This document shows, piece after piece, positions 1 to 39,603 of a DNA stretch of 39,603 nucleotides. This DNA is from a virus (lineage: Duplodnaviria; Heunggongvirae; Uroviricota; Caudoviricetes): positions 1-39,603 of the IMG/VR virus record IMGVR_UViG_2778261067_000006. The stretch is one strand, 5' to 3'. Positions within the stretch are counted from its first letter, which is position 1, and every line of letters starts with the position of its first letter. The translations under genes were made by a program, and so were the position numbers. The notes under the pieces were generated by a model. That model did no database searches and was not told where the DNA came from. It saw only the letters and a list, made by a program, of their open reading frames with translations.

Positions 1-1248
1 ATGGCACTGAATATACCATTCAGAAATGTGTACTATCGTTTTGCATCCAGTTACTCATTTCTCTTTTTTATTTCCTGGTCGCTGTGGTGGTCGTTATACG
101 CTATTTGGCTGAAAGGACATCTAGGGTTGACTGGGACGGAATTAGGTACACTTTATTCGGTCAACCAGTTTACCAGCATTCTATTTATGATGGTCTACGG
201 CATCGTCCAGGATAAACTCGGTCTGAAGAAACCGCTTATCTGGTGTATGAGTTTCATCCTGGTCTTGACCGGACCGTTTATGATTTACGTTTATGAACCG
301 TTACTGCAAAGCAATTTTTCTGTAGGTCTAATTTTGGGGGCGCTCTTTTTTGGCTTGGGGTATCTGGCGGGCTGCGGTCTGCTTGATAGCTTCACCGAAA
401 AAATGGCACGAAATTTTCATTTCGAATATGGAACAGCGCGCGCCTGGGGATCTTTTGGCTATGCGATTGGCGCGTTCTTTGCTGGCATATTTTTCAGTAT
501 CAGTCCCCATATCAACTTCTGGTTGGTTTCGCTATTTGGCGCTGTATTTATGATGATCAACATGCGTTTTAAATATCAGGATCAGCAGTGCGTAGCGGCA
601 GATGCGGGAGGGGTAAAAAAAGAGGATTTTATTGCAGTTTTCAAGGATCGAAACTTCTGGATTTTCGTCATATTTATTGTGGGGACGTGGTCTTTCTATA
701 ACATTTTTGATCAACAGCTCTTTCCTGTTTTTTATGCAGGTTTATTCGAATCACACGATGTAGGAACGCGCCTGTATGGTTATCTCAACTCATTCCAGGT
801 TGTACTCGAAGCGCTGTGCATGGCCATTATTCCTTTCTTTGTTAATCGGGTAGGGCCAAAAAATGCATTACTTATCGGTGTTGTGATTATGGCGTTGCGT
901 ATTCTTTCCTGCGCACTGTTCGTTAATCCCTGGATTATTTCATTAGTGAAGCTGTTACATGCCATTGAGGTTCCACTGTGTGTCATTTCCGTCTTCAAAT
1001 ACAGCGTGGCAAACTTTGATAAGCGCCTGTCGTCGACGATCTTTCTGATTGGTTTTCAAATTGCCAGTTCGTTGGGGATTGTGTTGCTTTCAACGCCGAC
1101 TGGAATACTCTTTGACCATGCAGGTTACCAGACGGTTTTCTTCGTAATTTCGGGTATTGTCTGCCTGATGTTGTTATTTGGCATTTTCTTCCTGAGTAAA
1201 AAACGTGAGCAAATGGTGATGGAAACGCCTGTACCTTCTGCAATATAG
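1..1248 (+). CDS. MFS permease of the LacY/HcaT-like (oligosaccharide:H+ symporter) type; host flank
   Basis: Complete 415-aa ORF starting at base 1 with many hydrophobic segments. The N-terminal region (FISWSLWWSLYAIWLKG...) resembles LacY and HcaT as I remember them. No phage context. Confidence 0.7.
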   Translation: MALNIPFRNVYYRFASSYSFLFFISWSLWWSLYAIWLKGHLGLTGTELGTLYSVNQFTSILFMMVYGIVQDKLGLKKPLIWCMSFILVLTGPFMIYVYEPLLQSNFSVGLILGALFFGLGYLAGCGLLDSFTEKMARNFHFEYGTARAWGSFGYAIGAFFAGIFFSISPHINFWLVSLFGAVFMMINMRFKYQDQQCVAADAGGVKKEDFIAVFKDRNFWIFVIFIVGTWSFYNIFDQQLFPVFYAGLFESHDVGTRLYGYLNSFQVVLEALCMAIIPFFVNRVGPKNALLIGVVIMALRILSCALFVNPWIISLVKLLHAIEVPLCVISVFKYSVANFDKRLSSTIFLIGFQIASSLGIVLLSTPTGILFDHAGYQTVFFVISGIVCLMLLFGIFFLSKKREQMVMETPVPSAI

Positions 1249-1683
1249 ACGTAAACTCATTCCGGTTGTTGTCGATAGCTCTATATCCCTCAACCGGAAA
1301 ATAATAATACCAAAATGCTTAGCGCGGCTAATAATCGCCTAATCCAAACGCCTCATTCATGTTCTGGAACAGTCGCTCAAATGTACTCAGGATACGCGGT
1401 TCGCTGATTTCCAGGATATTGTCGTAATTCAGCGACCTGTCCCGTGTATCACGGGCCTGCTAATCCATCAAGGAATGCATTGCGGAGTGAAGTATCGAGT
1501 CAAGCCAGATTTCGCGATCAGGATTCTGTGTGATGATTACATTGCCAGGCCCGGGGCTGTTTAGTCATCGCCGCACAGTGCTGAGATTTCAACCTGTTGC
1601 AGGGAAAATGAGTAGATTTAGGGCAAGTGTGCTGCCAAACCCAACTTTTACGCGGGGAAGGTAGATTTCGTTGGAAGGATAAA

Positions 1684-1698
1684 TGGTGTCCCCTGCAG
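1684..1698 (-). other. 3'-terminal tRNA fragment (CTGCAGGGGACACCA on the minus strand); putative attR core
   Basis: The minus strand reads CTGCAGGGGACACCA, which matches the acceptor 3' strand plus discriminator and CCA of enterobacterial tRNA-Arg (argW-like) as I recall it. No upstream tRNA body is present, so this is a fragment. Confidence 0.45.
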
Positions 1699-1771
1699 AC
1701 ATCTACTTGAGGCGGCAGGGGATTGATTGGAATGGTGTTTTTTAGATGTGAAAAATATTTTACCCGCTATT

Positions 1772-1972
1772 TTACCCATTGGCGCGGCTTAAGAGCTTAT
1801 TTTTGAATTCACAATGGTCACGATATAACCATCTTGCTCGCCCGTGGATAACTTTGGCTTTTGGCAGGTCGCCGGACTTAATCCGGTCATAGATGAAGGT
1901 TTTACCGAAGCCAGTATCGGCCATGATGAATTTCAAATCAACCAGTGAATCAGGCTGTAGTTCGTGTTGCAT
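1772..1972 (-). CDS. AlpA-family helix-turn-helix protein (excisionase/regulator-like)
   Basis: 66-aa ORF with the pattern ...FIMADTGFGKTFIYDRIKSGDLP...RARWLYRD..., typical of AlpA/Xis-type small DNA-binding proteins. Lies next to the att-like fragments. Confidence 0.65.
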   Translation of the reverse strand: MQHELQPDSLVDLKFIMADTGFGKTFIYDRIKSGDLPKAKVIHGRARWLYRDHCEFKNKLLSRANG

Positions 1973-1990
1973 GAGTGCTATCTCCGAATA

Positions 1991-2005
1991 GGGAATCGAA
2001 CCTGC
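1991..2005 (-). other. tRNA T-arm-like fragment (GCAGGTTCGATTCC on the minus strand)
   Basis: 14-nt match to the T-stem/T-loop of the same tRNA-Arg-like sequence; the match breaks immediately after, so it is a fragment, not a gene. Confidence 0.35.
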
Positions 2006-2013
2006 AAATCAGG

Positions 2014-2039
2014 TAATAAAAAACCGCCATCAGGCGGTT
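2014..2039 (-). terminator. Rho-independent terminator at the end of the leftward early operon
   Basis: Minus strand reads AACCGCC-TGAT-GGCGGTT followed by a T-run: perfect 7-bp stem with a tetraloop. Confidence 0.6.
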
Positions 2040-2197
2040 TGGTGTTCTTTCAGTTCTTCAATTCGAATATTGGTTACGTCTGCATGTGCTATCTGCGCCC
2101 ATATCATCCAGTGGTTATAGCAGTCGTTGATGTCCTCTGCTTCGATAACCCTGTCGAATGGTTCTCCATTCCATTCACCTGTGACTCGGAAGTGCAT
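2033..2197 (-). CDS. Small hypothetical protein (55 aa), last gene of the leftward operon
   Basis: ATG preceded by GGAGATGATAA; stop overlaps the terminator stem. Below the ORF-track cutoff; hand-translated. Confidence 0.3.
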
Positions 2198-2269
2198 TTA
2201 TCATCTCCATAAAACAAAACTCGCCGTAGCGAGTTCAGATAAAAGAAATCCCCGCGAGTGCGAGGATTG

Positions 2270-2554
2270 TTATTCATTGCTGATATTCACCTTTATCGCG
2301 AACACCTTTACCAGTTTATCACCGAAGTGCGGATGTGTGATTGTCTTGATTTCATATCCGTCATACGGAATATCAATTCTGCGGCTGGAATCGTCGCGCT
2401 TCGGATATCCCTTTGTGATAATCAGGCGGTCATACTCCCGGAACATAATTCGCTTATTCCAGTAGTCATTACACAGGCGATACTCTTCCGTTTTCTCTCC
2501 GCGAATCATGGCATCGAAGTATTCACCTTTGACGGCAAGTTGCAGGTTAGCCAC
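2270..2554 (-). CDS. Hypothetical phage protein, possibly ASCH/PUA-like (DUF3850-like)
   Basis: 94-aa ORF whose start overlaps the upstream gene's end. The motif ...KGEYFDAMIRGEKTEEYR... resembles DUF3850/ASCH proteins from memory. Confidence 0.45.
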   Translation of the reverse strand: MANLQLAVKGEYFDAMIRGEKTEEYRLCNDYWNKRIMFREYDRLIITKGYPKRDDSSRRIDIPYDGYEIKTITHPHFGDKLVKVFAIKVNISNE

Positions 2555-3224
2555 GGTTAACCTCCTGCGGCGGTTCTGGTAGCGGCATCCAGAACAAGGC
2601 GTTCCCTAACCAGGATAAAGTGCCGTCGCTCAACTCCACGTATTCCCCTTGCACCTGTCCTGCCATATACTCACCGTGCTTTGAATAAATTAAAATCCAA
2701 TCATCTTGAGCGGGCATTCGCTCACTACAGCTTATCCAACCATCCGGAGTTACCTGAGAATTGCCATTTACCAAGTCAGCTCGAACATATAGCGTGTCAT
2801 CATGGTGCTGATTGTGGCTGCACCACGTTAATTCGCTTAACTCGCCATCTTCTGGCCATACTCCAGCTGTTTGCAGCCAGATATGGGCTGGCGCATCCTG
2901 GCAAGGTGTATTAACTGGAAACTTGTAAGTTTGGCTTACAGGTTGGCCTCCCTGAAGCATGGCGGCGCGGTGACACCAGATAATCCAGCCAAGCGCCATA
3001 TCCCATGCCATGTATTCTCTATCGCCATTTTTCGCCCTGCGGCGATCTACAGATTCCCCGAAACGCTTCTCCATAAATAATTCATAGGCTGCTCGTTCAT
3101 CCGATACTGCTGCCAGTGATGCCAGTGCAATTCGTGCCAGTTCCATTTGTTCGCCACGGGTAAGCCCGTTTCCAAGCGGATTTTTAATGAATAATTCGAT
3201 ACGTTCTTTGGTAATAGAATTCAT
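2547..3224 (-). CDS. Phage accessory protein with a C-terminal DUF551-like domain
   Basis: 225-aa ORF; the C-terminal W/P/G-rich segment (...DGWISCSERMPAQDDWILIY...WMPLPEPP) resembles DUF551 of lambdoid early regions. Confidence 0.5.
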   Translation of the reverse strand: MNSITKERIELFIKNPLGNGLTRGEQMELARIALASLAAVSDERAAYELFMEKRFGESVDRRRAKNGDREYMAWDMALGWIIWCHRAAMLQGGQPVSQTYKFPVNTPCQDAPAHIWLQTAGVWPEDGELSELTWCSHNQHHDDTLYVRADLVNGNSQVTPDGWISCSERMPAQDDWILIYSKHGEYMAGQVQGEYVELSDGTLSWLGNALFWMPLPEPPQEVNRG

Positions 3225-3736
3225 GCCGCGTTTCCTTCTTTCTTATTAACAATTACACCGTCATATATTTCATTAAGGTGCCCTCTCAACTCCATGCGCC
3301 TTAATGCAGATAACATGTAATCGCATTCAACCTGCTTATTTCCAGTAAATGGCTTATCGTCAGGATTACCCCAACAGCAATTACCCTTGGGCCACCCATG
3401 TACTTTCCGTACTCTTCCGTTAACAACGTGAAGTAATCCCCAGCCAGGTGGTAAATCCTCAATTGAAATAATTCCCGGCTCACTAATAAAGAATCGCCAG
3501 TCGCCCATTCCAAGAGACGGATTTTTACGAAAACGCTTTTTTCTATCTGCCAACAAGTCAGCACGAGAACATTTCGCCTCTATCAGGCATGATGCTGAAT
3601 TTCTGAATCCCATAGCATCTGGCTGTTCTCCGGTACTGGTTACAGCTATAAAGCGGTCATGAAAACAAACCTTGAACCCGTTGCGCTTAAGGAATTTGTA
3701 CGCAATCTGACAGAGTTCGCGGTGTGTTAACGCCAT
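3221..3736 (-). CDS. Hypothetical protein with a PD-(D/E)xK-like motif
   Basis: Start placed at the internal ATG (3736) with an AAGGAG SD 7 nt upstream, which also removes the overlap with the upstream gene. Motif ...PDAMG...(12 aa)...LIEAK... is suggestive only. Confidence 0.45.
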   Translation of the reverse strand: MALTHRELCQIAYKFLKRNGFKVCFHDRFIAVTSTGEQPDAMGFRNSASCLIEAKCSRADLLADRKKRFRKNPSLGMGDWRFFISEPGIISIEDLPPGWGLLHVVNGRVRKVHGWPKGNCCWGNPDDKPFTGNKQVECDYMLSALRRMELRGHLNEIYDGVIVNKKEGNAA

Positions 3737-3737
3737 A

Positions 3738-4259
3738 TCACTCTCCTTTGATGCGAATGCCAGTAGCGCGGATTGCATCGATGACTTCAGAAACTTTGTA
3801 TGCCATTACCGTTTGGTAATCATCGTGAAAATCTGTTCGATGAAGCATGCTGCTACGTTCCGGGAGCAGTATTTCCCGCTCCTCCAGTTCTGCTATGCGC
3901 TTACTTCCATCCGCGATTACTCCCTCGTAATACTCGCGTTGCTCGTTGAGTTTTGATTTTGCTTCCTCAAGCTCAACACGCAGTTTCCCTACCGTTAGCG
4001 CAATATCCTCGTTCTCCTGGTCACGGCGTTTGATGTATTGCTTGTTTCTTTCCCGTTCATCCAGCAGTGCCAAAGAAATCTTTGGATTAAAGGCAGCAAT
4101 AAATTCAGCGTTGTTTTTCAGAACGTGTTGCGCAATGGCCTGACTACTTAGTCGGACCTCATAACCACGTGCGCCACGGTGTGGTTTATATGAGTCCCAG
4201 TCTCCCCACGTTGCTTTCTCTGCCGCTTCACGCAGTGCCTGATAGTCAATCTTGTTCAT
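3738..4259 (-). CDS. Ead/Ea22-like early-region protein
   Basis: 173-aa acidic coiled-coil-rich ORF; N-terminus MNKIDYQALREAAEKATWGDW resembles the Ead/Ea22 family of lambdoid phages. Confidence 0.55.
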   Translation of the reverse strand: MNKIDYQALREAAEKATWGDWDSYKPHRGARGYEVRLSSQAIAQHVLKNNAEFIAAFNPKISLALLDERERNKQYIKRRDQENEDIALTVGKLRVELEEAKSKLNEQREYYEGVIADGSKRIAELEEREILLPERSSMLHRTDFHDDYQTVMAYKVSEVIDAIRATGIRIKGE

Positions 4260-4260
4260 G

Positions 4261-4563
4261 TCACATCACCCTGAATCCGTTGCATTTACGTAAGAAATCG
4301 CAGATGTAGCCCTTCATTTTTTCGTGCCAATCTCGATCATTCCCATTGCACCAACCATCAGGTGGAGTCCAGTTTTCTATCAGAGCAGCCATTTTCTTTG
4401 CTTTCGCCGGAGTAGCTGTTGCGGTATCGCAGTAATGACGAGTGTCAACCAAAGCATCCATACCATCGATATCAAGTACGCAAAACCATGTGTGATTCGG
4501 AATTCCTACAGGTGGTATTTGTTGCCCACGTCGACGTTTATCAATAAGATATACACTCACTGC
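4261..4563 (-). CDS. Hypothetical early-region protein
   Basis: ORF-track ORF 4261..4581; likely GTG start at 4563 preceded by AAGGAGG. Confidence 0.45.
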
Positions 4564-4720
4564 TTGCCTCCTTTGCGCCACATCGCATTCAGATATTTGT
4601 TTTGATTTACTGACGGAAAAGAATTTCTCTTAAGCAATTCCTCTCTCGATGGCATTGGCTTTACGCGTTTGCGAATAATCATTTCTGCCGGAAGAATGCC
4701 GGGATTGTATGCAAGTCATC

Positions 4721-5002
4721 TCATGATTTACTCTCCACGAACTGGTCAATAGCCATGCTAAGTGATACACCTAAAGTCTCGATATGCTGCTGAATATCCT
4801 GTAGCGTCTGCGCCTGAGATAACAGGATTTCACGGTTGCATAACTCTTTGACCAGATGCTCAAACTTGCTGTAATAACCGATACGGCTTAGTGTTTCTTT
4901 CCCTGCATTCTCGCCTTCTTTGATAATTCCTCTTTCACTAAGAATCAGGTCGTGTTTGGTTCCGGTAATAACGTATTTGCCGAGGTCGATGTTTAGCTTC
5001 AT
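4721..5002 (-). CDS. Hypothetical early-region protein (93 aa)
   Basis: Intact ORF in the leftward operon; no family recognised. Confidence 0.45.
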   Translation of the reverse strand: MKLNIDLGKYVITGTKHDLILSERGIIKEGENAGKETLSRIGYYSKFEHLVKELCNREILLSQAQTLQDIQQHIETLGVSLSMAIDQFVESKS

Positions 5003-5018
5003 TGTTAATTACTCCATG

Positions 5019-5333
5019 TTAATTTATTCGTATGCCTGCTCTTTCTTCATCGAGTTTTTTTAGCTTGTATCGCATAGCTCTTACTGAATAAATTGAGCGG
5101 CAGGTTGCAATTGCTATTTCTTCTGCGGAGAACTTACCGAAAAGTGATACTTCGGCTCTTGTCCATCGTCTTCCACGAAGTCGGCTAACAATGTCAGCGC
5201 CAATCCTTGTTGCTTTCGCCATTACTGCTTTTTCAGTCCTTTCCAGTTTTTCAGCGATAACTTCAACTGGCATTGTCGCCGCTACTTCGCGCAAGAAATC
5301 GACTTCCCATTTCTCCCAAGGAGTCTTTTTCAT
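5019..5333 (-). CDS. Hypothetical early-region protein (104 aa), basic, possibly DNA-binding
   Basis: Intact ORF in the operon; no family recognised. Confidence 0.45.
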   Translation of the reverse strand: MKKTPWEKWEVDFLREVAATMPVEVIAEKLERTEKAVMAKATRIGADIVSRLRGRRWTRAEVSLFGKFSAEEIAIATCRSIYSVRAMRYKLKKLDEERAGIRIN

Positions 5334-5344
5334 AGGCGATACCG

Positions 5345-5833
5345 TTATTTGATAAGAAGTGAAGGTTTCCCAACCTTGAGTTGAGCGCCTGGGATATTTA
5401 TTCCTGCTTTTAGTTGGTGCTTGATTGCCAACTTGTCGGCTTTAATTGTCGTTTCAAACTCAACGTATTCAGGAGGAAGGGCGCTTGAGTCGATGATTTC
5501 TACAGTTTCTGACGGTTTGCGGATTGTTACCTGGTGAATACCTGCTCGCATCTTTTTCTTGCCAACCATTTCAAGCGATGACGCTATATACGCCATAATG
5601 CTGTCAATCTTATTTTGAATTACTGCGGCTCGCTCATTTAGTGACTTTGCCTCTTCCTTGAGGCGTTCAGCATAACCAGATTCATTTTTAATGACGGAAA
5701 GAAGTTGCTCTATTTTATCGGTAAATTCTCCTTCCATGCCTTCTATTGTGTCAGCAATCATCTCTGGTTCTAAATCTGAATCCATCAATTTTGCGTATTC
5801 ATTGGCTATTTCATACAGTTTGCTCACTGGCAA
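5345..5833 (-). CDS. Gp157-like protein (Siphovirus_Gp157 family), recombination-module associated
   Basis: 162-aa acidic N-terminus/coiled-coil ORF immediately downstream of RecT; this family is commonly paired with RecT/Erf. Assigned from memory. Confidence 0.45.
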   Translation of the reverse strand: MPVSKLYEIANEYAKLMDSDLEPEMIADTIEGMEGEFTDKIEQLLSVIKNESGYAERLKEEAKSLNERAAVIQNKIDSIMAYIASSLEMVGKKKMRAGIHQVTIRKPSETVEIIDSSALPPEYVEFETTIKADKLAIKHQLKAGINIPGAQLKVGKPSLLIK

Positions 5834-6722
5834 CCTCCAGTTTCGCTTTGCATTCTATGTAAATGGCTTGTACGTTCTGCTGCAATTTCATTCCAGATGT
5901 CAGGCGATATGCTTCTGCAAAATATCGCTTCAAATCATCCATGTTTTCTGCCTGAGCCATTTCATCACAAAGAAGTTGTGCTTTATCCGTTATTTCCTGC
6001 TGGCGTTTCCGTTCATCTTCGCGGATATCTTCCTCTGATTTGTGCGGCATAACTGGTTCAGTCCACACACCTTCTTCTTCGTTTAGTACGTGAATAGCAC
6101 TATCAAGACGTGATGCCTTAGGCCAATACTTGCTTGCACGCTTTACGACCGTCTTTCGCGCCATCTCATTCCAGTGATTTACCCATGGTCCTTTATCGCT
6201 GAATGCCGCCTTGCTTGTTTTCCTTACAGCCTCAATTTCAGCCAGACTCATCTCTTCCGTTAGATAATCACCTGCTGGCGTCTTAACTGTGCAGTAAACG
6301 CCAACGATATCACCACGATCACCGAAGGCGTTGTATTTATGGGTTGGTGCTTTATCAAGCCCGTTTGACTCATAGGTATCGTTAGCATGAACAATTTTTG
6401 CCTGACCCCATGAGATAACACCAGACTCCATTGCAATATGGAGCAATCCCATATAGCTGATATCAAGGCAAACCATGCCATCGCGCGGAACCAGATAAGC
6501 CAGTTTGCTTGCAGGGTTTAAGGTGATGCCGATCGCCGCAACATTGATGATGGCGTTCTGTGCGCTGGTTGGATTTGCCAGTGCCGTTTTAGCCAGGTAA
6601 TCATTTTTCTGGAAATACTGAATTGCAAACTGGCTTTCCTTAGCCCATGTCACCGTATGTTCAGTCAATGCTCCGCAGAATAACTGCTCTTGCTGTTTAA
6701 CGAATTCAACGATATTGCTCAT
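5811..6722 (-). CDS. recT: RecT/Bet-family single-strand annealing recombinase
   Basis: 303-aa ORF; segment GPWVNHWNEMARKTVVKRASKYWP parallels RecT GPWVTHWEEMAKKTAIRRLFKYLP. Confidence 0.85.
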   Translation of the reverse strand: MSNIVEFVKQQEQLFCGALTEHTVTWAKESQFAIQYFQKNDYLAKTALANPTSAQNAIINVAAIGITLNPASKLAYLVPRDGMVCLDISYMGLLHIAMESGVISWGQAKIVHANDTYESNGLDKAPTHKYNAFGDRGDIVGVYCTVKTPAGDYLTEEMSLAEIEAVRKTSKAAFSDKGPWVNHWNEMARKTVVKRASKYWPKASRLDSAIHVLNEEEGVWTEPVMPHKSEEDIREDERKRQQEITDKAQLLCDEMAQAENMDDLKRYFAEAYRLTSGMKLQQNVQAIYIECKAKLEVASEQTV

Positions 6723-7030
6723 GCTGCTTCTCCAAAAATGTGTCTGCGTTTGAATATTGCGAAGGCATATTCAGCCTTAACTCTTTTGGTTATTGCATCC
6801 CAGAACCATTCAGCGGCTTTTTCCTGATAGTCACAGTCATCATCTTCCAGCCAGTCGATAGCGTCCTTAGTGTGTTCATCTGGTTTATATGAGCGAAGCA
6901 TTTCGCTTATTGGGTCGCAACGTTTGCAGAGGCGATCAACTTCACTGTTGATTCGTTCGTAATCTTCATCAGTAAAACTTGCGATTATTTGCGATATTTC
7001 ACGCTTATCATTCAGAGTCAGAATCATCAT
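6719..7030 (-). CDS. Hypothetical early-region protein (103 aa)
   Basis: Intact ORF; its stop overlaps the recT start (translational coupling). Confidence 0.45.
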   Translation of the reverse strand: MMILTLNDKREISQIIASFTDEDYERINSEVDRLCKRCDPISEMLRSYKPDEHTKDAIDWLEDDDCDYQEKAAEWFWDAITKRVKAEYAFAIFKRRHIFGEAA

Positions 7031-7111
7031 CTTTCTCCTGTTCTTTGTGCTGATTGAGCATTTTGTTCATCTGACGAATGAATTCTTCGTCTGACCAGTT
7101 ATCTGTAAAAC

Positions 7112-7282
7112 TCATGGGCGGCCTTGTTGTTTCAAAATATCCCAAAGCTTTTCGAGCAAACTTTTCATTCTTGGTTGTTTAAAGTCTGCTCCGGTTAAAA
7201 TATTCTTTCGTGAATGCTGTACCGATAAAATCGGGTTGAAAGGGCGAACCGATGCCGCCCCTGCAATAGCGAACTGTTGCAT
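7112..7282 (-). CDS. cIII: cIII-like protein (FtsH inhibitor-like)
   Basis: Start taken at the internal ATG (7282) with a GGAG SD. MQQFAIAG... and ...SLLEKLWDILKQQGRP resemble lambda CIII (MQYAIAG ... RLIDILNQPG). Position between N and the recombination module fits. Confidence 0.55.
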   Translation of the reverse strand: MQQFAIAGAASVRPFNPILSVQHSRKNILTGADFKQPRMKSLLEKLWDILKQQGRP

Positions 7283-7489
7283 AGGATGCTCCTTCTGTTT
7301 GATTGCATAACGAAAACGCCTCAAGTGAAGCGTTATTGGTATGCATATAAAAAAGCCATCACATAGGAGGGCAAAGAAGATTTCCAATAATCAGAACAAG
7401 TCGGCTCCTGTTTAGTTACGAGCGACATTGCTCCGTGTATTCACTCGTTGGAATGAATACACAGTGCAGTATTTATTCTGTTGTTTATG

Positions 7490-7517
7490 CTAAAAATAAA
7501 GGACGACTATGCGTCCT
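7490..7517 (-). terminator. Intrinsic terminator inside the leftward operon
   Basis: Minus strand: AGGACG-(loop)-CGTCCT followed by TTATTTTTAG, directly after the stop of the 7522..7887 gene. Confidence 0.5.
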
Positions 7518-7521
7518 GAAA

Positions 7522-7887
7522 TTACTTAACCAATGATGCTGCATATTCGATAAGGTAAAGTTTTGGAGCAAGCCAAATTTTCAGCCAGTCGAAATAATTG
7601 AAGAAAACAACAATAGAAGTAATCGCTATTCCTGATGTAACAAGTAGTGATAAAAGAACAATATCTGCATCATCTCCTTTATTCCATGCAAAAATCATCA
7701 GATAAACACACGCTATAATCACCAATACACAGATAGCCTGAATTCCAGCTGATGATACGGCGTGCCACATCAAAAGCTGATGGATGACATCAGGAATCTG
7801 TGCCTGGCTAAATGAAACAGCCGCGTCTATTCCATTGCTGGCTTTTTGCAGTAGTTCTACGAGAATCTTGTTTGCTTGTTCTTCCAT
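7522..7887 (-). CDS. Small integral membrane protein (121 aa) in the sieB-like position
   Basis: ORF with an AAGGTGA SD; soluble N-terminus followed by two to three hydrophobic helices; flanked on both sides by terminator hairpins. Confidence 0.55.
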   Translation of the reverse strand: MEEQANKILVELLQKASNGIDAAVSFSQAQIPDVIHQLLMWHAVSSAGIQAICVLVIIACVYLMIFAWNKGDDADIVLLSLLVTSGIAITSIVVFFNYFDWLKIWLAPKLYLIEYAASLVK

Positions 7888-7928
7888 ATATCACCTTGAT
7901 TGTAATAAGCATGAAATTATTTACGGCT

Positions 7929-7959
7929 AAAAAATAAAGGCCACCATCAGGCAGCCTTG
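7929..7959 (-). terminator. Intrinsic terminator after the ral-position gene
   Basis: Minus strand: 9-bp stem (two G-U pairs), loop TGAT, then TATTTTTTA; the loop overlaps the stop codon of the 7947..8198 ORF. Confidence 0.45.
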
Positions 7960-8198
7960 TTGTAAATGTTGCAGGTATCAAGTAAGTAATTAGATGGAGC
8001 GCCATAAATTATGAATTCATCGTTTGTCGGGTCCATCTCCATCTCTTGGCCTATTGCCATTCTTGCGTCAGTGTCATCAGCGGCGAAGCATAAAACAGCC
8101 CACGCACCCATTGTTTTAAAAAGAACTGCAATTGGCTGTGGTTTTACTGAATTTGCGTTAGCGCGAAAATCATAAATCGCACTTTCATGAAATTCCAT
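7947..8198 (-). CDS. Hypothetical early protein in the ral/gene-17 position
   Basis: 83-aa ORF immediately downstream of N; no family recognised with confidence. Confidence 0.45.
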   Translation of the reverse strand: MEFHESAIYDFRANANSVKPQPIAVLFKTMGAWAVLCFAADDTDARMAIGQEMEMDPTNDEFIIYGAPSNYLLDTCNIYNKAA

Positions 8199-8206
8199 AT
8201 ATCACC

Positions 8207-8506
8207 TCAAATAAGTGGTTTGCTGCCTAATTTCATTTTCTGGCGACCAACACAAGTCACACCCATTTCACTGCGTGGCTTGCGGTAGTAAATACGATTC
8301 TGTTTACTCTCGACTTCTTCTGTCTTCTTGCAGCGAAGGCTTCCGAGTGATGCTGCTTTGTCTGCTCTGACGCAACCAGAGAGCTTTAGCGCAATTTTTC
8401 GCGCCAGTCGCTGTTCTTGCATTGCCTGTTCACGTTGATCCTGTCTGCGTGCTCTGCGGCGATTTCTGGCGTTATCGTCAGCCAGATATGTAATGACTAC
8501 TGTCAT
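8207..8506 (-). CDS. N: Antitermination protein N
   Basis: N-terminal arginine-rich motif (NARNRRRARRQDQRE); C-terminus ...YYRKPRSEMGVTCVGRQKMKLGSKPLI parallels lambda N ...WYSKPGERGITCSGRQKIKGKSIPLI; GGAGGT SD. Confidence 0.85.
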   Translation of the reverse strand: MTVVITYLADDNARNRRRARRQDQREQAMQEQRLARKIALKLSGCVRADKAASLGSLRCKKTEEVESKQNRIYYRKPRSEMGVTCVGRQKMKLGSKPLI

Positions 8507-8648
8507 GTTGACCTCCGATGATTGACTTTGGCGATTGGATGGCCGGTGCTGAACTCCGGCTTATTTACAGGCACCTTGTTCTCCCGAAGCTCTCCTGCGC
8601 GCATCAGCCTGCGCATTCATCCAATCCCAAAGCCAACTACTCTTTGGT

Positions 8649-8689
8649 TCCCGCATTTCGGCGGGACAATCCCATCAATGTTAAAGAGC
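8649..8689 (-). promoter_or_regulatory. nutL (boxA GCTCTTTAACA plus boxB hairpin)
   Basis: Minus strand has the boxA consensus followed by the hairpin TCCCGC-CGAAAT-GCGGGA, in the N leader; an almost identical copy lies downstream of cro. Confidence 0.7.
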
Positions 8690-8736
8690 CTGCCAATCTG
8701 TTCCGTTTGGCTTCCAGCGTCCTGCTGATGGCTAAA

Positions 8737-8833
8737 GAATACTGTAGGTATTTTATTGTGTAAATACCCAAGGTATTTATTTTTGATGAAATAATGATAA
8801 ACAAATGAATACAAAGGATATTTATTTTTTCGC
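8737..8833 (-). promoter_or_regulatory. OL operators (three AATAC-N5-GTATT-type sites) with PL
   Basis: Sites at 8737-8753, 8762-8778 and 8817-8833 (the third degenerate). Minus strand has -35 TTTACA, a 17-nt spacer and -10 TATTCT overlapping them. Confidence 0.55.
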
Positions 8834-8908
8834 TGTCTGCTTGTTCAGTGATTTTTATGCGGGATATGTGAAGTGGATCCCGATAGCTATTGCTGCCGGG
8901 ATTATGGG

Positions 8909-9277
8909 TTAGTCAGCGAAGGTTAAGACGAGAATTACCTTAATGATGTCTGCTACAACAGACACGGCCATAGATAAACCAAAGACGATCCAAGCCACAG
9001 TGATGTCTTCACTACCATCGTATAGAGTTCCGTAATCACTGGTGTAAGGCGTAAATGTCGCGCCTTGATACAATAGGTATAAGCTTGATCCATAGAGGAT
9101 AAATGCAGATATCCCTTGTATTGCTATGATCACAAGAATCATGAAACGAGCTGATCTATGCGCCCAAGCCTGGCTTATTTTTTCTGATAGAGATTTCGCA
9201 ATAAAAGCATGCGCTAAGCCGTAAATTGTCGAGATTGCCAACATCGCAAAAAAGCTTGCTATAGCGGTTCCAACCAT
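8909..9277 (-). CDS. Small three-helix integral membrane protein encoded immediately downstream of cI
   Basis: ORF-track ORF 8909..9298 begins at a TTG overlapping the cI stop; an in-frame ATG at 9277 has an AAGGGG SD. Three predicted TM segments; same strand as cI with no terminator between. Confidence 0.55.
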   Translation of the reverse strand: MVGTAIASFFAMLAISTIYGLAHAFIAKSLSEKISQAWAHRSARFMILVIIAIQGISAFILYGSSLYLLYQGATFTPYTSDYGTLYDGSEDITVAWIVFGLSMAVSVVADIIKVILVLTFAD

Positions 9278-9294
9278 AATCGCCCCTTGCGTGA

Positions 9295-10011
9295 TCAAAC
9301 CAGCCTTAGTTTTGTCTCAATTGCAACGCCTATAATCTTGCAGTTTCCATTGATTGGCACGAGAGGCCATGCAGGATTAAGTCCCTTGAGGTATTTATTT
9401 CCGCCGTCGATTATCAGCTTCTTGAATGTTGCTTCGTTAGAGTCAGAAAGTTTTGCTATGACCAAGCTGCCGTTGATCGCCTCCCTTCCGGTATCGAAAA
9501 GAACGAATGTTCCCTCTGGAATGCTTAACCCAACCGGTGCCGTCATTGAATCACCTTCCACTTTAAGCCAAAACGCATTACCTTGAATATGCGCGTCAGA
9601 CTCAAGCCAAACATCTATGTCTTTAATGGTGTATGGTTCGCATGCTTCACACCACGAGCCAGCCTGGATACTGCTTAACACCGGATACCTCTTTCCTGCT
9701 CTGTATTCCCCTGCATACCTTACGTTGGCATCGCTCTTAAGGCTTTCTGCCTGTTCTGCAACCTTGGCAGCAATTGACTGGCTAAAATCAGCAATTGAGA
9801 CTTGCAACAATCGCGCAAAACCAGATGCAACCTCAACGTTTAGCGCGTTTCTGCCATTAAGATAATGCCCTACCGCTCCTTGGGTGATACCCAGTTCATC
9901 AGCGATTGAGTATTGGGTTATTCCCAATTCTTTCTTTTTTGACTCATACAAAGCCTTAAGCCGCTTAGCGTCTTCGAGCTGTTCTGTCGTCAGTGATTTT
10001 TTATTTTCCAT
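9295..10011 (-). CDS. cI: CI repressor (lambda-type, HTH N-terminus and LexA-like autocleavage C-terminus)
   Basis: 238 aa; ...LTTEQLEDAKRLKALYESKKKELGITQ... parallels lambda CI ...[27 protein letters not shown]...; C-terminal ...FWLKVEGDSMTAP... carries the S24 peptidase motif. Confidence 0.9.
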   Translation of the reverse strand: MENKKSLTTEQLEDAKRLKALYESKKKELGITQYSIADELGITQGAVGHYLNGRNALNVEVASGFARLLQVSIADFSQSIAAKVAEQAESLKSDANVRYAGEYRAGKRYPVLSSIQAGSWCEACEPYTIKDIDVWLESDAHIQGNAFWLKVEGDSMTAPVGLSIPEGTFVLFDTGREAINGSLVIAKLSDSNEATFKKLIIDGGNKYLKGLNPAWPLVPINGNCKIIGVAIETKLRLV

Positions 10012-10045
10012 AGCTTAATTCTAATAGCTAAGGTACTTAAACTAA

Positions 10046-10087
10046 AAATACCCTGAGTATTGATTGCTTTGAATACCTGTAGTATTC
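10046..10087 (+). promoter_or_regulatory. OR operators (two clear AATAC-N5-GTATT sites) overlapping PR
   Basis: aAATACcctgaGTATTg (10046-10062) and GAATACctgtaGTATTC (10071-10087); putative PR -35 TTGATT and -10 TATTCT overlap them. Confidence 0.55.
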
Positions 10088-10117
10088 TTTGTTCATGGTT
10101 AATAACGGAGAGTGCAT

Positions 10118-10312
10118 ATGATTCGAATGACACTTGCCGATTACGCCAAAATCCATGGACAGGCTAAAGCAGCCAGTGACTTTGGTGTAATCCAGTGCGC
10201 TATCAGCAAGGCCATTCTGGCAGGCCGTAACATTATGGTTACGGTAAAGCCTGATGGCAGTGTGATTGGAGAGGAAGTTCGTCCTTTCCCAAGCAACAAG
10301 AAAAACAAATAG
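10118..10312 (+). CDS. cro: Cro repressor
   Basis: [24 protein letters not shown]...RPFPSNKK parallels lambda Cro [25 protein letters not shown]...KPFPSNKK; ATG at 10118 with GGAG SD. Confidence 0.85.
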
Positions 10313-10319
10313 TAACACC

Positions 10320-10362
10320 GCTCTTTAACAGTCATGGTCCTTATTCCCGCCGAAATGCGGGA
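10320..10362 (+). promoter_or_regulatory. nutR (boxA GCTCTTTAACA plus boxB hairpin)
   Basis: Same boxA and identical boxB hairpin (TCCCGCCGAAATGCGGGA) as nutL, just downstream of cro. Confidence 0.7.
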
Positions 10363-10420
10363 ATACAACGCGCATCAGTTGGTGCGCATAACTTCTTATT
10401 TGTTAAGGAAATACTTACAT

Positions 10421-10699
10421 ATGCAACTTACAAGTACTCGCAAGAAAGCGAATGCAATTACAAGCAACATCCTAAATCGAATTGCTGTACGTGGTCAGCG
10501 AAAGGTTGCTGATGCATTAGGGATCAATGAATCGCAAATTTCGCGATGGAAAGACAGCTTTATCCCAAAGATGGCCATGCTTCTGGCTGTACTGGAGTGG
10601 GGTGTTGAAGACGAGGAGTTGGCGGAACTGGCTAAGAAAGTAGCCAGAATGCTGACAAAAGAAAAAGCCCCGAAGAACGGCGAATTCTTCGAGGCCTGA
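10421..10699 (+). CDS. cII: CII transcriptional activator
   Basis: ...ESQISRWKDSFIPKMAMLLAVLEWGVEDEE... parallels lambda CII ...KSQISRWKRDWIPKFSMLLAVLEWGVVDDD...; start placed at the internal ATG. Confidence 0.8.
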   Translation: MQLTSTRKKANAITSNILNRIAVRGQRKVADALGINESQISRWKDSFIPKMAMLLAVLEWGVEDEELAELAKKVARMLTKEKAPKNGEFFEA

Positions 10700-10733
10700 T
10701 GTAGAAAGACTGGATCAATCCACAGGAGTAATT

Positions 10734-10898
10734 ATGACAAAACGTCGTAAGAAATACCAGGAAAAAGAAGAGATTCGACACCCTGATTCACCTGAGGGAT
10801 TAGTGGTAGCCGCAGCAAATAACAGGGCGTTCGCAGAGCGCCTTGTTGGTGTTTACAGACTAGCCAAAGCAGGAGTGAAACATGGGCGTCGTTAAGTT
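10734..10898 (+). CDS. Small basic hypothetical protein (54 aa) between cII and the replication initiator
   Basis: Hand-translated; ATG with AGGAG SD 6 nt upstream; its 3' end overlaps the O-like gene start. Confidence 0.35.
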
Positions 10899-11772
10899 AG
10901 CTGATTACAGGCATAACCCTGTACAACATCAGGAGGCATCCAGTATGGGGTATGTCTCTATACACCGCCAGTTTATGGACAGCAGGCTCTATAAGGACTC
11001 TCAGGCAGTACATCTTTGGCTTCACTTAATCCTCAAGGCTAATCACGAATCTACTGTCGTCAATACGGATATCGGTTCGATAACTGTTGATCGCGGTCAG
11101 ATGATAACTGGACGCCCGTCGCTGGTCAGAGAAACATTCATCCCCGACAACAAAGTTCGGAGCTTATTACGGACTTTTGAGTCGAAAGGTATGCTTAATA
11201 TTTGCTCGATGGGGAAGAAATTTAGCCTGTTTACAATCGTTAAATATGACGATTTTCAGGCAAAAAATTGTCCAACGGTTGTCCAACGGTTGTCCAACGC
11301 AAACACCAGTAATGGTGCGGCTCTCAGCGGAGATTGTCCAACGGTTGTCCAACGGTTGTCCATAAACAATAATATAAATAATATCTCTAATACTGACGTA
11401 TTAGAGAGTGCCACAGCAGACAAAAAGTCTGACAAGAAAAAACCTTCCGTCAGCTGTCAGGATGTTGTCGATGCTTACCACGAAATCCTTCCTGAAGCGC
11501 CAAGAATACGCGCACTGAATGACAAGCGTAAAAACCAGATCCGAACGTTCTGGCGCAAAGCCGGAGTGATAACCCGCCAGCTTGACGGGCATGGGTTCAC
11601 GATGCAGGACTGGAGAAATTATTTGAGCTACGTAGGCGAAAATTGTCGATGGATGTTCGAAGAGCGTCCAAACCATCAACGCGGAACTGTCTGGCACAAA
11701 AAGGGATTTGATTTCCTGCTTAACGATAATACCTACCTGAAAGTTCGTGAGGGTGAACACGATGACCGATAA
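10882..11772 (+). CDS. Replication initiator (lambda O / P22 gene 18-like) containing the origin
   Basis: 296 aa; direct repeats inside the gene translate to CPTVVQRLSNA/CPTVVQRLS, as in lambda O where iterons sit inside the gene; lies upstream of the helicase. Confidence 0.7.
   Translation: MGVVKLADYRHNPVQHQEASSMGYVSIHRQFMDSRLYKDSQAVHLWLHLILKANHESTVVNTDIGSITVDRGQMITGRPSLVRETFIPDNKVRSLLRTFESKGMLNICSMGKKFSLFTIVKYDDFQAKNCPTVVQRLSNANTSNGAALSGDCPTVVQRLSINNNINNISNTDVLESATADKKSDKKKPSVSCQDVVDAYHEILPEAPRIRALNDKRKNQIRTFWRKAGVITRQLDGHGFTMQDWRNYLSYVGENCRWMFEERPNHQRGTVWHKKGFDFLLNDNTYLKVREGEHDDR
11268..11410 (+). repeat. Origin of replication: six direct iterons (TTGTCCAACGG) in two clusters followed by an AT-rich tract
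   Basis: Copies at 11268, 11279, 11290, 11334, 11345 and a partial at 11356; then AACAATAATATAAATAATATCTCTAATA. Confidence 0.7.
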
Positions 11773-13198
11773 TTTTTATGCGCCGCCCCATAGCATCGAG
11801 GCAGAGCAGGCGGTGATTGGTGGATTGCTTCTGGATGATGACAGCAGTGAGCGCGTCAAGAAAGTTTTGGCGATGCTGAAGCCTGATTCATTTTACAGCC
11901 GACCACACAAAATCCTTTTCGAAGAAATAACCAGAATGCACCGGGAGCAAAAGCCAGTAGATGGCCTGACGCTTTTCGATGAACTGGAGCGTAAATCGTT
12001 AACGGCGTCTGTTGGCGGTTTTGCTTATATCGCTGAGATCGCAAAGAACACGCCGAGCGCCGCAAACATCGTTGCCTATGCAATGCAGGTTCGCGAAACC
12101 GCAATGGAACGCTACGCCATCAACCGCATGACTGAAGCGACGGAATTGCTCTATTCACGCAACGGAATGACTGCAACGCAGAAGTACGAAGCTATTCAGA
12201 CGATTTTCACGCAACTGACAGACCATGCAAAAACCGGATCGCGTCGCGGCCTTCGTTCATTTGGTGAGGTCATGGAAGACTGGGTTAGCGACCTTGAGAA
12301 GCGATTTGACCCGTCAGGCGAACAACGAGGAATGAGCACAGGGATCCCATCGCTGGACAGGATGCTGTCACCGAAAGGTCTGGTGAAAGGCTCTCTGTTT
12401 GTCATTGGCGCTCGCCCTAAGATGGGGAAAACGACGCTATACAGCCAGATGGCAATCAACTGCGCAGTGCATGAGAAAAAGCCTGCTCTGATGTTCAGCC
12501 TTGAAATGCCAGGTGATCAGATACTGGAAAAACTGGTAGGACAGAAGTCAGGTGTTAACCCGAATATTTTTTACCTTCCGGCGACAAATGACGCTGATGA
12601 CGGCTATCAGGGTGATTACGATGGTGACTTCAACAGGGCGATCGAAACAGCAAATCGCTTGAGTGAAATCGACCTGCTTTACATCGACGACACGCCGGGA
12701 TTATCTCTGGCTCAAATCGTCAGCGAAAGCCGTCGAATCAAGCGAGAAAAAGGATGTGTTGGCATGATTCTGGTCGATTACCTGACACTAATGACCGCTG
12801 AGAAAGCCGATCGTAACGACCTTGCTTACGGCATGATCACCAAAGGACTGAAGAACCTTGCCAAAGAGCTTGATTGCGTTGTTGTGCTTCTGACGCAGCT
12901 TAACCGCGCACTGGAAAGCCGAACCAATAAACGCCCATTACCAAGTGACTCACGAGATACAGGGCAGATTGAACAGGATTGCGATTATTGGGTGGGGATC
13001 CATCGTGAAGGTGCTTTTGATGACAGTGTTCCACCTGGTGAAACCGAACTAATCCTTCGTCTCAATCGTCATGGCAATACCGGCACGGTGTATTGCATTC
13101 AGGCAAATGGCGCTATTTATGACACAGACCAACAGTCTGCTGAAATGCGCCGACGTGAACGCGAGGAACCGCAGTCCAAGAAGAAAGGAGGATTCTGA
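11762..13198 (+). CDS. Replicative DNA helicase, DnaB-like (P22 gene 12-type)
   Basis: Walker A (GARPKMGKTT) and DnaB-like N-terminal and C-terminal regions; ATG at 11762 with SD. Confidence 0.85.
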   Translation: MTDNFYAPPHSIEAEQAVIGGLLLDDDSSERVKKVLAMLKPDSFYSRPHKILFEEITRMHREQKPVDGLTLFDELERKSLTASVGGFAYIAEIAKNTPSAANIVAYAMQVRETAMERYAINRMTEATELLYSRNGMTATQKYEAIQTIFTQLTDHAKTGSRRGLRSFGEVMEDWVSDLEKRFDPSGEQRGMSTGIPSLDRMLSPKGLVKGSLFVIGARPKMGKTTLYSQMAINCAVHEKKPALMFSLEMPGDQILEKLVGQKSGVNPNIFYLPATNDADDGYQGDYDGDFNRAIETANRLSEIDLLYIDDTPGLSLAQIVSESRRIKREKGCVGMILVDYLTLMTAEKADRNDLAYGMITKGLKNLAKELDCVVVLLTQLNRALESRTNKRPLPSDSRDTGQIEQDCDYWVGIHREGAFDDSVPPGETELILRLNRHGNTGTVYCIQANGAIYDTDQQSAEMRRREREEPQSKKKGGF

Positions 13199-13226
13199 TG
13201 ACCATCTACATCACTGAGCTAATAAC

Positions 13227-13258
13227 AGGCCTGCTGGTAATCGCAGGCCTTTTTATTT
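13227..13258 (+). terminator. Intrinsic terminator (tR2-like) between replication genes and nin region
   Basis: AGGCCTGC-(8-nt loop)-GCAGGCCT followed by TTTTTATTT. Confidence 0.6.
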
Positions 13259-13274
13259 GGGGGAGAGGGAAGTC

Positions 13275-13715
13275 ATGAAAAAACTAACCTTTGAAATTCG
13301 ATCTCCAGCACATCAGCAAAACGCTATTCACGCAGTACAGCAAATCCTTCCAGACCCAACCAAACCAATCGTAGTAACCATTCAGGAACGCAACCGCAGC
13401 TTAGACCAGAATCGAAAGCTTTGGGCTTGCCTTGGTGACGTCTCTCGTCAGGTTGAATGGCATGGTCGCTGGCTGGATGCAGAAAGCTGGAAGTGTGTGT
13501 TTACCGCAGCATTAAAGCAGCAGGACGTTGTTCCTAACCTTGCCGGGAATGGCTTTGTGGTAATAGGCCAGTCAACCAGCAGGATGCGTGTAGGCGAATT
13601 TGCGGAGCTATTAGAGCTTATACAGGCATTCGGTACAGAGCGTGGCGTTAAGTGGTCAGACGAAGCGAGACTGGCTCTGGAGTGGAAAGCGAGATGGGGA
13701 GATCGGGCTGCATGA
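13275..13715 (+). CDS. ninB: NinB (Orf-family recombination mediator)
   Basis: Sequence MKKLTFEIRSPAHQQNAIHAVQQILPDP... matches lambda NinB as I recall it. Confidence 0.85.
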   Translation: MKKLTFEIRSPAHQQNAIHAVQQILPDPTKPIVVTIQERNRSLDQNRKLWACLGDVSRQVEWHGRWLDAESWKCVFTAALKQQDVVPNLAGNGFVVIGQSTSRMRVGEFAELLELIQAFGTERGVKWSDEARLALEWKARWGDRAA

Positions 13716-14239
13716 CTATCAAATCAAATACGCCAGCACACGACAAGGACTGCTGGCAAACGCCGCTTTGGCTTTTTGATGCACTGGATATTGAGTTTGG
13801 ATTCTGGCTGGATTCGGCAGCGAGCGACAAAAATGCTCTGTGTGCTCACTGGCTAACTGAGGCCGACGACGCGCTCAATTCTGAGTGGGTAAGCCACGGT
13901 GCAATCTGGAATAACCCACCGTACAGCAATATCAGGCCGTGGGTGGAAAAAGCCGCTGAGCAGTGCATACAACAGCGACAGACGGTAGTTATGCTTGTGC
14001 CAGAGGATATGTCAGTCGGATGGTTCAGCAAGGCTCTGGAGAGTGTCGACGAAGTTCGCATTATCACTGATGGACGGATTAATTTTATCGAACCATCGAC
14101 AGGGTTGGAGAAGAAGGGAAACAGCAAAGGCTCCATGCTGCTGATTTGGCGACCGTTCATCAGTCCTCGACGGATGTTTACTACCGTATCCAAAGCGGCA
14201 TTGATGGCGATCGGGCAGGGCGTCAGGAGAGCGGCATGA
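13712..14239 (+). CDS. Phage-type DNA N6-adenine methyltransferase (Dam family)
   Basis: WNNPPY motif, [13 protein letters not shown]-terminal motif; ATGA overlap with ninB stop. Confidence 0.75.
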
Positions 14240-14412
14240 GGCGACAGCGACGAAGTATCACCGACATAATCTGCGAAAACTGCAAATACCTTCCAACGAA
14301 ACGCTCCAGAAATAAACGCAAGCCAATTCCAAAAGAATCTGACGTAAAAACCTTCAACTACACGGCTCACCTGTGGGATATCCGGTGGCTAAGACATCGT
14401 GCGAGGAAATGA
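14236..14412 (+). CDS. ninE: NinE
   Basis: [20 protein letters not shown]... resembles lambda NinE; ATGA overlap with upstream stop. Confidence 0.65.
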
Positions 14413-14414
14413 CA

Positions 14415-14798
14415 ATGGATTATTCACAGTTAAGTGATTTTGAAATTAACGTGGCGGTATTCGAAGCCATTCATAACGGATCACCGGATTACAAAGAAGG
14501 TGAGAATGGCGCGATGGTGTTTATCTCATTTGAGGGAGACATTGTAAACGGAGACGCAGTTGAAGTAGAGGTTGAGCGCGGATCCTTTAACCCATGCGCA
14601 AACCCAGCAGACGCATGGCCGATTATCACTGAAAACAACATCAGCATAATTTTAGACAATCCCTCAATGCCGTGCGCTACAGACAACGCAAGGGACTTGT
14701 TTGATGATGCCGGACCGAATGTTGGTGTCGCATATGACAATCCACTCCGTGCCGCCATGATTGTCTTTCTCATGATGCAGGACGCCAATAATGCTTAG
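14415..14798 (+). CDS. Hypothetical nin-region protein (NinX/DUF2591-like)
   Basis: Acidic 127-aa ORF in the nin operon; start chosen by SD spacing. Confidence 0.45.
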   Translation: MDYSQLSDFEINVAVFEAIHNGSPDYKEGENGAMVFISFEGDIVNGDAVEVEVERGSFNPCANPADAWPIITENNISIILDNPSMPCATDNARDLFDDAGPNVGVAYDNPLRAAMIVFLMMQDANNA

Positions 14799-14967
14799 CC
14801 CATCCCAATCCCTTCAATACCAGAAAGAAAGCGTCGAGCGAGCTTTAACGTGCGCTAACTGCGGTCAGAAGCTGCATGTGCTGGAAGTTCACGTGTGTGA
14901 GCACTGCTGCGCAGAACTGATGAGCGATCCGAATAGCTCAATGTACGAGGAAGAAGACGATGAATGA
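14791..14967 (+). CDS. ninF: NinF
   Basis: Hand-translated 58 aa: MLSPSQSLQYQKESVERALTCANCGQKLHVLEVHVCEHCCAEL...; resembles lambda NinF. Confidence 0.65.
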   Translation: MLSPSQSLQYQKESVERALTCANCGQKLHVLEVHVCEHCCAELMSDPNSSMYEEEDDE

Positions 14968-15682
14968 GTTAATAAATGGCAACGCCATCAAAATGACAAG
15001 CATTGAAATCGCTGAGTTGGTGGGAAGTCGTCATGACAAGGTGAAACAATCTATTGAACGACTGGCGGCTCGAGGTGTGATCCGAAATCCCCCAATGGTG
15101 GTTTTCGAAAAAATCAATAACTTAGGATTACTTCGTGGCGTAGAGGCTTACGTTTTTGAGGGCGAACAAGGTAAGCGAGACAGTATTGTCGTTGTAGCCC
15201 AGTTGTCGCCGGAATTCACCGCTCGTCTTGTTGATCGTTGGCGAGAGCTTGAAGAAACTACGGTTAATATCCCCAAAACGCTACCGGAAGCGTTGCGCCT
15301 TGCTGCTGATCTTGCTGAGAAGAAAATGCAACTGGAAAACCAGCTCGCAATTGCCGCACCTAAAGTTGAGTTTGCCGATCGCGTTGGCGAGGCCAGCGGA
15401 ATTTTGATTGGAAACTTTGCAAAGGTTGTTGGAATTGGTCCAAACAAACTGTTTGCGTGGATGCGCGATCACAAAATCCTTATTGCTTCAGGTTCCCGGC
15501 GCAATGTGCCAATGCAGGAATATATGGATCGCGGCTATTTCACAGTGAAAGAAACAGCGATCAACACAAATCACGGGATACAGATATCGTTCACCACAAA
15601 AATCACCGGGCGTGGTCAACAGTGGCTGACCAGAAAGCTGCTCGATAACGGAATGCTGAAAGTAACAGGGGAGGCTGCTTAA
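14960..15682 (+). CDS. Antirepressor-like regulatory protein (Rha-like N-terminus plus KilA-C/ANT-like C-terminus)
   Basis: 240 aa; N-terminal ...NAIKMTSIEIAELVGSRHDKV... resembles Rha/pRha; domain assignment from memory. Confidence 0.6.
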   Translation: MNELINGNAIKMTSIEIAELVGSRHDKVKQSIERLAARGVIRNPPMVVFEKINNLGLLRGVEAYVFEGEQGKRDSIVVVAQLSPEFTARLVDRWRELEETTVNIPKTLPEALRLAADLAEKKMQLENQLAIAAPKVEFADRVGEASGILIGNFAKVVGIGPNKLFAWMRDHKILIASGSRRNVPMQEYMDRGYFTVKETAINTNHGIQISFTTKITGRGQQWLTRKLLDNGMLKVTGEAA

Positions 15683-15972
15683 TGGCTAACCGACGCAAAG
15701 AAGCACGCGGCAGAGAATGCCAGGTACGTATTTACGGCGTATGCAATGGCAACCCTGAAACTACAGTTCTGGCACATTACCGGATGGCTGGAATTTGCGG
15801 AACGGGAATGAAGCCTGACGACCTGATCGGTGCATGGGCTTGTAGTGCGTGTCACGATGAAATCGACCGACGCACCCATAATCTCGACAACAAAGACGCC
15901 AGACTTTACCACCTCGAAGGCGTGATCAGAACGCAGGCGATACTGCTGAGGGAGGGGAAGATTAAGTCATGA
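15682..15972 (+). CDS. YbcO-like protein (DUF1364), Cys/His-rich
   Basis: 96 aa; very similar to my recollection of DLP12 YbcO (…ARGRECQVRIPGVCNGNPET…LAH…); sits upstream of rusA as in DLP12. Confidence 0.6.
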   Translation: MANRRKEARGRECQVRIYGVCNGNPETTVLAHYRMAGICGTGMKPDDLIGAWACSACHDEIDRRTHNLDNKDARLYHLEGVIRTQAILLREGKIKS

Positions 15973-16331
15973 ACGAATATCAGTTTGTGCTTCCATACCC
16001 GCCGTCGGTGAATACCTACTGGCGAAGACGGGGAAGCCAATATTACATAAGCGATAAAGGCCAGAAATACCGAAAAGACGTTCAGCAAATCATCCGCCAA
16101 CTTAAGTTAGATATTTTCACCAAATCACGACTCCGCATCAAAGTCATCGCAGACGTTCCAGACTCCCGCCGCCGCGACCTCGACAACATCCTGAAAGGTT
16201 TACTCGACTCTCTTATCCACGCCGGATTTGCGGAAGACGACGAGCAATTCGATGACATTCGCGTAATTCGTGGCGTGAAAGTACCAGGCGGAAGGCTTGG
16301 AATAAAAATCACCGAACTGGAGAACGTATGA
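15969..16331 (+). CDS. rusA: RusA-family Holliday junction resolvase
   Basis: 120 aa with the DLDNILKGLLDSL acidic catalytic region typical of RusA. Confidence 0.8.
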   Translation: MNEYQFVLPYPPSVNTYWRRRGSQYYISDKGQKYRKDVQQIIRQLKLDIFTKSRLRIKVIADVPDSRRRDLDNILKGLLDSLIHAGFAEDDEQFDDIRVIRGVKVPGGRLGIKITELENV

Positions 16332-16516
16332 ACGCCACAATTCAAACGATACCAGAGCTTCTTATCCAGACACGAGGCAATCAGACCGAAGTGGCGAGGA
16401 TGCTTTCCTGCGCAAGAGGAACGGTGCTCAAGTACAACCGAGACAGCAAAGGCGAACGTCACGTAATAGTTAACGGCGTCCTGATGGTCAAACAGGGCAA
16501 GAGGGGAAGACGATGA
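16328..16516 (+). CDS. ninH: NinH
   Basis: ...GNQTEVARMLSCARGTVLKY...IVNGVLMV... parallels lambda NinH. Confidence 0.65.
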   Translation: MNATIQTIPELLIQTRGNQTEVARMLSCARGTVLKYNRDSKGERHVIVNGVLMVKQGKRGRR

Positions 16517-17136
16517 GACTCGAAAGCGTAGCTAAATTTCATTCGCCAAAAAGCCCAATGATGAGCGACTCACCACGGGCCACGGCTTCTGACTCTCTTT
16601 CCGGTACTGATGTGATGGCTGCTATGGGGATGGCGCAATCACAAGCCGGATTCGGAATGGCTGCATTCTGCGGTAAGCATGAACTCAGCCAGAACGACAA
16701 ACAAAAGGCTATCAACTATCTGATGCAATTTGCACACAAGGTATCGGGGAAATACCGTGGCGTGGCAAAGCTTGAAGGAAATACTAAGGCAAAGGTACTG
16801 CAAGTGCTCGCAACATTCGCTTATGCGGATTATTGCCGTAGTGCCGCGACGCCGGGAGCAAGGTGCAGAGATTGCCACGGTACAGGCCGTGCGGTTGATA
16901 TATCAAAAACAGAGCTGTGGGGGAGAGTTGTTGAGAAAGAATGCGGAAGATGCAAAGGTGTCGGCTATTCAAGAATGCCAGCAAGCGCCGCATATCGCGC
17001 TGTAACGATGCTAATCCCAAACCTTACCCAACCCACCTGGTCACGCACTGTTAAGCCGCTGTATGACGCTCTGGTGGTGCAATGCCACAAAGAAGAGTCA
17101 ATCGCAGACAGCATTTTGAATACGGTCACACGTTAG
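16513..17136 (+). CDS. Q: Late antiterminator Q (lambda type)
   Basis: 207 aa, MRLESVAKFHSPKSPMMSDSPRATASDSLSG...; essentially the lambda Q sequence as I recall it. Confidence 0.9.
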   Translation: MRLESVAKFHSPKSPMMSDSPRATASDSLSGTDVMAAMGMAQSQAGFGMAAFCGKHELSQNDKQKAINYLMQFAHKVSGKYRGVAKLEGNTKAKVLQVLATFAYADYCRSAATPGARCRDCHGTGRAVDISKTELWGRVVEKECGRCKGVGYSRMPASAAYRAVTMLIPNLTQPTWSRTVKPLYDALVVQCHKEESIADSILNTVTR

Positions 17137-17178
17137 CAGCATGATTGCCACGGATAGCAACATATTAACGGCATAATA

Positions 17179-17207
17179 TTGACTTTTTGAATAAAGTTGG
17201 GTAAATT
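17179..17207 (+). promoter_or_regulatory. Late promoter PR' (-35 TTGACT, 17-nt spacer, -10 TAAATT) with adjacent qut region
   Basis: Near-identical to the lambda PR' region as I recall it. Confidence 0.6.
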
Positions 17208-17242
17208 TGACTCAACGATGGATAAATGCACTCGTTAAATAA

Positions 17243-17276
17243 AGCCCTGAGTTAATAGCTCGGGGCTTTTTGCGTT
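17243..17276 (+). terminator. tR' terminator (end of the short 6S-like late leader)
   Basis: AGCCCTGAG-(loop)-CTCGGGGCT followed by TTTTTG, about 30 nt downstream of the PR' start region. Confidence 0.6.
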
Positions 17277-17571
17277 TTAAGCACGGCCTTTCTGAAAGCA
17301 CATCAAACCAAATACCAGACAGACAAAAATAACCACCTTATCCGCTGTGGCTACGGTGCGGTGTGCTTTGCATAAAAGAAAACCAGCTCAATGGCTGGCT
17401 TCGTGAAAGCGGGTGGCAAGAAGTTGCGCTAACAACCTCCTGCCGTTTTGCCCGTGCATATCGGTCACGAACAAATCTGATTACTAAACACAGTAGCCTG
17501 GATTTGTTCTATCAGTAATCGACCTTATTCCTAATTAAATAGAGCAAATCCCCTCAATGAAGGGGTAGAGC

Positions 17572-17775
17572 ATGTACCGTATGGACAAAATCAGAGAATG
17601 GTTCAGTTACAGCTTCGGAGGACTGACTGCGATGGGTGGCATTCTCTCCCTGAATGACTGGGCTGTCATCATTGGTATTCTTTGTACTGTCGGCACATTT
17701 GGCATCAACTGGTACTACAAGCGCAAAGAGCGCGAGGACAGATTGAATGGCAATGTCACCGGCACTACGAAATAG
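17572..17775 (+). CDS. Holin (phage-21 S-type, dual start MYRMDK...)
   Basis: 67 aa with two TM segments and a charged C-terminus; hairpin CCCCTCAATGAAGGGG lies immediately upstream of the start. Confidence 0.75.
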
Positions 17776-18250
17776 CGTAATAGCGGCGATAAGTGGCGGG
17801 GCTATTGCTATAGCATCTGTGTTAATCACTGGACCAAGTGGTAACGATGGTCTGGAAGGTGTCAGCTACATACCATACAAAGATATTGTTGGTGTATGGA
17901 CTGTATGTCACGGACACACCGGAAAAGACATCATGCTCGGTAAAACGTATACCGAAGCAGAATGCAAAGCCCTCCTGAATAAAGACCTTGCCACGGTCGC
18001 CAGACAAATTAACCCGTACATCAAGGTCGATATACCGGAAACAACGCGCGGCGCTCTTTATTCGTTCGTCTATAACGTGGGCGCAGGCAATTTCAGAACA
18101 TCGACGCTTCTTCGCAAAATCAACCAGGGCGATATCAAAGGCGCATGTGATCAGCTACGTCGCTGGACATATGCTGGCGGTAAGCAATGGAAAGGGCTGA
18201 TGACTCGCCGTGAGATTGAGCGTGAAGTCTGTTTGTGGGGGCAACAATGA
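17747..18250 (+). CDS. SAR endolysin (T4-lysozyme fold with N-terminal signal-anchor-release domain)
   Basis: Hydrophobic Gly/Ala-rich N-terminus (…[19 protein letters not shown]…) followed by lysozyme motifs (…[11 protein letters not shown]…); overlaps the holin end. Confidence 0.85.
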
Positions 18251-18684
18251 GCAGAGTAACCGCGATTATCTCCGCTCTGGTTATCTGCATCATCGTCTGC
18301 CTGTTATGGGCTGTTAATCATTACCGTGATAACGCCATCGCCTACAAAGAACAGCGCGATAAGGCCGCATCCATCATCGCTGACATGCAGAAGCGTCAAC
18401 GTGATGTAGCAGAACTCGACGCCAGATACACAAAGGAGCTTGCTGATGCTAACGCGACTATCGAAAGTCTCCGTGCTGATGTTTCTGCTGGGCGTAAGCG
18501 CCTGCAAGTCGCCGCCACCTGTGCAAAGTCAACGACCGGAGCCAGCAGCATGGGCGATGGAGAAAGCCCAAGACTTACAGCAGATGCTGAACTCAATTAT
18601 TACCGTCTCAGAAGTGGAATCGACAGGATAACCGCGCAGGTTAACTACCTGCAGGAGTACATCAGGACTCAGTGCCTGAAATAA
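18247..18684 (+). CDS. Rz: Rz (i-spanin)
   Basis: N-terminal TM segment followed by a coiled coil; ATGA overlap with endolysin stop. Confidence 0.75.
18440..18631 (+). CDS. Rz1: Rz1 (o-spanin lipoprotein) embedded in the +1 frame of Rz
   Basis: Lipobox ...LLGVSAC followed by a proline-rich mature region; fully nested in Rz. Confidence 0.6.
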
Positions 18685-18715
18685 TTTTTTTGCAAATCAC
18701 AAAGTCCATTTAATG

Positions 18716-18770
18716 AGCCTCGCGATGCGGGGCTTTTTGCAATAAATGCGTACCGCAACGCATGTTTTTT
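18716..18770 (+). terminator. Tandem intrinsic terminators after the lysis cassette
   Basis: AGCCTCGC-GAT-GCGGGGCT + TTTTT, then ATGCG-(loop)-CGCAT + GTTTTTT. Confidence 0.5.
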
Positions 18771-18885
18771 ACACCGAACCTGCCCATTTGGAATGGGCCT
18801 TTGAGGATACCAGTTAGTGCTGGCGAGCCTCGGTGGGCTGGTTTCCTATGCGGCAAAGGTTCATTTCAAATGGTAGGTAAACGTT

Positions 18886-19407
18886 ATGAATATCGTGCCA
18901 CTTAATTACAAAGGTGAAATTGTCAGTTTCAACACTGATGGTTGGATCAACGTCACAGGTGTTGCTGAGAGATTTGGGAAACGCATTGATAACTGGATGC
19001 GTTTGGCAGAAACGCTTGAATACGTTCGTGCTTTAGACGAAGCGTTGACCGGGAAAGAATCTCAAATTTTACATCCCTCACAATCGAGGTATGTAAAAAC
19101 CAGCAAGGCACGAAAGGACAGGGGTGGTGGTACGTGGCTACATCCAAAACTTTCAGTTGCATTTGCCCGTTGGTGTGATGCTCGTTTTGCTGTGTGGTGC
19201 GACCTGCACATTGATAGTCTGCTTCGCGGTGAACTGACTGAGCAGCAGAAATATGAGCAAGCATGTCGCATTCGCGATGACCGGAAATCAAAAGCCAGCA
19301 ATGGGGCAAGAGAGATGGCTCGCTGGCGATGGAATAAGCCGGTTATTGAAGCAAATGTTGAGTACTGGCGCGAGCAACTGCAGTTGACTCTCGATATCGC
19401 GTGCTGA
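18886..19407 (+). CDS. KilA-N domain protein
   Basis: 173 aa; N-terminal ...FNTDGWINVTGVAERFGKRIDNWMRL... typical of KilA-N/APSES-like DNA-binding domains. Confidence 0.6.
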   Translation: MNIVPLNYKGEIVSFNTDGWINVTGVAERFGKRIDNWMRLAETLEYVRALDEALTGKESQILHPSQSRYVKTSKARKDRGGGTWLHPKLSVAFARWCDARFAVWCDLHIDSLLRGELTEQQKYEQACRIRDDRKSKASNGAREMARWRWNKPVIEANVEYWREQLQLTLDIAC

Positions 19408-19765
19408 TGGCAAACGCAAAACTGCGTTATCGGAAAAATCAAAGCATTACGAGAACTGAGCAACGGCTATCCATTACAAAGCCCATCTACGGGTGGGCTT
19501 GATAATGAAACCGGAGTTAATTTCTGGTCACTAATTAACGGCAGTACAGCGAAACAACCCAAGCCAGAAAGTGGGGAAATAACACTGTCAGCCACTGAAA
19601 GATGAACCTCCTGCCTTATGGCAAAAAAGATTCTTTGTGGTGGCGGACTGATGGAAAGACATCGGTTATTGCAGAGACCACTCATTGAATGGTCTCTACA
19701 ATGGCTTATACCCTACACGGGATAACTTAACTGATATCCCTTTTAACGGATAAACGGAGCCAACA

Positions 19766-20008
19766 ATGGCAGAGATTATTCCCATGACTGAAGAACAGAA
19801 ATTCCAGTTAGAGATTTACAAGCTGGTCATGAACCAGAACGCAGCCGCAGAGGAAGCGTTTCAATTCATTGGCACTGACGAGCTGAAGCTTGAGCTATTC
19901 AAAATTCACTTCCAGTCAGGTGGCGCTAATTCAGATATCACGATCCGCACATTCGAAGCGGTGCGTAAATCGAAGGAAGCGTTAGACCTGTTCACTACCG
20001 GAGTGTAA
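19766..20008 (+). CDS. Hypothetical protein (80 aa)
   Basis: First of three tightly packed small ORFs upstream of the terminase genes; SD GGAG. Confidence 0.4.
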   Translation: MAEIIPMTEEQKFQLEIYKLVMNQNAAAEEAFQFIGTDELKLELFKIHFQSGGANSDITIRTFEAVRKSKEALDLFTTGV

Positions 20009-20011
20009 GAG

Positions 20012-20299
20012 ATGACTGAACAAGAAATGCCGAGATACCAGTGCCACAAAAAAGTTCGCGCCCTGAAGATTGGCTCTATAGAACATAAGCCAAACCCAGA
20101 TCAGTCTGGTAAGACTGGCTCTTCTAGTTATGGGGCAATTATTCATCCGGATGATAAGAAATACGCAGCATTTGATGTTAGCGCGGAATATATCTGTAAG
20201 CACCGACCAATGTCTGGAGGCTATTACGTTGTCTATGAGGATGGATATGAATCATATTCTCCTGCTGAGGTATTTGAGTCTGGATATTCAAAATTATAG
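20012..20299 (+). CDS. Hypothetical protein (95 aa)
   Basis: 3-nt spacing from the upstream ORF; no family recognised. Confidence 0.4.
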   Translation: MTEQEMPRYQCHKKVRALKIGSIEHKPNPDQSGKTGSSSYGAIIHPDDKKYAAFDVSAEYICKHRPMSGGYYVVYEDGYESYSPAEVFESGYSKL

Positions 20300-20308
20300 G
20301 AATCCTCT

Positions 20309-20487
20309 ATGACAAACGTCGTTGATCTTGGTAATGAGAAGAAATTCCCAATTACTCAAGAGCTATACGAGCGGCTGGAAAGCGTCATCCATGATTACGA
20401 TGGTGAAATCAGTTTATGCGAGGCGATTGGTACACTCGAATTGCTGAAGCAGTCACTGATTGAAGGCGCGAAAGAGTCCTCAGCCTG
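20309..20487 (+). CDS. Hypothetical protein (59 aa)
   Basis: Hand-translated MTNVVDLGNEKKFPITQELYERLESVIHDYDGEISLCEAIGTLELLKQSLIEGAKESSA; below ORF-track cutoff. Confidence 0.35.
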
Positions 20488-20505
20488 AAATAACAACTAA
20501 GTGAG

Positions 20506-21000
20506 ATGAATATGGCAGCACCAAAGGGCAACCGATTTTGGGAGGCCCGCAGTAGTCATGGGCGAAACCCTAAATTCGAATCGCCTGAGGCGCTGTGGGC
20601 TGCTTGTTGTGAATACTTCGAGTGGGTAGAAGCTAACCCGCTATGGGAGATGAAGGCGTTCTCGTATCAGGGTGAAGTGATACAAGAGCCTATCGCCAAG
20701 ATGCGAGCGATGACTATTACAGGCCTCACTCTGTTCATTGATGTGACGCTTGAAACATGGCGCACATATCGCCTGCGAGAAGATTTATCTGAAGTCGTTA
20801 CGCGAGCAGAGCAGGTCATCTACGACCAGAAATTCTCTGGCGCAGCCGCTGACCTTCTCAACGCTAACATCATCGCCCGTGATTTGGGCCTCAAAGAGCA
20901 GTCGCAAGTTGAAGACGTGACACCTGATAAGGGAGATCGCGATAAGCGACGCTCTCGTATCAAGGAGCTATTCAACCGTGGAACTGGACGCGATTCTTGA
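20506..21000 (+). CDS. Terminase small subunit
   Basis: 164 aa, immediately upstream of and overlapping the large terminase; N-terminus [18 protein letters not shown] recalled as a small-terminase family. Confidence 0.65.
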
Positions 21001-22477
21001 TAACCTGAGCGACGAAGAGCAAATCGAATTGCTCGAGCTACTCGAAGAAGAAGAGAACTACCGGAACACACACCTGCTATATGAATTTACGCCATACAGC
21101 AAACAGCGTGAGTTCATCGACGCCGGGCATGACTATCCAGAGCGCTGTTTTATGGCTGGTAACCAGCTTGGTAAGTCATTTACTGGTGCTGCTGAAGTCG
21201 CGTTTCACCTTACCGGGCGTTATCCGGGAACAAAAGGCTATCCTGCTGATGGTAAATATGGCGGTGAGTGGAAAGGTAAGCGTTTCTATGAGCCTGTTGT
21301 CTTCTGGATTGGCGGCGAGACAAACGAGACGGTAACCAAAACGACTCAACGCATCCTGTGCGGTCGTATTGAAGAGAATGATGAACCGGGTTACGGTTCA
21401 ATACCGAAAGAGGACATCATTAGCTGGAAGAAGTCTCCTTTCTTTCCGAACCTTGTTGATCATCTTCTGGTTAAGCATCACACGGCTGATGGCGTTGAAG
21501 ATGGCATTTCAATCTGCTACTTCAAACCATACTCGCAAGGCCGTGCACGCTGGCAGGGTGACACAATCCACGGCGTGTGGTTTGACGAAGAACCACCATA
21601 CAGCATTTATGGCGAAGGGCTTACCCGTACCAACAAATACGGGCAATTCTCAATTCTGACGTTTACCCCGCTGATGGGGATGTCTGACGTTGTTACCAAG
21701 TTCCTGAAGAACCCCAGCAAGTCGCAGAAAGTGGTCAACATGACCATCTATGACGCTGAGCACTATACCGAAGAGCAGAAAGAGCAAATCATCGCATCCT
21801 ATCCCGAGCATGAGAGAGAGGCGCGTGCTCGCGGTATTCCTACGATGGGTAGCGGGCGAATCTTCCAGATACCGGAAGAGACGATTAAGTGTCAGCCGTT
21901 CGAGTGTCCTGATCACTTCTACGTAATTGGCGGGATGGATTTCGGATGGGATCACCCGCAGGCGCAGGTTCAGCTTTGGTGGGATAAGGACGCAGACACA
22001 ATCTACGTTTCACGCGTGTGGAAGGCGAAAGAAAAAACAGCCGTTCAGGCGTGGGGATCCGTTAAATCATGGGCGCATAAAGTGCCAACTGCATGGCCTC
22101 ATGACGGAAACCAGCATGAGAAGGGCGGCGGTGAGCAGCTCAAAGGGCAGTACGCGGACGCTGGTTTTATGATGTTGCAGGAGCATGCGACATGGCCTGA
22201 TGGCGGTAATGCTGTTGAACCTGGCATCACTGAATTGCGCGACATGATGCTTGATGGTCGCTTCAAAGTATTCAACACCTGTGAGCCATTCTTTGAGGAG
22301 TTCCGCCTCTATCACCGTGATGAAAACGGGAAGATCGTCAAGCTTAACGACGACGTTCTCTCAGCCGTTCGCTATGCATACATGATGCGCCGCTTCGCCA
22401 AAATGATGCGCGACATCAAAAAACCAAAAGAGAAAAAGATACCAGCCCCAATCAGGCCCATCGCACGGAGAACTTAA
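20978..22477 (+). CDS. Terminase large subunit
   Basis: 499 aa with ATPase and nuclease regions; same length as P22 gp2; GTG start overlapping the small subunit. Confidence 0.85.
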
Positions 22478-24643
22478 ATGGCCGACGAAAACAGACTCAA
22501 TTCCATTCTGTGTAAGTTTGACGCGGACTGGATGGCGAGCGATGAAGCCAGAACCGAGGCGACAAATGACCTGTATTTTAGCCGAGTGTCGCAATGGGAT
22601 GACTGGCTATCAAACTACACTACCCTGCAATATCGCGGACAATTCGATGTTGTTCGCCCGGTGGTCAGGAAACTGGTCGCAGAGATGCGCCGGAACCCTA
22701 TCGACGTTCTCTTCCGACCCAAAGACGGCGCTAATCCTGATGCTGCCGATGTGTTGATGGGAATGTATCGTACTGATATGCGCCATAACACGGCAAAAAT
22801 TGCCGTTAACGTTGGCGTTCGTGAGCAGATAGAGTCCGGCGTTGGTGCATGGCGTCTGGTCACCCAGTACGAAGACAACGACCCAACAAGCAACAATCAG
22901 GTAATCCGACGCCTGCCAATCCATGAAGCCTGCTCACACGTCATATGGGACGCCAACAGCAAGCAGATGGATAAGAGCGATGCTAAGCACTGCACGGTGA
23001 TTAACGCTTTGTCACGCAATGGCTGGAAAGAGTTCGCAGAGGATTACGGCATTGATCCTGACACGCTGCCATCTTTCCAGAATCCGAACGATACATGGCT
23101 GTTTCCGTGGGTATCGAATGATGTCGTCTACGTCGCTGAGTATTACGAGGTAGAAGAGAAGAAGGAGAAAGTCTTCATCTACCGCGACCCGCTGACAGGT
23201 GAGCCGGTCAGCTATTACCAGCAGGATATCAAAGACGTCATCGACGACCTGGCTAATCGTGGATTCATTAAGGTAGCAGAGCGTAAGGTCAAGCGTCGTC
23301 GTGTGTATAAGTCGATCATCACCTGCACGCAGATACTGAAAGACCGCGAGAAGATAGCAGGAGAGCATATTCCAATCGTTCCAGTGTATGGTGAATGGTC
23401 ATTCGCTGGTGACAAGGAGTGCTACGAAGGAGTGGTAAGGCTGACGAAAGACGGTCAACGCCTTCGTAACATGATCATGTCATTCAACGCCGATATCGTT
23501 GCTCGTTCACCGAAGAAGAAACCGACCTTCTTCCCTGAGCAAATCGAAGGCTACGAATACATGTACGGAGGAAATGATGACTATCCGTACTATCTGCAGA
23601 ACAAGACCGATGAAAACGGTAACGACCTGCCGATTGGTCCAATCTCCTACATGGAAAACCCTGAAGTGCCGCAAGCCAACGCTTACATGCTTGAGGCTGC
23701 CACCAACGCAGTGAAAGAGGTAGCTAGTCTTGGCGTGGATGCGCAGGCGGCAAATGGTCAGGTCGCTTTCGATACCGTCAATCAACTGAACATGCGGGCA
23801 GACCTTGAGACATACGTGTTTCAGGATAACCTGGCTACCGCAATGCGACGTGATGGCGAGATTTATGCCTCAATGGTCAACGATATTTATGACGTTCCTC
23901 GCCATGTAACGCTGACTCTTGAAGACGGAAGCGAGAAAGACGTTCAACTCTACGCGCAAGTTGTAGATTACCAGTCCGGCAATGTGGTCACACTCAACGA
24001 CATTCGCGGTCGCTATGAGTGCTATACAGACGTTGGACCATCCTTCCAGAGTATGAAGGAACAGAACCGCGCAGAGATTCAGGAGTTGCTCACTAAGGTT
24101 CCGCAAGGTACTCCAGAGTTCCAGATGCTGATGCTGCAATACTTTACGCTGCTTGACGGTAAAGGCGTCGAGATGATGCGAGAGTACGCGAACAAGCAAC
24201 TGGTGATGATGGGGCTGAAGAAACCAGAAACACCTGAAGAGATGGAGATGGTACAGCAGGCTCAACAGCAGCCGCAGCATCCATCAGCAGAGCAAATTCA
24301 GGCGCAGGGTATCCTTCTGCAAGGTCAGGCTGAATTGCTCAAGGCAGAGAACCAACAGGCGCAGATTCAGGTTGAAGCCGCCAAGGTTGAAGCCCAAAAC
24401 CAACTCAACGCCGCGAAGATTGCAGAAATCTTCAACAATATGGACCTCGACAAGCAGGAAGAACTGCGTGAGTACCTCAAGCTCGTAGGTCAATTCCAGC
24501 AACAGCGCAGCAAAGACGCTCGCGCTAACGCTGAGCTGCTTCTTAAAGATGCAGACCAGACTCATTCACAACGCATGGATTTCGCGAATCTTATGCGTCA
24601 AGTTCAAATCCCCTCCGGCGGAGTAGCCGAGACACCTCAATAA
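22478..24643 (+). CDS. Portal protein (P22 gp1-type)
   Basis: 721 aa, collinear with P22 portal as I recall it (MAD.ENRL.SIL..FDADW.ASDEAR ... NAELLLK ... [10 protein letters not shown]). Confidence 0.95.
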
Positions 24644-24656
24644 GAGAGAGTTAATC

Positions 24657-25568
24657 ATGGACCAAACCACCGACATTCAGGCTTCTGAAGAATTAACCCT
24701 GCCCGGCAATCATGCAGCGGCATCTGCTGATGGCTTAGTTGTCGATAATGCCAACGACAACGCAGGCCAGGAAGAAGGCTTCGAGATTGTCCTGAAAGAC
24801 GATGAGAAACCAAAACAAGACCCGGCAACTAATGCTGAATTTGCCCGTCGCCGCATCGAACGCAAACGCCAGCGTGAGCTTGAGCAGCAGATGGAAGCGG
24901 TTAAGCGTGGAGAGTTGCCGGAGCACCTGCGGGTGAACCCTGAGTTACCAAAACAACCAGACCCTAACGATTATCTTTCCGAAGACGCACTGGCTAAGTA
25001 CGACTATGACCAGAGCCGCGCACTGGCTGCCTTCCAGCAGGCAAATAGTGAATGGCAGATCAAGGCTATGGACGCACGAAGCCAGGCTGTCGCCGAGCAG
25101 GGTCGCAAAACTCAGGAGTTCACCCAGCAATCAGCGCAATATGTCGAGGCAGCCCGTAAGCACTACGACGCAGCGGAAAAGCTCAATATCCCTGACTATC
25201 AGGAGAAAGAGGATGCATTCATGCAACTGGTGCCGCCAGCAGTCGGTGCCGACATCATGCGCCTCTTCCCGGAGAAATCCGCTGCTCTCATGTATCACCT
25301 TGGTGCTAATCCTGAGAAAACACGCCAGTTGCTGGCGATGGACGGGCAATCCGCGCTGATTGAACTCACTCGACTGTCAGAACGTTTAACTCTCAAGCCT
25401 CGAGCCAAGCCTGTTTCAGAAGCCCCGTTACCTGATGAACCCATTCAGGGACACGCTGTTGCTGCAAATATCTCTGCGATTGAAAAGCAGATGGAAGCGG
25501 CAGCAAACAAAGGGGATGTAGAGACGTACCGCAAGCTCAAGGCGCAACTGAATAAAGGAATTCGATAA
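24657..25568 (+). CDS. Scaffolding protein (P22 gp8-type)
   Basis: 303 aa; strong match to P22 gp8 from memory (…[21 protein letters not shown]…). Confidence 0.9.
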
Positions 25569-26863
25569 TGGCATTAAATGAAGGTCAACTGGTCACGTAT
25601 GCTCTGGATGAAATCATCGAAACCGTCCAGAACCTGACGCCAATGGCGTCCAAAGTGACAAAATACACCCCTCCGGCAGAATCCATGCAGCGTTCAAGCA
25701 ACACCGTGTGGATGCCTGTTGAGCAGGAAGCGCCAACCCAGACTGGCTGGGATTTAACTGGCAAAGCAACCGGGATTCTGGAGCTCTCCGTGAAATGCAA
25801 CATGGGCGATCCGGATAACGATTTCTTCGAGCTTCGTGCAGATGACCTGCGTGATGAGCGTTCTTACCGTCGCCGCATCCAGGCATCCGCCAAAAAACTG
25901 GCGAATAACATTGAGTCAGCGATTGCCAAACAGGCAACTGAAATGGGCTCGCTTGTTGTTCACGATACCCGCGCAATTGGTCCATCTACTGGCCTGTCTG
26001 GCTGGGATTTTGTGTCTGATGCAGAGCGCCTGATGTTCTCCCGTGAGCTAAACCGCGACATGGGCATCAGTTACTTCCTGAACCCTGACGATTACCGCAA
26101 AGCAGGCCGCAATCTTGTAGATGGTGACATCTTCGGGCGCGTTCCTGAAGAAGCGTATCGCAACGGTACTATTCAGCGTCAGATTGCTGGCTTTGATGAA
26201 ATTCTTCGCTCACCGAAACTTCCGGCAGTTACCAAGTCAACCGCTACTGGTGTAACTGTTTCTGGTGCGCAGAAGTTTAAGCCCCAGGCATACACTCTTG
26301 ATACCGATGGTAACAAAGAGAACGTTGACAACCGTGTTGCAACGGTGACCGTATCATCTACCACCGGATTTAAGCGCGGCGACAAAATCAGCTTCACTGG
26401 TGTGAAATTCCTGTCTCAGATGGCGAAGAACGTGCTGACTGATGATGCTACTTTCTCAATCACCCGAGTGATCGATAGTACTCACATCGAAATCACGCCG
26501 AAGCCGATTGCGCTGGATGACGCGTCACTGACAAAAGAAGAGAAGGCTTACGCTAACGTAAACACCTCTCTTGCTGATACCACTCCGGTAAACGTTCTGA
26601 ACGTGGCAACAACCACCGCTAACGTGTTCTGGGCTGATGACTCAATCCGCCTGCTGTCTCAGCCGATTCCGGTAACCCATGAACTGTTTGCTGGCATGAA
26701 AACGTCTTCCTTCAGCATTCCAGGCATTGGTGTTAACGGCATCTTCGCAACGCAGGGTGATATCAACACTCTGTCTGGTAAGTGCCGTATTGCTGTGTGG
26801 TATTCAGCATGTGCTGTACGACCAGAGGCAATTGGTGTTGGTCTGCCTAACCAGACCGCGTGA
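25568..26863 (+). CDS. Major capsid (coat) protein (P22 gp5-type)
   Basis: 431 aa; MALNEGQ...[20 protein letters not shown]... as in P22 coat protein. Confidence 0.95.
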
Positions 26864-26871
26864 TAACCAGA

Positions 26872-26893
26872 GGGAGCTTCGGCTCCCTTTTTT
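26872..26893 (+). terminator. Intrinsic terminator downstream of the coat gene
   Basis: GGGAGC-TTCG-GCTCCC followed by TTTTTT. Confidence 0.6.
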
Positions 26894-26907
26894 ATCTGGA
26901 GACAAGC

Positions 26908-27138
26908 ATGACACACATGATTTTTCGTCATGGAGACATGAAGAAGTGGAAAGGCGTTGGATACGACTTTGAAATCGTGAAAGCCGAAGAGCTTCAGGAA
27001 TATCTGGATGCTGGTTGGTTTTCACATCCTGATGACCTTTTGAAGGATGTTGCAGAGCCAGAGCCAGAAGAAAAACAGCGTAAAAAGCCTAGTCGAAAAC
27101 CTAAGGCGGCAGCAGATGAACCTGACAACGAAGGGTGA
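26908..27138 (+). CDS. Hypothetical small protein between coat and gp4
   Basis: 76 aa with GGAGA SD, acidic/Lys-rich C-terminus; by position matches the small ORF found here in Sf6-like genomes. Confidence 0.4.
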
Positions 27139-27616
27139 TTTAGTTCTTGCGGCATTACGTAAGCTCGGTGTGGCATCAAATGCCACGTTAACCGATGTCG
27201 AACCGCAGTCTATGGAAGACGGAGTCAACGACCTTGAAATGATGATGGCGGAATGGCTTGGCGGTGATTCGTCACCAGGTATCAACGTTGGCTACATTTT
27301 CGCTGATGCAGATGTCGCTCCGGATCCGGGAGATGAGCACGGTTTATCAAATAACGCTATCAATGCCGTCATTTTCAACCTTGCCTGCCGCATTGCTCCG
27401 GATTATGCGCTGGAAGCGTCAGCAAAACTTATAACCACTGCCAGATACGGGAAAGAGCGACTCGTCAAACTGTCTGCAATGGACAGAGCAAAAGCCGCTA
27501 AATGTAAGTCCGGTTATCCAAACCGTATGCCTGTTGGTAGCGGTAACCAGTTGGCGAAGTGGAACGGTTGGAATTACTTCCACCGAAAAGAATCTTGCGA
27601 TAACGGGAGCGAATAA
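27116..27616 (+). CDS. Head completion / tail adaptor protein (P22 gp4-type)
   Basis: [33 protein letters not shown]... parallels P22 gp4 [33 protein letters not shown]... Confidence 0.85.
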
Positions 27617-29034
27617 TGCCGATTCAGCAACTTCCGCTCATGAAAGGTGTCGGCAAAGACTTCCGAAACGCCGACTATATCGACTATCTGCCAGTGAATA
27701 TGCTGGCTACACCCAAAGAAATCCTGAACAGTAGCGGATATCTTCGCTCATTCCCGGGCATTGCCAAACGTTCTGATGTGAACGGCGTATCGCGAGGCGT
27801 CGAATACAACATGGCGCAGAATGCTGTTTATCGCGTGTGTGGTGGCAAACTGTATAAGGGCGAAAGTGAGGTCGGTGATGTTGCCGGAAGTGGTCGCGTA
27901 TCAATGGCTCATGGTCGAACATCACAGGCGGTAGGCGTTAATGGTCAACTGGTCGAGTATCGCTATGATGGCACGGTTAAAACCGTCTCAAACTGGCCTA
28001 CAGGCAGCGGATTCACGCAGTATGAGTTAGGCTCAGTCCGCGACATTACACGCTTACGTGGGCGTTATGCGTGGTCAAAAGACGGTACTGATTCATGGTT
28101 TATCACTGACCTTGAAGACGAATCTCATCCTGACCGTTACAGCGCACAATATCGCGCAGAGTCTCAGCCTGACGGCATCATCGGCATCGGAACATGGCGA
28201 GACTTCATCGTCTGCTTTGGTTCATCGACGATTGAATATTTCTCCCTGACTGGTGCAACCACCGTTGGTGCCGCTTTGTATGTTGCACAACCATCGCTGA
28301 TGGTGCAGAAAGGTATTGCCGGAACCTATTGCAAAACGCCATTCGCTGATTCCTATGCGTTCATCAGCAATCCGGCAACAGGTGCGCCATCTGTATACAT
28401 CATCGGATCCGGTCAGGTTTCACCAATCGCCAGCGCGAGCATTGAGAAAATCCTCCGCTCCTACACTGCTGATGAACTGGCTGATGGCGTGATGGAATCG
28501 TTGCGCTTTGATGCTCATGAGTTGCTGATTATCCACCTGCCGCGCCACGTCCTATTATATGACGCATCTTCAAGCGCTAATGGTCCGCAATGGTGTGTGC
28601 TGAAAACAGGCCTGTATGACGATGTGTACCGCGCTATCGACTTCATTTACGAAGGCAATCAGATAACGTGCGGCGATAAGCTGGAATCCGTGACCGGGAA
28701 ATTGCAGTTCGATATCAGCAGCCAGTACGACAAGCAGCAGGAACACCTGCTGTTTACTCCGTTGTTCAAAGCGGATAACGCCAGAGTTTTCGACCTTGAA
28801 GTTGAATCGTCAACTGGAGTTGCGCAGTATGCTGACCGCCTTTTTCTCTCTGCAACCACTGACGGCATCAATTACGGGCGTGAGCAGATGATTGAGCAGA
28901 ATGAACCGTTCGTTTACGACAAACGCGTTTTGTGGAAGCGTGTCGGGCGAATAAGGAAAAATGTCGGATTCAAATTGCGCGTTATCACGAAGTCACCTGT
29001 CACTCTGTCTGGCTGCCAGATAAGGATCGAGTAA
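27616..29034 (+). CDS. Tail hub protein (P22 gp10-type)
   Basis: 472 aa, same length and position as P22 gp10. Confidence 0.8.
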
Positions 29035-29882
29035 TGGCTGATTCGAATCTCAATGAGCCGGTAATCATTCAGGCTACACGACTCGACACATCAGTCCTTC
29101 CGCGTAATATCTTCTCGCAGTCATATCTGCTGTACGTTATTGCACAGGGTACTGATGTTGGTAATGTGGCTAACAAGGCCAACGAGGCCGGACAGGGAGC
29201 TTATGACGCACAAGTCAGGAACGATGAGCAGGATGTGATTCTTGTCGATCACGAAATTCGACTGGCATCAGCTGAAGCGAAGATTCAGGACCACGAAACA
29301 AGGATCACTAACGCAGAAGCGGCGATAGTCGGCCTTGATTCACGATTAACGACAGCAGAAAACGATATTGATTACCTGACGGATGAAGTTGTCGCCATTC
29401 AAAACACGCTTTCAGACCATGAAACGCGCATCGATGCTCTGGAGTATGCCACTACTCGCAAGAAGTCAGAGGTTGTTTACTCTGGCGTATCTGTAACCAT
29501 CCCGACAGCGCCGACCAACCTTGTTAGCCTGCTGAAAACGCTCACGCCGTCATCCGGCGCGTTGGCACCATTCTTCGACACCGTTAACAACAAGATGGTT
29601 GTGTTCAACGAGAACAAAACCTTGTTCTTCAAGCTGTCGATCGTCGGGACGTGGCCCAGCGGAACCGCCAACAGGTCAATGCAGCTAACATTCTCCGGTT
29701 CTGTTCCTGACACACTGGTAAGCAGTCGCAACTCGGCGACAACAACCGACAACATCCTGTTAGCTACGTTCTTCAGCGTGGATAAAGACGGCTTTCTTGC
29801 CACAAATGGCAGTACGTTAACCATTCAGTCAAATGGTGCGGCGTTTACTGCCACAACCATCAAAATCATTGCGGAGCAGTGA
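29034..29882 (+). CDS. Tail needle (P22 gp26-type N-terminus with a different C-terminal domain)
   Basis: [43 protein letters not shown]...NDEQDV... matches the gp26 N-terminus; the C-terminal ~140 aa diverge (knob-like). Confidence 0.8.
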
Positions 29883-30349
29883 TGGAAATAAAGCTCATCG
29901 ATAATCCGGTGAAGCTTGCAGAATTCCTCAACAACCCGGCAAACACGGGAAATATCGTAGACAGTGGAGATAAATACTACATCAAGCCTGATGCGGTATA
30001 TCTCGGCATCTACGAAGGATTAGTGCTGGCTGGCGTTCATGAAGTGCGTAACTTCTGGCATAGCGTTGTTGAATGCCATGCGGTGTATGACCCCGGATTC
30101 CGTGGCGAATATGCACTACAAGGGCATCGATTATTCTGCAAATGGCTTCTCGAAAACTCACCATTCCTTAACAGCATCACCATGGTTCCTGACACCACCA
30201 AATACGGACGGGCAATTATCCGTTTGCTTGGCGCTACCCGTGTTGGTCACCTTGATGATGCGTACATGAGTAACGGAAAACCGGTAGGAATCACCCTCTA
30301 TCAATTACCTCGTTCGAAATATGAGGAGCTATTAAATGTTAGTACTTAG
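29882..30349 (+). CDS. Virion assembly protein in the gp14 position
   Basis: Assigned by synteny between tail needle and ejection proteins. Confidence 0.5.
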   Translation: MEIKLIDNPVKLAEFLNNPANTGNIVDSGDKYYIKPDAVYLGIYEGLVLAGVHEVRNFWHSVVECHAVYDPGFRGEYALQGHRLFCKWLLENSPFLNSITMVPDTTKYGRAIIRLLGATRVGHLDDAYMSNGKPVGITLYQLPRSKYEELLNVST

Positions 30350-31016
30350 CGAAAGCTTCAAGAATAAATTGCTTCCCATGAATGGGTATATGAAAGGCGG
30401 CAGCGACTCCGGATCTAAAGCCCAGGCACGCGCAACTGAAAAGGGCATCGAACTGCAGCGTGAAATGTGGCAGACGAACATGCAAAACCTTGCACCGTTC
30501 ACGCCACTCGCTCAGCAGTACGTATCACAGTTGCAGAATCTTTCCTCTCTTCAGGGGCAAGGTCAGGCTCTTAACCAGTATTACAACTCTCAGCAGTACA
30601 AAGACCTTGCAGGTCAGGCGCGCTATCAGAGTCTGGCAGCAGCAGAAGCAACTGGTGGATTAGGCTCTACAGCAACCGGAAACCAGTTGGCAGCAATCGC
30701 GCCTACACTCGGTCAAAACTGGCTGTCAGGTCAGATGAACAACTACAACAATCTGGCAAATATCGGCCTTGGTGCTCTTACAGGTCAGGCAAACGCCGGA
30801 CAAAACTACGCTAACAACGTCAGCCAATTGTATCAACAGCAGGCGGCAGCATCTGCGGCTAATGCTAACCGACCATCAGGACTGCAATCAGCCTTGGGAG
30901 GTGCCATGAGCGGTGCGGCATCAGGGGCGATGATTGGCTCTGTGGTGCCAGGAATAGGTACGGCTGTTGGCGCTATTGGTGGCGGCATTATCGGTGGTCT
31001 TGGATCATTGTTTTAA
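30336..31016 (+). CDS. Ejection (DNA transfer) protein, gp7 position
   Basis: 226 aa, Gln/Ala/Gly-rich with a Gly-rich hydrophobic C-terminus; synteny and size match P22 gp7. Confidence 0.6.
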   Translation: MLVLSESFKNKLLPMNGYMKGGSDSGSKAQARATEKGIELQREMWQTNMQNLAPFTPLAQQYVSQLQNLSSLQGQGQALNQYYNSQQYKDLAGQARYQSLAAAEATGGLGSTATGNQLAAIAPTLGQNWLSGQMNNYNNLANIGLGALTGQANAGQNYANNVSQLYQQQAAASAANANRPSGLQSALGGAMSGAASGAMIGSVVPGIGTAVGAIGGGIIGGLGSLF

Positions 31017-31025
31017 GGTGGGAAT

Positions 31026-32438
31026 ATGGCTACTTGGCAACAAGGAATCAACTCAGGCGGTTTTCTTGCTGGTATCGGTGGGCAAAACTCAAATGCGCCA
31101 AAGGCAAGTGATGTAAGTGAGGCGTTGGCCTATATTCGCCAGAACAACGAAATGGAGCGTTCAGGTCGCAATAACATCGGCCTTCAGGCGTTGCAGGGAC
31201 TTGGTAGTGTCGCTCAAACATATCAAGCTGCAAAGCAACAGGAAGCGGATGCTGCATTCCAAAAAGAATATGCGGCAGCCATCCAGTCAGGTGATCGGCA
31301 GCAGGTGCGAGATCTGATGACCAAATATCCTGGTCAATTAGAGAAGATTCAGTCTGGTATGAAGTGGGCAGACGAAGACCAGCGCAATTCTATCGGCACC
31401 TTAGCGGCTGGCGCACGCCTTGCGGCATCGTCTCCAGAAGCAATGCAATCATGGCTGCAAAACAACGCCAAGGAACTGACTCGCGTCGGTGTTGACCCTA
31501 ACAGCGTTGCTCAGATGTATCAGCAGAACCCTTCAGGATTTGGTGAGTTTGTTGATCACCTTGGGATGGCTGCGCTTGGTCCGATTGATTACTTCAATGT
31601 TCAGGACAAGATGGCTGGTCGTGAGATTGATCGCGGAAAACTTGCAGAGACAATCCGCAGCAATCAGGCTGGAGAGGCGCTTCAGGCGAGAGGCCAAAAC
31701 CTTTCCTATCAGTCAGCAATGACTGGGCACAATATCGCAGCACAACGCTTGGCTCTGGATCAGCAAGAGTTCGGGTTTAAGATGCAGCAAGCGCAGGAAA
31801 AGGCACAGCAGTTGATTAGCGAAGCACCTAAGCTGTCAGTAAACATGGAAAAAGGCATCGAGACAGCTGTAAACAATGCCACAGCATCATCAAACTCAGC
31901 CAATTCCATGAGTGCGCTTGCTCAACAGTTCAGAGCAGAAAAACCAACGACAGGTTTGTTCGGTAACGCACAGAACATGTTCGCAAAACTTACCGGAAGC
32001 GATACGACATTGCGTGATTTGCGCATTCGCCAAAATGCCCTTGTTAACAGTCAGGTTCTTAAATTCCTACCTCCCGGCCCCGCAACGGATAAAGACGTTG
32101 AGATCGTTCGTCAGGGTGCACCAACTGACATGGATAACCCTGAGACGGTCGCAAGATGGCTTGATGCTATGGCAAACCTTGAGCGACGAAACGCGCAGTT
32201 TAATGAGTTTAAAGCCGAGTGGATGAGCGCGAATGGCAACCCTGGACAATCGCGTAATGGCGGTCAGATATTGGGGTTGGATGTTAAAAAAGGTGAATCA
32301 TTGGGGAGTGCCGTTAAGCGGTATATGTCAATGAATACTGACGCAGCGCCAGCACAAGATTCGACACCTTCAGGTGAACCACGGAATCAGGTTGGATCAT
32401 ATACCTCAAAATCAGGCATTCAATTTACGGTGGAATGA
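31026..32438 (+). CDS. Ejection (DNA transfer) protein, gp20 position
   Basis: 470 aa versus about 471 for P22 gp20; synteny. Confidence 0.6.
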
Positions 32439-34282
32439 TGAAAGTAACTGCAAACGGTAAGACATTTACCTTTCCTGATGGTACGAGCACCGAAGATATT
32501 GGCACCGCCATTGATGAGTATTTTGCTGGTCAGGCTGTTCAGCAACAAACAGTTAATCAGGCCAATAATGCACCAACACGGGAAGAACCATCATTGATGC
32601 AACAAGCTGGCGATTGGCTCACTGGTGGTCAAAGTGCAGGGCAAATTGCAGAACAAGCTGGTCGTGGTCTGGTAAACATACCATTTGACGTATTGCAGGG
32701 CGGCGCAAGTCTGATTAATGCAATCAGTCAGGGGCTTGGTGGCCCCAAGGTTTTGGATGATGTTTATCGTCCAGTAGACAGACCGACAGACTCCTACGCA
32801 CAAGCCGGTGAAACAATTGGTGGGTATTTAGTTCCAGGAGTTGGAACGGCAGGAAGCATGGCTATTGGATCACTGGCAGAGGCCGCAAATCAGAAAGGCG
32901 ATTTCGCACAAAATGCAGCTAAAAATGCCGGAGTTAACCTTGCCGCTCAGGGTGTTCTTTCCGCAGCAGCAAAGGGAATAGGGCGTGGAATAACGGCTAT
33001 AAAAGGTGATATTGCGCCAGAAGTGGCGAAGAAAATTGCCACATCAGAATCGATGGGCGTGACACCAATGACATCTGATGTTATCCCGCCGAAAAATGCT
33101 TTCACTCGTAGCCTTACTCAGGATGCCGAGGGGGCTTTGCTCGGGACAGGCTCAAAGCGAGCGGAGCAATATGCAACGCGTAGTAAGCTGGTAAGCAATT
33201 ATTTTGACCGTTTTGGTGAGTACAACCCTGATGATGTGGTGAAATCTCTGACCACCACGTTAAGGGGGCGGAAGGATGCCGCTGGCGCTGTTATCAATGA
33301 CGTCACCAATAAAATGGGTAATGCCGCAGTTGATACCACAAATACCATGAATGCTCTGAATACAGCGATCGCAAGACAGGAACGGCTTGGGACGTCTGCC
33401 AATCAAAGCCTGCTTACATCCTTGCGTAACCTACGTGAAGAATTAGCAAACCCTGCAACTGATTTGGATGTTACGTTTGATCTCTTGCGTCAGCACAGAA
33501 CAGCATTTAGATCTAATGTTCAGGGAGATGCTATGGTCTTCCCCAACCAGGCAAAAGCAGCTACCAATATGGTAGAGAATGCAATGTCAAAAGACCTTCG
33601 TAACGCAGTTGCAAAAAACCTCGGTGCGTCAGACGCAGCAAAATACCTTAAAGCAAATTCCGATTATGCAAACGTTTATAATAAGGTGCTTAATAAAAAC
33701 ATTGCCAACAAGCTCAACAAGGCAAGCAGTGAAGCCAGTCCTGAACTTATAAATACCGTTGTATTAAGCAGAAAACCATCTGACGTGAAACGAATCTGGA
33801 GCGCACTGGATGATAAGGGGAAAGATGCTATGCGTGCAGCTTACGTCAGCAAAATAGCGGAAAAGGCCGGGGACTCTCCAGCCAAGTTCATCACTGAAGT
33901 TAATAAGCTGAAATCTCAGTCAGGCGGTGAAATTTACAACACTATTTTTTCTGGAAAGCACATGAAAGAGCTTGATGCTCTTCATGAAGTTCTACAGCAA
34001 ACAGCAAGGTCAGACACCGCAAATGTAGTAACTCAGACGGGGCAATCGCAAGCCAACAGGATAAGGACGATTGGCGCAACTGCGACTCTTGGCGTATCAA
34101 TGGGGCTTGAGGCTGGTTTCGGTGCAATGATGCGCTTGTATGAGTCAAAAGCAGCAAGGAATGCTCTCTTACGTTTGGCAAACACCAAAGCAGGAACACC
34201 AGCCTATGAAAGAGCGCTAAATAATGCTGCAAATGCGATACGCCCTATACTTTCAAGCCAAATTACAGCAGAACAGCAATAA
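32435..34282 (+). CDS. Ejection (DNA transfer) protein, gp16 position
   Basis: 615 aa versus about 609 for P22 gp16; synteny. Confidence 0.65.
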
Positions 34283-34295
34283 AAATAAGATATAA

Positions 34296-34781
34296 CTATC
34301 TGATATTGCTGCTACTGTTACATGTTACCGTGTTTCCAAATCCTGAATTGCAGTTTGTATATGTGTCAACGCGTGTTGGGTAAGGTTGAGTTATAACAGG
34401 CTGGCGCGCTTTTTGCTCGATCGCTTGCATTGTGTTTACAGCCTGATAATTCAATAAAGCCTGCTGGAATGCTTGGCTTTGTGCTATTTGTTGTGCTTGT
34501 TCTTGGCTTTGTAATTGAACATAAAGATTCTGAAGTTCAAGTCTTGCCTGTGTGTCACTTATCTTGCCTTCATCGACACCTTGCCCGAGCATCTTCGCAG
34601 CAAGGACATAAAGCTTAGGTGTTGGTGCTGATGCCATGCGTGAGTCGTTCTTCACACTGGCATCAAGGCAATTAGCCATATCGCTAAGCTTTTGATAGCG
34701 TTGTTCGCAACTTGCTTGATAGTCACTTACTTTTGCGCATCCAACCAGCAGAAGCGGGATAATTAACAGTGATTTTTTCAT
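34296..34781 (-). CDS. Lipoprotein (signal peptidase II signal MKKSLLIIPLLLVGC), Gln-rich, several Cys
   Basis: Start at the ATG with AAGGAG SD; lipobox LLVGC; Ala at +2 suggests outer-membrane sorting; convergent with gp16 and co-oriented with mnt. Confidence 0.6.
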   Translation of the reverse strand: MKKSLLIIPLLLVGCAKVSDYQASCEQRYQKLSDMANCLDASVKNDSRMASAPTPKLYVLAAKMLGQGVDEGKISDTQARLELQNLYVQLQSQEQAQQIAQSQAFQQALLNYQAVNTMQAIEQKARQPVITQPYPTRVDTYTNCNSGFGNTVTCNSSSNIR

Positions 34782-34851
34782 ATGGTTAACTCTCCTTAGT
34801 TTTTCACAGGATATCATGAAGGCAATGCCATTTTAGCCGGAAACTAGATTT

Positions 34852-35121
34852 CTATGTTTCCTTTTTATTATTGCTATACATGGTCTTAAGCGTATCAAAG
34901 ACAATTTTCTTAACCATATCAGATTGTTGTTCTGCCATACGCTCTGCATCGTCAATATAAACTGATGCAGAGCTTTGTTTAGCCAATGATTCTTCAATCG
35001 CTGCAATTATCTCTGAGTTCAGCGACCTGTTATTCATCTTCGCACGCTGCTTAATTTTCGCGTGGAGTTCATGCGGAAGTCTCAAGTGAAACTGCGCCTC
35101 GTCGTATTTGCTGTACATCAT
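34852..35121 (-). CDS. mnt: Mnt-like ribbon-helix-helix repressor (Arc/MetJ family)
   Basis: ...NNRSLNSEIIAAIEESL... and ...IDDAERMAEQQSDMVKKIVFDTLKTMY... parallel P22 Mnt (...GRSMNSELLQIVQDAL...NDAERLADEQSELVKKMVFDTLKDLY...). Confidence 0.75.
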   Translation of the reverse strand: MMYSKYDEAQFHLRLPHELHAKIKQRAKMNNRSLNSEIIAAIEESLAKQSSASVYIDDAERMAEQQSDMVKKIVFDTLKTMYSNNKKET

Positions 35122-35239
35122 CAATGCCTCACCAAATGGGTGGAATGGCATCGTAACCTACTGGATAAATACTCAATAGTACCATTTCGGTATGTAACCA
35201 CATCATGGTTGCATCATAACATTCGTCTGGAGCAATGAA

Positions 35240-37069
35240 ATGTCAGATATCACCGCAAATGTTGTGGTAAGCATGCCTTCGCAACTCTTCACTATGGCGC
35301 GTTCTTTTAAAGCCGTGGCTAATGGCAAAATTTATATCGGAAAAATTGACACTGACCCGGTAAATCCTGAAAACCAGATTCAGGTCTATGTTGAGAACGA
35401 AGACGGTTCTCACGTTCCTGTTGCACAGCCAATCATCATTAACGCTGGCGGGTATCCTGTATATAACGGACAGATTGCCAAATTCGTAACTGTGCAAGGC
35501 CATTCTATGGCTGTTTATGATGCGTACGGTGCGCAGCAGTTTTATTTTCCGAATGTGCTGAAGTATGACCCTGATCAGCTAAGAGTTGATTTATATGGCA
35601 TTTACGGTTCTACGCTTATAGGATGGGCAACATATGAAGATATAAGAAATTACTCAGGTAATGGCGAGATAATAAATTGCAGAGGTAGAAGTTATAAAAA
35701 TGATAATGGATGTGGTTTTTTTGTTGTTGATAAAATAGACACATCAGCACAAGATAATGACGGAACAATATTAGTTGATCTCCTTGGGAGAAGATGGAAA
35801 AGACAATTTGCAGGAGATATAAACGTTTCATGGTTTCTTGATGGAAACGGTCCTGATGTAAATTCATCAATTGGGTTTCAGAATTGCATTAATGCCTACC
35901 CGCACTCAAGGATTTTAATTCCTTTCGCACCAGATGGTTATTATTTTTTTAATGAGGTTGTTGAGCCGCAGAGTTCATCTTTTCAATTGATTTGTTGCGA
36001 CGGAATGCAAGTGAATAATCAACAGTTGATTTACGTTAATTTCAACGGGGCAGCATTCAAGTGTGAGTCAACAAATACAACTTTTACCAAGTATCAGGGA
36101 ATTCGTTTTGAGACGGACAAGGAGTCTTATCCTTTAGCACAAGCTATACGTAATGATGGGTTTTTAGTGCATGGGGAAATTAAAAATATAACTGTAAAAA
36201 ATTTCTCTAGCAAGGCAATACAGATAAACGGATGTAATTGTTGCAATTATGAGCAGGTTCTTATCCAGTTCAATGATGATTTTGGTCTTTTCACTCTTGC
36301 AGGTGCGGCTAATACATTCGACAGAATAGTCGGTGATAATAATAACGGTGGAGTTATGTACTCAGTCGGAGCATCTAACGCATATAGAAACTTATACTCC
36401 GAGGATTGCTGCAAAACCAACGTTAGCGCTTCTGACACAAATCCAGAGTTTTATTTCGGAGGTGATTCCCATACTGTTACAAATATCTCCATAAACTCCT
36501 ACCCCGGGAACGCCACACCTCCGGTTAAACTAGATTTCTGCCGCAATATGACAATGATTGGCGCATCCAATAAATCATCAACAGCGCCTTCATATTCATA
36601 TGAGATAGAGTTGACTAATCAGGATTCAAGTTTAACGCTTATCAACAGTTCCGATATACGCATTAAACCAGGCGTTGATTCTAAAAACACGATAAAAATA
36701 GATGCTGGTTACGCATCTTTATCTCCATCAATAGTTGTTGGTGGATATGGAAGAGATATAATAAAAAATACACCAATATCAACAGCGTGCTTCTCATCCG
36801 ATGGCACAATATTAGAGGCAAATGGTATAGCAAGGGTTGAATACAACACCACCGGAACTTATTCTATATATATGGCAGAACAGGTTAATAATGCTGAAGG
36901 AATTAGGGTTATAGGTAGTGCTGACGCGGAAGGATATGATTATTTTGTAGTTGTTTCTGAAAAAGGAAGCTTTAGAACAAATTCATCAGTAAGAATTGAA
37001 ACCAGAGATACTGCTGGAAACCTAGTTTCACCAAAACATGTTTCTGTGGCTATTTATGGATCTGTATGA
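35240..37069 (+). CDS. Tailspike: conserved P22-type N-terminal head-binding domain with a divergent receptor-binding/enzymatic domain
   Basis: First ~115 aa ([59 protein letters not shown]...VLKYDPDQ) nearly match P22 gp9; the remainder is unrelated and visibly AT-rich. Confidence 0.85.
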
Positions 37070-37132
37070 TATGTATTGATTGTGGTTGCATTGTAATTAC
37101 ATCTATTTTTATATTTACGCATATATTCTTAA

Positions 37133-37169
37133 AACAAGCCACCTTTTAACAAGGTGACTTGTTTTTTAT
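37133..37169. terminator. Terminator hairpin between convergent tailspike and acyltransferase genes
   Basis: AACAAGCCACC-(loop)-GGTGACTTGTT followed by TTTTTAT; A-run on the other side. Confidence 0.5.
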
Positions 37170-37170
37170 G

Positions 37171-38232
37171 TTATCTTAGTATTATCCTCGCTATTTTAGC
37201 ACATGGTGCTTCAATCAACATATGTATGACCCATGCTATCGTTATAAACAAAATTAGAAGAAGCGACATTTTTGGAAATCCATGCATATTGCTTATATAT
37301 GGGATGCTGTACATGTATTTATTCAAGGCGTTATAAACAACCAAATGCGACAGATAAAGAGAATACGATATATTGGCAAAAAACATTAAAATTCTGTAAG
37401 TTCTAATGCCGTTTGTTATCTCAATTGATAAAAATGATAGAATAAGAATAAAACACCCAATCCCAACTTTATCAATTCCATGCCCATATTCAGGTGGCGA
37501 TATTATCATTATTATTGATAGCAGCAGCGCTAATATTTGCAAAGGAGAAATGAAGTTTCTTTTTATTGTGATGTTATTTTTTATAAACAAAAAAACATTA
37601 CACATAAGCATACCGATAACAAACTCAATCATCATCTGCGATGATGTTATCTTTACTATCGATTCTAGAGGCCCGTTTATGTTAATTGATGCGTAAGCAG
37701 AATAATCGCCGCTGTTATTGAAAATGAAGTTATTTATCACAAATAAAGTCAGTATAAAAACCGAACAAACAAATGCTCTGAATTTATGAGATATTAACAT
37801 TGATATTGTAAATATAAAATAAAACACAACCTCATAAGATAGGGTCCACGCTGCTGACACCATAGAATATCCATAGAATGGAGCTATAGATGAATAATCA
37901 TATTGTATGAAAAAAAGCGATTTATATAAATCTAAGGTGGTGTAGCTATTTATTGATAAAGCATAACTTATGAGAATGGCAATCAAATAAATCGGATATA
38001 TTCTAAAAAATCTCTTTATTGCAAATGATTTTATTGATGAGTCATTCTGTGTTGAAAAAACTATTACAAAGCCGCTTATCATAAAAAAAAGATCTACGCC
38101 AAAGTATCCATAGTCAAAAAGAATATCTCCTAAATTTTCCTGAGCATATGCTCCTGCAATTATCGATCTCAGATGAAAAAGAACTACAAAAAGAGCCGCA
38201 ACACCTCTAAGATAATGTATTGAAAGTACCAT
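37171..38232 (-). CDS. Acyltransferase-3 family integral membrane protein (Oac/OafA-like O-antigen acetyltransferase)
   Basis: 353 aa, about ten hydrophobic helices, N-terminal IHYLRGVAALFVVLFH motif; strongly AT-rich; sits between tailspike and integrase as oac does in Sf6. Confidence 0.75.
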   Translation of the reverse strand: MVLSIHYLRGVAALFVVLFHLRSIIAGAYAQENLGDILFDYGYFGVDLFFMISGFVIVFSTQNDSSIKSFAIKRFFRIYPIYLIAILISYALSINSYTTLDLYKSLFFIQYDYSSIAPFYGYSMVSAAWTLSYEVVFYFIFTISMLISHKFRAFVCSVFILTLFVINNFIFNNSGDYSAYASININGPLESIVKITSSQMMIEFVIGMLMCNVFLFIKNNITIKRNFISPLQILALLLSIIMIISPPEYGHGIDKVGIGCFILILSFLSIEITNGIRTYRILMFFANISYSLYLSHLVVYNALNKYMYSIPYISNMHGFPKMSLLLILFITIAWVIHMLIEAPCAKIARIILR

Positions 38233-38445
38233 AAAATATCACTATTGGTTGCTATGTTTAAAGGTTCTACATTATAGTCTTTAGCTATTATCACATCAAT
38301 AAACTTAACAATAATGCACTTGTCAAACCAATAGATAAGGTGTTTTTGTGAACCTCAATGAATATTTGAGTAATTTTTGTTGCGTTAATAGCATAAATAT
38401 TGCACTGGCTTTCTAAGCTTTGCGTTCTTAGCTAGTTAAGTCCGT

Positions 38446-39603
38446 TCACTCTACCTTCCCATCAATCCAGTCCGCCCACCACTGCATCATCTCCCTGCGC
38501 TTATCGAAATACTGCGCATGGTTGTAAATACCGCGCACAGATCCGCCGTTGGCATGTGCCAGTTGCACTTCAATAGCATCAGCAGGCCATTCGTGCTCGT
38601 TCATAATCGTGCTGAATTCATGCCTGAATCCGTGACCGCTTTCCAGCCCTTCATAGCCAATTTGTTTGATCACAAGCAATACCGCGTTCTCGCAGATTGG
38701 CTTCTTCTTATCGTTGCGCCCGGCAAAAACAAACTCTGAGACTGGTTTGGTGATTGAGCTTAGCGTAGTGAGAAGTTCAACCACCTTGTCTGACATCGGG
38801 ACCACATGAATTTTGCGTCCCTTCATCACACTGGCGTCGATGGTGATAATCCTGTTTTCAAAATCGACGTTCTTCCATAGCATGGAACGAAGCTCTTTTG
38901 TTCTTAGGGCTGTGTAGCGTAAAACTTTGGTCGCAATGAGCGATACGATACTTCCTGAAAATGTTGCCAGTGCTTTGTTGAATGCAGGGATCTGGTCTGC
39001 TGGAAGAAACGGGAAGTTCTTCTTGCGGTATCCCTTCATGGCGTCAGCAAGGTCAGGTGCTGGGTTATATTTAGCCCTTCCGGTGACAATAGCGTAACGG
39101 AAAACCTCGCCGCATCTTCTGCGTGCTTTGTTGGCTCGCTCCATTGCACCGCGATCTTCAAATCTGCGGATTACTTCCAGCAGTTGCATCGGCTCAATAT
39201 CCTGAATTTCAAGGCCGCCGATGATAGGTAAAATGTCGTCATCAAACATTTTTGCAAGTTCAGTTGCATAGCCTACTGACCAGACTTGCTTCTTGTGCTC
39301 GTACCATTCCTTGTAAATCGCACTAAAGGAATTGTTGTTAGACGAAGCCTTTTTCGCTTTTACCGGATCGATGCCAACCGAGATGTCTTTCCTCGCGGTC
39401 CATGCCTTATCCCTTGCCTCCTGCAAAGTCATAAGCGGATATTTTCCTACGGTCAGTATTTTTTCCTTACCGTCAATCTTGTAGCGAAGCTGCCATACCT
39501 TTTTCCCGGATACAGGGACATAAAGGTACAGGCCATTACCATCGAGAAGGCGATATGGTTTTTCTTTCGGCTTTGCTGCTTCAATCTGCTTAACGGTGAG
39601 CAT
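38446..39603 (-). CDS. int: Tyrosine integrase (P22/Sf6/CPS-53 IntS-like)
   Basis: 385 aa with catalytic-region motifs (…HGFRHEF…, …RGIYNHAQY); N-terminus MLTVKQIEAAKPKEKPYRLLDGNGLYLYV as in IntS-type integrases; start codon is the last base of the window. Confidence 0.9.
   Translation of the reverse strand: MLTVKQIEAAKPKEKPYRLLDGNGLYLYVPVSGKKVWQLRYKIDGKEKILTVGKYPLMTLQEARDKAWTARKDISVGIDPVKAKKASSNNNSFSAIYKEWYEHKKQVWSVGYATELAKMFDDDILPIIGGLEIQDIEPMQLLEVIRRFEDRGAMERANKARRRCGEVFRYAIVTGRAKYNPAPDLADAMKGYRKKNFPFLPADQIPAFNKALATFSGSIVSLIATKVLRYTALRTKELRSMLWKNVDFENRIITIDASVMKGRKIHVVPMSDKVVELLTTLSSITKPVSEFVFAGRNDKKKPICENAVLLVIKQIGYEGLESGHGFRHEFSTIMNEHEWPADAIEVQLAHANGGSVRGIYNHAQYFDKRREMMQWWADWIDGKVE

Follow-up and report, generated by a model that had tools for sequence, protein, structure and literature searches.

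The junction between mnt and the tailspike gene in this prophage is probably best explained as a reduced immI region, in which a self-acting cassette of mnt, its promoter Pmnt and an operator stands beside a tailspike gene that would be expressed by late read-through. The DNA analyzed here (the window, 39,603 nt) is a P22-like (Lederbergvirus) prophage of the E. coli/Shigella type, with HZ41 and IME10 as the nearest phage records. Along the region of interest, a gene 16 homolog is followed by a lipoprotein gene, mnt, a 118-bp spacer, the tailspike gene, an acyltransferase gene and an integrase gene (Table 1), and the N-terminal head-binding domain of the tailspike is P22-like. The stretch from gene 16 to the tailspike has been named the “ant moron,” and ST64T, ST104, and Para1 have been reported to carry mnt only (Villafane et al., 2008; PMC2629481). 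Phage L likewise has mnt without arc and ant, and its authors left open whether the gene has a new function or is decaying (doi 10.1101/2020.10.05.325894). A first-pass annotation of this DNA had pointed out the mnt-only layout, which is not special to the window; it is widespread and already present in this literature. Judged by its sequence, the window cassette is a new allele of the described arrangement, with a newly predicted operator specificity.

Table 1. Features of the mnt-tailspike junction and related genes in the window.
Feature	Position	Strand	Basis or remark
Prophage repressor, LexA-like with S24 peptidase domain	9295-10011		
ANT-domain gene	14960-15682		Pfam ANT, E 6.8e-33; PHROG 63, E 1.4e-94
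Gene 16 homolog	32435-34282	plus	
Predicted lipoprotein, 161 aa (MKKSLLIIPLLLVGC...)	34296-34781	minus	PHROG 6067, E 4e-110
mnt	34852-35118 (or 35121)	minus	Pfam Arc and Repressor_Mnt; PDB 1MNT and 1QEY
mnt-tailspike spacer, 118 bp	35122-35239		
mnt ribosome-binding region, GTGAGGCAT	35124-35132	minus	GAGG 5-8 nt ahead of the ATGs; read from the sequence
Degenerate Pant remnant, ATGGCA-15-TAAATA	35145-35171	plus	Position of P22 TTGACA-17-TATATT
Predicted Pmnt	35150-35176	minus	-35 TTGAGT 35176-35171; 15-nt spacer; -10 TACGAT 35155-35150
Predicted Mnt operator, AGTACCATTTCGGTATG	35178-35194		Core TACC-N5-GGTA at 35180-35192; Pmnt -35 one base away
Candidate tailspike-leader hairpin, ATGTAACCA/CATCA/TGGTTGCAT	35192-35214	plus	9 pairs, one U.G; minimum-energy fold
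Tailspike ribosome-binding site, TGGAG	35228-35232	plus	
Tailspike, 609 aa, ATG 35240	35240-37069	plus	Pfam Head_binding, E 8e-67
Acyltransferase, then integrase	beyond tailspike	both minus	

Identity of the mnt Gene and Its Product

The minus-strand ORF at 34852-35151 matched the Pfam Arc family (PF03869, E 1.1e-14) above the family cut-off, and its product also matched Repressor_Mnt (PF11423, E 1.6e-12) and the solved structures of P22 Mnt (1MNT, E 5.5e-19; 1QEY, E 1.1e-6). Identity to P22 Mnt was 47%. An N-terminal ribbon-helix-helix (Arc-like) DNA-binding domain was recognized by Pfam and by alignment to 1MNT, and a C-terminal coiled-coil tetramerisation domain by PF11423 and 1QEY. Together, these matches identify the predicted product as a Mnt-family ribbon-helix-helix repressor with a tetramerisation tail.

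Translation most likely begins at ATG 35118 (MYSKYDE..., 88 aa) or at 35121 (89 aa), since a GAGG ribosome-binding site lies ahead of both codons. The stretch of the ORF up to 35151 is probably not translated: the extra N-terminal residues differ radically among relatives (F/T, LM/SR) while MYSKYDE onward is stable, and the upstream ATG lies within the predicted Pmnt -10, which the extension crosses. A GATGCCT block at the ribosome-binding region is conserved across genera. Taking 35121 as the start reproduces the spacer length of 118 bp given by the first-pass annotation.

Mnt homologs are misnamed “partition protein ATPase” in RefSeq phage records including NC_027398 (Sf101) and NC_002371 (P22), a name that apparently comes from PHROG 795, and mnt is unannotated in the IME10 record NC_019501. 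Nothing on Sf101 Mnt was found in the literature searched.

Absence of arc, ant, and sar

We searched the window by tblastn with eight proteins, among them P22 and Kapi1 Arc, the Ant proteins of P22, Kapi1, and CUS-3, a P22AR-type antirepressor and SieA. Neither arc (best E 0.17 with the two Arc queries) nor ant (best E about 0.06 with the three Ant queries, within the nin-region ANT-domain ORF) was detected in the window, and the P22AR-type antirepressor and SieA gave no significant match there. Pfam revealed no further Arc-like protein among ten small ORFs from the early region and the nin region, and no known RNA family was matched by Rfam in the window or the spacer; the gap between operator and tailspike is too small for sar. 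The 80 nearest IMG/VR relatives of mnt were likewise without arc or ant. Set against a complete P22-type immI, the window has no arc, ant, sar, or strong rightward ant promoter, and the earlier description of mnt as an orphan, which an arc/ant pair elsewhere in the window would have contradicted, held up.

The first-pass annotation had also pointed to an antirepressor-like gene in the nin region, and the matches to Pfam ANT and PHROG 63 confirm the presence of this ANT/KilAC-domain gene at 14960-15682. Its ATG shares bases with the stop codon of a ninF-like ORF (14786-14962; ATGA), and the gene sits between ninX and ybcO. Because of this overlap, the gene is, on its predicted layout, an embedded member of the nin operon rather than an antirepressor under separate control. 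It lacks a promoter gap of its own, and no LexA box was found before it, one-mismatch matches occurring at chance level. An operator matrix run over the window returned no Mnt-like site near it. With no Mnt site nearby and the gene lying within the nin operon, a tie between Mnt and this gene is not supported.

The Predicted Mnt Operator

The spacer contains two palindromes, which had been placed at about 35181-35193 and about 35198-35220. Both are real, lying one base and about six bases away from those positions, respectively. In the alignment of the spacer with P22 Omnt and Pant, the first palindrome, TACC-N5-GGTA, sits exactly at the annotated position of the P22 Mnt operator, right after CTCAAT, the complement of which carries the Pmnt -35. 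Taken by themselves, palindromes are weakly above chance in the 118-nt spacer, an inverted repeat this good arising in 7% of shuffles, so that their significance comes from the comparison with relatives.

TACC-N5-GGTA was seen three times in the whole window, against 0.17 expected. With the operator matrix, AGTACCATTTCGGTATG was the single strong match, scoring 23.4 compared to 12.9 for the best non-cognate site, in the coat gene. Two candidates for a second Mnt site, at 26578-26590 in the coat gene and 33562-33574 in the gene 16 homolog, are without flanking operator bases and have low matrix scores; both are probably chance occurrences.

The palindrome co-varies with the DNA-reading beta-strand of Mnt over three classes. 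Class A combines the recognition strand HFNFRM with operator AGGTCCACGGTGGACCT, class B combines QFNLRL with AAGACCACnGTGGTCT, and class C, to which the window belongs, combines QFHLRL with [A/C]GTACCnTTTnGGTAT; the three operators differ from each other at half-site positions. Given its location at the P22 operator position and its change in step with the recognition strand, TACC-N5-GGTA is very probably the Mnt operator. The predicted specificity code across the classes is His6 to Gln and Asn8 to His.

These classes differ in the company they keep. Among 80 tailspike-anchored loci, all 13 with HFNFRM carry arc, and a wider tally of class A found the operator kept together with a perfect TTGACA-17-TATATT ant promoter in 15 of 16 cases; only the second, tandem mnt of CUS-3 departs from this. 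Classes B and C were orphan in all loci found. Over 160 IMG/VR loci and the phage records examined, arc or ant co-occurred with class A and two other classes only. In CUS-3 itself (L012, 1453-1982), two tandem mnt genes of different classes are followed by ant, with no arc, and “boundary sequences” are marked in the record at the flanks of ant and of the tailspike leader.

Although the flanks diverge, Escherichia, Salmonella, Buttiauxella, and Serratia all keep the class C site, and Citrobacter has it with a single change in the core. Conservation across these five genera falls in blocks, namely the palindrome arms, TTG of the -35, TACGAT of the -10, and the ribosome-binding site; the stretches that separate them vary, as do the bases at the center of the palindrome. 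Constraint on the operator is not absolute, since about 11% of close relatives are changed in the core half-sites or next to them. No co-variation of operator variants with Mnt variants was seen inside class C.

Among the 80 exact operator matches listed from IMG/VR, 24 adjoin an orphan Mnt; the remaining matches all lie in unrelated contigs and have no Ant or Arc homolog by them. Nor was the class C operator found before antirepressor genes in IMG/VR among the matches listed. This distribution bears on the idea that Mnt confers immunity in trans, with prophage Mnt acting on the ant promoters of related phages that enter with the same operator, silencing them and so shielding the resident repressor from a foreign antirepressor. 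It is established that P22 prophage Mnt represses ant, and a role of this kind would account for selection on a repressor without local cargo. However, classes B and C never occurred with arc or ant in the loci and records above, about 240 loci (the listed matches included) held no ant-linked class B or C operator, and the operators of the three classes are distinct at their half-sites. We therefore regard immunity in trans as quite improbable.

The same palindrome, GTACCGTTTCGGTATG, also occurs in four unrelated phage contigs (L189, L195, L233, and L249; about 54% GC), as copies 515 bp apart in repeated intergenic sequence before small minus-strand genes. The loci examined from these contigs gave no match to a Mnt homolog. 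The recurrence may be due to chance or may mark a site for another regulator.

Promoters and the Likely Target of Mnt

Position-by-position alignment to the annotated P22 promoters places a predicted Pmnt at the position of P22 Pmnt (TTGAGA-17-TATCAT). Relatives in Salmonella, Buttiauxella, and Serratia keep the hexamers TTGTTG-17-TACGAT around a spacer of varying sequence, and the window type is TTGAGT-15-TACGAT, its 15-nt spacer being the result of a 2-bp deletion. A consensus promoter scan of the mnt-tailspike spacer returned no promoter-like site in either direction: the window Pmnt is below the threshold of the scan, and a 15-nt spacer is suboptimal. As the scan found nothing, the Pmnt and Pant assignments derive solely from their positional match to P22. 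Transcription of mnt from the predicted Pmnt is accordingly uncertain, owing to both the 15-nt spacer and the sub-threshold score.

On the opposite strand, the Pant position is degenerate, with ATGGCA followed by CAAATC, CGAACC, TAAACC, or TAAATA as the -10 among relatives. Arc-bearing class A loci keep a perfect Pant, while the orphan classes do not. We found no conserved rightward promoter into the tailspike, and no terminator-like site from gene 16 to the tailspike start. The operator is upstream of the Pmnt -35, with its center at about -45, which is not a classic repressing position. In P22, Mnt bound at that position raises Pmnt activity indirectly by silencing Pant.

The first-pass annotation had offered the tailspike or the mnt promoter itself as the target of Mnt. 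With the operator placed by Pmnt, its second suggestion is the most plausible one: because Pant is degenerate and a conserved rightward promoter into the tailspike is lacking, self-control of mnt is the best-supported reading of the sequence, and control of the tailspike is unsupported. For Mnt to gate the tailspike, either a rightward promoter would have to overlap the operator, or bound Mnt would have to block the polymerases of the late operon. Several features could be taken to favor such gating. The gene divergent from mnt encodes a receptor-binding protein, recognized by its tailspike head-binding domain, in 79 of the 80 nearest IMG/VR relatives, and the layout recurs in a Serratia relative whose tail protein is a different one. 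The start region of the former ant promoter lies under the operator, and the whole spacer is more conserved than synonymous sites (diversity 0.0115 versus 0.081 at mnt third codon positions, about seven times lower). Moreover, the region has been speculated to modulate read-through into the tailspike (Villafane et al., 2008; PMC2629481). On the other hand, neither the promoter scan nor the Pant hexamers, degenerate and variable among relatives, provide the promoter, the leader is swappable and occurs also behind ant terminators and with other mnt classes, and the Serratia relative has a terminator between the operator and the tail gene. Gating of the tailspike by Mnt is, on balance, unlikely.

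In the reduced immI (“ant moron”) that we propose, the absence of arc, sar, and ant is read as loss. What would remain is mnt with its own promoter and one cognate operator, joined directly to an exchangeable tailspike leader. Host RNA polymerase would transcribe mnt from Pmnt in the lysogen, and Mnt tetramers would bind AGTACCATTTCGGTATG, a site that adjoins the Pmnt -35 and overlies the start region of the former ant promoter. Locally, Mnt would act chiefly by feedback on mnt itself, and possibly on the downstream lipoprotein gene as well; any leftover rightward initiation would likewise be silenced by Mnt. The tailspike would be expressed via read-through from the late operon, as in P22, and not from a Mnt-controlled promoter, and the second palindrome would form a plus-strand RNA hairpin of the tailspike leader, unrelated to Mnt.

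Comparison to Known mnt Loci

The window resembles P22 immI in its location between the gene 16 homolog and the tailspike, in its leftward mnt encoding a two-domain Mnt, and in having a palindromic operator and Pmnt hexamers at matching positions. It differs in being without arc, sar, ant, and the ant terminator, in its degenerate ant promoter, and in an operator that runs straight into the tailspike leader. Recognition strand and half-site also differ, being HFNFRM and GGTCCAC in P22 and QFHLRL and GTACCAT in the window. The Mnt-only morons of ST64T, ST104, and L share with the window an orphan mnt between an injection-protein gene and the tailspike, and their palindrome and Pmnt are kept. 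Their allele is a different one, however (48.7% identity): its recognition strand is QFNLRL and its operator AAGACCACCGTGGTCT, with an AGACC site in ST64T and L, compared to QFHLRL and a GTACC site in the window, and the junction with the tailspike leader and the neighboring genes differ too. Sf101 and IME10 match the window in mnt allele (the proteins are about 90% identical), in operator, in hairpin, and in tailspike leader, but the left arm of their hairpin is ATGCAATCA instead of ATGTAACCA, and in Sf101 the lipoprotein gene after mnt is absent.

The Tailspike Leader and the Second Palindrome

Homology among class C loci breaks a few bases past the operator (GGTATG[C/T]AA[C/T]), after which at least four tailspike leaders follow. 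Their palindromes are CCGTAGC-CAT-GCTGCGG in P22 (locus L004, 3161-3177), CCGCAG-N5-CTGTGG in Buttiauxella/Citrobacter, ATTCAAT-N9-ATTGAAT in one Escherichia sp. prophage, and ATGTAACCA-CATCA-TGGTTGCAT in the window. Each leader hairpin ends 12-13 nt ahead of a CTGGAG ribosome-binding site (loci including L017, L018, and L020); in the window, the distance from the hairpin end to TGGAG is 13 nt. The P22-type leader can also follow an ant terminator or a class B mnt. As these sequences are arranged, the tailspike leader is a separate, exchangeable module. In one IMG/VR contig (L144), foreign sequence, which we take to resemble the end of IS2, replaces the tailspike leader a few bases past the Mnt operator, and its breakpoint is the same point at which leader types switch.

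The second palindrome had been noted beside the first when regulation by Mnt was proposed, a link that did not survive the comparison of leaders. Since leader types swap past the operator and are shared with phages that have a full arc-ant or another mnt, this palindrome, judged from its position, is part of the tailspike leader, not a site for Mnt. It is also quite unlikely to be a DNA site of some other kind, such as one for another dimeric protein. The palindrome does abut the first, with a one-base overlap, and its 9-nt arms have one mismatch (8 of 9 positions complementary). However, relatives with the same Mnt and operator are wholly different there, the half-sites are unlike those of the operator, and an inverted repeat of this quality is reached in the proportion of shuffles given above. 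In addition, variants of the arms stay paired on the plus strand by way of U.G, which would break DNA symmetry, and one relative shows a compensated change from G-C to U-A.

In the window-type stem, pair 7 is found as C-G, U.G, and U-A, and pair 3 as G-C, or as U-A in an Escherichia sp. relative. The P22-type stem shows the series C-G, U.G, and U-A at its pair 2, along with several changes in the arms that give G.U. The stem variants are compatible with pairing on the plus strand only. About 97% of cells are paired, and one pair is changed on both sides per hairpin type. The observed covariation measures are reached by 36-56 of 500 shuffles, the folding z-scores (-0.7, -1.7, and +0.1) are not significant, and the stem is absent in a few relatives. 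The pattern is suggestive of a plus-strand RNA hairpin in the tailspike leader, and this hairpin may be a conserved element of the P22-like tailspike mRNA leader.

Two other candidates in the spacer were discarded. The second palindrome does not appear to be an intrinsic terminator, which would be a GC-rich stem with a run of T after it: no terminator-like site was found in the spacer, and the stem is followed by CATAACATTCG. A plus-strand ORF at 35062-35238 was rejected as coding because it is interrupted in Sf101 and VSe13.

Genes Downstream of mnt

A gene for a predicted lipoprotein follows mnt in the same orientation after 70 nt. Its product has the lipobox LLVGC and belongs to a family of unknown function (PHROG 6067). 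No minus-strand terminator-like site was found from mnt to this gene, which is possibly co-transcribed with mnt. The lipoprotein is downstream of mnt in 43 of 80 relatives, and a Buttiauxella prophage has a different lipoprotein after mnt (L018, 3301-3684). In P22, the corresponding place is held by orf59a and sieA. The lipoprotein may be cargo expressed by the prophage, for example an exclusion factor.

Some class C loci (L009-L011 in E. coli, L021 in Serratia) have one or two antirepressor-like genes, of the P22AR or BRO-N type, that lie beyond mnt and are convergent with it. In L011 they are accompanied by a divergent helix-turn-helix regulator of their own. A class C operator was not detected close to the genes of this type in L009-L011 and L021.

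Prevalence and Selection

The mnt-tailspike junction is found at 93-95% DNA identity in phages Sf101 and IME10, and the arrangement is present with other alleles in VSe13, Gally, and 720R6. Relatives occur in genomes of Escherichia, Citrobacter, Buttiauxella, and Serratia, as well as in the Salmonella phage VSe13, and 248 of 5426 complete E. coli genomes (about 4.6%) carry the arrangement.

All 81 close coding sequences of mnt are intact. Within this set of relatives, pN/pS was 0.048 for the DNA-binding domain and 0.105 overall; between genera, where synonymous differences reach 0.65-1.0, it was 0.06-0.2. With every close relative intact and pN/pS low even between genera, mnt is under strong purifying selection and is not a decaying remnant. 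The possibility that mnt and its site are a decaying leftover of a recent arc-ant deletion was raised for the mnt-like gene of phage L by its authors (doi 10.1101/2020.10.05.325894). A broken mnt together with a mutated half-site is indeed seen in one Citrobacter prophage, and the changes in or next to the operator core half-sites of about one in nine relatives point in the same direction. Against these stand the 81 intact genes, a pN/pS (0.05-0.1) that stays low at synonymous saturation between genera, and an arrangement common to five genera and to a sizeable number of E. coli genomes, which together make decay very improbable.

Implications for P22-Like Phages

On the question posed by the authors of phage L, our selection data point to mnt being kept by selection. 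What it would be kept for can be addressed tentatively. It is conceivable, if unlikely, that the orphan cassette of mnt and operator has been selected in its own right as a regulatory module at the junction of the late operon and the receptor-binding gene, with a role that does not depend on an antirepressor, and that the tailspike leader carries a conserved plus-strand RNA hairpin acting on mRNA stability or translation. If so, the roles of the module might include metering late transcription into the tailspike, serving as a head-on promoter and roadblock, or directing expression of prophage cargo such as the lipoprotein.

The overall understanding of P22-like phages is unchanged by these results. 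A practical point is that public records misname mnt or leave it out. Two of the three specificity classes, B and C, occur solely as orphans in the loci found, and the three predicted pairs of Mnt and operator specificities form a natural set for work on ribbon-helix-helix recognition.

Follow-up and report, generated by a model that had tools for sequence, protein, structure and literature searches.

Comparison with described phage systems

In Shigella phage Sf6, the endorhamnosidase tailspike gene (gene 14) is followed by a terminator, then by the O-antigen acetylase gene oac (gene 15, OacA) and its promoter on the opposite strand, and then by int (gene 16), also on the opposite strand and encoding an argW-type integrase. 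Sf6 targets the rhamnose backbone of S. flexneri, and acetylation by Oac blocks the phage's own endorhamnosidase and confers superinfection immunity (PMC9558356). The stretch of DNA analysed here (39,603 nt in its entirety, referred to as the window) has the same order and orientation of genes, likewise with an argW-type integrase. The head-binding domains of the two tailspikes are 88% identical, the int genes are 95.8% identical in DNA, and the two acyltransferases share the AT3-only make-up and their critical motifs. In contrast, the tailspikes are unrelated after residues 113-118 (by Foldseek, Sf6 ranks 31st with E 2e-6), and the slot in Sf6 is only mildly AT-rich (GC 0.42-0.44) compared with 0.31-0.37 in the window's cassette. 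The target probably differs as well, that of the window phage being probably an E. coli O-antigen, possibly O126.

HK620, IME10, CUS-3 and Kapi1 resemble the window in the anchor (89-94% identity in DNA), in carrying the same int and in having the same variable slot between the two. The slots of HK620 and CUS-3 are filled by other tips (an endosialidase in CUS-3), whereas IME10 has a 488-aa ORF after a tailspike of 622 aa, and Kapi1 a tailspike of 791 aa with only a 34-aa ORF. Neither the tip nor the acyltransferase of the window is present in any of these four phages.

The cassette is a fresh case of a familiar system, having the layout of the Sf6 serotype-conversion module and other contents. 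Specifically, we consider it probable (roughly 0.75) that the 2.9-kb AT-rich segment serves host range and lysogenic conversion in a P22-like (Lederbergvirus-type) E. coli prophage at argW. The window encodes P22 portal and coat proteins, and its backbone shares 95-96% identity with IME10 and HZ41. The tailspike is placed in a P22-like virion module, behind the gp7/gp20/gp16 ejection proteins and ahead of int, with P22_gp7, Inj_translocase and Phage_P22_gp16 found upstream in sister contigs. The int gene is 95-97% identical in DNA to those of Sf6, HK620, CUS-3 and IME10, and in other contigs it adjoins tRNA-Arg(CCT), yfdC and mlaA. The features of the locus are listed in Table 1.

Table 1. Features of the cassette and its flanks. 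Positions are those of the window; a dot marks features to which no strand is assigned.
Feature	Position	Strand	Basis
Head-binding (virion anchor) domain, P22-type, tailspike codons 1-113	35240..35578	+	Pfam Head_binding
Near-identity block (about 0.4% divergence), the unit actually exchanged	35536..38739	.	Window compared with contigs L001-L009
Receptor-binding and probable glycan-depolymerase part, codons 114-609 and stop	35579..37069	+	AF2/Foldseek
Module at the start of the beta-helix, residues ~115-250, PF27114 'Phage_tail_beta'	35582..35989	+	Precomputed annotations
Invariant motif LYSEDCCK, residues 385-392	36392..36415	+	Invariant in 9/9 family members
Probable bidirectional intrinsic terminator hairpin, common to both convergent genes	37131..37165	.	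A-run before, T-run after
AT3-only membrane acyltransferase, 353 aa, probable O-antigen O-acetyltransferase	37171..38232	-	PF01757
AT-rich spacer from acyltransferase start to integrase stop, right end of cassette	38233..38445	.	GC 0.305
Sigma-70-like promoter, TTGATG, 17-nt spacer, TATAAT	38271..38299	-	10/12 consensus positions
IntS-type tyrosine integrase (argW tRNA-Arg site)	38446..39603	-	Pfam Phage_integrase, Phage_int_M, Arm-DNA-bind_3

Base composition of the cassette

A preliminary description of this DNA had judged by eye that it becomes AT-rich within the tailspike gene and that the adjacent acyltransferase-3 gene is AT-rich as well. Both impressions hold up when GC content is computed. 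The cassette (35579-38445) has a GC content of 0.339 compared with 0.475 elsewhere in the window (z = -5.2). Composition along the window is not uniform, with the cassette falling below every one of 3272 sliding windows of equal length to its left (minimum 0.420, mean 0.478, sd 0.027). By part, GC content is 0.444 in the N-terminal portion of the tailspike gene, 0.372 in its C-terminal portion, 0.267 in the spacer holding the terminator, 0.308 in the full-length acyltransferase gene, 0.305 in the spacer holding the promoter-like site and 0.477 in int.

Such a shift could in principle merely reflect the amino-acid make-up of membrane and beta-helix proteins, rather than foreign origin or a recent exchange event. 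The codons of Ile, Phe, Leu, Tyr and Asn, residues abundant in AT3 proteins, are AT-rich, and homologous acyltransferases are AT-rich wherever they occur (GC 0.227 in Proteus, 0.33-0.35 in E. marmotae). However, GC3 is low in both cassette genes (0.28 in the tailspike tip and 0.285 in the acyltransferase, with int at 0.53 and gp16 at 0.385), and the shift is therefore not solely a matter of amino-acid content. Moreover, the non-coding spacers are equally AT-rich (about 0.27 and 0.31), homologs of the tip in other phages, whose proteins are 48-72% identical, have GC contents of 0.41-0.45, and the sharp-ended block of identity described below is a direct sign of recent exchange. Amino-acid composition as the cause of the low GC is effectively refuted by GC3, spacer GC and block identity, and we give it next to no weight. 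The foreign-composition segment thus forms a discrete cassette, which starts where the head-binding domain stops and reaches to the 3′ end of int.

The tailspike

The P22-type N-terminus of the tailspike is conserved. Pfam Head_binding (PF09008) covers residues 1-113 of its 113 positions (E 8e-67) and is the only Pfam match in the 609-aa protein, whilst sequence matches in the PDB are to the N-terminal domains of the Sf6 and P22 tailspikes (E 4e-64 to 1e-44). When the whole gene was subjected to megablast, 28 phage records matched nucleotides 1 to ~340 only, at 84-94% identity, and among 5426 complete E. coli genomes 1108 matched the same segment. Aligned at the nucleotide level with Sf6, IME10 and Kapi1, the gene showed 25-30 identities per 30 nt up to AAGTATGACCCTGATCAG and chance level thereafter, the break point being KYDPDQ, codon 113, nt 35578. 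A direct BLASTP comparison with the Sf6 tailspike agreed, giving 88% identity over residues 1-118 and nothing beyond. The preliminary description was thus right that the protein keeps its anchor and is then unrelated; its estimate of the transition at about residue 120 is slightly off, as the identity with Sf6, IME10 and Kapi1 ends at codon 113, which places the break at residue 113/114.

Beyond the anchor, the tip (residues 115-609) is, on the predicted model, a right-handed beta-helix tailspike depolymerase followed by a C-terminal beta domain. The AF2 model, calculated as a monomer, is mostly beta (pLDDT 78, pTM 0.71) and matched more than 40 tailspike or depolymerase chains with a Foldseek probability of 1.0, in line with the earlier proposal of a new polysaccharide-degrading receptor-binding domain. 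The top matches were AM24 (5w5p), K2-2 TSP (8iq9), CBA120 TSP2 (5w6p) and Depo32 (7vyv), with TM-scores, normalised to the query, of up to 0.57 against solved depolymerases. These proteins of lytic phages have the beta-helix fold in common with the tip; however, they are only 8-15% identical to it, carry other N-terminal adaptors and have specificities that are different or not established.

The tip is absent from deposited phages, in which identity over the first ~200 aa reaches about 30% at most, and searches of 50,697 phage records with both cassette genes (megablast and tblastn) returned only the anchor domain and distant matches of at most 32% identity. Together with the direct comparisons with Sf6, these searches rule out that the cassette is near-identical to that of Sf6 or another characterised phage. 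The beginning of the beta-helix is more widespread. PF27114, known here from precomputed annotations only, is annotated in all members of the tip family (the Pfam models searched gave no match past residue 113), PHROG tailspike families extend to residue ~250 at most, and PDB sequence matches 6tgf and 5w5p span residues 130-246. Most of the 6212 matches among species representatives were confined to this profile part (residues ~115-250). LYSEDCCK, the most conserved pattern in an alignment of nine family members (47-72% identity), was used in searching for relatives of the tip; none were found in 185,579 species-representative genomes and only two in IMG/VR (42% and 29% identity). Asp or Glu is invariant at twelve positions in the nine-member family. 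These include E388 and D389 of the motif, which from their conservation are candidate catalytic acids.

The acyltransferase and its signals

The convergent gene encodes an intact, full-length AT3 membrane acyltransferase. PF01757 (Acyl_transf_3) matches residues 3-337 over profile positions 2-325 of 326 (E 1.1e-29, 104 bits against a cut-off of 31), and phrog_3333, 'O-acetyltransferase', matches at 2.7e-64. In AT3 proteins the critical motifs are R-X10-H in TMH1 (Arg14/His25 of OafB) and RXXR at TMH3 (PMC9833829); in Oac they are FFxISG (SG52-53), R73/R75-R76 with RIxP, WT141-142 and SYGxY (PMC3467182). Alignments of 16 and 44 sequences showed conservation of R9-X10-H20, FFMISG (49-54), R74-F-F-R77/RIYP, W129-T130, S289-Y-S-L-Y293 and E341. 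R9, H20 and R74 are invariant in the 44 sequences, exactly 10 residues separate R9 from H20, and R74-F-F-R77 corresponds to RXXR, whilst FFMISG, KRFFRIYP (73-80), W129-T130 and S289-Y-S-L-Y293 align with the motifs of Sf6 Oac. The AF2 model (pLDDT 93.8) has ten long helices, at 3-25, 34-60, 67-92, 126-147, 152-171, 199-220, 230-244, 253-274, 280-309 and 318-352, and hydropathy agrees. Its best solved structural analogs are the HGSNAT acetyl-CoA transmembrane acetyltransferases, a family that PMC12423673 brings into one group with AT3.

The AT3 domain, R-X10-H, RXXR and the ten-helix pore are common to this protein, Salmonella OafA/OafB, WbaK and P0015. It lacks the fused periplasmic SGNH domain of OafA/OafB, and its gene is prophage-borne beside a tailspike gene, those of WbaK and P0015 lying in chromosomal O-antigen clusters. 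In a pairwise comparison with Sf6 Oac, 126 of the 353 residues aligned, at 25% identity (E 6e-5), and tblastn at E 1e-3 returned no match in Sf6. At such identity the protein is not an ortholog of Oac, although by analogy it may well work like it and would acetylate the O-antigen. Outside its own cluster, identity does not exceed 49%. The closest such relative is Proteus alimentorum P0015 (49%), whose gene is flanked by glycosyltransferase genes and ugd within an O-antigen cluster; another is a protein of an E. marmotae prophage (45%) whose gene is convergent with a tailspike gene.

Signals at both ends of the acyltransferase gene correspond to those of Sf6. Predicted folding energies of the terminator hairpin are -14.5 kcal/mol (z -5.4) for the + strand and -20.9 kcal/mol (z -6.8) for the - strand, a stability matched by none of 200 shuffles; a terminator-like site was called at 37140-37156, and Sf6 carries an annotated terminator at the same place. 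The promoter-like site, the top match of the scan, lies ~40 nt upstream of the acyltransferase ATG, and a putative oac promoter is annotated at the equivalent position in Sf6. The site is a consensus match only, and such sites are not enriched in the region (12 found, 16.3 expected). If functional, it would let a lysogen express the acyltransferase independently of the phage late genes.

Exchange of the cassette as a block

The cassette recurs, at 99.6% identity, in nine further contigs whose backbones differ. Divergence over its 2867 nt (35579-38445) is 0.4% (11-13 mismatches), compared with 6-10% in the 339-nt head-binding segment and ~3% in int. The block of near-identity ends inside both conserved arms: the last mismatch on the left is at 35532/35535, whilst on the right 38409-38739 differs at 38508 only and mismatches are dense from 38740. 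Homology to other phages returns between 38400 and 38453, putting the right junction at the int stop codon. Moreover, one tip is joined to three different N-terminal alleles, and wherever the exact tailspike occurs, the acyltransferase and int come after it, although the contigs differ in their gp16/gp20/mnt alleles. As a cassette 99.6% identical sits on different backbones between flanks that are 3-10% divergent, it moves as a block, and it has been exchanged as one block among different P22-like backbones. The head-binding coding segment and int double as its conserved left and right recombination arms.

The tip and the acyltransferase do not keep company elsewhere. No acyltransferase gene was found within 5-8 kb of relatives of the tip (29-72% identity; N4-like, T7-like, siphovirus and IMG/VR contigs), and the acyltransferase has relatives beside other tailspikes or within O-antigen clusters. 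The histories of the two genes thus differ, and the pair was assembled from separate sources. They travel together now, solely within the P22-like cassette. This refines the swapped-in pair of the preliminary description: transfer in one block onto different backbones is supported, and the pairing is confined to the P22-like cassette.

Linkage of the two genes could partly reflect their position between two conserved recombination arms, and co-transfer, being expected for any DNA located there, is no proof of a functional match between them. The acyltransferase might thus modify the O-antigen for the general benefit of host or prophage, through antigenic change or defence against other phages, and be unmatched to the tailspike, with the arms as the only link. 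The separate occurrence of their relatives fits this explanation, as does the fact that any DNA flanked by the head-binding segment and int would be carried along. However, the phages with tip relatives are of apparently virulent types, to which a conversion gene would be of no use. In the well-studied Sf6, which has the same layout, acetylation blocks the phage's own tailspike, and a tailspike gene facing an acyltransferase gene recurs in the unrelated E. marmotae prophage. We consider an unmatched acyltransferase unlikely and prefer a cassette in which receptor recognition and receptor modification concern the same polysaccharide.

Receptor and host serogroup

The cassette was found in one of the 5426 complete E. 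coli genomes, where the prophage is an IS1-truncated remnant. That genome belongs to serogroup O126, of which there are seven among the 5426, making the chance of the single match ~0.0013. No acyltransferase is encoded in the O126 gene cluster itself, and the GC content of that cluster (0.317) is similar to that of the cassette; no data on acetylation of the O126 O-antigen were found in reviews. The target of the tailspike is possibly the O126 O-antigen, a link that a single genome provides.

A capsule or other exopolysaccharide (K antigen, colanic acid or ECA) could instead be what the cassette targets and modifies. A capsular receptor is possible because the best structural matches of the tip include capsule depolymerases, namely the Acinetobacter AM24 and Fri1 and the Klebsiella K2 tailspikes. 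Similarly, belonging to the AT3 family does not determine the acceptor, since capsules, exopolysaccharides, ECA and secreted products are also substrates of AT3-only enzymes (PMC9558356), and phage homologs of the acyltransferase carry the annotation 'exopolysaccharide production protein'. One PHROG match to the tailspike is named 'colanic acid degradation'; however, it covers residues 1-131 only, i.e. the anchor. The O157-specific CBA120 TSP2 matches the tip equally well in structure, and among relatives of the acyltransferase encoded in biosynthetic clusters the nearest belongs to one for O-antigen. Moreover, the sole complete genome with the cassette is of a rare O-serogroup, and Lederbergvirus tailspike types are reported to follow O-serogroup (PMC10408124). 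These observations make a capsular or exopolysaccharide target improbable, and an O-antigen remains our preferred receptor.

Proposed mode of action and significance

We infer the substrate of the tailspike and the enzymatic activity of both proteins, and propose that they would act as follows. The head-binding domain (residues 1-113) would anchor the tailspike to the virion, and the beta-helix part (114-609) would recognise and cut a polysaccharide of the host surface, most probably an O-antigen and perhaps that of O126. The convergent AT3-only gene would use its own promoter-like site and share the terminator hairpin with the tailspike gene. In a lysogen, the acyltransferase would pass acetyl from cytoplasmic acetyl-CoA through the ten-helix pore onto the same polysaccharide. 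Acetylation would alter the serotype, and the lysogen would serve less well as a receptor for its own phage and for others that use this receptor, so that, by analogy with Sf6, serotype conversion would be combined with self-exclusion through blocking of the phage's own tailspike. Homologous crossovers in the head-binding segment and in int move the cassette as one block between P22-like prophages.

A more far-reaching interpretation is offered tentatively, as we rate its prospects below even. The cassette may be a portable unit coupling receptor recognition with receptor masking for an uncharacterised E. coli O-antigen specificity, possibly O126. The tip would then represent a new depolymerase specificity common to N4-like, T7-like and siphovirus phages, and the acyltransferase would make an O-acetylated O126 variant (a new O-factor) that the O126 cluster does not encode, rendering lysogens resistant to all phages with the tip. 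If the mode of action proposed above holds, the tip would provide a new O-antigen-specific depolymerase for serogroup typing, phage host-range engineering and glycan cutting. The acyltransferase would be a new prophage-borne O-acetyltransferase giving rise to an unrecorded O-antigen variant, with a bearing on serotyping, vaccines and phage therapy. The serogroup possibly concerned, O126, is classically enteropathogenic and also enteroaggregative. As the swap principle is already established for Sf6 and other Lederberg- and Uetakeviruses, current understanding is unchanged; the locus is a clean natural example of host-range cassette swaps in P22-like phages via anchor-domain and integrase crossovers.

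Other sequence elements

A search of Rfam at E <= 1 over 34000-39603 gave no match, the window contains no tRNAs, and NCBIfam has no family for either the tailspike or the acyltransferase. Antisense ORFs of 50-96 aa are present within both cassette genes and were taken to be chance ORFs in AT-rich DNA.

Position and composition of the cassette

The window contains a P22-like prophage, in which a P22 portal, coat protein, RecT, DnaB-like helicase and S24 repressor are all present, and which shares 95-96% backbone identity with phages IME10 and HZ41. The tailspike gene and the acyltransferase gene next to it had been described, by eye, as AT-rich, and measurement bears this out. The GC content of the cassette formed by the tailspike tip and the acyltransferase (35582-38445) is 0.339 versus 0.475 in the remaining window (z = -5.2), and windows of the same length to its left all have 0.420 or more, so that windowed GC is not uniform across the region. 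The two cassette genes have third-codon-position GC (GC3) values of 0.28 and 0.285, compared with 0.53 in the integrase gene (int) and 0.385 in the gene for the P22-like ejection protein gp16. The AT shift therefore also affects synonymous sites and spacers, beyond amino-acid content. The acyltransferase gene (GC3 0.285) resembles in composition enterobacterial O-antigen clusters such as O126 (GC 0.317, GC3 0.21-0.25).

Features of the window and their GC content
Feature	Position	Strand	Description	GC
Host DNA	1-1698		left end, outside phage	
Sugar permease ORF	1-1248	+	415 aa	
attR	1678-1698		21 nt	
Second tRNA-Arg match	1992-2007		16 nt	
Lipoprotein-type ORF	34296-34817	-	173 aa	
Arc/Mnt-type repressor	34852-35151	-	99 aa	
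Tailspike	35240-37069	+	609 aa, convergent with acyltransferase	
Tailspike, codons 1-114				0.444
Tailspike, remainder				0.372
Spacer, tailspike to acyltransferase				0.267
Acyltransferase	37171-38232	-	353 aa	0.308
Spacer, acyltransferase to int				0.305
IntS-type integrase (int)	38446-39603	-	next after acyltransferase	0.477

The two edges of the cassette are sharp. A Head_binding domain at residues 1-113 is the sole Pfam match in the tailspike, and matches of the gene to phage records are confined to nucleotides 1 to ~340. In nucleotide alignments, identity to Sf6, IME10 and Kapi1 stops right after codon 113 (KYDPDQ, nt 35578), and the protein thus keeps a P22-type head-binding N-terminus followed by unrelated sequence, as the preliminary description had it. 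At the right-hand edge, matches to Sf6, HK620, CUS-3, IME10 and others restart at 38400-38453, at the int stop codon, with 95-97% identity. The cassette therefore sits in a slot bounded precisely by the anchor domain and int. The annotated order in Sf6 is the same (tailspike, terminator, oac on the other strand, oac promoter, int, with attP upstream of int), but the corresponding slot of Sf6 shows only mild AT enrichment (GC 0.42-0.44). The window has two predicted expression signals. One is a hairpin in the spacer where the two genes converge, a putative shared terminator that is stable whichever strand is folded (-14.5 and -20.9 kcal/mol, z -5.4 and -6.8); none of 200 shuffles folded equally well. 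The other is a putative promoter, identified by consensus match only (TTGATG, 17-nt spacer, TATAAT), ~40 nt 5' of the ATG of the acyltransferase gene. The flagged region contains no Rfam match, and NCBIfam holds no family for either protein.

Exchange of the cassette as one block

The exact 609-aa tailspike was found on at least 10 assembled contigs and, on every contig of sufficient reach, is followed by the acyltransferase, int and the host genes yfdC and mlaA. Sequencing runs with this exact tailspike include SRR8575553, ERR6160666, ERR9716684, ERR1618078, SRR28368676, SRR27226449, SRR14581022 and SRR27680472. Upstream, the backbones vary: gp16 has 615, 660, 749 or 797 aa, the mnt allele is not constant, and only some contigs have a 161-aa ORF. 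Mismatches were counted by comparing the window with these contigs and with the single complete genome carrying the cassette. Divergence is 0.4% in the cassette (11-13 of 2867 nt), versus 6-10% in the head-binding segment (20-35 of 339 nt) and about 3% in int (32-40 of 1158 nt). The near-identical block spans ~35536-38739, starting ~40 nt inside the anchor segment and ending ~295 nt inside int, and the same tip is joined to three different anchor alleles. These boundaries and alleles are the footprint of homologous crossovers in two conserved arms; the cassette moves as one block, which directly supports the earlier view of a swapped-in module.

The tailspike tip

A tblastn search of phage records did not find the tip (residues 114-609) in any deposited phage. 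The best matches were Acinetobacter tailspikes with 27-30% identity over only the first ~200 residues, and the C-terminal domain is accordingly not near-identical to that of Sf6 or another characterised phage. Residues 115-609 gave 12 matches among 5.8 billion proteins, 9 of them full-length at 47-100% identity. A profile search of 1.84 billion representatives returned 6212 matches, most limited to the first 100-130 residues past the adaptor, a widespread module (PF27114); only ~16 of the best 150 reached the C-terminus. A scan of species-representative genomes contained no tip relatives, and IMG/VR contained two distant ones. Full-length relatives occur on an N4-like (72%), a siphovirus (70%) and a T7-like contig (48%), each with its own adaptor type; related tips behind different adaptors are the usual sign of receptor-binding-domain exchange across phage types (PMC10408124). 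Tip homologues in other phages have a GC of 0.41-0.45. On these three contigs, tip-coding GC is below or about equal to that of the fetched flanking DNA (0.41 versus 0.42, 0.43 versus 0.50 and 0.45 versus 0.51, respectively).

In the AlphaFold2 (AF2) model of the tip (pLDDT 78, pTM 0.71), a beta-rich domain leads into a second, small beta domain at the C-terminus, and Foldseek matched the tip to tailspike depolymerases with probability 1.0 at 8-15% sequence identity. AM24, Klebsiella K2-2 TSP, Depo32 and CBA120 TSP2 were most similar in fold, whereas the Sf6 and HK620 tailspikes ranked lower. Twelve acidic residues are invariant in the tip family, including E388/D389. These two lie within LYSEDCCK (residues 385-392, window 36392-36415), which has two adjacent cysteines, is invariant in 9 of 9 family members (47-72% identity) and is distinctive enough to serve as a search pattern for the whole family.

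The acyltransferase

The acyltransferase is a full-length PF01757 (AT3) protein and matches phrog_3333, 'O-acetyltransferase' (2.7e-64). Like Sf6 Oac it consists of AT3 only, without an SGNH domain. Alignments of 16 and 44 homologues showed that all motifs experimentally defined for AT3/Oac enzymes (PMC9833829, PMC3467182) are present and conserved: R9-X10-H20, FFMISG, R74-F-F-R77/RIYP, W129-T130, S289-Y-S-L-Y293 and E341. The AF2 model (pLDDT 93.8) has ten long helices, and its best solved analogues are human HGSNAT transmembrane acetyl-CoA acetyltransferases. With 25% identity over 126 aa it does not qualify as an Oac orthologue, and with a best phage match of 32% the enzyme is not a near copy of one from any characterised phage.

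Beyond the 99% cluster to which it belongs, its nearest relatives are Proteus, Providencia and E. marmotae proteins (43-49% identity). The one at 49% is encoded within the Proteus alimentorum O-antigen cluster, flanked by glycosyltransferases and ugd; the gene for the one at 45% belongs to an E. marmotae prophage and converges on the gene of a different tailspike. No acyltransferase was found within 5-8 kb of the tip relatives, and acyltransferase relatives accompany other tailspikes; therefore, the deeper histories of the two genes are separate, and only this cassette brings them together. An E. marmotae-type contig (L015, 5903-11297) holds a siphovirus-type prophage in which two Acyl_transf_3 genes (379 and 361 aa) adjoin the gene for a tailspike of 725 aa that carries a PF18668 adaptor. 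Of the two, the 361-aa gene converges on the tailspike gene, the arrangement of the window on an unrelated phage chassis.

Host and proposed function

Among 5426 complete E. coli genomes, one, strain EM18-18-42, contains the cassette (98.8% identity), inside an IS1-truncated prophage remnant at argW. The strain carries an O126 wzx/wzy cluster, which is without an acyltransferase. By wzy, O126 accounts for only 7 of the 5426 genomes, so the chance of the sole carrier being O126 is ~0.0013; this one genome is suggestive of O126 as the host serogroup. The reviews searched contained no data on acetylation of the O126 O-antigen. The remnant, located within NZ_CP063473.1 3143458-3162645, retains only a P22AR fragment, tailspike, acyltransferase and int. 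Its tailspike and acyltransferase ORFs are intact, with 99.4-99.7% identity to the window, and the intact acyltransferase hints at a conversion gene retained after prophage decay.

The module occupies the same slot as the Sf6 tailspike/oac module and by its anatomy would work in the same way. It belongs with AT3 enzymes and tailspikes, but is orthologous neither to Oac nor to any characterised tailspike tip. The analysis demonstrates the domain identity, fold, motifs, layout and composition of the module and its transfer as a block; from the analogy with Sf6 we infer acceptor sugar, activity, serotype change and exclusion as follows. The virion would attach to the host O-antigen through its predicted beta-helix tip, which would also cleave this polysaccharide. 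In a lysogenic cell, the AT3 enzyme, whose expression probably starts at its own predicted promoter, would move acetyl groups of acetyl-CoA through the membrane and transfer them to the same O-antigen; the serotype would change and the tailspike would be impeded. Sf6 Oac hinders the Sf6 endorhamnosidase (PMC9558356). What the module adds is a putative new and rare depolymerase specificity and a candidate new O-acetyltransferase, together with a very clean footprint of cassette exchange.

Prophage ends and neighbouring genes

The host DNA at the left end encodes a LacY-family sugar permease (Pfam E 1.8e-191), which we take to be possibly a CscB-type sucrose permease. attR is marked by a repeat of the 3' end of argW together with its flank, GATAAATGGTGTCCCCTGCAG, which places the prophage start at ~1699 and attL ~160 nt past the right end of the window. 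A second exact tRNA-Arg match, to the adjacent part, GGAATCGAACCTGCAA, lies ~300 nt inside phage DNA, apart from the att core; it may have been left by an earlier att arrangement, or the match may be due to chance.

Between gp16 and mnt lies an ORF with a lipoprotein-type signal (…LLLVGC) that matches phrog_6067, of unknown function (5.7e-110). Its counterpart is a 161-aa gene in four sister prophages (L003-L006) and is absent from two others (L002, L008); it is therefore a variable moron that may specify a surface or exclusion protein. The gene for the ribbon-helix-helix repressor lies immediately 5' of the tailspike gene, in divergent orientation; its alleles in sister prophages have 86, 88, 97 and 99 aa.
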